DNA from: an uncultured Nitrospiraceae bacterium
Lineage (GTDB): Bacteria; Nitrospirota; Thermodesulfovibrionia; Thermodesulfovibrionales; Dissulfurispiraceae
DNA length: 64,000 bases
Direction of reading: 5' to 3'
NCBI GenBank assembly: GCA_963705105.1
Contig: CAVPIW010000006.1
Location: 96,001 to 160,000, forward strand
Positions 1 through 64,000 of the stretch are shown here, piece by piece (position 1 is the first letter of the stretch; the number at the start of each line of letters is the position of its first letter). The notes beneath the pieces were generated by a model. The model worked only from the letters and a program-made list of their open reading frames with translations. It made no database searches and was not told where the DNA came from. Position numbers and translations under genes: made by a program.

Positions 1-115
1 CATCCTGTCCGACGTCTCCCTCGTGCAGATGAAGCTGAGGGCGACGCTCAAGAAATACCTCAGGAACACGATGGACCGCAAGCCGATGATCATGCCGCTC
101 ATCGTGGAGCTGTGA
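1..115 (+). CDS. rnj: 3' end of a gene truncated by the window edge, probably ribonuclease J
   Basis: Frame 2 reads ...LRATLKKYLRNTMDRKPMIMPLIVEL*, matching the typical RNase J C-terminus (RRPMILPxIxEV). Confidence 0.6.
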   Translation, partial: ILSDVSLVQMKLRATLKKYLRNTMDRKPMIMPLIVEL

Positions 116-131
116 CAACGGGTATCTAAAG

Positions 132-330
132 CCTATCGATTCATACGCCCTTCGGAAAGGCGGGGTGTATGAGCCGAAAACCTTGGTGCGGCGACACCTG
201 TATCAAAACGAAAGACGAGGCATAAGCCGATGTCAGGAGAATTGGACATCTTTTCCGACACTGACACTCACACTCACACTGACACTGTTTTCAGAGGCAC
301 TTTGTCCCGCCTTTTCATGCAGTTGAAAGG
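132..330 (+). repeat. ~200-bp dispersed inverted-arm element, copy 1 (interior contains GACACT/CACACT hexamers)
   Basis: Left arm CCTATCGATTCA...GGAAAGGCGGGG...GCCGAAAACCTTGGTGCGGCGACAC and right arm GGCACTTTGTCCCGCCTTTTCATGCAGTTGAAAGG are shared with about 10 other intergenic loci. Confidence 0.85.
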
Positions 331-354
331 TGGATACCTCGTCTATGAACAAGT

Positions 355-1146
355 ATGATGGATCCTGAAATCATAAAGGCGATCGTCCTCGGCATCGTGC
401 AGGGGATAACGGAGTTCTTCCCCATCAGCAGCACGGCTCACCTGATCCTCTTCCCCTGGTTCTTCGGGTGGTCCGGCGAGATCGACACCCTTTCTTTCGA
501 CATCGCCCTGCACGGAGGAACGCTCCTGTCGCTGCTCGTCTGCTTCGCCCGTGACTGGGTCAACCTCCTCGTCAACGACCGCCGTACCCTTGCGTATCTG
601 GCGATCGCGACGGTGCCCGCCGGCGTCGCCGGATTAGCGCTCAAGCATGCCGTCGAGACGATCTTCAGGAGCCCCCTCATTATTGTTTTCACCCTTATCG
701 CAGTCGGTGTCCTCATGCTGCTTGCGGAGCGATGGAGCCGTGACCATGCCGGGCGTCTCAAAAAAAAGGCCTCCTTTGCCGATGCGATCATAATCGGCGC
801 AGCGCAGGCCGTTGCACTCATCCCGGGCGTTTCCCGTTCCGGCATCACCATTACCGCCGGCCTCTGGCGTCATCTCACCCGGGAATCGGCGGCGCGGTTC
901 TCCTTTCTCCTCTCGACGCCTGTCATTGCAGGAGCGACCCTTCTGGAAGCGAAGAAACTGGCGGGCAATCCCGGATCATATGATGCAGCCGTTTTCATTG
1001 CCGGTTTTATCGCCTCCTTCCTCGCCGGCATCCTCGCCATCACGTTCCTCCTGTCTTATCTGAAAAAGCATCCCCTCAATCTATTCGTCTATTACCGCTT
1101 TCTCCTCGCCCTCGTTATTCTGGTAGTATATATACGTCAACTTTAG
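355..1146 (+). CDS. uppP: Undecaprenyl-diphosphate phosphatase
   Basis: GIVQGITEFFPISSTAH and PGVSRSGIT motifs; hydrophobic protein. Confidence 0.95.
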   Translation: MMDPEIIKAIVLGIVQGITEFFPISSTAHLILFPWFFGWSGEIDTLSFDIALHGGTLLSLLVCFARDWVNLLVNDRRTLAYLAIATVPAGVAGLALKHAVETIFRSPLIIVFTLIAVGVLMLLAERWSRDHAGRLKKKASFADAIIIGAAQAVALIPGVSRSGITITAGLWRHLTRESAARFSFLLSTPVIAGATLLEAKKLAGNPGSYDAAVFIAGFIASFLAGILAITFLLSYLKKHPLNLFVYYRFLLALVILVVYIRQL

Positions 1147-1177
1147 AAGCTGAAGAAATCCTTGGAAAGACTCTTTT

Positions 1178-1283
1178 TCGCGCAAAGACGCCAAGTTCGC
1201 AAAGAAAGGAAGAAAGTGCCCCTTGCGGGTAATTTGTCAATGTCGCATACGTCGTTCTTTGCGCGCTTTGCGACTTTGCGTGA
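1178..1283. repeat. Inverted pair of ~9-nt-period CGCAAAG repeats
   Basis: TCGCGCAAAGACGCCAAGTTCGCAAAG (1178-1204) and CTTTGCGCGCTTTGCGACTTTGCGTGA (1257-1283) are near reverse complements; related units at ~4622-4640 and ~5764-5782. Confidence 0.7.
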
Positions 1284-1301
1284 GACTGCTAAGGTGGCGC
1301 C

Positions 1302-3407
1302 GTGAAAGCTGAAAAGACCGCAGAGCCGAAGCTTGCCAAAAAGAAAAGCCGGCGTCTGGCCGAGATCATCGGCGTCGTCGCCGTCCTCGGAGGCGTTTTT
1401 GTCGCCGTCTCGGTTTTCTCCTACTCCAAGTGGGACAGGTCCTTTTTCACCTATTCGAGGACGGCGCCGAAGAACATCGGCGGTCCCGTTGGCGCCCATG
1501 TGGCCGATCTCGTCATGTCGGTCATCGGCCTCTCGGGCTATCTCATTCCCCTGTTTCTCGTCCTCTACGGCATACGTAAGATCCTCGGGAAGGAGGGCAA
1601 CCCCGTCCATGTGCTCGGGGCGGCGATGTTCTTACCTGCCCTTTCCGCTCTCGCCCAGATGATCAGGGTGCCGAACCCCCTGAACATCGAGCCTCCCGGC
1701 GGTTTTGCCGGTCTCGCGCTGTCGCAGTTTCTCACACGCTATCTTTCCACTGTCGGCGCCTTCATCGCGATCACGATGCTCATCCTCATTTCGGTTATTC
1801 TCATGAGCCCCGTCTCGGTCTTCTCCCTTATGAGGAGGAAGAAGAGATCCCCTGTCACTGTCCCGGAAGAAACCCCGGGGGAACCGGAATTTCCTGTCAT
1901 CGCGAGGGAAGAGGAAAGGCGGGAGATCCCGGTCGTCCCGATGGGGAAGGTTGTTGAACATCCGGGGGGAGGCGACGGGGAAGCAACGGTGACCGACGAT
2001 GCACCGGAACAGGCAGGGAGCTATTCCCTCCCGCCCCTCTCGTTCCTGCAGCCTGCCCGTGAGGGATCGGGACCGTCGAAAGAGGAGCTCATGACGTCGG
2101 CATCGCTGATCGAAAAGAAGATGGCCGACTTCGGTGTCAGCGGGCGGATCAAACAGGCCTATCCCGGGCCTGTCGTGACCATGTACGAATACGAACCTGC
2201 GCCGGGTGTAAAGATCAACCGCGTTGTGTCCCTCGCCGACGACCTCGCCCTCGCCCTCAGGGCCCAGAGCATCAGGATCTATCCCATGGCGGGCAAGGCC
2301 GCCATCGGCGTCGAGGTGCCGAACCAGGAGAGGGCGACCGTCACCATCCATGACATCATCGGGTCCGACAACTTCCAGAGGGGCTCGTCGTTTCTCACCC
2401 TCTGCCTCGGCAAGGACATTTTCGGCAACCCCGTCGTGACGGACCTTGGGAAGATGCCCCACCTGCTCGTCGCCGGCGCCACGGGGTCGGGCAAGAGCGT
2501 TTCGATCAATACCATGATCGTGAGCATCCTCTACAAAGCGTCGCCGGCGGATGTGAAGATGCTCATGATCGACCCGAAGCTCCTCGAGCTCTCTGCGTAC
2601 GCCGAGATCCCCCACCTCATCTCGCCGGTCATCACGGGGCCGAAGGAGGCGTCGGAGGCGCTCAAGAAGATGGTCTACGAGATGGAGCGCCGGTACCGTC
2701 TCCTCGCCGAGAAGGGTGCACGGAACATCGAAGGGTTTAACAGGCATGCGGCGCAGGAAGAGCGACTGCCCTATATCGTCGTTTTCATCGATGAACTGGC
2801 GGACCTGATGTTCACCGCCCCCAGCGACGTCGAGAATGCCATCGCCCGCCTTGCCCAGATGGCGCGGGCCTCGGGCATCCATCTCATTCTGGCGACGCAG
2901 CGTCCTTCCGTGGACGTCATCACGGGACTCATCAAGGCGAATTTCCCCGCCCGCATCTCCTTCCGGGTCACATCGAAGATCGATTCGCGGACCATTCTCG
3001 ATGCCCAGGGAGCGGAGCAGCTCCTCGGCATGGGAGACATGCTCTTCATGCTGCCCGGCGCGAGAATAACGAGGATTCACGGCGCGTACATCAGCGATGA
3101 GGAGGTCCGCGCCATCACCGATTTTGTGAAGTCCCAGGGAAAGCCGGACTACGCGCCTTTTGAACAGATTACCCTTGCCGCCGCAGAGGAGAAAGGTGTC
3201 TCGGAGCCGGCCGAGCGTGACGAGATGTACCAGAGGGTCCTCGATCTGGCGGAATCGGCGGGAGAGATATCGATATCGGCGATCCAGAGACGGTTGAAGA
3301 TCGGATTCAACAGGGCGGCGCGGATCATGGAGCTCCTCGAGGAAGACGGGCTCGTCGGGCCTCCGAGGGGAGCGGGGAAGCCGAGGGATTTTTTGGGAAG
3401 ACGATAG
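1302..3407 (+). CDS. ftsK: DNA translocase FtsK
   Basis: N-terminal TM region, PHLLVAGATGSGKS Walker A, IDELADLM, ATQRPSVDV, C-terminal gamma domain IQRRLKIGFNRAAR. Confidence 0.95.
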   Translation: MKAEKTAEPKLAKKKSRRLAEIIGVVAVLGGVFVAVSVFSYSKWDRSFFTYSRTAPKNIGGPVGAHVADLVMSVIGLSGYLIPLFLVLYGIRKILGKEGNPVHVLGAAMFLPALSALAQMIRVPNPLNIEPPGGFAGLALSQFLTRYLSTVGAFIAITMLILISVILMSPVSVFSLMRRKKRSPVTVPEETPGEPEFPVIAREEERREIPVVPMGKVVEHPGGGDGEATVTDDAPEQAGSYSLPPLSFLQPAREGSGPSKEELMTSASLIEKKMADFGVSGRIKQAYPGPVVTMYEYEPAPGVKINRVVSLADDLALALRAQSIRIYPMAGKAAIGVEVPNQERATVTIHDIIGSDNFQRGSSFLTLCLGKDIFGNPVVTDLGKMPHLLVAGATGSGKSVSINTMIVSILYKASPADVKMLMIDPKLLELSAYAEIPHLISPVITGPKEASEALKKMVYEMERRYRLLAEKGARNIEGFNRHAAQEERLPYIVVFIDELADLMFTAPSDVENAIARLAQMARASGIHLILATQRPSVDVITGLIKANFPARISFRVTSKIDSRTILDAQGAEQLLGMGDMLFMLPGARITRIHGAYISDEEVRAITDFVKSQGKPDYAPFEQITLAAAEEKGVSEPAERDEMYQRVLDLAESAGEISISAIQRRLKIGFNRAARIMELLEEDGLVGPPRGAGKPRDFLGRR

Positions 3408-3550
3408 GGCGTATGACAGTGTGAGGGTGAGTGTCTGTGAAAGGTCCTTTCGGTTGACGATACACTTTAAACTGTATACCGGCTATGAGGCGTCTACTTG
3501 AAGTATTACCATGGCAATTATTGACCCGGCAATTGAGCACTTGCAACACC

Positions 3551-3643
3551 GTCATTGCCGCAAGCCCCTGTCAAGCCATGACAGGCTCCGCGCGTCGGCA
3601 ATCCTTCTGAAAATGAGAAGGATTCCGGACAAGCCGGAATGAC
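3551..3643. repeat. REP-like palindromic unit (GTCATT..GGAATCC...GATTCCGGACAAGCCGGAATGAC), copy 1
   Basis: Same architecture at 5436-5515 and 38368-38447. Confidence 0.75.
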
Positions 3644-3731
3644 AAAGCGCGGGGCGGTTCATCTGTTTGATTGCCATATTTCCCTGAAAGGCGGTGCTTC
3701 GCCCTGCCTTTTCATGCAACTGCAATGTAAA

Positions 3732-3937
3732 CCTTGTATAGAAAGACGGGGCGAAACGCCTCAAAGCCTTGCTGAAGGCGACGATACGCCTCGTCAGGTT
3801 TGTGTTTCAGGATTCCACTCTTTGTGTCATCGACTATGGAAGTATAGTTCATCATGCGTTTTGATATAGGAGTCGCCGCAGCAAGGTTTTCGGCGCATAC
3901 ACCCCGCCTTTCCCGGGAGTGTATTGCAACGATAATG
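3732..3937 (-). repeat. ~200-bp inverted-arm element, copy 2 (type A interior), preceded by an isolated right arm at ~3694-3725
   Basis: Reverse complement aligns over its full length with 9974-10183 and 46273-46482. Confidence 0.85.
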
Positions 3938-3955
3938 TAAAGTAACTGTCAGGAG

Positions 3956-4609
3956 ATGAATGACATGCAAAACGGGAAAAAGAAATTAGGAATCATTGCA
4001 GCTTTGGTCGCCATCCTTCTCGGCGTCATCCACCCTTCGCCGTCCTTCGCCCTTTCTGCGGACGAAGAGATAAAGAGGATCCAGGACGCCTACGAGGGGA
4101 TCAGGGATATAAGGGGAGATTTCGTGCAGAAGAGCCGGATCAGCGATCTCAAGAGGACGGACACGTACAGCGGACAGTTCTTCATAAAAGCGTCGAAGAT
4201 GAGATGGGATTTCAGGGGGGACAAGGCCCAGTCCATCTACATCAGGGGCGATGAGATCGTCATATATCAGAAGAAGGAGAAGCAGGCTTTCAAGTCTAAG
4301 TTCGACCGGTCCACCTATGGTCAGGCACCGATCGCCCTGCTCGGGGGGTTCGGGAACATCAGGAAGGAGTTCGATGTGACGGCGAAAGAGGGCAAACTGA
4401 TGCTGAAACCGAAGATGCCCATGGGTAACGTTGTCAGCGTGGAGATCACCACGTTGCAGAATGAGTTCCCCATCGAATCTGTGACGATCGTCGATTCCTC
4501 GTCGAACAGGGTGGAGATCAGGCTGAAGAACGTCCGGACGAACAGCGGGGTGAAGGATTCCGTCTTCGAGTTCACTCCCCCTGAGGGAGTCACGGTATTT
4601 CAGCAGTAA
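3956..4609 (+). CDS. lolA: Outer-membrane lipoprotein carrier LolA family protein
   Basis: Signal peptide, F-x-Q and MRW motifs, C-terminal FEFTPPEGV; follows ftsK as is typical. Confidence 0.85.
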   Translation: MNDMQNGKKKLGIIAALVAILLGVIHPSPSFALSADEEIKRIQDAYEGIRDIRGDFVQKSRISDLKRTDTYSGQFFIKASKMRWDFRGDKAQSIYIRGDEIVIYQKKEKQAFKSKFDRSTYGQAPIALLGGFGNIRKEFDVTAKEGKLMLKPKMPMGNVVSVEITTLQNEFPIESVTIVDSSSNRVEIRLKNVRTNSGVKDSVFEFTPPEGVTVFQQ

Positions 4610-4782
4610 GGCGAAAATTTCTCACGCAAAGCCGCAAAGAAAGGCATAAATGGTAGTTTGCCACAGAGGTCACAGAGATCACAGAGAAAGAATATCTCAC
4701 AATTGTGAACTGCAACGCATCGCCGTCATTTCCGAATAAGAGCTTCGGGCATGACACAAATATGAGCTTGTTCACATGCGAC

Positions 4783-4815
4783 AAGGAAGCCCTGCCGGCC
4801 GGCAGGGCTTTCTTT
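4783..4815. terminator. Likely bidirectional rho-independent terminator
   Basis: AAGGAAGCCCTGCCG-GC-CGGCAGGGCTTTCTTT hairpin between convergent genes. Confidence 0.65.
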
Positions 4816-4826
4816 ATGCGTGGTTG

Positions 4827-5276
4827 TTACCGTCTCCAACCCGCCCAGACGGGGAACCCGTTGTCATCGCGCAGCTTCAGGACTGCATCCCCCTTCTTGA
4901 TCTCGGCGGCGATGATCGCCGGGGCGGTGCCGACCGTCACCCTTGATCCCTTGACATCGATCTTGTCACCCTTCTCGATCTTGGTGTCGAGCCGCTCGAT
5001 ATACCAGGACGGGCCGAGGTGCACGGCGATCGTTTCCTTTTCGGTCTTGACCTGGAGGTGTATGCCGTAGGACATGCCCCTCATCGGCGTAATCCTGTCG
5101 ATGGCGATCACCTCGCCGGATATCGTTTCAACCGTGGCGGGGTTGTACATGCGCTGGTATTTGTTGCCCATGCCCCAGCCTCCGCTTCCCTTCCAGCCCC
5201 TCTGGGCAAAGCTGTCCGTTGCGAACACCGCCAGTACGAGAACTGCCAGCAAAGCGCTGAATACCTTTGTCTTCAT
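4827..5276 (-). CDS. Exported small OB-fold-like protein (VHLGPxWY family, distantly MamS/MamX-like)
   Basis: AGGAGG RBS before the ATG at 5276, signal peptide, YNPATVETISG...VHLGPSWY...LRDDNGFPVW. Confidence 0.7.
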   Translation of the reverse strand: MKTKVFSALLAVLVLAVFATDSFAQRGWKGSGGWGMGNKYQRMYNPATVETISGEVIAIDRITPMRGMSYGIHLQVKTEKETIAVHLGPSWYIERLDTKIEKGDKIDVKGSRVTVGTAPAIIAAEIKKGDAVLKLRDDNGFPVWAGWRR

Positions 5277-5351
5277 CGTTTCCTCCTGTCGAACGCCTGT
5301 GTATAGTTTTTTCCGGAACGTCCGGATAGCGCCCGTCTTTACCAATAGGCT

Positions 5352-5367
5352 ATCAATTACCATGCCA
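5352..5367 (-). promoter_or_regulatory. Possible sigma54 (-24/-12) promoter
   Basis: Minus strand TGGCAT-GGTAA-TTGAT, about 75 nt upstream of the start. Confidence 0.4.
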
Positions 5368-5435
5368 AATCATCAGTCGGCAGTTAGCAGTGAATAAGGC
5401 CAGAAGATTGTGGGACCTACCAGGAACATTTCTCT

Positions 5436-5515
5436 GTCATTCCCGCAACCCCGCATCAGGTGCGGGGGCGTCGGGAATCCTTCAGAAAGAACGATTCCGG
5501 ACAAGCCGGAATGAC
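5436..5515. repeat. REP-like palindromic unit, copy 2
   Basis: GTCATTCCCGCAACCCCGCATCAGGTGCGGGGGCGTCGGGAATCC...GATTCCGGACAAGCCGGAATGAC. Confidence 0.8.
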
Positions 5516-5523
5516 AGAGAGAC

Positions 5524-5755
5524 GGCGTTGCATATGTCTTCCGGAAAGGTGGGGTGGTGATGCCACGAAACAGTAGGCAACAGACAGAACCCAGACCACC
5601 CTTTGCCGTGTCTATTGACATCACATGCCCGTCAGGCAACAGTGGCTGAACACCTGGAGATGTCTCATCATCGCATTGGAAAGGCTTTGAGCCATATCTG
5701 CCTTCCCGGAGGCAGCGGTAGTGAAACCGACACTGACACTGACACTCACACTGTC
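5524..5755 (+). repeat. Inverted-arm element, copy 3 (type B interior; right arm replaced by hexamer repeats)
   Basis: Left arm GTTGCATATGTCTTCCGGAAAGGTGGGG; interior is the reverse complement of ~41385-41510. Confidence 0.75.
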
Positions 5756-5918
5756 ACCATTCTGTTGCGAGCTTTGCGCGAGAATTGTCTTTGTCGGGAG
5801 CGCAATTTTTGCATTATTTCATGCAAGAATTGCATGACCTCATTGCCGGAAGGGCTTTCTGAGCGGGCGGAAGTGTGTTACAATTATAATTCACATAAAC
5901 CGTGAGAGGAGTGGCTCC

Positions 5919-7814
5919 ATGGAATTGAGGCTGACGTCCAATGAGGTGATCCCCGTCGAGGCAGGCGAGAGCGTCCTGTCGGCCCTGAAGCGGTCCGGCG
6001 TCTATCTCGTCGCGTCCTGCGGGAGCAAGGGCACCTGCGGAAAGTGCAAGGTCAAGATTCTCGAGGGAAAGCACCGGGTCGCCTCCTACGGCAAACTGAG
6101 CGAACAGGACAGGGCGTCACACATCGTCCTCGCCTGCCAGACCTTTCCCGAGGAGGATCTCTTTGTCGAGGTCCTGAAGGAGTCCCGCCTCGTCGTCGGC
6201 GACAAGATCGCCATAGCCAGGACAAAGGAACTTGCCGCGTACCTGAAATCGTTCGGCGTCGAGCCCGACCCGATCGTCAGGAGGATATTCCTCGAGCTTC
6301 CGCCTCCGAGCATCGATGACAGCATCAGCGATCTTGAACGCATCAAGCGTCATCTCGCGCCGATGGGCCTCGGGAACATGCGGTTCTCCTACGAGTTCGT
6401 CTCGATGATGGAAAAAACGCTCAGGGACGCCGACTGGAAGGTGGATCTCACCTATATCCGGACCCAGGGAAATGATAATAAAGAAGCCCTCTTCCTGACG
6501 TCCCCAAAGGAGTGCGCGCGCCGTCACGGCATAGCCGTTGATATCGGGACGACGACCGTCGTCGTTTACCTGGTCAATCTCTTCACCGGTGAGATCGTGG
6601 ATCTCGGCTCCACCTACAACTCCCAGATGCGCCACGGTGACGACGTCATCACGAGGATCATCTATGCGACGGAGAAGCAGGGCCTCCATGAACTGCGCAG
6701 GGCTATCAATGCAGACATCAACACGATTATCGAGTCGCTCATCGAGCGGCAGAAGATCGAGCATTGCGAGATCGACTCGGCGGCGATCGCCGGCAACACG
6801 ACAATGGTTCACATCTTCTGGGGCCTCGATCCGTCGTCGATCCGCGTCGAACCCTACATCCCCACATTGAATTACTTTCCTCTCTGGCAGGGGTCGACAG
6901 CCCGCCTGGCTATCAATCCCCAGGCGCCTGTCTATACATTGCCCTGCGTCGCAAGTTACGTGGGCGGAGACATCGTCTCGGGCGTCCTCGCCACCAAGAT
7001 GCACCGGAACCCTGAGGTCGCCCTCTTCATGGACATCGGGACGAACGGGGAACTCGCCATCGGCAACAACGAATGGCTCATGACGGCGGCCTGCTCGGCC
7101 GGTCCCTGCTTCGAGGGAAGCGGGATACGATGCGGTATGAGGGCCACCCCGGGCGCCATCGAGGCGGTCAGGATCGATCCGGTGACTCACGACCCTCAGA
7201 TCACCGTCATCGGAGGAGGGACCCCTCTCGGCATCTGCGGGTCCGGTATGATCGACGCCATTTCGGAGATGTACCTCACCAGGACGATCGATCAGAGGGG
7301 CAAGTTCATCGAGGGAATTACGGACCGGATCATAAAGGGAGACGAGGGACTGGAGTACGTCCTCTACCGCGACGAGCGGCACGGCAGGGACATCCTCCTG
7401 ACGGAGGTGGACATCGAAAACGTGCTGAGGGCGAAGGCCGCTATTTACGCGGGTATAATGACGATGCTCTCCGAGATCGGCTTCACCCTCGATGCCGTCG
7501 ATACGATCTATGTCGCCGGCGGCTTCGGCAATTACATCAATGTCGAACGGGCCATCACCCTCGGCATGCTCCCGGACATTCCCAAGGAGCGGTATAAGTT
7601 TATGGGCAACACGTCCGTCACGGGCGCCTACCTGACCCTCCTGTCGGAAGACCTCAGGAGGGAAGCCGACGAGATCGCCCAGAAAATGACCTATCTCGAG
7701 CTGTCCGTGTCGAGGAACTTCATGGACCAGTTCCTGTCGGCCCTTTTCCTCCCCCACACCGACATGAGCCAGTTCCCCACGGTGGCCGGGCTCATGAACA
7801 TCGGGCATGAATAG
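5919..7814 (+). CDS. ASKHA-domain ATPase with N-terminal 2Fe-2S ferredoxin (RACo/DUF4445, reductive activator of corrinoid proteins)
   Basis: CGSKGTCGKC...C; DIGTTT, DIGTNGE, SAGPCFEG, GICGSG and AGGFG motifs. Confidence 0.85.
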   Translation: MELRLTSNEVIPVEAGESVLSALKRSGVYLVASCGSKGTCGKCKVKILEGKHRVASYGKLSEQDRASHIVLACQTFPEEDLFVEVLKESRLVVGDKIAIARTKELAAYLKSFGVEPDPIVRRIFLELPPPSIDDSISDLERIKRHLAPMGLGNMRFSYEFVSMMEKTLRDADWKVDLTYIRTQGNDNKEALFLTSPKECARRHGIAVDIGTTTVVVYLVNLFTGEIVDLGSTYNSQMRHGDDVITRIIYATEKQGLHELRRAINADINTIIESLIERQKIEHCEIDSAAIAGNTTMVHIFWGLDPSSIRVEPYIPTLNYFPLWQGSTARLAINPQAPVYTLPCVASYVGGDIVSGVLATKMHRNPEVALFMDIGTNGELAIGNNEWLMTAACSAGPCFEGSGIRCGMRATPGAIEAVRIDPVTHDPQITVIGGGTPLGICGSGMIDAISEMYLTRTIDQRGKFIEGITDRIIKGDEGLEYVLYRDERHGRDILLTEVDIENVLRAKAAIYAGIMTMLSEIGFTLDAVDTIYVAGGFGNYINVERAITLGMLPDIPKERYKFMGNTSVTGAYLTLLSEDLRREADEIAQKMTYLELSVSRNFMDQFLSALFLPHTDMSQFPTVAGLMNIGHE

Positions 7815-7839
7815 ATGATAACCGTCGGCATCGGAGTCC

Positions 7840-9972
7840 ATGGGTTTCTGGCATGACATAAGGCGTGATTTCAGGGCCGTTTTCGAGAGGGACCCGGCGG
7901 CGCGGAACGCCGTCGAGGTGCTCATCACCTATCCCGGTCTCCACGCGATCATGCTGCACCGGATCTCCCATGCCCTCTGGAACATCGGTATCCCTGTCAT
8001 ACCAAGGCTCCTCTCGCACATAACACGGTTCCTCACAGGCATCGAGATCCACCCGGCAGCGAAGATCGGGCCGGGCTTCTTCATTGACCACGGCATGGGC
8101 GTCGTCATCGGCGAGACGACGGAGATCGGAGAGGACTGCCTCCTCTACCAGGGCGTGACTCTCGGGGGAACGGGCAAGGAAAAAGGGAAGCGCCACCCGA
8201 CGCTCGGCAACCACGTCGTCGTCGGCACGGGCGCAAAGGTGCTCGGTCCGATGAGGATCGGCGATTACGTGAAGATCGGGGCGAATTCAGTCGTCCTGAA
8301 CCCGGTTCCCGACTACTCCATCGTCGTCGGCGTGCCGGGCAGGATCATCAAGAAAAAGGTCATGCGTTTCGATGAGGGCGGGATCGTCGAGGCCCTCGAC
8401 CATGTCCGCCTGCCGGACCCCGTGGACGAAAAACTGAATGAGCTGACGGAATACATCAGGCGGCTGGAATCGCGCATCGAACGGATGGAGGGTAAAGGAG
8501 GGAGAATGAAGATCTTCAACACGATGACGGGAAAGAAGGAGGAATTCACCCCCCTGACGCCCGGCAAGGTCGGCATCTACGCCTGCGGTGTCACCGTCTA
8601 TGACTATTGCCACATCGGCCACGCCCGGAGCACCGTCGTCTTCGATGTCATCAAGCGGTACCTGGCGTACAAGGGGTTCGACGTGACCTTTGTCAGGAAC
8701 TTCACCGACATAGACGACAAGATCATCAAGAGGGCCGCTGAAGAGGGTTCGACGTGGGACGCCGTGGCGAAAAAGTACATCGACGAATATTACAGGGACA
8801 TGGACAGGCTCGGCGTGGACCGCGCCGACAAGGAGCCGAAAGCGACGGAGCATATAGAGGACATGATCGGGATCATCGGCACGCTTATCGGGAAGGGTTT
8901 TGCCTATGAGGTCCCCGAGGGAGAGAACAAAAGCGTCTATTTCTCCGTCGGCGCTTTCCGGGAATACGGGAAGCTGTCGGGGAAGGAGCAGGATGACCTC
9001 CTCGCCGGCGCCCGCGTCGACGTGAACGAGCAGAAGAGAAACCCTATGGATTTCGCCCTGTGGAAGGCGTCGAAGGAGGGCGAGCCCTGGTGGCAGAGCC
9101 CCTGGGGAAAGGGGAGGCCCGGCTGGCATATCGAGTGCACCGCCATGTCGATCAGGCATCTCGGCGAGAGCATCGACATTCATGGCGGCGGCGCTGACCT
9201 CATCTTTCCGCATCACGAAAACGAGATCGCCCAGTCCGAGGCGTACACGGGCAAACCCTTCGCGCGGTACTGGGTGCATAACGGGTTCATCACCGTCGAC
9301 AAGGAGAAGATGTCGAAATCGCTCGGCAACTTCTTCACCCTCCGGGAGATCCTCGATGTGTGCGATCCCGAAGTGGTCAGGCTCTTCCTCCTTTCGAGCC
9401 ATTACCGGAGCCCCATCGAATTCTCGCAGGAGCAGCTCAGGGACGCCGAATCGTCTCTTGACCGTTACTACACGACGAGGGGGAGGATCGACGAGTTCCT
9501 GTCCCGGGGCGCCGAGGGAAAAAAGAAAGGCGCCGACCCCGCCGGATTCGACAAGATCCTGACGGAAGCGATGCAGGGGTTCGATGACGCCATGGACGAC
9601 GATTTCAACACCGCCCAGGCGATCGGTCACGTCTTTGAGTGCATCAGGGAGGTCAACCGGTTCCTCGACTCGAAAGCGGCAGGAGACGGTGCGGTGAGAG
9701 TCGTCACCAGGGCGCGGGAGATGCTCGACACGATGGGCGGCGTTCTCCATCTTTTCAGGAGAACGCCCATTCAGTGGAACCGGGACCTGTTGCAGACCAA
9801 AAAAATCCCGCTCACAGAGGACGATATCCTCACCCGCATTGAAGAGCGACGGAGCGCGAGGGAGCAGAAGGACTGGGCGCTTGCCGACAACATCAGGAAT
9901 ACCCTGGAGGAGCAGGGTGTCGTCCTCGAGGACAAGAAAGACGGCACCACCTGGAGGGTAAAGATTGCCTGA
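7840..9972 (+). CDS. cysE-cysS: In-frame fusion of serine O-acetyltransferase (CysE, ~aa 1-220) and cysteinyl-tRNA synthetase (CysS, from the ATG at 8506)
   Basis: [17 protein letters not shown] and KRHPT hexapeptide region, then [25 protein letters not shown]; no stop codon between them. Confidence 0.9.
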
Positions 9973-9973
9973 A

Positions 9974-10183
9974 CCTAATCTTTGCATAGGCCTGCCGGAA
10001 AGTAGGGGTGGATGCACCGAAAACCTTGCTGCGGCGACACCTGTATCAAAAGGTCAGACGAACTATACACCAATGGTCGATGACAATAAGAGTGGAATCC
10101 TGAAACACGAAGCTGACAATGCGTATCGTCGCCTTCAGCAAGGCTTTGAGGCGCTTCGCCCCTACTTTCCATGCAACTGAAGG
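9974..10183 (+). repeat. Inverted-arm element, copy 4 (type A), overlapping the rlmB start codon
   Basis: Arms GGAAAGTAGGGG (9997-10008) and CCCCTACTTTCC (10159-10170) are perfectly complementary. Confidence 0.85.
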
Positions 10184-10950
10184 ATGAGCAGGCCGGTGGC
10201 GAGGTCTGGGTATGGGGCCAGAATCCCGTTATGGAGGCGCTCAGGGCAGGACGGGCCCTCTCCGTGGTCTACATCTCCGGGGCAAGAAAGGATGCGGGGG
10301 AGGTCTCCCGGTTCGTCAAGACCAAGGGAGTTCCTGTTAAGATCGTTGGCCGGGACTTCTTTGAAGGCAGGTTCGACAAGGGACACCAGGGCATTGCCGC
10401 CCTTGCCCTCCCCAGGGCGGCAGCCGGACTTGATGAGATCATCGGGGAATGCCGGGACCGCGGTGTCATGCCTTTCTTTCTCGTGCTGGACGGCATCGAG
10501 GACCCGCGGAATTTCGGCGCCATCCTGAGGGTGGCAGACGCCGCGGGCGTCCACGGCGTCGTCTTCCAGACCCGCCGGTCCGCGGGCATCACTCCCGTCG
10601 TGTCGAAGGCCTCGGCGGGAGCCGTGGAGCATGTCGCCCTCGTCAATGTTGTGAATATCAAGCACGCCCTGCGCACGATGAAAGAAGAGGGGATTACGGT
10701 CATCGGCGCCGAGGCATCCGCCACGATGACCTTCTGGGATGCGGACATGAAAGGCCCCGTCGCTTTCGTCGTCGGCTCCGAGGGACAGGGACTCAGGCTC
10801 ACCGTGAGGGAGCAGTGTGACGTCGTCGTCAGCCTCCCCATGGCGGGAAAGGTGAATTCCCTCAACGTCTCCGTCGCAACAGGCATCATGGCCTATGAGC
10901 TTGTGCGGCAGAGGAGGGAGGGCTTCAGAAAGGGCTTAACGGGATTTTAG
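10171..10950 (+). CDS. rlmB: 23S rRNA (Gm2251) 2'-O-methyltransferase, SPOUT family
   Basis: HQGIAA, LDGIEDPRNFGAILR, GSEGQG, SLNVSVA; syntenic after cysS. Confidence 0.9.
   Translation: MQLKDEQAGGEVWVWGQNPVMEALRAGRALSVVYISGARKDAGEVSRFVKTKGVPVKIVGRDFFEGRFDKGHQGIAALALPRAAAGLDEIIGECRDRGVMPFFLVLDGIEDPRNFGAILRVADAAGVHGVVFQTRRSAGITPVVSKASAGAVEHVALVNVVNIKHALRTMKEEGITVIGAEASATMTFWDADMKGPVAFVVGSEGQGLRLTVREQCDVVVSLPMAGKVNSLNVSVATGIMAYELVRQRREGFRKGLTGF
10876..10915 (+). repeat. 40-bp direct repeat, copy 1 (inside the rlmB 3' end)
   Basis: 36/40 identical to 12040-12079. Confidence 0.85.
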
Positions 10951-11062
10951 AAACGATAAGGTACACCCTCAACGGGCATATTCCTTGACCAGCTTTTCAG
11001 AATGTTCGACAATATCGCCAATCACATGAGACAATGTGATGGATAACACCGCAAGTTCCTGA

Positions 11063-11608
11063 TCATTCATCAGATTGCTGTCTTCGATCCTTGCTTCGTG
11101 GGTAGTTTTTATCGGGTCGATTTCCCTCAGTTTTAAAATCTGGCTTCTTAAGAGGATCATCTGTAGCTTTCCTCATCTTCTTTATAGGCCGAAGAGGCCG
11201 CAAAGCTTCCTTGGGCAACAGGTTCCTGACGGTCTTACGGACCCTACGCGCGAGTCGCACAGCTTTTCTTGCTTCAGTTAGTGTGGGATCTTCCGCCTCT
11301 CCCGGATACCGCGTCACAATTGCATAATCCGTTAGCAAATCCTGTTCTGCCGGGGACAAAAGATCAGGTCTTTCAGGATGCAAAAGTGCCATAAGCAAAG
11401 ACAGATTGTGCGTCTTGGGAGAAGGTGTCCCGTTCCATGCCAATAATGCCTTTAGATATTTTTCGACACATTGCTGCGCATGGTAACAAACAGTGTCTGT
11501 GGGGCAGTCATAGCCCATTTTTAAAGTATTTGCGGCGTTCTTGAGGTCGTTTTCACCTTTATGGATCCATTCACGGACAACATCCGCGACTCGCTCATGC
11601 TTTGGCAT
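11063..11608 (-). CDS. HEPN domain protein (toxin of an MNT-HEPN pair)
   Basis: CYHAQQCVEKYLKA, KTHNL and RYPG motifs. Confidence 0.85.
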   Translation of the reverse strand: MPKHERVADVVREWIHKGENDLKNAANTLKMGYDCPTDTVCYHAQQCVEKYLKALLAWNGTPSPKTHNLSLLMALLHPERPDLLSPAEQDLLTDYAIVTRYPGEAEDPTLTEARKAVRLARRVRKTVRNLLPKEALRPLRPIKKMRKATDDPLKKPDFKTEGNRPDKNYPRSKDRRQQSDE

Positions 11609-11933
11609 ACAGCACTCTGCCTTCGTGAACTGCGGGCCACTCGATCGTTCCGACAACATCTTTTCGCCATTCAAATTCCGCGGGATCGCTTACGAGCACG
11701 TCTTTTGCCAATCGTATATCGTGTAACGCACTTCGTATCTGAAGCCGAACCAGTCGCTTCGATCCTTTAACGGGCATCACAACCAGAAGGTCAACATCAC
11801 TGTCAGGGCCCGCAGTCCCTCTCGCATGAGAACCGAAAAGAATAATTTTATCCGGATGAAATTGCGTCACGATCCGACTCACCATTTCCTGTATTAGGTC
11901 TTGAGTCGTTTGTTTTGTTGTTCCTTTCGCCAA
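11595..11933 (-). CDS. Minimal nucleotidyltransferase (MNT) antitoxin
   Basis: ILFGSHARG...DSDVDLLVV; AAGGAG RBS before the TTG at 11933. Confidence 0.85.
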   Translation of the reverse strand: MAKGTTKQTTQDLIQEMVSRIVTQFHPDKIILFGSHARGTAGPDSDVDLLVVMPVKGSKRLVRLQIRSALHDIRLAKDVLVSDPAEFEWRKDVVGTIEWPAVHEGRVLYAKA

Positions 11934-12039
11934 GATGGTCACTCTCCTCTTGATACGCCCAGGCCCCGCGTCAAGCAACATTAGCCTGTCGATATCTTTT
12001 AGGATACAATGCTGCGAAGTCGTTTGCCAAGGCTTTTCG

Positions 12040-12079
12040 GCAACGGGCATCATGGCCTATAAGCTTATGAGGCAGAGGA
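12040..12079 (+). repeat. 40-bp direct repeat, copy 2 (duplicate of the rlmB 3' end)
   Basis: GCAACGGGCATCATGGCCTATAAGCTTATGAGGCAGAGGA. Confidence 0.85.
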
Positions 12080-12175
12080 TGGGCGGCCAGTGCTGCGCAA
12101 AGCCTGACACACGGGAACATGTGTGCCGTTGACACTGCCCACTTGACACAAGTAGACTAATTTCAGGAGGACGCT

Positions 12176-12250
12176 ATGGCAACAACGACAGTACGGATTC
12201 CCGAGGACAAGAGGGACACTCTCAAGATCATCGCAAGTGTCGAAAAAACA
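12176..12250 (+). pseudogene. N-terminal fragment of a ribbon-helix-helix antitoxin-like gene
   Basis: AGGAGG RBS, then MATTTVRIPEDKRDTLKIIASVEK; the sequence loses protein-like character after that. Confidence 0.45.
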
Positions 12251-12535
12251 AAGAACTGTTCGAGAAGGGCCGGCAGCCTTCTCTTTCTTCCCGTCAGCTC
12301 CCGCGATATCGCTCCTGATCTCCACCGGGTGTTAAAATCCTGCAATTCCATTAGCTCTCCGATGTCACTAAAATTATATCTTAATGACATTATACTGCTA
12401 TTGTCTTACATGAGCAATTCGTGCTCCTTTACAATTATCTCCAAATAAAGCTATACTTGCTAACTTTTGTTGTATATGATTGAATGTTCGCGGGAATGCG
12501 ACCGCAGCGACTATCCCTTTCTTCCTTCCAGCCAT

Positions 12536-12565
12536 TTGACAAATTCTTGAAATCTTGCTTATAGT
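12536..12565 (+). promoter_or_regulatory. sigma70-type promoter of the tRNA-tuf operon
   Basis: TTGACA-N18-TATAGT immediately upstream of tRNA-Thr. Confidence 0.55.
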
Positions 12566-12576
12566 AGTAAGTTAAA

Positions 12577-12652
12577 GCCACCGTAGCTCAGCTGGCAGAG
12601 CAGCTGATTTGTAATCAGCGGGTCGGGGGTTCGATTCCCTTCGGTGGCTCCA
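12577..12652 (+). tRNA. tRNA-Thr(TGT)
   Basis: Cloverleaf, anticodon arm CTGAT-TTGTAAT-CAG, GGTTCGA T-loop, encoded CCA. Confidence 0.95.
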
Positions 12653-12751
12653 GGTAAGGCAGCAGCAGACGACCCTTGAGCGGAGGAATATTGCCGATCG
12701 AGGGCGTTTTCACCGTATAAGGCATTGCCCGTTGCTGATCATCGGTCGAAC

Positions 12752-12836
<85 letters not shown>

Positions 12837-12928
12837 GCGACATCCGCATCACCGATGTCGCATCCGGCAGGCAACGGCTCCTGTCCTGACCGGTGAGGGT
12901 CGGTGGAGAACCGCCGGCTCTGTTCGAT

Positions 12929-13000
12929 GCGGGAGTAGCTCAGTGGTAGAGCGTCAGCCTTCCAAGCTGAGGGTCGCGGGTTCGAATCCCGTTTCCCGCT
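12929..13000 (+). tRNA. tRNA-Gly(TCC)
   Basis: TCAGC-CTTCCAA-GCTGA anticodon arm; CCA not encoded. Confidence 0.95.
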
Positions 13001-13031
13001 CTCTTTTGGAATTGTGTGTCTCTCTGGCCGC

Positions 13032-13104
13032 GCCCATGTAGCTCAGTCGGCAGAGCACATCCTTGGTAAGGATGAGGTCACCGGTTCGATTCCGGTCATG
13101 GGCT
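13032..13104 (+). tRNA. tRNA-Thr(GGT)
   Basis: CATCC-TTGGTAA-GGATG anticodon arm. Confidence 0.95.
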
Positions 13105-13177
13105 CTGGATAGTCAGAGTCGTTGTCGTTTTTTCTGTGAAAACATGATGAGCGAAGAAGGCTAAGCAAGGAGGAGTT

Positions 13178-14377
<1,200 letters not shown>

Positions 14378-14380
14378 AGC

Positions 14381-14533
14381 ATGAGACTGATCATTCTTTT
14401 TCAGTGCACCGAGTGCAAGAACCGGAACTATTCGAGCATGAAGAACAAGAAGAACACGCCTGACAAGCTTCAGCTCAACAAGTACTGCAGGCACTGTAAA
14501 AAACATACGCTGCACAAAGAAACGAAAGCTTAG
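14381..14533 (+). CDS. rpmG: 50S ribosomal protein L33 (Zn-ribbon type; missing from the ORF track)
   Basis: Manual translation [50 protein letters not shown]. Confidence 0.95.
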
Positions 14534-14608
14534 GCCAGTAGCTCTAACGGCTAGAGCATCGGACTCCAAATCCGAGGGCTGGGGGTTCGAATCCCTCCTG
14601 GCCTGCCA
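14532..14608 (+). tRNA. tRNA-Trp(CCA)
   Basis: Acceptor stem AGGCCAG/CTGGCCT, TCGGA-CTCCAAA-TCCGA anticodon arm, CCA end. Confidence 0.95.
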
Positions 14609-14727
14609 TTTTTTACGGGGAAGATGGCGGGACCGCCATTGCGACTCATGATGCCGAACGTTCATGGCTTGCATGGATGCCGTACCAGGACCGTCGTATC
14701 CCCGATTTCCGAACGGGAGCTGACAGT

Positions 14728-14913
14728 ATGATCGAGAGGGTGAAGAACTTTTTCAGTGAAACGAAACTCGAAGCTCAAAAGGCGGTGTATCCCGGAAAGG
14801 ATGAGCTGATCGGATCGACCTGGGTCGTCATCATAACGGTCCTGGTCATCTCCGTTTTCCTCGGATTCATTGATCTGAGCCTCGCGCGCATCGTGAAACT
14901 GCTGGTCAGGTAA
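14728..14913 (+). CDS. secE: Preprotein translocase subunit SecE
   Basis: MIERVKNFFSETKLEAQKAVYP plus a single TM helix; lies before nusG. Confidence 0.9.
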   Translation: MIERVKNFFSETKLEAQKAVYPGKDELIGSTWVVIITVLVISVFLGFIDLSLARIVKLLVR

Positions 14914-14916
14914 GAT

Positions 14917-15441
14917 ATGGCGAAAAACTGGTACGTCGTGCACACCTACTCGGGCTACGAGGAAAAGGTAAAGACGAGCCTCGAGGAGAAGGTGAAGCTC
15001 AGGGGTCTTGAGGACAAGATCTCCCGTATCCTTATACCAACGGAAAAGATCATCGAGCTGAAGAACAAGAAGAAGAAGGAGATGGACCGGAAGTTCTATC
15101 CGGGCTATATCCTTGTCGAGATGGAGCTGAGCGACGAGACGTGGCATCTCGTCAAGAATACCCTCCGGGTCACCGGTTTTGTTGGCGGGATGAAACCCGT
15201 GCCGCTCCTGGAGGAGGAAGTGGAGCTGATCCATCAGCAGATCGAGGCGGGACCCGCCCCTGTCGTGCGGAGTCAGCTCGAGAAGGGCGAAAATGTGAGG
15301 ATCATCGACGGTCCCTTCACGAACTTCGTCGGCTTTGTTGATGAGATCGACATGGACCATGGCAGGCTGCGGGTCATGGTCAGCATCTTCGGCAGGCAGA
15401 CGCCCGTCGAACTCTCCTTTTCACAGATAGAGAAGGCATAG
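14917..15441 (+). CDS. nusG: Transcription termination/antitermination factor NusG
   Basis: WYVVHTYSGYE, YPGY, KOW motif VRIIDGPF, IFGRQTPVEL. Confidence 0.98.
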   Translation: MAKNWYVVHTYSGYEEKVKTSLEEKVKLRGLEDKISRILIPTEKIIELKNKKKKEMDRKFYPGYILVEMELSDETWHLVKNTLRVTGFVGGMKPVPLLEEEVELIHQQIEAGPAPVVRSQLEKGENVRIIDGPFTNFVGFVDEIDMDHGRLRVMVSIFGRQTPVELSFSQIEKA

Positions 15442-15580
15442 AGAGAGCGCAACGAGACCCGGAAGTCAACATCTTCAGCCAACCCGGACATTACCTGTGG
15501 GGTATCCAGGTCATCCCGATGTCGCACGTCCCCGGAACACTGATCATGATACGCGGAATACACGCATACGGAGGTCATAG

Positions 15581-16009
15581 ATGGCGAAAAAAGAGGTTAT
15601 AGCACAAGTAAAACTCCTCATATCAGCAGGGAAGGCGAACCCTGCGCCGCCTGTCGGGCCCGCCCTCGGTCCTCACGGCATCAATATCATGGAGTTCTGC
15701 AAGCAATTCAACGCCCAGACGCAGCCGATGGGTGAGACCCTCGTGCCCGTGGTTCTGAGCGTGTACAACGACAGGTCATTCACGTTCATTCTGAAGACCC
15801 CGCCCGCCTCGGAGCTGATCAAGAAGGCGGCGGGCATCGTCAAGGGATCGAGCGTTCCGAACAAAGACAAGGTCGGCTCCCTGACGTCCGCACAGGTCGA
15901 GGAGATCGCGAAGACGAAACTCCCGGACCTGAACACGGTGACCCTGGAGTCAGCCCGCAGAATCATCATGGGCACCGCCAGGAGCATGGGCGTCGAGATC
16001 CGGGATTAA
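15581..16009 (+). CDS. rplK: 50S ribosomal protein L11
   Basis: [22 protein letters not shown]. Confidence 0.98.
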
Positions 16010-16019
16010 GGAGGACAAC

Positions 16020-16709
16020 ATGGGCAAAATACTCGAAAATATACTGGCCGGGATCGATCTGACCAAGGAGTATTCCATGGAAGAGGCGATCCAGTTTCTC
16101 AAGGACCACAAGGTGGCAAAATTCGATGAAACCCTCGACATGTCGATCAACCTCGGCGTGGACCCGAAGAAGTCGGACCAGATGGTGAGGGGAACGGTCG
16201 TCCTCCCGCACGGCACGGGAAAGACCGTTCGCGTCCTCGTCTTTGCAAAGGGCGAAAAGGAGAGGGAGGCCCGGGACGCCGGCGCCGATTATGTCGGCGC
16301 CGAGGACATGGTCGAGAAGATCCAGCAGGGATGGCTCGAATTCGATAAAGCCGCGGCGACGCCGGACCTCATGGGGATCGTCGGAAAGCTCGGAAAGATC
16401 CTGGGGCCCCGGGGGCTCATGCCAAACCCGAAACTCGGCACCGTCACCTTCGACGTCGCCCGCGCCGTCCAGGAGATCAAAGCCGGAAAGGTGGAATACA
16501 GGGTCGAAAAGGCGGGAATTGTGCACATTCCCGTCGGAAAGATGTCTTTCGAGAAGGAGCGGCTCCTCGAAAACGCCGTGGCGGTCCTGAAATCGGTCGT
16601 CAGGGCGAAACCCCCGACGTCGAAGGGCCGGTACATAAAGAGGGTGACCATGTCCTCGACGATGGGACCGGGCATCCGGATAGAGGTTGCGAAGCTGAAG
16701 GTTACCTGA
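16020..16709 (+). CDS. rplA: 50S ribosomal protein L1
   Basis: [35 protein letters not shown]. Confidence 0.98.
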
Positions 16710-16751
16710 GCAGTCAGGCGTTGTACCAGGCGGGCCTTGCCCGTCCAGTAA

Positions 16752-16822
16752 AAGTCAGAGACAGTAGGCAGGGCGGTGAAATGCACCCGCCCTTTAATCG
16801 GGCATCCGGCCTACCGAGACGA
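16752..16822 (+). promoter_or_regulatory. L10 ribosomal protein leader RNA
   Basis: AGACAGTAGG...TTTAA...CCTACCGAG pattern upstream of rplJ. Confidence 0.75.
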
Positions 16823-16909
16823 TGGGTGCGAGAGGAAGAGGAACCGGGCAGTGCGTAGCATGGTTCCGCGTGCCTGCTCACGATGCGGTCTCTGGGAAAG
16901 GAGGGTCTT

Positions 16910-17431
16910 CTGTCTACCAAAGAGAAAAAAACACAGCAGTTGGCTGATCTGACGGAGAAGCTCTCACGGTCGAAAGCCGTCATTCTCGCCGATTACAAGG
17001 GACTGACGGTGGCGGAGGTGTCGGAACTGAGAAGGGTCCTGAAGGATGTGGGGGCCGAGTTCAAGGTTGCGAAGAACACGCTCTGCTCTCTGGCGGTGAA
17101 AGGAACACCGGTAGATGCGGCACAGGATTTTTTCACGGGGCCCACGGGCATCGCCTTCGTCTATGACGATCCCGTCACGGCTGCGAAGCGTTTCCTTGAA
17201 TTTGCGCAAAAGAACGACAAGCTCAAAATCAAGAGCGGCGTTTTCGAAGGAAAACTCTGCTCGACCGCTGATCTGAAGGCGATCTCGTCGCTGCCGCCGC
17301 GGGAAGTCCTGCTGAGCATACTGGCAGGGGCGTTGCAGGCTCCGCTTTCGAAGCTGGCGGCCTCGCTGAACGCGACGATCACCCAGTTCGCCTATGCGCT
17401 GGAAGCGCTGAAAACAAGAAAAAGTCAATAA
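16910..17431 (+). CDS. rplJ: 50S ribosomal protein L10 (probable CTG start; alternative ATG at 16883)
   Basis: [32 protein letters not shown] just before the CTG at 16910. Confidence 0.95.
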
Positions 17432-17444
17432 AGGAGGACCTTTC

Positions 17445-17825
17445 ATGGCGATTACCAAGGAAGAAGTATTCGGCTTCATCGACAATATGACAATCCTCGA
17501 GATGTCACAGTTTATAAAAGAGTTCGAGGAGAGGTACGGTGTCACCGCTGCAGCCCCTGTTGCCATCGCTGCCGCCCCTGCGGCCGGCGCCGCGGCTCCT
17601 GCCGAGGAGGAAAAGACGAGTTTCGATGTCGTCCTCATGGCGGCGGGCGAAAAGAAGATCCAGGTGATCAAGGTGGTGCGGGAGCTGACGTCGCTGGGCC
17701 TGAAAGAGGCGAAGGACCTCGTTGACGGCGCGCCTAAGCCCGTGAAGACCGGCATATCCAAGGAGGAGGCAGACGCGATCAAAGCGAAGCTCGATGCAGA
17801 GGGAGCAACCGTCGAGATCAAGTAA
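17445..17825 (+). CDS. rplL: 50S ribosomal protein L7/L12
   Basis: Ala-rich hinge, [18 protein letters not shown]. Confidence 0.98.
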
Positions 17826-17830
17826 CACGC

Positions 17831-17889
17831 AAAGGAAGGAAGCAGGGGATGGGCGGAATCCGTCCGTTCCCTGCTCCTTCCTTTTTGTT
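17831..17889 (+). terminator. Terminator/attenuator between rplL and rpoB
   Basis: AAGGAAGGAAGCAGGGGATGGGCGG...CCGTCCGTTCCCTGCTCCTTCC followed by a T run. Confidence 0.7.
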
Positions 17890-17909
17890 CATCGTGAAGA
17901 AGGAGAGCC

Positions 17910-20900
17910 ATGGCAAGGGTTTTAAGAGAGCGCCTGAATTTCAGCAAGATACCGACTGTTCTGGAAGTCCCCTACCTTATCGAATTCCAGAGGAAGTCCT
18001 TTGAAAAATTTCTCCAGAAAGACATCATGCCCGAGGAGAGGACCTTCGACGGGCTCCAGGCCGCCTTTCACAGCGTCTTTCCCATAACCGATTACAACGA
18101 CATCGCCTCGATCGAATTTCTCTCGTACAGCGCCGGGGAGCCGAAAATCATACCCCGCGAGTGCCTTCTCAAGGGGATCACCTATGCGCTGCCCCTGAAG
18201 ATCAAGGTGCGCCTGAACGTGTGGGAGAAGGACGAAAAGAACAAAAAGACGCTCAAGGAATCGAGAGAGCAGGAGGTGTACATCGGGGAGCTTCCCATGA
18301 TGACGGAGACGGGAAGCTTCATCATCAACGGGACGGAGCGGGTGATCGTCAGTCAGCTCCATCGTTCCCCGGGCGTCTATTTCGCTCCGGACAAGGGGAA
18401 GACCCATGCGAGCGGCCGGCTTCTCTACACGGCGCGTGTCATTCCCGTCAGGGGATCGTGGCTGGACTTCGAATTCGACTCGAAGGACATCCTGTACGTC
18501 AGGATCGACCGGAGGAGAAAGCTCCCTGCGACAATCGTGCTCAAGGCCCTCGGCTACACCAATGAAGACCTCCTGAAGACCTTCTATCCCGTGGAGGAGA
18601 TCAGGATCGTCGGCCGTGACAACTACATGAGAAAGGTGAGTGACGTCCTGGCCGGGATCAGGACGAAATTCAACATTCAGGTGCCGGACTCCCAGGAGGT
18701 GCTCGTCAGGGAAGGGAGCAAGATCACCAAGATCCTGCTCAAGAAAATGGAGGGAGCGGGCATCAGGGAAATACCGATAGCGAAGAGCGAGATCGTCGGC
18801 AGGATCACGCTCAGGGACATCGTCGATCCCTCGACGGGCGAGATCATCATCGACGGGAACAACGAAATAACGGAACCCCTCTTCGAGAAGGTCCTGTCCC
18901 TGAATATCGACAGCCTGCACCTGCTCTTCATCGACAACGTGAATTATCTCTCCTCCTTCAGGGAGACGCTCCTGACCGACAGGGTGACGAACCAGAAAGA
19001 AGCGCTCAAGGAAATATACAAGAAGCTCCGTCCCGGCGAGCCGGCAACGGACGACGCGGCGTCGGAACTATTCAGCGGCCTCTTTTTCGATCCCAAGAGA
19101 TACGACCTGTCGGCGGTGGGCAGGCTGAAGGTCAACGAGAAACTCGGACTCGACATCCCCCTCGACATGAGGGTTCTGAAGGACCTCGACATCGTCGAAA
19201 TCGTGCGCTACCTTCTGAACCTGCGGACCGGCAAGGGAGAGGTGGACGACATCGATCACCTGGGGAACAGGCGTGTCCGGGGCATCGGGGAGCTGCTGGA
19301 AAACCAGTTCAGGATCGGTCTCGTCCGCATGGAGCGGGCCATCAAGGAGAAGATGACCCTCACGGAGCTCGAGACGGCCATGCCGAACGACCTCATCAAC
19401 GCCAAGCCCGTCATGGCCGCCGTCAAGGAGTTCTTCGGCTCGAGCCAGCTGAGCCAGTTCATGGACCAGACAAACCCCCTCTCGGAGATCACCCACAAGA
19501 GGAGGCTCTCGGCCCTCGGCCCCGGCGGTCTGACCCGGGAGCGGGCGGGCTTCGAGGTCAGGGACGTCCATCCCACCCATTACGGCAGGATCTGTCCCAT
19601 CGAGACGCCGGAAGGTCCGAACATCGGACTGATCACGTCACTGGCGAGCTACGGCCGGATCAACGATTACGGCTTCATCGTGGCGCCCTACCGGAAAGTC
19701 GACAACGGACGCGTGACGAGCGAGATCATTTACCTGTCCGCCATCGACACGGAGAGGTATGTCATAGCCGAGGCGACATCCCCTCTCGATCAGAAGGGGA
19801 ACCTCGTCGGGGACGCCGTCTCTGCGAGGATCGGCGGAGACTTCAAGATGGTCATCCCGGAAGAGGTCCACTTCATGGATGTATCGCCAAAGCAGATCGT
19901 CGGCGTCTCGGCGTCGCTGATACCGTTCCTTGAGAACGACGACGCGAACAGGGCACTCATGGGATCAAACATGCAGAGGCAGGCGGTCCCCCTCCTGAGG
20001 ACCGAGGCGCCCGTCGTCGGCACGGGCATGGAATACGTGGCCGCCCGCGATTCAGGCTGGCTGACGATCGCAAAACGTGCCGGCATCGTCGAGAGCGTCG
20101 ATTCGTCCCGCATTGTCGTGCGGGTCGGCGAGGAAGGCGGCGGCGTCGACATTTACACCCTCGTGAAATTCCAGCGCTCCAACCAGGGCACGTGCATGAA
20201 CCAGAAACCGATTGTCAATCCCGGCGACGTCGTTGAGCGGGGCAGCGTCATGGCAGACGGACCCTCAACGGACCTCGGGGAACTGGGCCTCGGAAAGAAT
20301 GTGATCGTCGCTTTCATGCCCTGGGGCGGGTATAACTTTGAAGATGCCATCCTCGTAAGCGAGCGCCTCGTCAAGGATGACGTGTACACGTCGATCCACA
20401 TCGAGGAGTTCGAGATCGAGGCGCGCGACACGAAACTCGGGCCGGAGGAAATCACCCGGGACATCCCGAACGTCGGCGAAGAGGCCCTCAAGGACCTCGA
20501 TGAGAGCGGCATTATCAGGATCGGTGCGGAAGTGAAGCCCGGCGACATCCTCGTCGGCAAGGTCACGCCGAAGGGTGAGACGATGCTGACACCGGAAGAG
20601 AAGCTCCTGCGGGCCATATTCGGTGAAAAGGCCGAGGAGGTGAAGGAGAGCTGTCTCTACGTGCCTCCCGGCATTGAAGGGACTATCGTCGACGTGCGCA
20701 TCCTCTCCCGCCGCGGCATAGAGAAGGACGAGAGGACCAAGAGTATCGAGACGGACGACATCAACAGTCTGCAGCGGGACCTTGACGAGGAGACGAAGAT
20801 CCTCAGGGAGGAGAAGGCGGAGCGGATCCGGAGGCTCTTCACGGGGCTGACCCTTTCCGACGATTTCAGAGACCCCAAGACAAAGGAGCTGGTCTGCCAG

Positions 20901-21848
20901 AAGGGGAAGAAGCTGACGGAGGCGATGCTGGCCAAGATCAAGGACGAACACCTGTCGCGCCTGAAGGTTGCCGATCCGGAGGTCAAGAACAAGGCCGACA
21001 TGGTGAACACGGAGATCAACCAGTACATCAAGTATCTCGAATCCCGGTACAATGAGCGGGTGGAGAGGGTCAAGAAGGGCGACGAGCTGCCCCCGGGCGT
21101 CAACAAGGTCGTCAAGGCCTTCATCGCCATGAAGAGGAAGATCCATGTGGGCGACAAGATGGCCGGGCGCCACGGGAACAAGGGCGTTGTTTCGATGATC
21201 CAGCCCGAGGAGGACATGCCGTACCTCCCCGACGGCTCACCCGTCGATATCGTCCTCAATCCCCTCGGCGTCCCGTCGCGTATGAACGTGGGACAGATCC
21301 TCGAGACCCATCTCGGCTGGGCGGCCACCGCCCTGGGGCTCCACGTGGCCACACCGGTCTTCGAAGGGGCGAAGGAAAGGGAGATCAAGGAGCTGCTGAA
21401 AAAGGCCGGGCTGCCGCAGACAGGGCAGATCACGCTTCATGACGGCCGCACCGGCGAGCCCTTCAAAAGGCCGGTCACGGTCGGCTGCATGTATATGCTC
21501 AAGCTCCATCACCTCGTCGACGACAAGATCCACGCCCGTTCCATCGGACCATACTCTCTCGTGACACAGCAGCCCCTGGGCGGAAAAGCCCAGTTCGGAG
21601 GGCAGAGACTGGGAGAGATGGAAGTCTGGGCACTCGAAGCTTACGGCGCAGCCCATACGCTCCAGGAGTTCCTGACCGTCAAGAGCGACGACATCAGCGG
21701 CAGGTCCCGCATGTACGAGGCCGTCGTCAAGGGTGATCCCATGCTCGAACCGGGTGTGCCGGAATCGTTCCATGTATTAATAAAAGAGCTCCAGAGCTTG
21801 TGCCTTGATGTCGAGCTTTTGGAACGGAAGAGAAAGGCGGAGGAATAA
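17910..21848 (+). CDS. rpoB: RNA polymerase beta subunit
   Basis: [31 protein letters not shown]. Confidence 0.99.
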
Positions 21849-21853
21849 AAGTA

Positions 21854-24800
21854 ATGGAGGATATTTATTCTCTTTTCCAGAAGCCGAAAAATCCGAGGGA
21901 TTTTGACGCCATACGCATAAAACTCGCCTCTCCCGAAAAGATCAGGGAATGGTCCTACGGCGAGGTGAAGAAACCGGAGACGATCAACTACCGCACCTTC
22001 AAGCCGGAGCATGACGGCCTGTTCTGCGCGAAGATTTTCGGCCCCGTCAAGGATTGGGAGTGCCTCTGCGGCAAATACAAGAGGATGAAGCACCGCGGCG
22101 TCATCTGCGACAAGTGCGGCGTCGAGGTGATCCAGTCAAAGGTGCGGCGCGAGAGGATGGGTCACATAGAGGTCGCCACGCCCGTTGCGCATGTCTGGTT
22201 TTTGCGGGGCGTGCCGAGCAGGATCGGGACGCTTCTCGATATGACGATCCGCCAGCTCGAGAAGGTCCTCTATTTCGAGGAATATACTGTCATAGACGCC
22301 GGGGACACGCCGCTCAAGGAAAAGGAGCTGCTCTCGGAAGAGGACTACAAAAAGAAGCTCACGGAGTTCGGGAGCCGCTTCAAGGCCGGCATGGGCGCCG
22401 AGGCGATCAGGGAGCTGCTCAGGAAGGTCGATCTGAATGTCCTGGCGACGGACCTGAAAGAGAAGATCAATGCCGCCTCTTCGCTCAGCGTCAAGCGGAA
22501 GCTGACGAAGCGCCTGAGGATCGTCGAGGCCTTTCTCCGGTCCGCGAACAAGCCCGAATGGATGATCCTCGACATCATTCCCGTGCTCCCTCCGGACCTG
22601 AGGCCCCTGGTTCCTCTGGACGGCGGCCGTTTCGCCACATCGGACCTCAATGATCTTTACCGCCGCGTCATCAACAGGAACAACAGACTCAAGAGGCTCA
22701 TGGAGCTCAAGGCGCCGGGCGTGATCATCAAGAACGAGAAACGCATGCTCCAGGAGGCGGTGGACGCGCTCTTCGACAACAGCAAGAAGGCGAAGGTCCT
22801 GAAGACGGGCGGCAAGCGGCCCCTCAAATCCCTGAGCGACATGATCAAGGGCAAGCAGGGCCGGTTCCGGCAGAACCTGCTCGGCAAGAGGGTCGATTAT
22901 TCGGGCCGGTCCGTCATTGTCGTCGGACCGGAGCTCAACCTCAACCAGTGCGGCATCCCGAAGCGGATGGCCCTGGAGCTGTTCAAGCCCTTCGTCTTCA
23001 ACAAGCTCGAGGAGAAGGGCTTTGCGACGACGATCAAACAGGCGAAGCGTCTCGTCGAGCGGGAAAAGCACGAAGTGTGGGACGCCCTCGAGGAGGTCAT
23101 CCAGGAACACCCCGTGCTCCTGAACCGCGCTCCCACGCTCCACCGGCTCGGCATCCAGGCCTTCGATCCCATCCTGATCGAGGGCAAGGCGATCAAGCTC
23201 CACCCCCTCGTCTGCACGGCCTTCAACGCCGACTTCGACGGTGACCAGATGGCTGTTCACGTCCCCCTGTCGATCGAGGCACAGATCGAGGCGCGGGTGC
23301 TCATGATGTCGATCCACAACCTCCTGTCGCCTGCGAACGGAAAGCCCATCGTTGTGCCGACGCAGGACATGGTCCTCGGCATCTACTACCTGACGAAGCA
23401 GAGGACGGGCGCCCGCGGCGAGGGAAAGATCTTCGCCGATCACGAGGACGTGAGGGTCGCCTATGATTCGGGTGTCGTCGATGAGCACGCCAAAATCAAG
23501 GTACGGCTGGACGGGGAATACGTCGAGACGACGACGGGCCGTCTCCTCTTCAGGGAGATCCTGCCGCCGGACGTGCCCTTCTCGATGGTGAACAAGGAGC
23601 TGACGAAAAAGGAACTGGGCAAGCTGATAGAGTATATTCACAAGGTGCTCGGGAAGCGTCAGACCGTCGTGTTCCTGAACAGGCTCGAAAAGCTCGGGTT
23701 CCGGTATGCAACCCTTTCGGGCATCTCCATCTGCATCGACGACATGCATATTCCGTCAAAGAAGCCCGAGCTGATCCGCGACGCCGAGCAGGAGGTGATC
23801 GAGGTGCAGAGGCAGTACGCCGACGGTCTTATCACCCAGGGCGAGCGGTACAACAAGGTCATCGACGTCTGGGCGAACGTGACGGAGAAGGTCGCTGACG
23901 AGATGATGCTGGAACTGGGCGCCGAAGACGGCAAGGCACTCGAAGAGGACGTGCTCCGGCAGAGGCGGTCCTTCAACAACATCTTCATGATGGCTGACTC
24001 CGGTGCAAGGGGAAGCGTCGCCCAGATCAGGCAGCTCGCCGGCATGAGGGGCCTCATGGCGAAACCGTCCGGTGAGATCATCGAGACGCCGATTACGGCG
24101 AACTTCAGGGAGGGCCTCACTCCCCTGCAGTATTACATCTCGACCTCGGGAGCGCGGAAAGGCCTCGCCGATACGGCGCTGAAGACGGCCAACGCCGGAT
24201 ACCTGACACGGAGACTCGTCGACGTCGCCCAGGATGTCATCCTGATCGAGCACGACTGCGGGACGACGGACGGCATCATGATATCTCCTCTCATCGAGGG
24301 GGGAGAAATCATACAACCCCTGGAGGAGAGAATTTTCGGGAGGACCCTTGCGGAATCGGTCAAGGACCCCGTCAACGCTGAAGTCCTGGTGGCCAGGAAC
24401 GTCGAGATCGACGAGGACCTGGCAAGGAAGATCGTCGACGCCGGTGTTGACCGGGTGAAGATTCGCTCCGTTCTTACCTGCACGTCGAAGAACAGCGTCT
24501 GCGGGAGGTGTTACGGACGGGACCTTGCCAGGGGAGGGGCCATCGAGATCGGGGAAGCCATCGGGATCATCGCCGCCCAGTCCATCGGCGAGCCGGGCAC
24601 GCAGCTCACGATGCGGACCTTCCACATCGGCGGCGCTGCGACAAAGATCATCGAGCAGGCGACACTCATGGCGAAGAACTCGGGATTCATCAAGTTCATC
24701 GATGTCAACGCCGTCAAGAACAGGGAGGGCGTCCTGATCGTTCTGAACAGGAACGCGATGATAGCCATTATAGACAAGACGGGGCGCGAGAAGGAGAAAT

Positions 24801-25960
24801 ACAACCTCGTCTACGGGGCGCGTATTTTCGTCGAAGACGGCACGGCCATCGAATCGGGGCAGCGTCTTGTCGAGTGGGATCCCTACTCGACGCCGATCCT
24901 GACGGAAATCGGCGGCAAGATCGCCCTTGGCGACATCGTCGAGGGTATGACCGTCAAGGAGGAGGTCGATGAAACGACGGGTCTCGCCCACAAGGTCATC
25001 ATCGACTACCCCGCGAGCATGAGACCGAGGATCTCCATCAAGGACGAGCAGGGCAGGACGGCCAAGATACCCGACACGAACAACCTCGCCCGGTACCTGC
25101 TTCCTGCCGGCGCTCATATCCTCGTCGACAAGAACGACATCATCTATCCCGGCGATATCCTTGCGAAGATTCCCAGGGAAACGACGAAGACGAAGGACAT
25201 CACGGGCGGTCTGCCGAGGGTGGCGGAGCTCTTCGAGGCCCGGAGGCCGAAGGAGCAGGCCATCGTCACGGAGATCGACGGCATCGTCGAGTTCAGGGGC
25301 GCCCACAAAGGCATGCGTGTCGTCGTCGTCAGGGGCGGAGAGGAATCGCGTGAGTATCTCATCCCGAAAGGCAAGCACGTCACCGTCCACGAGGGTGACT
25401 GGGTGAAGGCCGGCGAACCTCTTATGGACGGCGCCGTCAATCCCCACAGCATCCTCGACATCCTGGGCCCCACGGAGCTCCAGAGGTATCTCGTCGACGA
25501 GGTCCAGAAGGTCTATCGCCTCCAGGGTGTCTCGATCAACGACAAGCACATCGAGGTCATCGTGCGGCAGATGATGAAGAAGATCAGGATCGAGGACCCC
25601 GGCGACACGGGCTTCCTCATCGGCGATGAAGTGGACAGGATGATCTTCTCGGAGGTGAATGCGCAGGTGCGTGAGGAAGACGGCCGTCCCGCCCAGGGAA
25701 GACCCCTGCTCCTCGGCATCACCAAGGCCTCCCTCTCAACGGAGAGCTGGGTGTCCGCCGCCTCCTTCCAGGAGACGACGAGGGTGCTCACCGAGGCGGC
25801 GCTGGACGGCGACGTTGACGAGCTGCGGGGGCTCAAGGAAAACGTGATCATGGGAAGGATCATCCCGGCAGGCACGGGCATGCCCGTCTACCGCGACACG
25901 TTCATCAAGGGCGACTTTTACAAAATGCAGATCGAAGAGGCGGAGCAGACGGAGAACTGA
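21854..25960 (+). CDS. rpoC: RNA polymerase beta' subunit
   Basis: Zn finger, [15 protein letters not shown]. Confidence 0.99.
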
Positions 25961-26000
25961 CCGTCGGACTCTCCTCATCGACCATCAGCGACAACGAGGC

Positions 26001-26561
26001 GTGGCGCCTGAAAAGAAGACGCCACGCCTCGACGTGTTTATGATGTGTGCTCCGCGTTTTGTGTCTGATGTGATGCTCGGGAGCCTCTCGAAGTGGCTCA
26101 GAATCCTCGGGTTCGACACTCTCTATTTCAGGAGGGCCGACGATCATGAGCTCATCAGGATCGCCCTCAGGGAGCAGAGGACGCTCATCACGCGGGACAG
26201 CGGGCTGGCGCGCCGGTGCGGACGTCCCGGCCACCCGCCCTGCATCTCCATCATCTCACAGAGAACATCCGATCAGGTCAGGGAAGTCCTTTCAGCCGTC
26301 TCCGCATCCCTGCCCCCTTTGCCGGCAGGACCGCCGCGCTGCGTCGTATGCAACGGTGAACTCTCCCCTGCCGGCAGGGCGTCCGTTTTCGGGGATGTCC
26401 CTGAGTTCGTCTACAGGAACAGGGATTCTTTTTTTCGGTGTCTGAGCTGTGGTAAAGTGTACTGGGAAGGGTCCCACAGGCGGCATATCGAAGAGACGAT
26501 CAGGCGGATCCTCGGCGATGCCGGCAGATGCGGTGAGGATTTGCCGGAGGTTGCGGAATGA
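26001..26561 (+). CDS. Mut7-C (PIN-like) RNase domain protein
   Basis: DVMLGSLSKWLRILGFDT, ITRD, RCVVCN...CLSCGKVYWEGSH. Confidence 0.85.
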   Translation: MAPEKKTPRLDVFMMCAPRFVSDVMLGSLSKWLRILGFDTLYFRRADDHELIRIALREQRTLITRDSGLARRCGRPGHPPCISIISQRTSDQVREVLSAVSASLPPLPAGPPRCVVCNGELSPAGRASVFGDVPEFVYRNRDSFFRCLSCGKVYWEGSHRRHIEETIRRILGDAGRCGEDLPEVAE

Positions 26562-26616
26562 CGTCTCCTGCCCGTTTTTCGATTGCTGAAACAACGGTGT
26601 CCGAAACAATAAGAAG

Positions 26617-27615
26617 ATGAGCAGTCCGAAAACAACGTATCTCTTTCCCTTTGCCCTGATCGGCTGTATCATCACCCTCGGGACAACGGGGTATATCCTG
26701 ATCGAAGGGTGGGGCTTCCTCGATGCGCTGTACATGACGATCATCACGCTCACGACGGTCGGATTCAGGGAGATCCATGTCTTGTCGGATCGGGGCATCG
26801 TCTTTACGATCGTCCTTATCGTCGGAGGGGTGGGCACTGTTCTCTATGCCCTGAGCACCGGAGCGAGAGTCCTGATGGAAGGAGAAATTCAAGAGGCCCT
26901 CGGGAGGAAAAGATTGGAAAAGAGAATCAGGGAATTGCGGGACCACTATATCATCTGCGGCTTCGGCAGGATGGGAAAGATCATCAGCAGGGAACTGAGG
27001 GAGAACAACATACACTTTGTCGCAGTTGAAAGAGACCCGGAAGTGACTCAGGAGCATCAAAACATACTCATGATGGCCGGAGATGCCACGAAGGACGAAG
27101 TCCTGAAGGAGGCGGGCATCGAGCGGGCGAAGGGGCTTGTTTCGGTCCTTTCTTCGGACGCCGAGAACCTCTTCGTCGTCCTGACGGCACGGGGGCTCAA
27201 CCCCGACCTGTTCATCGTCGCCCGGGCCGGTGAGGAGGGATCGGAGAGCAAGCTCCTCAGGGCCGGCGCCGACAAGGTCGTCTCGCCCTATCACATCGGG
27301 GGCCTCAGGATGGCCTATACTGTTTTGAAACCGGCCGTCGTCGAGTTCATCGAGTTTGCCACGAAGAGCGGAAACATCGATCTCCAGATGGAGGAGGTCA
27401 CCATCGGGGTGTCATCTCCCCTCGCCGGACTGACCCTCGACCAGTGCGGCATCGGCAAGGGACTCGGGATCATCATCGTTGCCATAAAGAAGACAGACGG
27501 CGACATGAAGTTTAATCCCACGTTCAGAACGGCCATCCACGTTGGTGACACCCTCATCGCCCTCGGTGAAATTACGAAATTAAAGGTCCTTGAAGACATG
27601 GCCCTGGGCAGATGA
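26617..27615 (+). CDS. Two-TM potassium channel with RCK (TrkA-N/TrkA-C) domains
   Basis: TLTTVGF selectivity filter, ICGFGRMG Rossmann motif. Confidence 0.9.
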   Translation: MSSPKTTYLFPFALIGCIITLGTTGYILIEGWGFLDALYMTIITLTTVGFREIHVLSDRGIVFTIVLIVGGVGTVLYALSTGARVLMEGEIQEALGRKRLEKRIRELRDHYIICGFGRMGKIISRELRENNIHFVAVERDPEVTQEHQNILMMAGDATKDEVLKEAGIERAKGLVSVLSSDAENLFVVLTARGLNPDLFIVARAGEEGSESKLLRAGADKVVSPYHIGGLRMAYTVLKPAVVEFIEFATKSGNIDLQMEEVTIGVSSPLAGLTLDQCGIGKGLGIIIVAIKKTDGDMKFNPTFRTAIHVGDTLIALGEITKLKVLEDMALGR

Positions 27616-27646
27616 CGTGCTGCTTTTCCGACAGAGGGCGGCGTGA

Positions 27647-28474
27647 GTGAGAAAAGGACCGGTGAAGCGGAGAGAATCCTTCTCAACCCTCTTCGAACAC
27701 CTCCAGGGTTTCATTCTTGCGTCTTTCGTCATCATCAGCATCCTCGCCGCGACGATCGGGTATCGGTACTACCGGTACACGCAGGACGAGCCTGACTTCT
27801 GCGCTTCCTGCCACCTGATGCAGGCGGCATATTCAGAGTGGCAGAAGGGAAAACACAGCCACATCGTCTGCCAGGCCTGCCATCATCTCAGCCTGCTGGA
27901 ACAGAACCGCATCATGGTCGCCTTCCTCGTCAAAGGGAACAAGCCCCTCCTGCAGTCGCACGGGCGTGAAAAACCATGGAGTGCCTGTATCGAATGCCAT
28001 GGAGACGAGCTGGCGCCGCAACCGGAAAAAGGGCAGAGGGGCTACGGCCATGCGCTCCATGTCTCACTTCAGCACGTCGACTGCATCGGGTGTCACAAGA
28101 CGGCGCTCCATTCCTTTCATCCCGCCGAAAGGGTCTGTGTCACCTGCCATAAGGACCGGGAGATTCACGGCGCCGGCATGGAGACGCTGACCTGTCTCAA
28201 ATGCCATTCCTTCACAAGAAAGTCGCCGGGCCTGCTGCCCCACGACAGCTGCATTGCCTGCCATAAGGCCGCTGTGTCTTCAGGCCCCATGGCCGGCCTC
28301 GCCTGTCATCAGTGTCACAAGCCCCATGAGAAAAAGGCGATCCTGTCCTGCACCGGATCGTGCCATGAGGCGGAGACCCTCAGTGAACCTCACGCCGCGT
28401 ATGAGAAGAAGAATATGCCCTGCATCAGGTGTCACAAACCGCATACCTGGACACCCGCCTCCCGCCAGCGGTAA
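27647..28474 (+). CDS. Membrane-anchored multiheme cytochrome c (NapC/NirT-like N-terminus), 10 heme motifs
   Basis: One N-terminal TM helix; 9 CxxCH plus one CxxxCH counted. Confidence 0.85.
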   Translation: MRKGPVKRRESFSTLFEHLQGFILASFVIISILAATIGYRYYRYTQDEPDFCASCHLMQAAYSEWQKGKHSHIVCQACHHLSLLEQNRIMVAFLVKGNKPLLQSHGREKPWSACIECHGDELAPQPEKGQRGYGHALHVSLQHVDCIGCHKTALHSFHPAERVCVTCHKDREIHGAGMETLTCLKCHSFTRKSPGLLPHDSCIACHKAAVSSGPMAGLACHQCHKPHEKKAILSCTGSCHEAETLSEPHAAYEKKNMPCIRCHKPHTWTPASRQR

Positions 28475-28481
28475 GAAAACT

Positions 28482-28575
28482 CTATCGTTGCATACGCCTC
28501 CCGGAAAGGCGGGGCTGGGGTGCATGCGCCGAAAACCTTGCTGATAAAGGCGCTGCCTTCCTGTCGGTGCGTTCG
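28482..28575 (+). repeat. Inverted-arm element, copy 5 (left arm plus a short interior only)
   Basis: CTATCGTTGCATACGCCTCCCGGAAAGGCGGGG...GCGCCGAAAACCTTGCTG. Confidence 0.8.
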
Positions 28576-28611
28576 TGGTTCTGTTCCAATTGCCGACTGC
28601 AACATCAGCCG

Positions 28612-29124
28612 CTACTGAAGCGTTTTGATGACGCCGAGCGCATTTTCGTAGTCCGGCGGGTTCGTGATCTCCGGGACGATTTCGACATGGCGGACCGTAT
28701 TCGTTTTGTCGATGACGAAAATCGCCCGTGTCAGCAGCCGCAGTTCCTTGATGACGACACCGTATGCCGAGCCGAATGAGAGGTCCCGGTGATCAGACAG
28801 GGCTTTCACCTTGTCGATGCCTGCGGCGGCGCAGAACCGCGCGATGGCAAAGGGCAGGTCGACGCTCATGTTGAGCAAAACGACGTTCCCCGGCAGGTTT
28901 GCCGCCTCCTGGTTGAACCTCCTCGCCTGCATGTCGCAGACGGGCGTGTCCAGAGAGGGAGTGACGCTGATGACCTTGACGGCGTCACCGAAATCGCTCA
29001 GGTGCACCGGCTGGAGTTCCGCGTTCAAAACGGTGAAGTCGGGGGCCCTGTCCCCTGTCTTGATTTCATTGCCTTCGAGCGTGAGCGGATTGCCCATGAA
29101 TGTAATGAGACCTTTGCGTTCCAT
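28612..29124 (-). CDS. tpx: Thiol peroxidase (atypical 2-Cys peroxiredoxin)
   Basis: PSLDTPVC, SVDLPFA..RFC, PDY motifs. Confidence 0.95.
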   Translation of the reverse strand: MERKGLITFMGNPLTLEGNEIKTGDRAPDFTVLNAELQPVHLSDFGDAVKVISVTPSLDTPVCDMQARRFNQEAANLPGNVVLLNMSVDLPFAIARFCAAAGIDKVKALSDHRDLSFGSAYGVVIKELRLLTRAIFVIDKTNTVRHVEIVPEITNPPDYENALGVIKTLQ

Positions 29125-29309
29125 TGTTGTCCTCCCTGACGGATCGTAATATTCAGATGAGATCCCGATCTACAAGGGTCGCCCATCGGACCGGTATTTG
29201 TCAACTATTGTCTCTTGTTTTTCGCATTCCTGCAAAAGCAACCCTCTTTTTCGCAGGAATGCAAAGATATTCTCGCAGTAGAATGACAGAAATACAATGA
29301 GATAAGCAT

Positions 29310-29325
29310 TGGCACGGGACGTGCT
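29310..29325 (+). promoter_or_regulatory. Probable sigma54 promoter
   Basis: TGGCAC-GGGAC-GTGCT, 40 nt upstream of an RBS/ATG. Confidence 0.6.
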
Positions 29326-29364
29326 TCTATGAATGGCATGAACAGCTCAAAAGGAGGCAGGACG

Positions 29365-29679
29365 ATGAAAACGAACGAGACGGCAAAAAAGGGATTGGTC
29401 ATCGGGGCAGGCATCGGGGTCGTCCTGTTTGCGATCATCGGGTTTCTGCCGGGCTCCTTCATCGGCGGCGTCGTCGGCATGAACATCGCGGGGATGCCTC
29501 TGGAGCCGACGATCGGCACGCGGATGATCATGGCGGTATCGATGGTGTTCGGTATCCTCGTGGCGGGCTTTGTCTGCGTGACCGGCACGGCCCTGGCGGG
29601 ATGGATCGTCGGGAGCATTGCAGGGCATGTCCGGACGGCACGGGCGCAGGAAGCGGCGATTGAAAACATTAGACATTAG
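29365..29679 (+). CDS. Small Gly-rich membrane protein, paralog 1
   Basis: AAGGAGG RBS; GAGIG..FAIIGFLPGSFIGG...EPTIGTR. Confidence 0.75.
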   Translation: MKTNETAKKGLVIGAGIGVVLFAIIGFLPGSFIGGVVGMNIAGMPLEPTIGTRMIMAVSMVFGILVAGFVCVTGTALAGWIVGSIAGHVRTARAQEAAIENIRH

Positions 29680-29749
29680 ACAGCAGAAAATAGACAGTAG
29701 AAAAAAAGAAACAAAGAAACAATAAACAGAAAGGCAAGGAGGACACGAG

Positions 29750-30073
29750 ATGAAAGACATGGTGAGGACGGGGACGAAGGCAGGGGCGGCACTGGGAGGA
29801 TTGGCCTTTGTAGTGTTCGGGATCATCCCGGGATATCATTTCGGCAGTTACGGGACGCTGATGATGCTGAAGCACCTGCTGGGAGAGGCCGTGGAGCCGA
29901 CGATCTTTGTAAGGCTGGCAGTGGCGGTGGGGATCATCTTCGGAATCGCCTGCATGGCATCGGTGAGCATCGTGATGGGCTCGATCGTGGGGACGATGTT
30001 CGGGTATGTGGCAAAGGCCTTCAGCGGAGCGGCGGAGACGAAGAAGACCGTCGAGGTGAAGCAGTCTCAGTAG
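29750..30073 (+). CDS. Small Gly-rich membrane protein, paralog 2
   Basis: AGGAGG RBS; GAALGG..FVVFGIIPGYHFG...EPTIFVR aligns with the upstream gene. Confidence 0.75.
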   Translation: MKDMVRTGTKAGAALGGLAFVVFGIIPGYHFGSYGTLMMLKHLLGEAVEPTIFVRLAVAVGIIFGIACMASVSIVMGSIVGTMFGYVAKAFSGAAETKKTVEVKQSQ

Positions 30074-30100
30074 AAGGACAGTCGGAAGGACAGACCATCC

Positions 30101-30124
30101 GGGGAGCTTCGGCTCCCCTTTTTT
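30101..30124 (+). terminator. Rho-independent terminator
   Basis: GGGGAGC-TTCG-GCTCCCC-TTTTTT. Confidence 0.85.
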
Positions 30125-30125
30125 G

Positions 30126-30313
30126 CTTTGCAGCTGCTTGAAAAGGCGGGTCGAAGCGCTCTGAAAAACAGTGTCAGTGTGAGTGTCAGTAAAAAGGCTC
30201 ACTTTTTCGACCATCGGGCTGCAACGATGCTTTTGTGACGGTTACGGTGTCGCCGCACCAAGGTTTTCGGCGCATACACCCCGCCTTTCCGGAAGGTGTA
30301 TACAACGATAAGG
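30126..30313 (-). repeat. Inverted-arm element, copy 6
   Basis: GAAAAGGCGGGTCGAAGCGCTCTGAAAAACAGTGTCAGTGTGAG...CAAGGTTTTCGGCGCATACACCCCGCCTTTCCGG...CAACGATAAGG. Confidence 0.85.
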
Positions 30314-30550
30314 TTTTTTGCGCAGATCAGCCCCTCCGCCTCTCAAATGATCATAAGCAACTCTCTTTACAAGGTTTTTTCCTCATTTTCCCTTGACTAT
30401 TTCAGGACCGAGATTATACAATTGACAATAGCATGACGACAAGGAGATGGTCAGACAAAGCCTCTTGGATAACGATCAATCAGTCATTCCGATACATGTC
30501 GTGGCGCCACGTTTCTTCAAACGGAAATATCCTGAAAGTGAGCACACATC

Positions 30551-32932
30551 ATGAAACGTAGATTCCCCCAGTCTTTCTACAACCCGATCACTTTTGCCGG
30601 TGCTGCAATTGCCGCCGTGAGCTTCGGCCTGATTCTCATGCTCATTGCGGTCGAAATCCTCACGGAGCATCAGAAGCCCTACATGGGTATTATCACCTTC
30701 ATCATACTGCCGGCCTTTCTCATTATAGGCCTTCTGCTCATTGCAGCAGGCGCCATTCGCCAGCATCGCATCGGGGTCTCCGGGGGACCGCCGGAAATAC
30801 GTCTGCCCTCGATCGATCTCAATGACCCCCGCTATCGCGCGGCATTTATCGTTTTTTCCATCGGCACCTTACTGTTGCTTATGCTGACGGCCTTCGGCAG
30901 TTTCAAGGCTTACGAATACACCGATTCCGACCAGTTCTGCGGCACTATGTGTCATTCCGTCATGGGACCTGAATACACGGCTTATAGATACTCACCGCAC
31001 GCAAGGGTCGGATGCATAAAATGCCATATCGGCCCGGGCGCCGACTGGTTTGTCCGGTCGAAAATATCGGGTTCATACCAGATGTATGCGGTGATGTTCA
31101 ACAAGTACCCCCGGCCTATCCCGACACCGATCGAAAACCTGAGGCCTGCCCAGGAAACCTGCGAGCAGTGTCACTGGCCCAAGCAGTTCTTCAGCGAGAA
31201 ACTGAGCGTCAACACCTATTACCTGTCCGACGATCACAACACCCGGTGGACCCTGAATCTCCTCATGAAGATAGGAGGCGGCAACATCGAGGCCGGCCCG
31301 ACATCAGGCATCCACTGGCATATGAATATCGCCAACGAGGTGACATACGCCGAGGTGGACCCCAAGCGGCAGGTTATTCCCTGGATCCGCTCCAAAAAGC
31401 CTGACGGTTCCGTGAGGATATACCGAAGCACGGACGTGAAGCTGAGCGACGCGGAGATCGAAAAGGCGCCGAAGCGCCGCATGGACTGCATCGATTGTCA
31501 CAACCGGCCGTCCCATATCTACCATCCGCCTTCACAGTCTATCAACCACATGATGTATCTCGGATCGATTGACCCGTCGCTGCCGTACATTAAAGCCGTG
31601 GGGGTCAAGGCCCTCGAGACGGCCTATGACACGAAGGACGAGGGACTCAGAGGAATAGCCCGGCAGGTTGGTGAATTTTACGAAAAGAACTACCCTGAAA
31701 TAGCGAGGAGCAGGAAAGAACAGATCGACAGGGCCGTCTCGGAGTTGCAGACCATATACAGCAGAAACTATTTTCCCGAAATGAAGGTGAGCTGGAGGAT
31801 CTCTCCGGACAACATCGGCCACCTCTATTCTCCGGGCTGTTTCCGCTGCCATGACGGCAAGCATGTGAGCGAGGACGGGAAGGTCCTGTCCAAGGACTGC
31901 AATGTCTGTCACACCATTCTGGCCCAGCAGATCGACAAGGACCGTGTGGAGGCCTCCATAAAGGGTGTGGAATACCGCCATCCCGTCGATATCGGTGACG
32001 CCTGGATGGAAAAGGATTGCAGCAAGTGCCACGGCGGCAAAGACACCCTGGTCTACTTCCCCCACGCCGCAAGCACCACGTCATCGACGTGTCTTGTCTG
32101 TCACGATGCGATGAAGGGCAGGGTGAAGACGGCCGAGGGGGTGATGATCGACGTGCACATTGACGCGGGCCGGTACGGCAAGGCGGTGCACGGCGAGCTG
32201 GACTGCACGGCCTGCCACAGGAACTTCAGCGGGGGAGGGCACGGACCTGCCGGGGCGGCAGAGGTGCCGGCGGAGATCGCCTCGCTGGCCAAGAAGATCA
32301 AAGGCAAGGCCAAACTGGAACCCGTCGCCTACGCTGCCTGCATCGAATGCCACAAAGGGGCCTACACGCAGTGGCTGCAGAGCGTCCATGCCAAAAACGT
32401 CATTGACAAGGGCAGCAAAGACGGGGCCATCTGCACGGACTGCCACGGCGCTGCGCACTACATACAGCCCAAGGGAGTGAGGGAATCGAAAGTCCACTGG
32501 AGCGAAGTCGTCGAGACCTGCGGCCGGTGTCACGAAGACCCGGAGATCCTGAAGCGGTACGGCTACGGTGAGGAGATCCTGAAGCGGTACAAGGAGAGCT
32601 TCCACGGCAAGAAGCACAAGCTGGGGCAGAAGGAAGTGCCCACCTGCGCGAGCTGCCACGGCTACCACGGCGTGTGGAAGTGGACGGACCCGCAGTCACC
32701 CATGTCTGTGGACAAGAGGAAAGAGACCTGCGGGCGGTGCCATCCCGGGGCGACGGACAAATTTGTCGGGTCTGTCACCCACAAACCGGCGGGAGCGGTT
32801 GCGCACTATACGGAGAAAGGACTGATCGTTCTGGTCCTGGGGACCTTTTTGTTTATCTTCATCCACGTGATCCTCAACGTCTATGCGGACATCCGGGACT
32901 GGATATTCCGGAAAGGGGGCGGCCATGAGTGA
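30551..32932 (+). CDS. 14-heme inner-membrane cytochrome c: ImcH-like NapC/NirT module (7 hemes) fused to a CbcA-like module (7 hemes plus C-terminal TM)
   Basis: Three N-terminal TM helices; LRPAQETCEQCHWP, GIHWH, MDCIDCHNRP, GCFRCHDG, HPVDIGD resemble ImcH as recalled; seven more CxxCH and a C-terminal TM helix follow. Confidence 0.8.
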   Translation: MKRRFPQSFYNPITFAGAAIAAVSFGLILMLIAVEILTEHQKPYMGIITFIILPAFLIIGLLLIAAGAIRQHRIGVSGGPPEIRLPSIDLNDPRYRAAFIVFSIGTLLLLMLTAFGSFKAYEYTDSDQFCGTMCHSVMGPEYTAYRYSPHARVGCIKCHIGPGADWFVRSKISGSYQMYAVMFNKYPRPIPTPIENLRPAQETCEQCHWPKQFFSEKLSVNTYYLSDDHNTRWTLNLLMKIGGGNIEAGPTSGIHWHMNIANEVTYAEVDPKRQVIPWIRSKKPDGSVRIYRSTDVKLSDAEIEKAPKRRMDCIDCHNRPSHIYHPPSQSINHMMYLGSIDPSLPYIKAVGVKALETAYDTKDEGLRGIARQVGEFYEKNYPEIARSRKEQIDRAVSELQTIYSRNYFPEMKVSWRISPDNIGHLYSPGCFRCHDGKHVSEDGKVLSKDCNVCHTILAQQIDKDRVEASIKGVEYRHPVDIGDAWMEKDCSKCHGGKDTLVYFPHAASTTSSTCLVCHDAMKGRVKTAEGVMIDVHIDAGRYGKAVHGELDCTACHRNFSGGGHGPAGAAEVPAEIASLAKKIKGKAKLEPVAYAACIECHKGAYTQWLQSVHAKNVIDKGSKDGAICTDCHGAAHYIQPKGVRESKVHWSEVVETCGRCHEDPEILKRYGYGEEILKRYKESFHGKKHKLGQKEVPTCASCHGYHGVWKWTDPQSPMSVDKRKETCGRCHPGATDKFVGSVTHKPAGAVAHYTEKGLIVLVLGTFLFIFIHVILNVYADIRDWIFRKGGGHE

Positions 32933-33648
32933 GCAGATACAAGGGGAGTACCAGCGGTTCAACCTCATCGAGAGGCTGCAGCACGGGATCTTGTTTGTGA
33001 CCTTCTCTGTTGCTTGCCTTCAGCGGGTGGGCCTTGAAATACCCGGAGATGGAGCAGTCGAGATGGTGGATCGGCATCTGGGGGGGACCGAAGAACGCCC
33101 ACACCATTCACGTTGTCTCGGGCGTCATCATGGTGAGCGACTTTGTGTGGCATGTGCTGTACATGGCCTACCGGATCCTGACGGGCAAGATGCGGTTTCA
33201 CCGGGACACCACCATTGTGCCTGTTCCCAAAGACCTGACCGACGCGGCACAGAACTTCAAGTACTTTTTGGGGCTGAGCAGGGAGAAGCCGCAATTCGGG
33301 CGGTTCACCTACGTCCACAAATTTGACTACTGGGCCGTGTTCTGGGGCATGGGCATCATCGGACTGTCGGGGCTGTTTCTGGCCTTTCCCGTGCAGGCCT
33401 CCCACCTGTTTCCGAAGTGGACATTGGAGTGGATCTGGGAAGTGCTGTTCATCATGCATGGAGACGAAGCGCTTCTGGCCATCGTGTTTATTTTCTTTTT
33501 TCACTTTTACAACGAACACCTGCGGTTTGAGAAATTTCCCATGAGCATGGCGTGGCTGACGGGGCGGATCAGCCTGCAGGAGATGAAACACGAGCATCCG
33601 TTGGAATACGAGATTGAATACGGCAAGAAAGAAGGGGGCAAGGAATGA
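32925..33648 (+). pseudogene. FdnI/CbcB-like b-type cytochrome, interrupted by a frameshift at ~33003-33010 (real or a sequencing error)
   Basis: MSEQ..RFNLIERLQHGILFVTF in one frame continues as LLAFSGWALKYP..IH..FGRFTYVHKFDYWAVFWG..HGDEA..H..HEHPLEY in the next frame. Confidence 0.8.
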
Positions 33649-34658
33649 AGGCGATCCGGGTGCTCCTTGCGGGACTGATGATCGTCATCACGGGCTGTGT
33701 CCCCGGAGCGGGGGACAAGGACAAGGACAAGAAAGCGGCGGCGCCCGTGGAGCGCATCATCAGCAAAGACGAAGCCGTCAGCGAACTGCCCTGCTTCAAA
33801 TGCCATGAATACAAGGACTACACAGCGGGAGCGGGCAAAGGGAGCTTCTCCCACACCATCCATGCAAAGACGGGGTATCACTGCAACCAGTGCCATGACC
33901 TCAAAGCCCACAAACTCAGTGCGGACATCCACGGCGTCTGCGGGAAATGCCACACACTGCAGGGCCTGACATTCCAGCGGAGCTCATTGCCGTCTGCCTT
34001 CAACCATGAGGCCCATGCCAAGAGGCAGAGGTGCCGGGAATGCCACCCGAAGATCTTCCCCATGAAGGCGGGCAGCAGCGTCATCACCATGGAGGAGATG
34101 GACAAAGGGAAGAACTGCGGGCAGTGCCACAACGGCAGGAAGGCCTTCGGGACGAAAGAGTGCGCCAAGTGCCATGACCTCAAGAGTGGGTACAGCAAGG
34201 ATGTGAAATACGCCGGAGGGGGAGCGGGAGCGGTGGTGTTCGGCCACACGTTTCACACGGCGGCCTTTGGGTGTGACCAGTGCCATCCGAAACTGTTTGC
34301 CATGAAGAAGAGCGGCAAGCTGAAGATGGAGCCCATGTACGGGGGCAAGAGCTGCGGGGCCTGTCATAACGGGCAGATGGCCTTTGCATCGACGGAGTGC
34401 GCCAAATGTCATGACCTGAAGGCGGGATTCGGCAAGGACGTGAAGTATGAGGGAGGGGGAGCGGGAGCGGTGGTGTTCAGCCACCAGTTCCACACGGCTG
34501 CCTTTGGATGTGGCGACTGTCATCCGAAGCTGTTTGCGTCAAAGAAGAGCGGCGCGCTGAAGATGGACCCGATGTATGAGGGCAAGAGCTGCGGGGCCTG
34601 CCACAACGGGCAGGTGGCATCGGCGGTGACGGACTGCGCGAAGTGCCATAAACAATAG
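33645..34658 (+). CDS. Dodecaheme c7-type cytochrome, predicted lipoprotein
   Basis: Lipobox ITGC; 12 CxxCH in four triheme repeats (F.H..H...CxxCHP..F...CGACHNG..AF...CAKCH). Confidence 0.85.
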   Translation: MKAIRVLLAGLMIVITGCVPGAGDKDKDKKAAAPVERIISKDEAVSELPCFKCHEYKDYTAGAGKGSFSHTIHAKTGYHCNQCHDLKAHKLSADIHGVCGKCHTLQGLTFQRSSLPSAFNHEAHAKRQRCRECHPKIFPMKAGSSVITMEEMDKGKNCGQCHNGRKAFGTKECAKCHDLKSGYSKDVKYAGGGAGAVVFGHTFHTAAFGCDQCHPKLFAMKKSGKLKMEPMYGGKSCGACHNGQMAFASTECAKCHDLKAGFGKDVKYEGGGAGAVVFSHQFHTAAFGCGDCHPKLFASKKSGALKMDPMYEGKSCGACHNGQVASAVTDCAKCHKQ

Positions 34659-34748
34659 GCAATAAACAATAGACAGTAGACAGGAATAACAGACAAGACT
34701 CGGGACGAACAACAGACAGTCACGAGTGCTCAGGACGCAGGACTCAGA

Positions 34749-34778
34749 GGGGGTCCGGCAAACGCCGGACCCCCCTTT
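34749..34778 (+). terminator. Rho-independent terminator
   Basis: GGGGGTCCGGC-AAAC-GCCGGACCCCC followed by TTT. Confidence 0.7.
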
Positions 34779-34826
34779 CGTCTTTCGGCGCTTCGCCCCG
34801 CCTTTTCTGAAACGTCATCTCTCGGA

Positions 34827-35366
34827 CTAAAAGTCCGCTCCCGCATCTTTCTCTTTTGTCTTTCCTCCGTCTTTTTCCGCTTCAGCGGCGATCTCGATTG
34901 AGGATAGCCAGAGTTCGCAGGTATCCGTCACCCTGTTGTACTGGAGGACCATGCTGCTCCGGTAACCCTCCCAGGTGTAATACTCCTTGTAGGGGTTCGG
35001 CTGGTCGCCCTCACCGAAACGGTCGAAGACGGCCTCCCTCAGTCCGAGCCAGTTCCTGTTTCCTGTGGCTGTGACGACGGCCCCCATGAACCTGCCCCTC
35101 CAGAAGAGGTAGTGGACCGACGAGATTGTTGCTTCCCCCAGCTTCATTCGGTCCGCCTTCCTCGTGTACCGTTCCACGTTTTTCATGGCGGGATCGGCAG
35201 GCGCGGGCACCATGTCCTTCAGGTCCTTCAGCGCAGCGCCCCACTTGATGCCCCTGAATCCGTCGGGCTCGGCGTCGGGTTTAAAAGTGTAGACCGCATA
35301 AGCCGGGCCGGACACCAGGCAGAGCAGAAGAGAAGCACAGCATAAAAAAATCGCAACCTGTCGCAT
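34827..35366 (-). CDS. Hypothetical exported protein (EPDGFRGIKWG family)
   Basis: AAGGAGG RBS before the ATG at 35366; signal peptide ending PAYA. Confidence 0.7.
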   Translation of the reverse strand: MRQVAIFLCCASLLLCLVSGPAYAVYTFKPDAEPDGFRGIKWGAALKDLKDMVPAPADPAMKNVERYTRKADRMKLGEATISSVHYLFWRGRFMGAVVTATGNRNWLGLREAVFDRFGEGDQPNPYKEYYTWEGYRSSMVLQYNRVTDTCELWLSSIEIAAEAEKDGGKTKEKDAGADF

Positions 35367-35397
35367 GTATGTCCTCCTTAAAGTGCCGCTGTCAATG

Positions 35398-36780
35398 CTA
35401 TATCTCGAAGAGATCACCCTTTTCCGGCACATGGACGGTGAGATCGAAGGTCTCTCGCACCGTCTCCGCAAATCCAAGAGACACCTCATCTTCGCCGTGG
35501 ACGATGAAAACCTCCGGCTTGTTCCTGAATGCCCGAAGCCAGCCGAGGAGCTCCTTCCTGTCCGCGTGGGCCGAGAACCCGCCGATCGTGTAAACCGACG
35601 CATTGACCGCCACCTCTTCGCCGAAGATGCGTACCTCCCTGTCGCCGTCGATGATCTCCCTGCCCAGGGATCCCCTCGCCTGGAAACCGACGAAGACGAC
35701 GCAGCATTCCTTTCTCCAGAGATTATGCTTGAGGTGGTGACGGATCCTGCCGCCGTCGCACATGCCGCTTCCGGCAATGATGATCGCGCCGGAGCGAATC
35801 CTGTTTATCTTCTGCGACTCCTCGACGGAGCCCGTGAAATGGAGTCTCAGCGCCTCGGTCTTCCTCTCCCGGAAAAGCCGTCTCGCCTCCTCGTCATAGC
35901 ATTCCGGATGGGCCAGGTATATCTTCGTCGCCTCCTCAGCCAGAGGGCTGTCGACATAGACGTCGCAGCGGTGGAGCCTTCCCTCGCGGACGAGATTGTT
36001 GAGAATGTAAAGGAGATCCTGAGTCCGTCCGACGGCAAAGGCGGGAATAAGGACATTGCCGCCCCGCTTAAAAGTCGTCGCAATGGCGTCGACGAGTTCG
36101 TCGATGCTTTTTTCCTTGTTTTTGTGCTCCCTGTTGCCGTACGTAGACTCCATGACCACATAATCAGCTTCTTCGACCTGCTGGGGGTCGTTGATGATGG
36201 GATTCCCGCTCTTGCCGATGTCTCCGGAAAAGACGATCCTCTTTTCGACCGGACTGTCCTGATACCAGATTTCGAGACTTCCCGATCCGAGGATATGCCC
36301 CGCATCGACGAAGCGATACTTCACCCCGTTACCGAGATGATTGATGCTGCCATAGGCCTGACGGTCGATGAGAGGGAGAGCCGCCTTGACGTCTTCCGTC
36401 CTGTAGAGAGGCTCGTAGACGATGTCCCGTCCGGAACGGAATGACTTTTTGGTCAGCCATTCGGCGTCTTTTTCCTGGATCTCAGCCGAATCATAGAGCA
36501 TGATCTCGACGAGGTCCGCCGTTGCCGAGGTTGTCAGGATCTTCCCCCTGAAACCGTCCCGCACAAGCCGCGGGATCAGACCGGAGTGGTCGATGTGGGC
36601 ATGGGTGAGAAAGAGGATGTCGATCTGCCGGGGATCGAAGAGAAAGGCCGTTCTGTTTCTCTCGTCCATGTCCCTCCCCTGATGGAGGCCGCAGTCGACA
36701 AGGATTTCGAGATCGTTCACGGTCAGGCGGGTACACGAGCCTGTGACCGTCCTGACACCGCCGATAAATTGTATTCTCAT
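35398..36780 (-). CDS. MBL-fold beta-CASP ribonuclease
   Basis: THAHIDHSG, AGHILGS, ESTYG, FSAHAD. Confidence 0.9.
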   Translation of the reverse strand: MRIQFIGGVRTVTGSCTRLTVNDLEILVDCGLHQGRDMDERNRTAFLFDPRQIDILFLTHAHIDHSGLIPRLVRDGFRGKILTTSATADLVEIMLYDSAEIQEKDAEWLTKKSFRSGRDIVYEPLYRTEDVKAALPLIDRQAYGSINHLGNGVKYRFVDAGHILGSGSLEIWYQDSPVEKRIVFSGDIGKSGNPIINDPQQVEEADYVVMESTYGNREHKNKEKSIDELVDAIATTFKRGGNVLIPAFAVGRTQDLLYILNNLVREGRLHRCDVYVDSPLAEEATKIYLAHPECYDEEARRLFRERKTEALRLHFTGSVEESQKINRIRSGAIIIAGSGMCDGGRIRHHLKHNLWRKECCVVFVGFQARGSLGREIIDGDREVRIFGEEVAVNASVYTIGGFSAHADRKELLGWLRAFRNKPEVFIVHGEDEVSLGFAETVRETFDLTVHVPEKGDLFEI

Positions 36781-37691
36781 ACCGTCACTCCGTCTATCCT
36801 CGTCAGGCCCTGCCTGATTGCGAGGTTGATCGCCTCCCTGTACTCGGCGCCGGTGATCCGCCTGTCAAGGGGGGGATGGCCAAAGGCCTTGAAGCATGGA
36901 TGATACTGGTCCATGATATTGATATAGGTATCACGGGAAATCTCTTCCGCGATGAACCTGACGACCTCCGCCGTCCCGGCCCGTCCTGACGGCAGGACGA
37001 GGTGGCGGACGAGGAGTCCCCGGACGGCGACCCCGTATTCATCGTCAACGAGGTCCCCCACCTGCCTGTGCATTTCCCGGATCGCCTCCTTCGCCCGCTG
37101 AGGATAGTCCGGCACCTTCGAGTATTCCATGCCCACGGCAGGGTCGGCATATTTGAAATCCGGCATATAGATGTCGATGATCCCGTCAAGGATTGAGAGG
37201 GACTCCAGGGATTCATATCCGCCGCAGTTGTAGACGATCGGCACGTCCAGTCCCCCTTCCACGGCGAGCATGACGGCCCTGAGAATCATCGGCGTCTGGT
37301 GCGTCGGTGTCACGAGGTTAATGTTGTGACACCCCGACTCCTGGAGGTCAAGCATCACGTGGGCAAGCTTTTCCGGCGACATCTCCCTGCCGTCGCCGCG
37401 GTGGCTGATCGTCCAGTTCTGGCAGAAGATGCAGCCAAGATTGCAGTTGCCGAAAAAAATGGTCCCCGAGCCGCCCGCCCCGACGAGGGGTCGCTCCTCG
37501 CCCAGGTGGGGTCCCCAGCTCGAGACAAAAGGCATGTCTGCCGTCCTGCAGAAGCCCTTCTCCCCGGCAGTCCTGTCGACCCCACAATTCCGCGGGCAGA
37601 GCCTGCATTTTTTCAGGATATCCCAGGCCCTGGCGACCCTCTCACGGAGCTCCGATGGGGTCATTTTACGATAGGTCGGAACGAAGACCAC
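36777..37691 (-). CDS. pflX: Radical SAM protein, PflX family
   Basis: CRLCPRNC, CNLGCIFCQN, HNINLVTPTH, DIYMPDFKY. Confidence 0.85.
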   Translation of the reverse strand: MVFVPTYRKMTPSELRERVARAWDILKKCRLCPRNCGVDRTAGEKGFCRTADMPFVSSWGPHLGEERPLVGAGGSGTIFFGNCNLGCIFCQNWTISHRGDGREMSPEKLAHVMLDLQESGCHNINLVTPTHQTPMILRAVMLAVEGGLDVPIVYNCGGYESLESLSILDGIIDIYMPDFKYADPAVGMEYSKVPDYPQRAKEAIREMHRQVGDLVDDEYGVAVRGLLVRHLVLPSGRAGTAEVVRFIAEEISRDTYINIMDQYHPCFKAFGHPPLDRRITGAEYREAINLAIRQGLTRIDGVTV

Positions 37692-37719
37692 AACCGATCG
37701 CCTGCCGGAAAGAACCTGC

Positions 37720-38316
37720 CTAAGCAGTGATCTTGACGACTATCTCCTTCGCATGCCATGCCACGGTCTTGATGGCATCAAGAATGTTCAGGTACAACGT
37801 GGACGCCACGGGCTGGCAGAGCCCCTCGATGAGCCGGTCTTCATGAAGAGTGGCATATTCATTCGCCCTCCTGACGACGCCGGTCTCGGACTCCTCGACG
37901 TATCTGCTCAGGATCTTGTTTCTGGCGAGCATGATGTCCGATGTGGGCTTGATGATGTCCACGAGGCGTTGCAGAAGAAAGGTCACCTCCGTCACGGCCT
38001 TGTCGCTGAAGAGTATCCTGTCATTGATTTTCTTCTCGATCTGTTCGGACAACTTGCCGAGACTTTCCGCTATCCTGACGAGATGGGCGGGCGCGGAGAT
38101 GTAAGCCTTCGCGTCGGGGCTTTCCTTGACCAGATCGACGAGTTTTTTCGTGAGTTCAGCCTCCTTTGCCCTGATGTTCGCGATCTTCGCGTTGCAGTCC
38201 CCGAGCGGTTTGGGAGAATTATAAATAAAGGCGTTCTGGAGAGAGGAGATGCAGGTTTCAACGTCCTTTCCCAATTCGTACATCGTGGAAACGATCTCTT
38301 TCATGTCTTCCTTCAT
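37720..38316 (-). CDS. PhoU-like helical domain protein
   Basis: ILFSDKAVTE, HEDRLIEGLC..AS..YL resemble the PhoU-like C-terminal domain of Na/Pi cotransporters. Confidence 0.65.
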   Translation of the reverse strand: MKEDMKEIVSTMYELGKDVETCISSLQNAFIYNSPKPLGDCNAKIANIRAKEAELTKKLVDLVKESPDAKAYISAPAHLVRIAESLGKLSEQIEKKINDRILFSDKAVTEVTFLLQRLVDIIKPTSDIMLARNKILSRYVEESETGVVRRANEYATLHEDRLIEGLCQPVASTLYLNILDAIKTVAWHAKEIVVKITA

Positions 38317-38367
38317 GGTATTTGATCCTCCTTTATTTAGAGTCTGTCCCTAAAGTAACCTTCATCT

Positions 38368-38447
38368 GTCATTCCCGCAACCCCGCACTTGATGCGGGGG
38401 CATCGGGAATCCTTCTGAAAGAACGATTCCGGACAAGACATAATGAC
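38368..38447. repeat. REP-like palindromic unit, copy 3
   Basis: Near-identical to 5436-5515. Confidence 0.8.
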
Positions 38448-38676
38448 ATACAAACTGCAACTTCGTGAGTTTATAAACAGACGCCGTGTAATGTGTCTTG
38501 GAATGCATCCGACGGCTGATGAGGTAACATAATGTATAATTCAACTATATCAGATTGCCCTCCGATCTGCAAGAATGCATTTTAGTGCTTCATTCACGTA
38601 TCGATTTTCCTTTTTATGCTATAATTTTACGCTGTGCCTCTCATCGGAACCCTGATTTTACGACAAGGAGGGCGGG

Positions 38677-38973
38677 ATGCCGAAAGTCTCCGTTGAAAAA
38701 CTCGAACCGGGAATGACGTTGTCCCGTCCCGTCAAGAATGAGGCAGGCATGATTCTCATCGGCGAGGGGACGGTTATGTCGGACCAGTTGATCGAAAAGC
38801 TGAAGCGCATGGGCATATCAAGCGTCTTCGTCGAGGGAGCGTCCAGGCCGGAAAAACCGAAAGAGGAGATGATCAGGGAACTCAATGAGCGGTTCAAGAA
38901 GACGGAGCGGGAGCCGCAGATGTCTCTCCTGAAGCGTCTTTTCAGGGAACACATCGAGGCACTGTACACCTGA
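38677..38973 (+). CDS. Small hypothetical protein resembling the N-terminal domain of HD-GYP proteins
   Basis: LEPGMTLSRPV...G.ILI..G......I..L...GI pattern; RBS present. Confidence 0.65.
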   Translation: MPKVSVEKLEPGMTLSRPVKNEAGMILIGEGTVMSDQLIEKLKRMGISSVFVEGASRPEKPKEEMIRELNERFKKTEREPQMSLLKRLFREHIEALYT

Positions 38974-39809
38974 TGGATGCGCGCACCCTCCGGAGCCAGA
39001 TCGAGCGGATCGACACCCTGCCGACGATTCCGAACATCCTGAAGAAACTCTTTGAGGTCATCGAAAACCCGAAGACGTCACTCAATGAAATCGGGAACTT
39101 CATCCTGAAGGACCCGGTCCTCACGTCGCGGGTCCTCAAGATGGTCAACTCCCCGATCTACGGCTTCCCCGGTCGGATATCGTCCATCAGCCAGGCCCTC
39201 ATCCTCCTCGGGCTGAACGTCGTCAAGGGGATGCTACTCGGCGTCTCCGTCTTCGACGTCATGCAGAAATCGATGCTTGGCCTCTGGGAGCACTCCGTTG
39301 GCTGTGCCGTCACCTCCCGGATCCTCTCGAAGGTAAAGGGGCTTGACGATATCGAGGACATTTCGGTGGCGGCACTCCTCCACGATATCGGCAAGGTCAT
39401 CCTGAGCCTCAAGTTTCCCAACGAGTATCAGAAGATCGTCAGGGAGACGGAGTTGAAAGAGGAGTTCATCATCGAGGCGGAGCGCCGCTTTTTCGGCATC
39501 ACCCATGCCGATGTCGGCGGCTGGGTCGCTCAGCGCTGGAACTTTCCGAAAAACCTCGTCGAGGCGATCGAGTATCACCACAAACCGAATCTCTCCAAGA
39601 ACGTGCCCGTCCATACGGCGATCGTGCATCTTTCGGACATCTTCATCAAGGCCAGGGGATTCGGTTATGCCGGGGACAATTTCATACCCGCAGTCAACAG
39701 CGAGGCCTGGAAGATCGCGGGGCTCACCGAGAAGGACATCAGGGCGACTCTTGAAGAAATGGAGGAGATCCTCGGAGAAGCACAGGATTTTCTCTTCGTT
39801 GACGTTTAG
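38973..39809 (+). CDS. HDOD domain signalling protein
   Basis: LPTIP, DPVLTSRVLKMVNS, WEHS, LLHDIGK, YHH. Confidence 0.9.
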   Translation: MDARTLRSQIERIDTLPTIPNILKKLFEVIENPKTSLNEIGNFILKDPVLTSRVLKMVNSPIYGFPGRISSISQALILLGLNVVKGMLLGVSVFDVMQKSMLGLWEHSVGCAVTSRILSKVKGLDDIEDISVAALLHDIGKVILSLKFPNEYQKIVRETELKEEFIIEAERRFFGITHADVGGWVAQRWNFPKNLVEAIEYHHKPNLSKNVPVHTAIVHLSDIFIKARGFGYAGDNFIPAVNSEAWKIAGLTEKDIRATLEEMEEILGEAQDFLFVDV

Positions 39810-39818
39810 TCACGGGCC

Positions 39819-40736
39819 ATGCGATCGGTCTTCGTCATTTCGAAGGACATTGTCAGCGCCAGCATCGTTGAACGCAGCCTGAAGGAAGAACATGACGTCA
39901 CGCTCTTTGCCACGATCCAGTCATCCCTCGAACATTTGTACAACACCATTCCCGATCTTCTTGTCATCGACATCACGGACAACGAACCCCGCACTGTCGA
40001 TCTGCTGAACAAGCTCAAGGGTGACCCCCTCTTCAATCAGTTTCCTGTTCTCGTGATCGTGAAGGACGACCTTTCCACCTGTGACTGGAACCGTCTTGCC
40101 GTTGAAGACTACATCCGTGAATCCTGCATCGAGGCGGAACTGAAGACGAGGGTGAGTCTCTGCCTCGCACGGGCGGAACGGGTTGTCGAGGTGAGTCCGC
40201 TGACGAAGCTGCCCGGCAATATCGCCATTACGAAACAGATCCAGGCGCGCATCGACAGCGGCAATCCCTTCGCACTCGCCTATGCGGACATCGATTATTT
40301 CAAGCCCTTCAATGACCGCTACGGCTTCAGCAGGGGCGACGAGATCATCAAGATGGTAGGCCGTCTGATTCTGAATGCCGTGAAGGATAAAGAGCCGGAC
40401 ACGAGCTTTGTGGGCCACATCGGCGGTGACGACTTCGTTTTCATCATCGGCTATGACCTTGCGGAGGAAGCGTCACAGACGGTTATCAACTATTTCGACC
40501 GCCTGGTTCCCACATTTTATGACCCTGAGGACCGTGCGCGGGGGCACGTCGAGTCGGTCGACCGGGAAGGCAACAGAAAAACCTACCCGATCATGAGCCT
40601 GTCCATCGGCGTCGCCCACAACCGGTTCAGAAAATTCACCCATTACGGCCAGGTCGCTGAAATCGCCTCGGAGATGAAGAAATTCGCAAAACGGACGCCG
40701 GCAAGCTGCTTCAGGATCGACCGGCGGAAACGCTGA
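39819..40736 (+). CDS. Diguanylate cyclase-like protein with a degenerate receiver domain
   Basis: PLTKLPGN, DIDYFKPFNDRYG, GHIGGDDF. Confidence 0.85.
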   Translation: MRSVFVISKDIVSASIVERSLKEEHDVTLFATIQSSLEHLYNTIPDLLVIDITDNEPRTVDLLNKLKGDPLFNQFPVLVIVKDDLSTCDWNRLAVEDYIRESCIEAELKTRVSLCLARAERVVEVSPLTKLPGNIAITKQIQARIDSGNPFALAYADIDYFKPFNDRYGFSRGDEIIKMVGRLILNAVKDKEPDTSFVGHIGGDDFVFIIGYDLAEEASQTVINYFDRLVPTFYDPEDRARGHVESVDREGNRKTYPIMSLSIGVAHNRFRKFTHYGQVAEIASEMKKFAKRTPASCFRIDRRKR

Positions 40737-40769
40737 AGGGCGGCGCCGGACCGGGACACCCCGGGCGGG

Positions 40770-41045
40770 TCACTCAAACAGCCCGAGAATCGTGTCCGCC
40801 TTGTCCTCGATGTTCCTGATGCCCTGCGTGATCGCCGAATATTCCCGCTTCAGCTGGTGGAGCTCCTCGGCGATGCTGAGCGAGGCCAGGATGGCGGCCT
40901 TCATGGGCGTGATGGTCGGAGACCGGTGGTAGACCTCCTTCAGCTTCTCATTGACGAAATCGGCCATTTCCTTGATATGAGCGGGGTCGGCGTCGCCCTT
41001 TATGATATACTTCTGACCCAGTATGACGAACTCGATGCTTCCCAT
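40770..41045 (-). CDS. zapA: Cell division protein ZapA
   Basis: ILGQKY..., AAILASLSIAEEL, C-terminal coiled coil. Confidence 0.85.
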   Translation of the reverse strand: MGSIEFVILGQKYIIKGDADPAHIKEMADFVNEKLKEVYHRSPTITPMKAAILASLSIAEELHQLKREYSAITQGIRNIEDKADTILGLFE

Positions 41046-41051
41046 CGCGCC

Positions 41052-41273
41052 TCATTTCAATTCGATCGTCTCGAGCTCCTTGAGAAGGTCTTCGATCTGG
41101 TCCCGTATTGAGCCCCGTTCCGCCACGAGACGCTCCATTTCCTGGTCCTTGAGCCGCAGGCTGTTTTCGAGATCGGCGATCTCCTTCATGAGGTTGTTGT
41201 TCTCTTCTTTCAGCGCCTTGATTTTGTCGATGGCGTGGGCGATTTTCTGTTCAAAGGTCTTCAAAGCCTCCAC
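41052..41273 (-). CDS. zapB: ZapB-like coiled-coil protein
   Basis: AAGGAGG RBS before the GTG at 41273; all coiled coil; directly upstream of zapA. Confidence 0.7.
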   Translation of the reverse strand: MEALKTFEQKIAHAIDKIKALKEENNNLMKEIADLENSLRLKDQEMERLVAERGSIRDQIEDLLKELETIELK

Positions 41274-41328
41274 TGTATCCTCCTTATAAAAAGTAAAACA
41301 TATTACCTGAATCGTCCGAAAAAATAAA

Positions 41329-41663
41329 CCTTCCAGTTGCATGAAAAGGCGGGGCGAAGCGCCTCAAAGCCTTCTCATGGCGACACTGCCTCCGGAAAGG
41401 CAGATATGGGTCAAAGCCTTTCCAATGCGGTGATGAGACTTCTCCAGGTGTTCCGCGCCTGTTGCCTGACGGGCTTTTGTCATCGGTCGACACGGCAAAG
41501 GGGGGTCTGGGGATAAATAAGGTATCTTAGAGGAAAGGCTTTTCACCACATCAGCCTTCCCGTCGGTGCGTTTGTCGTCCCGTATCTGCCTTTGCCTGCT
41601 GTCTACTGTTTATAATCGGCGCATACGCCTCGCCTTTCCCGGGAGTGTGTTGCAACGATAAGG
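41329..41663 (-). repeat. Inverted-arm element, copy 7 (expanded type B interior, 335 bp)
   Basis: Starts CCTTCCAGTTGCATGAAAAGGCGGGGCGAAGCGCCTCAAAGCCTT and ends GCCTTTCCCGGGAGTGTGTTGCAACGATAAGG. Confidence 0.85.
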
Positions 41664-41708
41664 TAAACCTCATGACGACACTGACACTGACACTGACACC
41701 TTTCTATT

Positions 41709-43676
41709 TCAGAGTATTCCCACGTTTTTTTGTATCTCTTCCGTGCTGTGTCCGGGAATGCTCCTCAAATACTCGAAATAGGTCGTCATGACCCGCTTGA
41801 CGTAATTCCTCGTCTCGTCGTAGGGGATGTCCTCGATGAACTCGTCGATGGTCCGGTAGTCCCCGCGCCTGAGCCATTCACGCACGGCTTCCTCGCCGGC
41901 GTTGTATGCTGCAAGGGCAACGGGAAGGGATGAATAGGCTTTCAGCAGGTGTTTCATATAGGCCGTGCCGATCCGGATGTTCGTCCGGACGTCGAAGAGC
42001 TCGCTGTTGCGGGACAGGCGCACCTGGCCGCTCTTGCTGAACCGCTGGGCCGTCTGGGGCATGAGCTGCATCAGCCCCAGGGCGCCCGCGATAGACCGTG
42101 CCTCCGGGTCGAAACGTGACTCCTCCCTGATGACGGACAGGACAAAGAAGGGGTCGACGCCCTGCATGGCCGCCGTCTCCTCGACGTCCTGGCGGAATCC
42201 GAGGGGATAGAGCAGATCATGGATATCGCTGCTGTACTGCGTTTTGCTGATAAGATTGATCGATTGCTTGTAGTTTCCGAGCTCTTTCAGGAATGCGCTG
42301 GCCTGGAGGAGATCATGCGGCGATGCGGCGAATCTCGACGGGTCCTGCAGCTCCTCCATCGCCTCAGAACGGAAGCCCAGCTTTGAAAGGATCTCGGCCC
42401 TCCTGGAGAAGCCGCCGCCTGCAGGGATGTCGGGCGTTACCCGGGCTACAGCCGTGAAGTCGCGGCCGTCGCGGAGAGCTGAGAGGTAGCTGTAGAAATC
42501 GCGGTAGCGGGTGTTCGTCCTCCGCGCCTCCGCTTTCCTGGCGGCCCCGTCCCCAAGATGATCGAGGCAACGATCCCTCCAGTAATGGTAGCGGGAATCG
42601 CCGTAGACCTCGATCATCTGCGAGAGGACCGCGGAGGCGTTGCGGTAGTCACGGAGGGCGTAATAGGTCCATGCTTTCGACCAGAGCGCGTCTTCTTTCG
42701 AGCCCGGGAAATGAGCGATGACCCTGTCCAGCACCGACAAAGCCGCTTCCGGCTCGCCCTGGCGGCGTTTCTTCATGGCATAGGAGATCAGGACCTCCGC
42801 GTTCTTTTTGTCGCCTGACTTGTAGAGGTGGGACATTTCCGCCTCGAAGGCCGCCAGTTCGTTCGCCCTGAGGAGAGACCGGGCCCTCCAGTATGGCTTA
42901 TGCACATCCCGGTACAGCTCGGCTGACTCGCGATAGCGTTTCTGCCTGAACATGGAGAGGGCCAGTCCCTCCTTGATTTCTTTCCTGTGCGTGCCCGTAT
43001 CCTTTTTCAGTGCCTCGCGGAAGTACTTCTCGGACTCTTCGAAGAGCCAGGCCTTGTTGAGGTTTTCACCCCTCTTCAGGAGGAGAGAAACGGTGATGTC
43101 CGGCGGAGCAAGTTCAGCCTCGGCCTGCTTTGAGAACGATGTCGGAGACGTATAGACATCTTTGAACAGAGACTTCGCCTTCTGCAGATCCCCCGTTTCA
43201 CGGAGCAGCCGCGCATAGGCGAATTTCATCTCCATATGGGACGGATAGTCCTGGGTAAAACGATCGAGAAGGGGCAATGCCGCCGGTGATCCCCTTTTCC
43301 TCTGGAGCTCGATCTCCCGTATTCGCGCTTTCTTGATAAGAGGAGAATCCCTGTAATCCCTCCTCAGGGCTTCCAGATCGGCCACAGCGCCGTCGATATC
43401 TCCCTGTGTCTCACGGGCGCCTGCTCTCCAGAGGAGCGCGTAGTCGCCGAGGAGCGGCAGGCGCTCGCGGGCAAGGGTCAGCAGTTCGATGCTCCGCTCG
43501 GCGTTTCCGCTGTCGAGCATCTGCTTTCCCATGAGGAGATAACGGCCGTTGCTCAGTTGTTCGTCGATAGGGACGCTGCGGTCGCTCACCGTTGCGCTTG
43601 AACGCCCGAGCACCGGCAGCAATGACAGCAGGGCAAGGAGCATCGCTAAAGCCGCATAAGGTCTACAATTCCTCAA
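41709..43676 (-). CDS. slt: Soluble lytic murein transglycosylase (TPR repeats plus SLT domain)
   Basis: IREESRF, GLMQLMP, AAYNAG, ETRNYV. Confidence 0.9.
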   Translation of the reverse strand: MRNCRPYAALAMLLALLSLLPVLGRSSATVSDRSVPIDEQLSNGRYLLMGKQMLDSGNAERSIELLTLARERLPLLGDYALLWRAGARETQGDIDGAVADLEALRRDYRDSPLIKKARIREIELQRKRGSPAALPLLDRFTQDYPSHMEMKFAYARLLRETGDLQKAKSLFKDVYTSPTSFSKQAEAELAPPDITVSLLLKRGENLNKAWLFEESEKYFREALKKDTGTHRKEIKEGLALSMFRQKRYRESAELYRDVHKPYWRARSLLRANELAAFEAEMSHLYKSGDKKNAEVLISYAMKKRRQGEPEAALSVLDRVIAHFPGSKEDALWSKAWTYYALRDYRNASAVLSQMIEVYGDSRYHYWRDRCLDHLGDGAARKAEARRTNTRYRDFYSYLSALRDGRDFTAVARVTPDIPAGGGFSRRAEILSKLGFRSEAMEELQDPSRFAASPHDLLQASAFLKELGNYKQSINLISKTQYSSDIHDLLYPLGFRQDVEETAAMQGVDPFFVLSVIREESRFDPEARSIAGALGLMQLMPQTAQRFSKSGQVRLSRNSELFDVRTNIRIGTAYMKHLLKAYSSLPVALAAYNAGEEAVREWLRRGDYRTIDEFIEDIPYDETRNYVKRVMTTYFEYLRSIPGHSTEEIQKNVGIL

Positions 43677-44781
43677 GGAGGGCCTCCTCCGGGTCTTTCA
43701 GGGGCAGGCCGAAGGCCTCGGCTACCTTTGCATAAACAATACTGCCCTTGAACGTATTGAGGGCGCTCCTGAGGACGGCGTCTCTGCGGAGGGCGGCGGC
43801 TATGCCTGACGCCGCGAGTGTCCTGATGTAGGGCAGGGTGGCATTCGTGATGGATAATGTGGACGTCCTGGGATAGGCGCCCGGCATGTTGGCCACCATA
43901 TAATGGATGATACCGTCGACGACATAGATCGGGTTGTCATGCGTCGTAGGACGGGCCGTTTCGACACACCCCCCCTGGTCAACGGAGACATCGACGATGA
44001 CGGCACCCTTTTTCATCGCTCTCAGCATCTCCGCCGGTATGAGGACAGGGGTCCTCCCGCCGGGCACAAGGACCGCACCGATGACGAGATCGGCGTCTCT
44101 GATCTCCGCCTGAATGGCTGTGGCGCTCAACGTCAGTGTCTTGATCCTGCCGGCATAGATCTCGTCGAGTCTCGCAAGCCGCTCCACGCCCCTGTTCATG
44201 ACGACCGTGTCCATCCCGAGCCCCGCACAGACCCTTGCGGCATTGGTGCCGACGACACCGGCGCCGATGATGACAACACTGGCGGGTTTGACGCCCGAGG
44301 CCCCGCAGAAGAGCACGCCGTCGCCCCCATGGATCTTCTGGAGGAAGAAGGACCCAACAAGGGGAGCCATCCTGCCGGCGATCTCGCTCATGGGGGCGAG
44401 CAGCGGGAGAGCGCCGTCGACCTCCACCGTTTCGTAGCCGAGGGCGGTGATCCTTCTTTCGAGGAGAAATTCCGTCAACGGCCGGGACGACGCGAGGTGG
44501 AGGTATGTGAAGAGGGCCTGCTCCTCCCTGAAGAGATCGTATTCCGGCGGCAGCGGTTCCTTGACCTTGACGATGAGCTCTGCCTTGTCGAAGAGGTCAT
44601 GCTTGCCGACAATGTCGCCGTCGGCGGAGAGGTATTCGTCGTCGGGAAATCCGCTCCCCTCGCCGGCGCCGGATTCGATGAGGACCGTGTGGCCGTCTCT
44701 CCTGAGTTCGGCAACGCCGGAAGGCGTCATGCCGACCCTGTATTCATGCGTCTTTATTTCCTTCGGGACGCCGATGATCAT
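43663..44781 (-). CDS. ald: Alanine dehydrogenase
   Basis: IGVPKEIK..EYRV, KVKEP, MSEIAGR, VDQGGC, VANMPGA. Confidence 0.95.
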   Translation of the reverse strand: MIIGVPKEIKTHEYRVGMTPSGVAELRRDGHTVLIESGAGEGSGFPDDEYLSADGDIVGKHDLFDKAELIVKVKEPLPPEYDLFREEQALFTYLHLASSRPLTEFLLERRITALGYETVEVDGALPLLAPMSEIAGRMAPLVGSFFLQKIHGGDGVLFCGASGVKPASVVIIGAGVVGTNAARVCAGLGMDTVVMNRGVERLARLDEIYAGRIKTLTLSATAIQAEIRDADLVIGAVLVPGGRTPVLIPAEMLRAMKKGAVIVDVSVDQGGCVETARPTTHDNPIYVVDGIIHYMVANMPGAYPRTSTLSITNATLPYIRTLAASGIAAALRRDAVLRSALNTFKGSIVYAKVAEAFGLPLKDPEEALLEEL

Positions 44782-44782
44782 T

Positions 44783-44991
44783 CCTTATCGCTCCAATGGG
44801 ACATCCGGGAAGGCGGGGCGACGATGCCGAAAAACAGTAGACAGCAGACAATAGACAGCAGGCAACAGACAGGATTCGCACCACCTAAGCACGACGGAAA
44901 GGCTTTGAACCATATTTGCCTTCCCCGGAGGCGCGTCGCTATCAGCAAGGCTTTGAGGCGCTTTGTCCCGCCTTTTCATGCAATTGGAAGG
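44783..44991 (+). repeat. Inverted-arm element, copy 8 (heptamer AGACAG(C/T) run plus partial type B interior)
   Basis: CCTTATCGCTCCAATGGGACATCCGGGAAGGCGGGG ... CAGCAAGGCTTTGAGGCGCTTTGTCCCGCCTTTTCATGCAATTGGAAGG. Confidence 0.85.
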
Positions 44992-45016
44992 CATGATCAG
45001 AACGCCCTCAGGTAGT

Positions 45017-46201
45017 CTATGTATGCCGAATGGTTCTTCTTCGTATCTCGTCCATGCTGTCGCCGCCGAACTTTTCGAGAAACGCATCGGCGAGGATGAG
45101 GGCCGTCATGGCCTCGGCGATCACCGCTGCTGCGGGGACGGCACAGATATCGGACCGCTCGTAGGCCGCCTCGACGGATTCGCGGGAGACGATGTCCACG
45201 GAACGGAGGGGCTTTCTGAGGGTCGGGATGGGCTTCATCGCCGCCCTGACAACGACGGGCATGCCGTTCGTCATGCCGCCCTCGATGCCGCCGGCGTGAT
45301 TGCTCTTTCTCCCGAAGAGGGTCGATGCGTCCGTCTCTCCGCCGCTGTCCGCGGGGTCGCTGAGGACGATCTCGTCCATCACCTCGGAGCCGAACCGGGC
45401 CGCCATGGTGAAACCGGAGCCGACCTCCACACCCTTGATCGCCTGGATGCTCATAACCGCCTGGGCCAGCCGGCCGTCGAGACGCCTGTCCCACTGGACA
45501 TGGCTGCCGAGGCCGGGCGGGAGTCCCTGCGCCGTGACCTGGAAGACGCCGCCCACCGTGTCGCCCCTCTTCAGGGCACTGTCGATCTCGGCGATCATCA
45601 GGCGCGTCGCATCGTCGTCAGGACACCGCACCGGTGAAAGGTCGGCGCGTTCAAAGATCTCTCCATCCCGGAAGGACGCATCATCCGGGGCTATCGCAGC
45701 TGACCCGATCCGGATCACGAAGCTGCCGATCGTGACGCCGAAAAAAGCGAGCAAGGTCCTCGCGACGGACCCGACGGCGACGCGCATGGCCGTCTCCCGG
45801 GCGCTGGAACGTTCCAGGATATTCCTGATGTCGCGGTGGCCGTATTTCATGGCGCCGGCGAGGTCGGCATGGCCGGGGCGCGGGCGGGTAACGGCAGACG
45901 CCGACCCCTCATGAGCGGCCTCGGGAGACATGCTTTCCTGCCAGTTCTTCCAGTCCCTGTTTTCCACGAACAGGGAGAGGGGTGACCCGATCGTCTTGCC
46001 CCACCGGACGCCCGAGAGGATTTCGGCCCGGTCCTGTTCGATCTTCATCCTGCCGCCCCTGCCGTACCCCAGCTGGCGTCTCCGGAGGTCCCTGTTGATG
46101 TCTTCCGGCCCGAGGGGCAGTCCTGACGGCAGACCTTCGAGGATGCCCGACAGGCCCTTCCCGTGCGATTCACCGGCGGTGAGAAATCTCAGGCGGTTCA
46201 T
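45017..46201 (-). CDS. aroC: Chorismate synthase
   Basis: [38 protein letters not shown]. Confidence 0.97.
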
Positions 46202-46272
46202 ATGCTTTAAAGATACCGCAAAAGAAAGTTTGCGTCAACACGGCCCGCTCATTTTTTGTGCTACAATAAATC

Positions 46273-46482
46273 TGGTCGTTGCATACGCCCTCCGGGGCGG
46301 CGGGGCGTATGCGCCGAAAACCTTGATGCGGCGACACCTTAACGTTTACGGAAGATAACGCTTCAAAGCTATGGCCGATCAGACGGAGAGTGGAATCGTG
46401 AAACAAGAAGCTAACGATGCTCATCGTCGCCTTCAGCAAGGCTTTGAGGCGCTTCGCCCCGCCTGTTCATACAGCCGGAAGG
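46273..46482 (+). repeat. Inverted-arm element, copy 9 (type A)
   Basis: Aligns with copies 2 and 4, including GAGTGGAATC.TGAAACA and CGTCGCCTTCAGCAAGGCTTTGAGGCG. Confidence 0.85.
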
Positions 46483-46519
46483 GAAACAAAAACATCTTAA
46501 CACGCGAAATGGAAGGTAC

Positions 46520-48727
46520 ATGATGGATCTTGACATGCATATCAGACTCATCATCAACGGTGATCACGGCAGCGCCTTTGACATTCTGGGCATGCATTCG
46601 GGGCCTGACGGGATCGTTGTGAGGGCCTTCCTTCCCGATGCGAAGGAAGCGGTGGTTCTCAGTGTGTCCGGCAAAACGAAATGGGCGGCCCTGGAGACCG
46701 CCATGACGCAGACCCATGCCGAGGGTTTTTTCGAGGCCCGCTTCGACGGAATGACGACGCCTTTTCCGTACAGGCTTCGGACCGTCACGCACTGGGGAGA
46801 TACGCGGGAATTCGTCGATCCCTTCGCCATGCCGCCGGTGCTCACCGACTTCGATCTGCACCTCATCGGCCAGGGGACACACTATGAAAATTACGAGAAA
46901 CTCGGCGCGCACCTGCGGGTTGTCGACGGCGTCTCCGGTGTCCATTTCGCCGTCTGGGCGCCAAACGCCAGGAGGGTGAGCCTTGTCGGAGACTTCAACT
47001 CCTGGGACAACAGGCGCCATCCCATGCGGCTCCTCGGAGTGTCCGGCATATGGGAGATCTTCGTCCCCGGTATCGGCGAGGGTGAGGTCTACAAGTTCGA
47101 CATCTTTTCTCACAACAAGGGCTACCGGGAGCAGAAGGCCGATCCCTTTGCCTTTCACTTCGAGGTGCGGCCGAAGAGCGGCGCCATCGTCTGGGACATC
47201 ACAAAACACCGCTGGTCCGACGGCGTCTGGATGGAGATGCGTCGACACCGGAACTGGTTCGAAAGCCCCATATCGACCTATGAAGTCCATCTCGGCTCGT
47301 GGATGCGTGTGCCCGAAGAAAACAACAGGTTTCTCACGTACCGGGAACTTGCAGAGAGGCTGATCCCCTATGCCAGGCAGATGGGATTCACCCACATCGA
47401 ACTCCTGCCTGTCACGGAGCACCCCTTTGACGCATCCTGGGGATACCAGACACTCGGTTATTTCGCGCCCACATCACGGTTCGGACGACCGGAAGATTTC
47501 ATGTATTTCATTGATCAGTGCCACCAGAACGACATCGGCGTGATCATGGACTGGGTGCCCGCCCATTTTCCCCGGGACGCCCACGGGCTGGGTTATTTCG
47601 ACGGGACCTGCCTTTATGAGCACGAGGACCCGAGGAAAGGGGAGCACCGGGACTGGGGGACGCTCATCTTCAATTACGGCCGGAATGAGGTCATCAATTA
47701 CCTCATTTCAAACGCCCTCTTCTGGCTTGACCGCTACCACATCGACGGACTCAGGGTTGACGCCGTTGCGTCCATGCTGTACCTCGATTACTCGCGGAAC
47801 ACCGGCGACTGGGTGCCGAACGAGTACGGCGGCAACGAGAACCTTCAGGCAGTGGCGTTCATCAAGAAGTTCAATGAGGTCGTCCACGGCGCCCATCCCG
47901 GCGTCCTTACCATCGCCGAGGAGTCGACGGCATGGCCGGGTGTATCGAGACCGACCTATCTCGGCGGGCTCGGATTCAGCATGAAGTGGAACATGGGATG
48001 GATGCACGACACCCTCCGTTATTTCTCCAGGGAACCCGTCTTCCGGAAATACCACTCCAATGACATCACCTTCAGCATGCTCTACAGCTTTACGGAGAAT
48101 TTCGTCCTCCCCTTCTCCCATGATGAGGTCGTTCATGGCAAGAGGTCGATGCTGAACAAGATGCCCGGCGACACGTGGCAGAAGTTCGCCAACCTGCGGA
48201 CCCTCTACGGCTACATGTACGGGCACCCGGGCAAAAAGATCCTCTTCATGGGATCGGAGTGGGGACAATGGGATGAATGGAACTCCGACAAGAGTCTCGA
48301 CTGGCACCTGACGGGCTACAAACCCCACCGGAAGCTCCAGCGGTTCCTGCAGGACCTCAATGCCGTCTACCGCGCCGAGCCGGCACTCTTTGAGATCGAC
48401 TTCAACTGGAAAGGCTTCGAATGGATCGACTTCAGTGATGCGAAGCGGAGCGTCCTGTCCTTTATCAGAAGGGCGAAGGACCCGGAGGATTTCCTCGTCT
48501 TCGTCTTCAACAATACCCCTGTGCCGAGGATGAAATACCTCATCGGCGTGCCCAGGGGAGGGTTTTACCGGGAGCTGCTCAACAGCGACTCTTCCTACTA
48601 CGGCGGGAGCAATCTCGGCAACGCAGGGCTCGTCGTCGCCGACAGGGTGCCCATGCACGGCAGGGAATTCTCCCTGAGCCTCACACTGCCGCCCCTTTCG
48701 TGCATGATCTTTAAACCGCAGGCATAG
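46520..48727 (+). CDS. glgB: 1,4-alpha-glucan branching enzyme
   Basis: [42 protein letters not shown]. Confidence 0.97.
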
Positions 48728-48773
48728 ATTAGGCGGGGAGGTTCCGTCGGGACGGGATCTGAAAAATGGTTCT

Positions 48774-49352
48774 TCATGATTTAGGCCTTCCACAGCGCGA
48801 CTGAGATCGCGCACGATAGAGCCGTTCAGTGAAGCCGCCCTCAGTCAAAAAAGCTTTTTCCAGGGCTCTCAGTTGCTGGTCAAGCAGGTAGTTGGTCTGA
48901 TGGATCAGGCAGATCATGGTGTTTGAGGCAACTTCCAAGGAGGAAGCCTCAAGATATGTCTTATAGGTCAAATACGACCTATCCTTCGCGTAGGCGAGTT
49001 TTCTCACTGTTTGGGCCTGCGGGTGATCTTTTCCCCAGAGCGGGAGGCCCTTCTGCCGCAGGAAATCCTGGAAGTCCAGGAGCAGCTCTTCGAAGCTTGC
49101 CCGTGCCACACCGACCAGCTTCAGTTCGGTCTTCTTGGATGTGCCTGAAGCCATGCTTCCTTCTGCGATGTTCTGCTTGCCGCTTCTGGCGGCCTGGACC
49201 ATCTGATCGTGCGTGCGTGAGCGTTTGTCGATGTAACGGTCGCAAAAAACGACAGTGGCATCATAAACGAGCTCTGCCATTTTGTAAGACTGCAGCTCCC
49301 GATACCCGCCATGAGGCGGAATGAGTTGAGGAGGTTCCTTCGGTTCGGTCAT
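48774..49352 (-). CDS. Four-helix-bundle protein (23S-IVS/Avd-like, suffix-domain type)
   Basis: GGYRELQSY, DQMVQAARSGKQNIAEGS, VARASFEELLLD, EGGFTERL. Confidence 0.85.
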   Translation of the reverse strand: MTEPKEPPQLIPPHGGYRELQSYKMAELVYDATVVFCDRYIDKRSRTHDQMVQAARSGKQNIAEGSMASGTSKKTELKLVGVARASFEELLLDFQDFLRQKGLPLWGKDHPQAQTVRKLAYAKDRSYLTYKTYLEASSLEVASNTMICLIHQTNYLLDQQLRALEKAFLTEGGFTERLYRARSQSRCGRPKS

Positions 49353-49438
49353 AGTTTTATGTCAAGCGTAACGCCCTGTGGCATCACTTCTCAATTATAC
49401 ACACAGTAGTCCCGCAAGACGTGTCTTGCGTCACATCC

Positions 49439-49467
49439 GGGTTCATCCCCGCGTGTGCGGGGAACAG
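49439..49467 (-). CRISPR. Single orphan type I-E-like CRISPR repeat
   Basis: Reverse complement CTGTTCCCCGCACACGCGGGGATGAACCC fits the 29-nt I-E consensus GTGTTCCCCGC...GCGGGGAT(G/A)AACCG; only one copy seen. Confidence 0.7.
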
Positions 49468-49536
49468 TTAATAGGGAATGGGTTTGAGGGGCGGAAGAAT
49501 GGGTTCAGTCATATGCAATTCTCTCGCCGATACGTT

Positions 49537-49932
49537 CTATAAGCCAAGATACCGTTTCACCGCGCCGACAAATGTCTGCGCTCCAGCGACTGCTGTCACC
49601 GCGTCATCATGAGAAAAGGCGACAAACTCGCGGTAATCGCCCTCAAGCCGATCATCAAATACATTGTGAAGAATAGTCGAAAAGCTCTTTTCGAACTTGC
49701 CCTTTCCCACAAATTCCTTGTCAAAGAGTGAGATCACGCCCGAATGTTTTGACGTCTTCAAGGGGATGTCCTCTCTGATAAACAGCGCCAACAAGGCGTA
49801 GAACATAGCATAATAAGCTCTATTGATGATCGAACGGGGAGCAAACTGCCCTTGAAGCATCAACTCAGCCTCGGCAAGGGTCTCCTCCGCTTGCTGCATG
49901 CGATACGAGAAGAGGGCCTCTTTATCCGTCAT
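49537..49932 (-). CDS. HEPN domain protein
   Basis: NRAYYAMFY, KHSGVISLF, RLEGDY. Confidence 0.85.
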   Translation of the reverse strand: MTDKEALFSYRMQQAEETLAEAELMLQGQFAPRSIINRAYYAMFYALLALFIREDIPLKTSKHSGVISLFDKEFVGKGKFEKSFSTILHNVFDDRLEGDYREFVAFSHDDAVTAVAGAQTFVGAVKRYLGL

Positions 49933-50249
49933 ACCGCAACTCCTTCTTCCACGATGTTCCGCACGACAGAAGAACTCCTTAGAGGCGTGTCCTCTACCTC
50001 ATGTCTGGTAAAGATGAGAGCAGAGATGTAAATCGAATGCTTGAAGCCCACGTCCCATACAATATCTCTGATGCGCCGCTTGTCATCCTTCGTAAGTTGC
50101 TCGACTTCGATAAAGACGTCCAGATCAGAATCTTCCTCGCTATCGCCCCGTGCCCGTGAACCGAAAACCTTGAAGTCCGCGAGGTCAACAATATCGGTAA
50201 GCCGTCTTTTGAGCTCTCGCGCGATCTCCCGGTCCTTATCAGTCATCAT
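49929..50249 (-). CDS. Minimal nucleotidyltransferase (MNT) antitoxin
   Basis: VFGSRARGD...DSDLDV. Confidence 0.85.
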   Translation of the reverse strand: MMTDKDREIARELKRRLTDIVDLADFKVFGSRARGDSEEDSDLDVFIEVEQLTKDDKRRIRDIVWDVGFKHSIYISALIFTRHEVEDTPLRSSSVVRNIVEEGVAV

Positions 50250-50307
50250 GCTCCTCCGGTTAGCCTTTTCCCCTTCATACGCGACGGCTCAATCTCCGAG
50301 AAAGCCG

Positions 50308-50522
50308 CTATGTATGAAGAGCAAGGTCTTCAATCGTTACTTTTTTGAAAATATCCCTGCGCTGCCGAAGCGTTTCACCGCGTCGAGTATCTCAATGCCT
50401 GCTCTGAGCCCTGCGGCATCATAATCGACAGCGATGCCCTCGGCGACATTCTTTGTTGTCACAGTGCCCTCGATAAATCGAATATACAGGGCGTCCACTT
50501 TCAGATCATATGTCATTCTCAT
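50308..50522 (-). pseudogene. DUF2283-family antitoxin-like gene, frameshifted near the 3' end
   Basis: YDLKVDALYIRF...GIEILDA; the expected tail DIFKKVTIEDLAL continues in another frame. Confidence 0.6.
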
Positions 50523-50538
50523 TCTTCGAAATCTGCAT

Positions 50539-50745
50539 TTAGAGAAAGACAACCTCGCTCACAATCCCAATTCTTTCTTCAAATCGCTGGTGCGCTGTCC
50601 ATCTCTTATTCTTCTTCTTGACTTCTAATGCCGAATAATAATCAATCTTATCCTGTTCAATGTCTTTCAATCTGACAAATTCCTTGTAATCGAGAATGAC
50701 TGCCACCGGTCTGTTATCTTCCTTTATGATCTGTGTCTTAATCAT
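50539..50745 (-). pseudogene. Phd/YefM-like antitoxin, frameshifted; no partner toxin seen
   Basis: IIKEDNRPVAVILDYKEF; the typical ending SDLKKELGL* lies in a shifted frame. Confidence 0.55.
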
Positions 50746-50811
50746 GATAAGCCTCCTGTCTGTGCTTAATCTCATATACGAATATAGCATTTTCAGGAAT
50801 TTCAAAACCTT

Positions 50812-50968
50812 ATTTCAATCCTCATCCGCCCCGAAGGACGGATGCTACTGAAATCGCCCGCAAATAGTAGGATGTGATAAAAGTGTTTCAATCCTCATCC
50901 GTCCCGAAGGACGGATGCTACATTGCAAAAGTAGTTGAAGGGGCGTTGTTAAACGGTTTCAATCCTCA
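50812..50968 (-). CRISPR. Remnant CRISPR array: two 37-bp repeats, one 13-bp partial repeat and two spacers (36 and 34 bp)
   Basis: Repeat GTAGCATCCGTCCTTCGGGACGGATGAGGATTGAAAC on the minus strand at 50885-50921; degenerate terminal copy at 50812-50848; partial copy at 50956-50968. Confidence 0.9.
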
Positions 50969-51516
50969 AAATGAGCTTCAGTGTCCAGAAAGTCCGCATC
51001 AATGAGGCACGAAAAGAGCATTCTGACGTCAAGCATCGCTGCAACCCGGGATTGAAATCCAATCTGTACAGGGATAACCGGATTTGAAGGTTTTTCAGCG
51101 AGTAAGCCATCGGACGCAAGTCTTGCCTTCAGCCGACTGAAATCCTCATCACTAAGCCTTGTATTCTTAGGGTTTGCCTGGTTCATCATTCTTAATGCAC
51201 TGTTGCCGCCTTGCTGCAAACCAATGTGATGCCCCTGAATTGCCAGTGCTGCTGCAACAGCCTGAAACTCGCTGAGCACCACCCAAGCCCCGGGAGACCA
51301 GTGATCAAGCCCCTTCGCTTCACCCCGCAGGCGGGCCTGAAATAGATCGGCATATTTTCCGAGGTCATGAAGCAAACCTGCCAAGCGTGCTTCATCACGC
51401 CATCCTGCATTACCAGCGAAATCTGCAGCAAGCCCTGCAACTTCGGTCAGGTGTTCCTTAGCCGAATGTGTCAGACCATGATCGTTCTTACTATGGGCAA
51501 GATATCTCACAATCAC
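50959..51516 (-). pseudogene. cas3: Truncated Cas3 (HD nuclease domain only, no helicase)
   Basis: YLAHS...EHL..V, GLLHDLGK..FQ, DHW, GHHIGL, RMLFSCLIDADFLDT; the stop codon is supplied by the CRISPR repeat. Confidence 0.85.
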
Positions 51517-51567
51517 CCTCCCATTTTCACAATATCAGCAGAAACCTTATGCGCATCAACGATAGAT

Positions 51568-51960
51568 TTATCTCTCCTTTCCCCACCAAACCCTATCTTT
51601 CTTTTTTTCGTCCCCGGCGGCGGCTTCTTGAGTTCTCTGATCGCGTCAAAGACCACCCTTCACCCCGTTAGAGATAGGAACCGCTTCAATCGATTCTTCA
51701 AGTAACGTTTGCCCATGCCTGATTTCAAGCTCTGTCGCTGTTCAGGTCGCTTGACAGCATTGCCACACCTTGCTCAGTGAACACATAGGGCAGATAGCGC
51801 CAGTCACCCCTGCTGCTCTTTGATGTCACAATTTGTGATCTCAAACTCGCAACCTCCTGTTTATCCGATTGAAACGTGAAATCGGGCGGAAACCATTCAG
51901 CGTTCCTCTCGACGGCTTGCATATGACATTTTCGCCTCGAGTGAGGATTATCTCTTTCTA
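51568..51960 (-). pseudogene. Fragmented ORF6N (KilA-N-like) domain gene
   Basis: AVERN...FPPDF.FQ...LRSQIVTS...LPYVFTEQGVAMLSS.LNS and a separate C-terminal VVFDAIREL...KRKIGF fragment. Confidence 0.75.
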
Positions 51961-52174
51961 TGAGCTCAACAGGATCATCCAGTCTTTCACCGCCCGGTCG
52001 GGATATCTGTCCCATGTGTCCCAAGATCGTTTTAACTCACCTTTTTCAATTATACACACTCGACCTCCCCCAAAGGGTGTCCTATGTTTTCGAACGGGGA
52101 GGTGTAAGGGAAGCATGCTCCTGCGGGAAGAGACGGCGGAAGACAGGGAAAATCGGGGAGAGGAGTGGCGGAGG

Positions 52175-55000
52175 CTAGGTCTGGCCAGCGCCGCCGGCCG
52201 TTTTGTCGAGGACGCTTCTCAGCGTGTCTCTGAGGACCTTCAGGGTGTAAGGCTTCTGGATGAAGCCGGCGAGCCCCTTGCCGACGAAACGTTGTGAGAC
52301 TTCCTGCTCGTTGTATCCGCTCGACATGACGACGGGGAGATTCCGGTGAAGTTTTCGCAGTTCCCGGAACGTCTCCTCTCCGCTCATGCGGGGCATGGTG
52401 AGGTCGAGTATGACGCAGACGATCTCGTCGGCATTGGAGCGAAACACATCCAGCCCCTCGAGTCCGTTGGCGGCGGTGAAAACCTGGAAGCCGAGCATTT
52501 CGAGCATGTTCCTGCCGACGGCCCGGACCGTCTCCTCGTCGTCGATGAGGAGGATGTGACCACCGAATCTCCATTTCTCCTGAAGGTCCGCATCGGGGGC
52601 TTTTCCGGCAGTCTCACCGGCAACAGCCGGAAAGAGGACCTTGAAGGTCGTCCCTTTGCCCGGTTCAGAGTAGACCTTGACGGCGCCGTGATGCCCGCGG
52701 ACGATGCCGAGCACGGCAGCGAGTCCCAGTCCCCTGCCGGTGAACTTCGTGCTGAAGAAGGGATCGAAGATGCGTTGTTTCGTATTCTCATCCATGCCGG
52801 CTCCGGTGTCCGATACCTCGATGTAGACATAGAGCCCTTCGGACAGGTTTTCGTCGAGGTAGGTCTCCCTGAGGTAATTGCGGTCGCAGTCCATCGCTCC
52901 CGTTATGATCGAAATAACGCCGCTCCTTTCTCCGATGGCATCTGAAGCGTTGATGATGAGGTTCATGATGACCTGTCGGATCTGCGTCGCGTCGGCCTTG
53001 AGGAGGGGCAGGTTTTTCCCGAATTCGTAGCGAAGGATCGCTTTCTTGGAGATCGAGACCTCGAGCATATGGGTCATCTCGCTCACGATCCGGGAGAGAT
53101 CGAGACACTCGACGACGAATTTTCCCTTCCCCGAATAGGCGAGCATCTGCCTGCAGAGGTCCGAGGCCCTGATCGAGGCCTTCTCGATTTCCTGAATGTT
53201 CTGCCGGGCCGGCGAGCCCGGGGGCAGTCTGAGCAGGGCAAGGTCGGCGTTGCCGAGGATCGCCATGAGCAGGTTGTTGAAGTCGTGGGCGATCCCTCCC
53301 GCCAGCACACCCAGGCTTTCGAGCTTCTGGACGTGGAGCATCTGTTCCTGGAGCTTTTGTTTTTCTTCCTCCGCCTGCTTGATTTTCGTAATGTCGCGTA
53401 TCGCCGTCACCCTCAAGCGGCGGCCGCCGATGTCCATGGTCTGCGCCCGTGCCTCGACGGGGAAAATGGTCCCGTCTTTTCTGAGGGCGAAATGTTCATA
53501 GGGATCGCAGAGATTCGATTGTACCGCTTCAGACACCCGTTCCAGCGATTGCGCCGCCACAAAGTCGATGACCGGTTTCCCGATCACTTCGTCCCGGTCG
53601 TACCCGAGCATTGCGGCAAGCTGATCGTTGAGGTCGACGAATCTGCCCTCTTCGGTCAGGGCGATGCCTTCGAAAGACGCATCGGCCAGCGTCCTGAACC
53701 TCTGCTCGCTTTCCCGCAGGGCCGTCTGAGCATCAAGGAGTTCGGTGATGTCTGTCGCCATGCCTATGACGCCTGCCAGGTTCCCCGAGGCGTCGTAGAA
53801 GGGAGAGTAGAGCGTGTCGAAGGAGATGCCCTGAACCTGCGTCGTGGTGCGCCTTATTTCACCTGCCAATGCTCCTTTGAGGCCTTCGATCACGGCGGGA
53901 TAATCTTTATAGAGCTCCAGGGCCGACAATCCCACAACCTGTCCGGGTTCGAGGCCGAGTCTTGCAAGGGCCCGGCCCTCGGAAAGCTGAAAGACGCCGT
54001 CCCGGTCGAGGATGAAGATGACCGCCTGCGCGTTCTCCACAACGGTGCGGAATCTCTGTTCACTCTCGCGCAGCGCGTTCTCGGCCTGCCAGCGTTCGGT
54101 GATGTCCTGGCCGATCGACTGGTATTCGATCAGGTTACCCTGATCGTCGAAGATGGCGCGGTCGGTCCACTCCTGCCGGACGATCCGTCCGCCAGGCCTG
54201 ATGGCCTGCTGCTGATAGGTCACGAGCGGATTGTCCCGCGTGAGAGAGAGATAATGCCTTCTCACCGTCTCGCGGTCCTTTTCCACTATGAACTGAAAGA
54301 AGTTTTGTCCTGTCAGTTCTTCCCGCGTTCTGCCGAAATAGGAATAGTACATAGTGTTGACGAAGGTCAATGTGCCGTCGGGAAGAAAGCGGCAGATCAG
54401 GGCCGGCATATCCTCGACAAGGGCCCGGTAGCGCTCTTCACTCTCCCTCAGTTGAATCTCCGCTTTCGTCCGCTCCCTCAGTTCTCTCCCGATCGCTTCG
54501 GCATGCTGCTGCATCTGCTCATGGTAGTATGCGTTCTGCAGCGCGATGGATACGTGGCTGGTCAGTATCCCGAGAAAGGGCTGCCGGGCGGAAAAGTCGC
54601 GCTCCCTGAAGGAAGCGAGGGACAGGACGCCGAGGACCCGGTCACGGTATGTGAGGGGCAGAGCCGCAAATGAACGGATCCCCGCTTCCTTGCATTCATT
54701 GAGCGTACACAGGGGGTCGGCGTTGATATCTATTGAATAAAAGGGTCTGCATTCACTGACGGCGAGACCGCAGAGACAGACGCCGACTTTCTTTATGTCC
54801 GGGGCGATCTGCGTGCCGCTGTCCGCGCGGTTCCAGTATCCCTTCAGCATCAGGGTGTCGTCTTCGCGGACGTAAAAAAAGACCGCATCGGGCTCAAGGA
54901 CGGCGGCGATCTGCTTTATGGTCTTTTCGACGACGCCGGTGACGGAGAGGTTCGAGCTTATGTCGCTGGTGAAAACATGAAGGGCAAGGAGTTCGTCCAT
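52175..55000 (-). CDS. Hybrid sensor histidine kinase (GAF, 3 PAS, HisKA/HATPase, REC)
   Basis: AGGIAHDFNNLL, NLIINASDA, DTGAGM, GRGLGL, C-terminal receiver DLTMP. Confidence 0.92.
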   Translation of the reverse strand: MDELLALHVFTSDISSNLSVTGVVEKTIKQIAAVLEPDAVFFYVREDDTLMLKGYWNRADSGTQIAPDIKKVGVCLCGLAVSECRPFYSIDINADPLCTLNECKEAGIRSFAALPLTYRDRVLGVLSLASFRERDFSARQPFLGILTSHVSIALQNAYYHEQMQQHAEAIGRELRERTKAEIQLRESEERYRALVEDMPALICRFLPDGTLTFVNTMYYSYFGRTREELTGQNFFQFIVEKDRETVRRHYLSLTRDNPLVTYQQQAIRPGGRIVRQEWTDRAIFDDQGNLIEYQSIGQDITERWQAENALRESEQRFRTVVENAQAVIFILDRDGVFQLSEGRALARLGLEPGQVVGLSALELYKDYPAVIEGLKGALAGEIRRTTTQVQGISFDTLYSPFYDASGNLAGVIGMATDITELLDAQTALRESEQRFRTLADASFEGIALTEEGRFVDLNDQLAAMLGYDRDEVIGKPVIDFVAAQSLERVSEAVQSNLCDPYEHFALRKDGTIFPVEARAQTMDIGGRRLRVTAIRDITKIKQAEEEKQKLQEQMLHVQKLESLGVLAGGIAHDFNNLLMAILGNADLALLRLPPGSPARQNIQEIEKASIRASDLCRQMLAYSGKGKFVVECLDLSRIVSEMTHMLEVSISKKAILRYEFGKNLPLLKADATQIRQVIMNLIINASDAIGERSGVISIITGAMDCDRNYLRETYLDENLSEGLYVYIEVSDTGAGMDENTKQRIFDPFFSTKFTGRGLGLAAVLGIVRGHHGAVKVYSEPGKGTTFKVLFPAVAGETAGKAPDADLQEKWRFGGHILLIDDEETVRAVGRNMLEMLGFQVFTAANGLEGLDVFRSNADEIVCVILDLTMPRMSGEETFRELRKLHRNLPVVMSSGYNEQEVSQRFVGKGLAGFIQKPYTLKVLRDTLRSVLDKTAGGAGQT

Positions 55001-55120
55001 AAAGGGGCAACCTCACACAGGATTATTACTCTCGCGATCACGGCAGTCCGTCGAGAGGAACCACGAAACCGGGCACGACGACGTAAATCTGCAATTATAC
55101 TACAGACTGCATTTCAACAT

Positions 55121-55870
55121 CTATTTTTCAAGCTTCTTCATGATCTGCGAGCAGACACCGTGAAGCATCTGGAGCTCCCAGGAGGTGAGGCCGGCCCTGC
55201 CGAGGAAATGTTTGATGCTCTTCATGATTGCATGCTCCAGGTCCCTGTCGCCACGGGGAATGTATTCAAGGAGCCTGAGGGTTTCCGCTATCCGGTCGAA
55301 AAGGATGGTCAGCTCGTCGTGGCGAACGAGGGAGACTTTGCTCAGGTGCCGGCAGCCGGCGCCTGACTCCCGGCTCCCGTCGTGTGTCTTTGCCAGCTCA
55401 TAGGCCGTAATGAGCACCGCCTGGGCCAGGTTGAGGGAAGGGTGCTCCCTGTTCGCAGGAATGGTGATGAGAAAGCCGCACTCATCGACCTCGTCGTTGA
55501 AAAGTCCCCGGTCCTCGCGCCCGAAGAGCAGGGCGACGGTATTGCCCCTCGCTATATCGGCAATCCTGCGGGCGCCCTCGTGGGCGGTGAAGATGGCGCC
55601 CCGCTTCCGGCCCGTCCGCCTCGTCGTCCCCACAACGACCGCCGATTCCCTGATCGCATCAGCCAGGGTCGGGTAGGACGGGGCGGATTCGAGGATGTCC
55701 AGGGCGTTATGGGCGAGCCACCGGGCCTCGTCGGTCATGACCGGGGGTGGATTGACGAGGGCCAGTTTGCGGAAGCCCATGTTTTTGAGCGCCCGGGCCG
55801 ATGCGCCGATGTTGCCCGGCTCACGGGGCTCGACGAGCAAGAAGGTGATGTTGTCTTTCCACATAGACAT
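55121..55870 (-). CDS. trmJ: tRNA/rRNA SPOUT methyltransferase, TrmJ/LasT family
   Basis: PGNIGASARALKNMG, FGREDRGL, SLNLAQAV. Confidence 0.9.
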   Translation of the reverse strand: MSMWKDNITFLLVEPREPGNIGASARALKNMGFRKLALVNPPPVMTDEARWLAHNALDILESAPSYPTLADAIRESAVVVGTTRRTGRKRGAIFTAHEGARRIADIARGNTVALLFGREDRGLFNDEVDECGFLITIPANREHPSLNLAQAVLITAYELAKTHDGSRESGAGCRHLSKVSLVRHDELTILFDRIAETLRLLEYIPRGDRDLEHAIMKSIKHFLGRAGLTSWELQMLHGVCSQIMKKLEK

Positions 55871-55880
55871 GTGCAGGCAT

Positions 55881-55914
55881 AAAAAAGGGCGGGAGGTTAA
55901 CCCCTCCCACCCTT
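55881..55914 (-). terminator. Rho-independent terminator of the KKKKIEGC gene
   Basis: Minus strand GGGTGGGAGG-loop-CCTCCCGCCC-TTTTTT. Confidence 0.75.
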
Positions 55915-55934
55915 CATTCAGTCGATTGGGACTC

Positions 55935-56261
55935 TTAGCAGCCCTCGATCTTTTTCTTCTTCGGTTTGTCGGCAGGCTTGTCGGCCGGTTTGTCAGCAGG
56001 CTTGTCAGCGGCCTTCATGGCCTCCTTCGTGATCTTGCCTCCCTTCACCATGACCTTATCGCCGACCTTCAGGTCCTTTGCAGCCTTGTCCTCTACGACG
56101 GTCTCCTTGCCCTTGTCATCCTTAATGGTGAACTTGGCGCCCTCGACCTTCGAGATCGTACCCTTCATCTCCTTCGCCTCTTTCACCTCGGCTGCGAAAC
56201 CGAGACCGGCGACGCTCAGGGTGAACATAATTGCGACGATCAATGCGAGAATCTTCTTCAT
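55935..56261 (-). CDS. Small exported OB-fold-like protein with a (KPAD)n linker and C-terminal KKKKIEGC (ExtJ-like)
   Basis: Signal peptide MKKILAL...GFA; 12-bp tandem repeats encode ADKP; the single Cys is the last residue. Confidence 0.75.
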   Translation of the reverse strand: MKKILALIVAIMFTLSVAGLGFAAEVKEAKEMKGTISKVEGAKFTIKDDKGKETVVEDKAAKDLKVGDKVMVKGGKITKEAMKAADKPADKPADKPADKPKKKKIEGC

Positions 56262-56313
56262 CTGCTCTTTCACCTCCTTTCATGACTGAATTCTTACGTC
56301 TCTCTCTGTATTG

Positions 56314-56329
56314 AGCAACTCACGTGCCA
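56314..56329 (-). promoter_or_regulatory. sigma54 (-24/-12) promoter
   Basis: Minus strand TGGCAC-GTGAG-TTGCT, a consensus match. Confidence 0.75.
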
Positions 56330-56415
56330 ATCAGTAACACCTTATTTTACTTCAATTCCTGCTCTTTTTTCAATGCCCCTTTTACCGAAATGGGGAGTTC
56401 GTTCCTTTTTCGGGA

Positions 56416-57510
56416 TCAGTCCTTCATCGGCTTGATGAACATGAAGTAGGCCATAGTCCAGTTGCCGAGAATGATGAATACCGTCGCCACGATGCTCTGC
56501 AGGGCAAGCGCCGACATACCTGTCAGCGAATGGCCGACTGTTCAACCTCCCGCCGTTGCGGCGCCGAAACCCATGACCATCCCGCCCAGGAACACCCGGA
56601 CGAGCTCAGAGGGGTCCTTGGGGGCTGTGAGTTTGTATTCGTTCAGGTCCTTGGCGCTCAGGTACGCGCCGAGGGGCACGCCGATGACATAGAGGGCGCT
56701 CCAGGTCGCCACGCCGATCCCGAGGATGCCGAACATGGGATCGAAGGGAGCGCTGCTGTTGCCCGTCAGGGCAAACATGAGAAAGTCGATGAGCGGACCG
56801 GAGAACGACAGGCCCCTTGCCTGGCCGCCGTAAAAGTAGGATGCCCACCATGCCACGATGACGAGCAGGCCGACGACAAATCCGCCGACGGACCAGGACC
56901 ATCCCTTTTTCGGCCCCTTTGCGAAGGGATTGCCCTTGAGGATCACAGGGATCAGGATTGCCGCGATAACGGCGATGGTGATCCATTTCGCCTCTATGCC
57001 CCCTCCGAAGAGGTCCCAGAGGGCAAGGCTCGAAATCTCCGTCTCACCCTCTCCCAGGGCGAATTTAAAGCTCTTGATGTACTGCATGACAGGCTTGAGG
57101 GGACCGTGATAGGTGGCGATGAGAGAAGCGCCGAAGCCGAAGGTGGCGATCGTCGCGGCGAACTGTCCCTCGCCCTGTTTATACAGCACACCGCTTCCGC
57201 AGCCGCCGGCCATGACGATGCCGAGGCCGAAGATGTATCCCCCGATGATCGCCGAGATCGGCGAGAAGGACTGGCGTCTCAAGCCGAATTCACCGAGAAA
57301 CCCGAGGTCCTCGATAAGGTTCGCACCAATAATAGCAACCAGGAGAGCGAGTAACCATGAACGGAACAGCGTAAGATCGTCTATAAAGATCACGTCTCTA
57401 AATGCTGTGTTCATTCAATATCTGCCGCGCTGAAGGACAAAGCCGAAAGCGACGCCCATGAGGATGCCGCTCAGTATGATCATGATACTGGCTTGTGGAA
57501 TCCCTTCCAT
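56416..57510 (-). CDS. yeeE: YeeE/YedE sulfur/selenium transporter, predicted selenoprotein (364 aa, TGA at codons 32 and 323)
   Basis: AAGGAGG RBS and ATG at 57510; in-frame TGA at 57415-57417 (LQRGRY-U-M) and 56542-56544 (AGG-U-TVGH), both at conserved YeeE Cys positions; the central GGCGSG keeps Cys. Confidence 0.85.
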
Positions 57511-57553
57511 GTAACCCTCCTTAGTTCTTTACTGTTCAGGCCAAAGGCCCCTG

Positions 57554-57721
57554 TCACCAGGTGAATACCCTGTCACAACTCTCTATGAGCGTGACGATCC
57601 GGTCATAATCTTTGCATTCCGTCAGATTGAGCACTTCCACGGTGTGGGATTTCCTGTGCTCATCGATGATCGTCCGGACGCATTCGCCCGGATCGGTTTT
57701 CAGGATGTGCAGCACGTTCAT
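57554..57721 (-). CDS. Small DsrH/TusB-like protein
   Basis: MNVLHILK...DYDRIVTLIESCDRVFTW, similar to the DsrH C-terminal Y..(F/L)V.L.......(T/S)W. Confidence 0.55.
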   Translation of the reverse strand: MNVLHILKTDPGECVRTIIDEHRKSHTVEVLNLTECKDYDRIVTLIESCDRVFTW

Positions 57722-57737
57722 GGATGACACATCCTCT

Positions 57738-58013
57738 TTAATAACACAGCACCGCGTCGTATTCGAGGAGCCGCCGGCCAATCTCCTCAGTCGGGAGATG
57801 CACGGTCCCGCTCTCACCCGGCATATTGCTCACAACCTTCAGGCTCAGTTCCCCGGCCATGGTGAGGTTGAAGGCGATGTCCGGGTGGTCGCCGATCCGG
57901 TTGTCAAGTATATACAGATCCACGCTATGGAGGATCGAGAGTCCCACGCCCATCCTGATGCCCTCAGCCTGCCTGTCCCTGACGACGACGGCGATCCGTT
58001 TTCCGCCCGCCAT
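57738..58013 (-). CDS. DsrF/TusC-like protein
   Basis: KRIAVVVRDRQAEGIRMGVGL...LLEYDAVL. Confidence 0.55.
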   Translation of the reverse strand: MAGGKRIAVVVRDRQAEGIRMGVGLSILHSVDLYILDNRIGDHPDIAFNLTMAGELSLKVVSNMPGESGTVHLPTEEIGRRLLEYDAVLCY

Positions 58014-58028
58014 GGGATCACCACCCTC

Positions 58029-58331
58029 TCACAGCACGATCACCTTGTCGGCTTCGCGGACCATGTCGGCGTTGTCGTACTGGCTGCCGCAGGTTATGCG
58101 GGGGACGTAGTCCTCCCTGGTGATGCCCAACTGCTGACGGTTGAGGTCACAGAGACTCATGCGGACGGTGTCATGGGCGCAGAGCGAAGCGACCTTCTCA
58201 TCCGTCGCCAGGAGACATCCCCGGTCCATGAAAAAGAGGATGACCTTGTGTCCTTTCCTGACGGCAGCCTCTGCGATGCCGATCACGTCGTCCCTGTGCC
58301 TGTCAGTGTTGACGAGTATTCCCAGGGTCAT
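58029..58331 (-). CDS. DsrE family sulfur relay protein
   Basis: GHKVILFFMDRGC, SLC, GSQYDNADMVREADKVIVL. Confidence 0.7.
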   Translation of the reverse strand: MTLGILVNTDRHRDDVIGIAEAAVRKGHKVILFFMDRGCLLATDEKVASLCAHDTVRMSLCDLNRQQLGITREDYVPRITCGSQYDNADMVREADKVIVL

Positions 58332-58540
58332 GCCCCTCCGAGTACAGAAGGCCGGGATGATTTTCAAACGCTATTTTGTAGCATATCGGCACCGAAAAAG
58401 TAAACCTTTCCGCCGCAAAGACATTGAGACATTAAGTTATTAAGTCATTCATATTTCATTAATCGGCAGTCGACAGTCGGAACAGGGCCACGAATACGCA
58501 GGCGGGGAGGCTATGTGAAGGAATTTATGCCGACTGCCGG

Positions 58541-61201
58541 CTATCGACTGTCGACTGCAGTCCTGCGGACGATAGCCTTGCGCAGTTCCTCGGCGGCGAC
58601 GAGGAGGATGCTGAACGGGAGCAGCATGAGCCATATCTCAAGGCCCAGCGGCGCCGTACCGAAGACCCTGTTGCCGAAGGGATGGTAGACGATGAAGAGC
58701 TGCAGCGCCACTTCGAAGAGAATACCGGCGAAGACGAGGGGATTCGAAAAGAACCCCAGGCTGAACAGGGACTGCCGGGAGGAACGGCAGGCAAAAACGT
58801 TCCCGACCTGTGTGATGACGATCGCCGTGAGGCATGCCGTCGTCGCCTGCATATAAAGCCTGTCTTGCGGCTGGAGCGTCATTCCCCATTGCCAGCCTCC
58901 CCCGTACAGGACGAGGAAAAAACCGAACATGCAGGCCGCTGCCTCGATGAGTCCGAGAAACAGATAGGCCCTCACAACGAGTGACGGCCTGATGAGCCTC
59001 TCCTTCACGCTCCTCGGCGGCTGCTTCATGATCTCCGCCGACGGTTTTTCCGCGCCGAGGGCCAGGGCCGGCAGCATGTCCGTGCCCAGGTCGACGGCGA
59101 GTATCTGGATGACGGTGAGGGGGAGGGGGATGCGCAGGATCATGTATGACAGATAGGGAACGGCCTCGGGAATGTTCGAGGCGAAGATGTATGTGATGAA
59201 CTTCCTGATGTTGTCATAAATCGCCCGACCCTCCTCGACGGCATGCACGATCGTCGAGAAATCGTCGTCAAGGATCACCATGTCGGAGGCCTCCTTGGCC
59301 ACATCGGTCCCGGATATGCCCATGGCTATGCCGATATCTGCCCGCTTGAGCGCGGGTGCGTCGTTCACGCCGTCTCCGGTCACGGCAACCACCTCTCCCT
59401 CGTCTTTGAGGACCGACACGATCCTCATCTTTTCCTTCGGCGTCATCCGTGCGAAGATGATCTCTTTGCCGGAGAGCTTTTCGCTCAGTTGCCGGTCGTT
59501 CATACCGTCAAGTTCACGCCCTTCGATGATGACGGGATCGCCTGTGCTCAGCCCTATCTCCCGCGCGATGGCCGCCGCCGTCCTGCTCCCGTCGCCGGTG
59601 ATCATGATCACCCTGATGCCCGCCTCTCTGCACTTCATGATGGCCTGCCGCACCTCCGGTCTCGGAGGGTCTTCAAGGCCGATCAATCCGACAAAGATCA
59701 GATCACGCTCAATCTCTTCCGGTATCAGCTCCCCCGGGATGACGTCCGATTCCCTGTATGCGAAGGCGAGCACCCGGAGCCCCCTGTCCGTCAGGGATTC
59801 ATACGCATCGAGCACCTCTCTGTGCGTGGTATCATTCATCTCCACGGTCTCGGCATTCCTGCGGAGAGAACCGCAGAGGGGAAGGATGCTCTCCGGCGCC
59901 CCCTTTGTCAGGACGAGCCGTTTCCCGTCGATGAGGGCGATGACGGTCATCCTTTTGCGGTCGGAATCAAAGGGTATTTCACCCAGCCGCTCCGTCTCGC
60001 AGCCGCCGGCACTCTCCCTCGTTGCTCTGAGCAGCGCCACCTCCGTCGGGTCACCCCGGTATTCGCCGTCCAGGTACCGGGCATTGTTGCAGATACAGGC
60101 GATCCTGGCGAGCAATCGGTCTGTATACCCGGAGAATTCTGCCGCGTCCATGACCTTGTTATCGCACCATGCCCCTACTACCGTCATCCTGTTCTGCGTG
60201 AGCGTTCCCGTCTTGTCGGTGCAGATGACCGTCACGGCGCCCAGCGTTTCAACGGAGGGAAGCGTCTTGATCAACGCCTTTCTCCTGGCCATCCTCTGGC
60301 TTCCCATGGCGAGGGCGAGGGTCACCGTGGGAAGCATGCCCTCGGGGATGAGCGCCACGGTGATGCCGATGGCGAAGATGAAGTTGGACCAGAAGTCCCT
60401 CCCGATGAGGAAACCCATCACAAAAAAGAATGCGCCCACGACCGTGGCTATTGTGGCCACCAGTCTCGTCACCCTGACGATCTCTTTCTGGAGCGGGCTC
60501 AGACCGGCCTCGACACCGCTTGTGAGGTGGGCGATCCTGCCGAACTCCGTGCTCATGGCAGTGGCGAAAACGACGGCCCGTGCCGACCCGCTCACCACGG
60601 CGGTGCCGGCGAAGACGATGTTCGGGCTCCGGGTAAGCTCACCGTCAAAGGGCCTGACATCTCGCAGGACCGCCTCTGATTCACCCGTCAGGGGCGCGTT
60701 GTTCACCCTGAGGGAGTTGGACACCAGGAGCCGCGCGTCGGCGGGGACCTTATCACCCTCTGCGAGAAGGATGACATCGCCGGGCACGACCTCTCTTGCC
60801 GGGATCTCCTTTTCTCCCCCGTCCCGCAGGACTTTCACATGGAAGGGAAGGAGCTTCCTGAGCGCGCTGAGCGCCCTCTCGGCCCGGTATTCCTGGACAA
60901 AGGTGAAGACGGCGTTGATCATGATGACTGCAATGATCGCCCATCCGAGGGTGAGCATACCCTCGCCGGGATGAAAATACTCGGAGACGAAACAGAGGAA
61001 AGCGGCGACCCAGAGAAGGACGGCGAGCAGGTGCGTGAACTGGGAGAGGAACCTGCGGGCCAGCGATGTCTTCCGCACCTCGGTGATCTCGTTCAAGCCG
61101 TACTCACGGAGCCTTTGTTCGGCCTCCTCGACGGAGAGTCCCGACGGTGACGTCACGAGGCTGCTGATGACCTCTTCGGCTGTCTGGCTGTGGACCCTCA
61201 C
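58541..61201 (-). CDS. Cation-transporting P-type ATPase (type II)
   Basis: TGES, PEGM, DKTGTLT, KGAPE, TGDGVNDAPAL. Confidence 0.95.
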   Translation of the reverse strand: MRVHSQTAEEVISSLVTSPSGLSVEEAEQRLREYGLNEITEVRKTSLARRFLSQFTHLLAVLLWVAAFLCFVSEYFHPGEGMLTLGWAIIAVIMINAVFTFVQEYRAERALSALRKLLPFHVKVLRDGGEKEIPAREVVPGDVILLAEGDKVPADARLLVSNSLRVNNAPLTGESEAVLRDVRPFDGELTRSPNIVFAGTAVVSGSARAVVFATAMSTEFGRIAHLTSGVEAGLSPLQKEIVRVTRLVATIATVVGAFFFVMGFLIGRDFWSNFIFAIGITVALIPEGMLPTVTLALAMGSQRMARRKALIKTLPSVETLGAVTVICTDKTGTLTQNRMTVVGAWCDNKVMDAAEFSGYTDRLLARIACICNNARYLDGEYRGDPTEVALLRATRESAGGCETERLGEIPFDSDRKRMTVIALIDGKRLVLTKGAPESILPLCGSLRRNAETVEMNDTTHREVLDAYESLTDRGLRVLAFAYRESDVIPGELIPEEIERDLIFVGLIGLEDPPRPEVRQAIMKCREAGIRVIMITGDGSRTAAAIAREIGLSTGDPVIIEGRELDGMNDRQLSEKLSGKEIIFARMTPKEKMRIVSVLKDEGEVVAVTGDGVNDAPALKRADIGIAMGISGTDVAKEASDMVILDDDFSTIVHAVEEGRAIYDNIRKFITYIFASNIPEAVPYLSYMILRIPLPLTVIQILAVDLGTDMLPALALGAEKPSAEIMKQPPRSVKERLIRPSLVVRAYLFLGLIEAAACMFGFFLVLYGGGWQWGMTLQPQDRLYMQATTACLTAIVITQVGNVFACRSSRQSLFSLGFFSNPLVFAGILFEVALQLFIVYHPFGNRVFGTAPLGLEIWLMLLPFSILLVAAEELRKAIVRRTAVDSR

Positions 61202-62040
61202 CGTGTTCCCTGTCTCGGGTTCAGGATGATGAGATTACAGGGTGTTTCCAGGAGCACCTGCTCGATAGGGCTGCGCCGGATCACACCCTCGAGCAGGCCC
61301 CGTTCGCTTGCTCCCATGATGATGAGATCGCTTCTCCTGTGGGCGGCTTCTATGGTGATCGTTCTTGGAACAACTCCATAGCCCGTCTTCTTTTCGTGGA
61401 GGACCTCGTATTTCCTGAGACACTCCGCGAACTCCTCCACGTCGCTTGACAGTCTCTGCTCCCTTTCGGCGGGACTCAGGTGCACCTCTCCCTGAAAGAA
61501 GCTCGTGAGGGGACTGCTCAGGTGAAAGAGGGTCACTGTCGAGCCGAAGGACGACGCCATGCGGGCGACGAAGCAGGATCGCTCCTCGATGCGCGTCATG
61601 CGACTCCTCAGCGGGACGAGGATGCGCCGGGGATGGACCTTGCCCATGTGGACGACCCGGACCATGGCGACGGAGCAGGGGAGCCGCAGCATCAGATCCC
61701 GTGCGAGCGTCTTGGTGAAGAATCTCTTTTTGACGTCTTCCCTTCGCGTGGCAGTGAAGACGATGTCGATGGCGCTGCCCTGAACGGTTGCCCGTATCAC
61801 CGAAAAGGGATCTCCCGTCTCGGTGACGCTCCGGACCTCGATGCCCTCGCCCTCGGCCTCTATAAAGAGCCGCTCAAGGGCCGCTTCAGCCCTCCGGAAT
61901 ACATCGTGGCCGATACCTTCACCGGCGACGAAGAGGAGAAAGAGCCTCGCCCGGCACGAGCGGGCCAGTGCGATGGCATAGCGGGCGGCGACCTCTGAAT
62001 TTGTGTATTCATTGACTGCAGCGAGTATGTTCGAGTACAT
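61198..62040 (-). CDS. Tandem universal stress protein
   Basis: Two USP domains (YSNILAAV..., DLIIMGAS...VLLETPCNL). Confidence 0.85.
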   Translation of the reverse strand: MYSNILAAVNEYTNSEVAARYAIALARSCRARLFLLFVAGEGIGHDVFRRAEAALERLFIEAEGEGIEVRSVTETGDPFSVIRATVQGSAIDIVFTATRREDVKKRFFTKTLARDLMLRLPCSVAMVRVVHMGKVHPRRILVPLRSRMTRIEERSCFVARMASSFGSTVTLFHLSSPLTSFFQGEVHLSPAEREQRLSSDVEEFAECLRKYEVLHEKKTGYGVVPRTITIEAAHRRSDLIIMGASERGLLEGVIRRSPIEQVLLETPCNLIILNPRQGTR

Positions 62041-62078
62041 ACTTCAATTATACCGCAGTGCTGAAGAGATCCCGGCAA

Positions 62079-62333
62079 AAGAACAGTGTGAGTGACAGTG
62101 TGAGTGTGAGTGAAAGGAACACTCAGTTCAGTGCAACCGTGAGTGTGGAGTTTGCTCAGGTACCCTTATCGTTGCAATAGGACATCCGGAAAGGCGGGGC
62201 AAAACGCTCTGAAGAACAGTGTGAGTGACAGTGTGAGTATGAGTGAAAGGAACACTCAGTTCAGTGCAACCGTGAGTGTGGAGTTTGCTCAGGTACCCTT
62301 ATCGTTGCAATAGGACATCCGGAAAGGCGGGGC
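62079..62333 (+). repeat. Tandem duplication: 122-bp unit, period 133, one mismatch
   Basis: 62079-62200 versus 62212-62333. Confidence 0.9.
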
Positions 62334-62508
62334 GAAGATGCCGAAAAGCCTTGGTGCTGAGAAACCTATGCCGTCCCATGAGGATTATTTCAAGCGTATG
62401 GTTGATCGCATAAAAGATGAGATCCCGAATGTCCCATTTCAAATGATCATGCTCGCTATCAGCAAGGCGTTGAGGCACTTTGTCCCGCCTTTTCATGCAA
62501 CAGAAAGG
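62297..62508 (+). repeat. Inverted-arm element, copy 10 (divergent interior)
   Basis: CCTTATCGTTGCAATAGGACATCCGGAAAGGCGGGG ... TCAGCAAGGCGTTGAGGCACTTTGTCCCGCCTTTTCATGCAACAGAAAGG. Confidence 0.85.
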
Positions 62509-62570
62509 TTACTTGAACCCGCAACCCGCAACGGTCTTATCCACTGACTACCGCCTGCCGACGTGACCCC

Positions 62571-64000
62571 TCACATGTCGACCCGGGTCAGGACTCCGTG
62601 GAGCTTGTTCGACGGGAGCCTGTGAAACTGCACGAACGTGGGGGTCAGTCTCTTGATCGCCGAGAAGACCGTCCAGACGGGATTCCGGGTGGCGATGTCC
62701 TCGAGGCCGTAAAAGATCGTGTCCTCGTCAATGCCTTCCTCCCTCAGGATCTCCTCCACGTCGAACACTTCCATATAGCCGTACTGGATCTCGAAATGAG
62801 AGAGCCCGTCGGCAAGGGTGCTCTTGTAGAAGCCCGTGACGCCGAAGGGGTCGTCACGCCGCACGATCGAGACGATGATGTTATTTTCGTAGATGATTTT
62901 GTTCGTGAACATCGTACGGACCATATAGGGGGGGATCCTGGAGGCGTCCCGAGCGAAGAAGAGGGCCGTTCCCCGTATTTTGCTCATTGTCCGGTAAACA
63001 TGCTTGTACCGCGGCAGAAAGTCGTTCAGTTCCATGGGCTGCATGGATTTGTACAGCCATTTCTGACCTGTCGTATAGATCATGATCATGCCGAAGGGAA
63101 GTGACGCGATGATGATCGACCAGTAACCGCCGTGGGGGATCTTGAACATGTTCGAATAGAGATAGACGGTCACGATGACCGTGACGAAGACTCCGATCGT
63201 CGCCTTCAATCTGTCTTTGCGGAGAGAGAATATCCAGGTCATGAGGATGCCTGTCAGGACCATGTCCACATTGACGGCCAGGCCGTAGGCAGCGGCAAGG
63301 CGGCTCGACTCCCTGAATTGGACCATGATGAAGAGAACCGCTGCGAGGAGAAACCAGTTCACGAAGCCGATGTATATCTGCGACCTCAGTTCGGTCGACG
63401 TGTAGTCGACCTTGAAAAGGGGCATGATGTGCGTCGTAATCCCCTGGTAGACGATGGAGAAAAGCCCGCTGATCATGGCCTGCGATGCAATGATCGTCGC
63501 GATGATGCTGAGGATGAGAAACGGCGTATAGAGCATCGGGACCTGATGACGGATCATCCCGAAGAGGACGGTCTTCGTTTCCGGATGTGCGATGAGGAAG
63601 GCGCCCTGGCCGAGGTAGTTGAGCAGGAGGGCGACAAAGACGAAGCCCCAGGCCCTGAGGATGGGCTTTCTGCCGAGATGCCCCATGTCGGCGTAGAGGG
63701 CCTCACCGCCGGTGGCGCAGAGGATCACTTCCGACAGCACGAGGAGGCCCAGAAAGCCGTTGTCAACCATGTATTTCACGGCGTACCAGGGGTTGACGGC
63801 CAGGAAAACGGAGGGGAAGCTCATGATCGACACGGTCCCGGAGACGGCGAGGGCGACAAACCATACCGTCATGAGCGGCCCGAAGGCGCCGGCGACCTTC
63901 TCGGTCCCCTTTTTCTGGACCGAAAAAAGCCCGATCGCGATGGCCCCGGCGATGATGATCATCACTTCCTGGCGCGTATTCTCAAGCCCCGGAATCAGGG
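62571..64000 (-). CDS. kup: KUP/HAK/KT potassium transporter (5' end outside the window)
   Basis: TGGEALYADMGH, IASQAMISG, QIYI, LAAAYGLAV, YGYME. Confidence 0.93.
   Translation of the reverse strand, partial: LIPGLENTRQEVMIIIAGAIAIGLFSVQKKGTEKVAGAFGPLMTVWFVALAVSGTVSIMSFPSVFLAVNPWYAVKYMVDNGFLGLLVLSEVILCATGGEALYADMGHLGRKPILRAWGFVFVALLLNYLGQGAFLIAHPETKTVLFGMIRHQVPMLYTPFLILSIIATIIASQAMISGLFSIVYQGITTHIMPLFKVDYTSTELRSQIYIGFVNWFLLAAVLFIMVQFRESSRLAAAYGLAVNVDMVLTGILMTWIFSLRKDRLKATIGVFVTVIVTVYLYSNMFKIPHGGYWSIIIASLPFGMIMIYTTGQKWLYKSMQPMELNDFLPRYKHVYRTMSKIRGTALFFARDASRIPPYMVRTMFTNKIIYENNIIVSIVRRDDPFGVTGFYKSTLADGLSHFEIQYGYMEVFDVEEILREEGIDEDTIFYGLEDIATRNPVWTVFSAIKRLTPTFVQFHRLPSNKLHGVLTRVDM

Follow-up and report, generated by a model that had tools for sequence, protein, structure and literature searches.

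How transporters of the YeeE/TsuA family move sulfur, through a hydrogen-bonded channel or by a covalent relay, is unsettled, as is the role of the YTD cluster in sulfur disproportionation and oxidation. The locus considered here raises the question of whether a natural form of such a transporter carries selenocysteine (Sec) at two of its three pore positions (Sec/Cys/Sec), a version that would make both matters testable. It lies in a window of 64,000 nucleotides (the whole stretch of DNA that was analysed) from contig CAVPIW010000006.1 of an uncultured Nitrospiraceae bacterium. On the minus strand, one frame running from ATG 57510 to TGA 56416 is interrupted only by TGA at codon 32 (QRGRY-U) and codon 323 (AGG-U-TVGH), and positions 32, 104 and 323 are the only Cys or Sec residues of the read-through product (Table 1). 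A preliminary description had reported this twice-broken frame, YeeE sequence in its downstream parts and a gene hidden from the ORF track. All three claims were borne out: translation gave no further interruption, PF04143 (Sulf_transp) was matched over its entire profile (1-310 of 310, E 2.5e-66, 224.8 bits against a cut-off of 27), and table-11 ORF calling at the locus returned a 290-aa middle piece only.

Table 1. Features of the dsrEFH-yeeE locus in window coordinates
Feature	Coordinates	Strand	Basis and remarks
dsrE type II-like gene, 100 aa	58029..58331	-	PF02635 just under cut-off; 63% identical to D. thermophila JZK55_17690
dsrF type II-like gene (YTD conserved hypothetical)	57738..58013	-	Position and sequence like D. 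thermophila WP_203472008
dsrH type II-like gene (YTD conserved hypothetical)	57554..57721	-	Position and sequence like D. thermophila WP_203472007
Shine-Dalgarno AAGGAGG before Met1	57516..57522	-	Sequence; similar motif in double-TGA relatives
yeeE/tsuA-family gene	56416..57510	-	364 aa when both in-frame TGA codons are translated (U32, C104, U323)
TGA codon 32, predicted Sec (Cys22 equivalent, cytoplasm side)	57415..57417	-	Alignment; side according to PMC7449682
SECIS-like hairpin 1	57384..57400	-	6 bp, loop CGUGA; TAGAGA-CGTGA-TCTTTA; weak but invariant
TGC codon 104, central Cys (Cys91 equivalent)	57199..57201	-	Alignment to S. thermophila YeeE
TGA codon 323, predicted Sec (Cys293 equivalent, periplasm-side thiosulfate site)	56542..56544	-	Alignment; site according to PMC7449682
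SECIS hairpin 2	56509..56528	-	8 bp, loop GGUA; CGCTGACA-GGTA-TGTCGGCG; compensatory changes

The read-through product matched 6LEO with an E value of 3.9e-47, its alignment to S. thermophila YeeE running from residue 12 to residue 360, with U32, C104 and U323 falling on Cys22, Cys91 and Cys293 of that protein. The residues R38, R/K111, E114, R232 and E291, which match conserved Arg/Glu residues of YeeE, are all kept. An AlphaFold model, in which Sec was entered as Cys and which is silent on selenium chemistry, reached a pLDDT of 89.4 and a pTM of 0.89 with an 86-row alignment as input (single-sequence input had given a pLDDT of 41). In a Foldseek search the predicted model resembled YeeE structures and nothing else (6LEO, E 1e-19, TM 0.82 by query and 0.91 by target; next unrelated fold, E 0.03). 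Its first helix (residues 9-28) precedes the first TGA, and the helices at 324-363 follow the second. Judged by alignment and predicted fold, the frame is a complete and intact YeeE/TsuA transporter gene.

The source genome (99% complete) is equipped for Sec insertion. The presence of selA, selB, selC and selD, which the preliminary description had named as a check, was established for all four: selA, selB and selD scored above curated cut-offs in profile searches, and a tRNA-Sec of 98 nt is present. The selD gene itself contains a TGA. Because TGA is otherwise the commonest stop among long ORFs of this genome (632 of 1154), site-specific recoding under an unchanged genetic code is indicated. 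Among the 36 genomes with a double-TGA match, selA was found in 34, the two misses being 79-81% complete. Presence of selA does not discriminate, since most genomes with Cys-only forms have it too.

The two codons were also compared among relatives. Within the family, 63 of 68 genomes have a match and 36 have one with two TGA codons, and neither TAA nor TAG was found inside any match in these 68 genomes. A pattern requiring TGA at site 323 yielded 59 loci among GTDB species genomes, titled nearly all as Nitrospirota, Thermodesulfovibrionales or Dissulfurispiraceae; one of them (L080) was dropped, there being no YeeE at that place. Removal of this locus and of 14 duplicates reduced 97 loci to 82, comprising 37 of the U-C-U form, 20 C-C-U, 21 C-C-C and four truncated ones kept out of the tree. 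In the 78 full-length non-redundant homologues (37 U-C-U, 20 C-C-U, 21 C-C-C), the equivalent of Cys104 is Cys in all 78, and no TGA was found at any other position. Site 32 is TGA in 37 and Cys in 41, and site 323 is TGA in 60 and Cys in 22, so that Cys/TGA alternation, a further check proposed at the outset, was seen at exactly these two sites. The 37 double-TGA genes encode proteins 66-81% identical to the window's YeeE and represent kin, not independent events; a protein search supplied 14 of them, and the other 23 were matches to the pattern, in which TGA was compulsory at site 323 and site 32 was left unconstrained. A separate metagenome pattern for site 32 gave 37 matches, with TGA at site 323 in all 27 readable ones (not deduplicated against the genomes). 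In a phylum sample of 301 genomes, 117 had a match, and all 18 matches with two TGA codons lay in Dissulfurispiraceae; eight matches had one TGA (two of them located), and two with one TAG reach the last position of the query. One locus titled Chloroflexota (L105) is the same sequence as a family member (G004) and is no evidence of spread to another phylum.

The pieces that a conventional gene call would discard appear to evolve as coding sequence under purifying selection. In the 37 double-TGA genes, third codon positions take most changes both before the first and after the second TGA, and protein identity is 79% before the first TGA, 86% after the second and 71% between them. Terminal stops in these genes are TAA in 15, TAG in 14 and TGA in eight, and internal stops are all TGA; a Shine-Dalgarno-like motif precedes the start in 35 of 37. 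The earlier argument that two random nonsense mutations at exactly these sites are unlikely gains force from the 36 of 68 family genomes that share two TGA codons without any TAA or TAG. The machinery and the Cys/TGA alternation likewise support its proposal that two of the three relay Cys are Sec. Comparison thus gives strong support to recoding, very likely with Sec at both in-frame UGA codons, and the residues are predicted as such.

Both UGA codons are followed by hairpins at the spacing originally given, 14 nt after TGA 32 and 13 nt after TGA 323. The bSECIS model described in PMC13188914 calls for a loop of 3-9 nt, a stem of 4-16 bp and an energy of at most -7.5 kcal/mol, with G in the first two loop positions and a distance of 16-37 nt from the UGA, and the same source records that some bSECIS elements fail it. 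The claim that both hairpins fit bacterial SECIS spacing with a G in the apical loop held, as did stem and loop size (20 nt at site 32, 21 nt at site 323). The energy of hairpin 1 in the window's gene amounts to -2.4 to -3.5 kcal/mol, short of -7.5; the energy limit is passed by hairpin 2 in 59 of 60 genes and by hairpin 1 in eight of 37. Hairpin 2 (-13.3 kcal/mol) is more stable than 99.95% of synonymous recodings, and it covaries beyond both kinds of control: pairing is kept in 94% of cells against 86% in shuffles and at most 45% in slid controls, and there are 25 double changes against 7.4 in shuffles. Hairpin 1 is not the minimum-energy fold in the window's gene, where 63% of 2000 synonymous recodings fold equally well, no better than chance for this gene alone, and over 37 genes its pairing probability within 63 nt of sequence has a median of 0.13. 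Covariation is confined to a single pair, the closing one, 27 genes having C-G there and 10 having U-A. A longer stem pairing the first UGA with downstream sequence was rejected, being unconserved among relatives.

What points to the first element is conservation rather than stability. Only six codons are invariant among 119 degenerate columns with an invariant residue; five of them (codons 38-42) form hairpin 1, and the sixth is the loop of hairpin 2. All 37 metagenome matches share one and the same 15-mer of hairpin 1, although the search pattern left most of the hairpin free. Invariance at synonymous positions is limited to TGA forms, and alignments of the Cys forms gave no consensus structure at this place. 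SelB would almost certainly use hairpin 2 for Sec insertion at U323, and in all probability hairpin 1 for insertion at U32.

The gene order leading into the transporter is dsrE-dsrF-dsrH-yeeE, and the dsrH-like gene stops 43 nt before yeeE, a spacing that suggests a dsrEFH-yeeE operon. The dsrE-like protein keeps Cys61 in 94 of 94 homologues and had no match in the PDB. The cultured Dissulfurispira thermophila has the same double-TGA locus (L139), with the dsrE-like protein, dsrF- and dsrH-like genes and then yeeE, whose middle piece is exactly the 289-aa NCBI protein 'transporter [Dissulfurispira thermophila]'. The supplement of PMC13293266 enters this organism under 'YeeE-DsrEFH type II', with disproportionation of both S0 and thiosulfate and a YTD cluster lacking TusA. 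The alignments of Novak 2026 (PMC12998232 supplement) use WP_203472006-009 for YedE, two hypothetical proteins and DsrE, the YedE being aligned from Met33. Since the orthologous locus was used in published YTD alignments and is listed as YeeE-DsrEFH type II, the window's yeeE is, by orthology, the YTD-cluster transporter, for which transport of sulfane sulfur to TusA, DsrEFH and DsrC has been proposed (PMC13293266). Sec itself is not tied to DsrEFH, because dsrE type II is adjacent in a minority of double-TGA genomes (12 of 36, or 12 of 37 loci) and also occurs near Cys-only yeeE genes; with the window's query it was not found in 23 of the 36. No tusA or yeeD adjoins yeeE, the four TusA-family genes of the source genome all lying elsewhere. 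In the source genome dsrA scored above cut-off, and dsrB, dsrC and dsrMKJOP-like ORFs were named by eye.

Downstream of yeeE lies a gene for an ExtJ-like small protein (55935-56261, minus strand; NF040942 above cut-off), and such a gene adjoins 33 of the 37 double-TGA yeeE genes as against five of 41 others. A functional link was set aside and the association treated as synteny, because trmJ is also conserved (19 of 37) and a motif TGGCAC-N5-TTGC, which resembles the sigma-54 -24/-12 consensus, lies between yeeE and the extJ-like gene (56315-56329, minus strand). Of the 37 double-TGA genes, 16 have this motif on their downstream side; all 41 other full-length genes lack it there.

The history of the two sites was examined with a quick maximum-likelihood tree of the 78 proteins, with Sec written as Cys and SH-aLRT support only. 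The U-C-U genes form a single branch (SH-aLRT 98) within which one C-C-U gene is nested; its sister branch consists of C-C-C genes, and further C-C-U genes lie on several deeper branches. On the simplest reading, Sec at the outer site would be old in the order, and Sec at the inner site would have been gained once in the family. At site 32 the C-C-U gene inside the double-Sec clade (L079) has TGC; its hairpin 1 differs at two places, and upstream of the site an R has become S (RSRY). This gene appears to be a natural revertant in which hairpin 1 decays. The double-Sec clade also differs from its relatives at eight further positions that are almost confined to it, including W52, Q112, W204 and T295, and Q112, lying between the equivalents of the YeeD-binding R98 and E101, may reflect a changed cytoplasmic partner. 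In the Cys sister group, a LysR_Sec_metab homologue adjoins five of 25 loci (L041, L042, L167, L168 and L185, where the selenium-metabolism LysR lies upstream of a Cys-only yeeE) and yedF adjoins three (L042, L045 and L167); neither is found at any of the 37 double-TGA loci. In Methanococcus, HrsM represses Cys isogenes (PMC11097638), and by analogy the LysR genes give a modest hint of Sec/Cys isoform switching. A split-Soret-like gene also lies near yeeE in eight of 25 Cys loci.

With regard to mechanism, the three Cys of YeeE (C22, C91 and C293) form a row through the membrane that runs from C293, at the thiosulfate site in the periplasm, to C22 on the side of the cytoplasm; the published model is a hydrogen-bonded one (S-H...S), which the structure supports (PMC7449682). 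The same source reports that C22A still complemented in S. thermophila YeeE and that all three Cys are essential in E. coli, and Cys17 of YeeD has been placed next to C22 (PMC11073785). The reading preferred here, given a probability of roughly 0.6, is that the two UGA codons encode Sec in an intact YeeE/TsuA protein whose Sec-Cys-Sec line passes sulfane sulfur inward by covalent exchange. The first step would be an attack by U323, at the periplasmic face, on polysulfide or on the sulfane sulfur of thiosulfate. The sulfur atom would then pass through C104 to U32 at the cytoplasmic face, and U32 would hand it to a TusA-type carrier encoded elsewhere, from which it would reach DsrE and DsrC of the Dsr pathway. 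A selenol has a pKa of about 5 and is a strong nucleophile and a good leaving group; a selenolate is a poor hydrogen-bond donor and cannot donate an S-H...S bond. Repeated exchange of Cys for Sec fits covalent chemistry better, because the selenolate cannot donate the hydrogen bond of the published model. Substrate, direction and chemistry of transport are what we infer, the chemistry from these general properties of selenols. The preliminary description had envisaged a thiosulfate relay through three Cys; the three pore positions do match, and in a YTD/DsrEFH type II context the substrate need not be thiosulfate.

Several other explanations have to be set against this one. Two stops in one frame could betray a pseudogene, a sequencing error or TGA read as Trp, and 59 of the 120 closest database homologues are indeed middle pieces of 289-291 aa. 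Such explanations retain a negligible probability and are refuted by the identical two codons in dozens of genomes, by purifying selection on both flanks and by alignment of the TGA sites to Cys instead of Trp; TGA, the commonest stop of long ORFs, moreover ends the window's yeeE too. It is very improbable that codon 32 is a true stop with re-initiation at the adjacent ATG, which would leave a 31-aa first helix and a one-Sec protein lacking the Cys22 equivalent. Met33 directly follows the codon (TGA-ATG), hairpin 1 is weak, C22 is dispensable in S. thermophila YeeE (PMC7449682), and in split PmpA/PmpB-type proteins just the other two Cys are present (PMC11582611). Yet every double-stop match has TGA at this codon, TAA and TAG never occurring there, whereas true stops turn over; a Shine-Dalgarno motif precedes Met33 in none of the 37 double-TGA genes; and, because Met follows Cys in 30 of 41 Cys forms, the ATG after codon 32 is inherited. 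Hairpin 1, with bSECIS spacing and a loop G, is also invariant and decays in the revertant L079, and the first Cys is essential both in E. coli YeeE (PMC7449682) and in SoxT1B (PMC11582611).

Other rivals accept both Sec residues and dispute what they do. The protein might pass intact thiosulfate non-covalently, as TsuA does, with Sec serving only to resist irreversible oxidation or representing a nearly neutral swap. This is unlikely, even though the predicted fold is identical in kind to YeeE, the conserved Arg/Glu residues are kept, Cys-only forms are common in selA-positive relatives, and the published YeeE model is hydrogen-bonded (PMC7449682). Synonymous codons frozen for two SECIS elements across 37 genes are a cost that suggests selection, yeeD/tusA is absent beside yeeE, and thiosulfate is reported not to have persulfidated cable-bacterial TusA, DsrEFH type II or DsrC (PMC13293266). 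The chances are slimmer that the protein deals with selenium species, or that it is a transporter or sensor gated by selenium; the weak first SECIS would then allow full-length protein only when selenium is ample, and a Cys-only paralogue would be the back-up. A near full-length, stop-free paralogue is present in 16 of 36 double-TGA genomes, the sister clade is all-Cys and is the one with LysR_Sec_metab and yedF neighbours, HrsM offers a precedent, and an extJ-like gene follows nearly all double-TGA genes. On the other side, the protein falls far below the cut-offs of the selenium-YedE models (46 against 200 for TIGR04112, 88 against 350 for NF033796), a selenium importer that itself needs two Sec would presumably be an unlikely design, the link to selenium regulators concerns the Cys paralogue at a minority of loci, and no full-length Cys paralogue of YeeE was found in the source genome. 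Back-up regulation is in any case compatible with the covalent relay too.

Among known systems, the closest are the YeeE/TsuA proteins themselves (S. thermophila, PDB 6LEO/6LEP/8J4C/8K1R; E. coli YeeE), with which the window's protein shares full length, domain order, fold, three pore positions and the conserved Arg/Glu residues. It differs in having the outer and inner Cys encoded by TGA and in lying behind dsrEFH type II with no adjacent yeeD/tusA, and it scores below the TsuA equivalog cut-offs (NF052577, 249 against 400 bits; NF041049, 149 against 645); no model in the NCBIfam search was above cut-off. The dsrE-dsrF-dsrH-yeeE order is common to the window's locus and the YTD cluster (PMC13293266, PMC12998232, PMC13047784), the window's locus having no tusA; one Desulfobulbus YTD YedE has its halves in the opposite order (PMC12998232 supplement). 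SoxT1A and SoxT1B of Hyphomicrobium denitrificans also belong to the YeeE family and have been proposed to transport sulfane sulfur that serves in oxidation or signalling, and all three Cys of SoxT1B are essential; both are Cys-only in a sox/sHdr context, in contrast to the Dsr context of the window's YeeE (PMC11582611). The protein is also distinct, by its scores against TIGR04112 and NF033796, from the selenium-metabolism YedE/FdhT group, and PMC5322559 served for further comparison.

The selenoprotein status of the family is already known. YeeE/YedE is catalogued as a predicted selenoprotein with one Sec and the motif GUxSG (WP_012471001.1; PMC13188914, PMC9312934), comprising five proteins in five organisms in the supplement of Peng 2016. 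The window's protein shares with this entry the Pfam family PF04143 and a predicted Sec, but is a full-length single chain with two Sec in the motifs RY-U-MN and GG-U-TVGH, neither of which is GUxSG. The other YeeE of the source genome is a split two-gene form (G000:C6:641483-642531; L007, L008) that has an in-frame TGA in DG-U-PSG with a hairpin of -13.8 kcal/mol, and this motif aligns to the U323 site and fits GUxSG; Sec at the outer site is thus probably the one already known. The literature searched, with incomplete coverage, contained neither a two-Sec YeeE nor Sec at the Cys22 site; YeeE is unmentioned in the deep-Sep main text, and the word 'Selenocysteine' is absent from the main texts of PMC13293266 and PMC13047784. 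Three things appear to be new: Sec at the inner site, the double form as such, and the recognition that the YTD transporter of a cultured disproportionator is of this form.

In a natural Sec/Cys/Sec line, each end of the pore would hold an atom that is chemically distinct and can be traced. Nature also supplies controls in the C-C-C and C-C-U relatives and in a revertant, and the double form is available in a cultured strain. A wider proposal, tentative and with the odds somewhat against it as a whole, is that the YTD transporter of Dissulfurispiraceae, D. thermophila included, is a double selenoprotein moving zero-valent sulfur by a covalent Se-S-Se relay, and that its Cys paralogues are low-selenium back-ups. 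If true, the YeeE family as a whole would work by group transfer and not as hydrogen-bond channels, and Dissulfurispiraceae would need selenium to take up sulfur for disproportionation or oxidation. The annotation is also corrected. Of the 120 closest database proteins, 59 consist of the middle fragment, in which the first helix, the final helices and two of the three pore residues are missing, and the truncated D. thermophila product was used in a 2026 YedE phylogeny.

Some minor observations complete the picture. One database protein (P0006) starts at Met33 and has Cys at the third site, possibly a U-C-C form or a contig-end artefact. Among RNA-labelled runs the best shares were 0.28 or less; codon 32 is covered by low-depth contigs from four such runs and codon 323 by one, and the changes listed include none at the TGA codons. 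These contigs come from relatives and may be DNA, and they were set aside as a sign of expression. In the source genome, a third dsrH/E/F-like trio with tusA, Cys-containing and a candidate for either type I or TusBCD, directly follows the dsr cluster but is encoded on the other strand (G000:C2:49554-50915). Within another dsrE/F/H-like trio (L125; G000:C12:315735-316058), a DsrE-like protein has a TGA in U-G-G-C, the motif UxxC being a known selenoprotein type. Finally, two tandem MccSep/ExtKL-like multihaem cytochromes of the source genome (G000:C6:765303-768132) each have a TGA in PDG-U and a hairpin, and the Sec of MccSep is reported to be essential for polysulfide reduction in Geobacter (PMC13510729); these cytochromes speak for the preferred reading.
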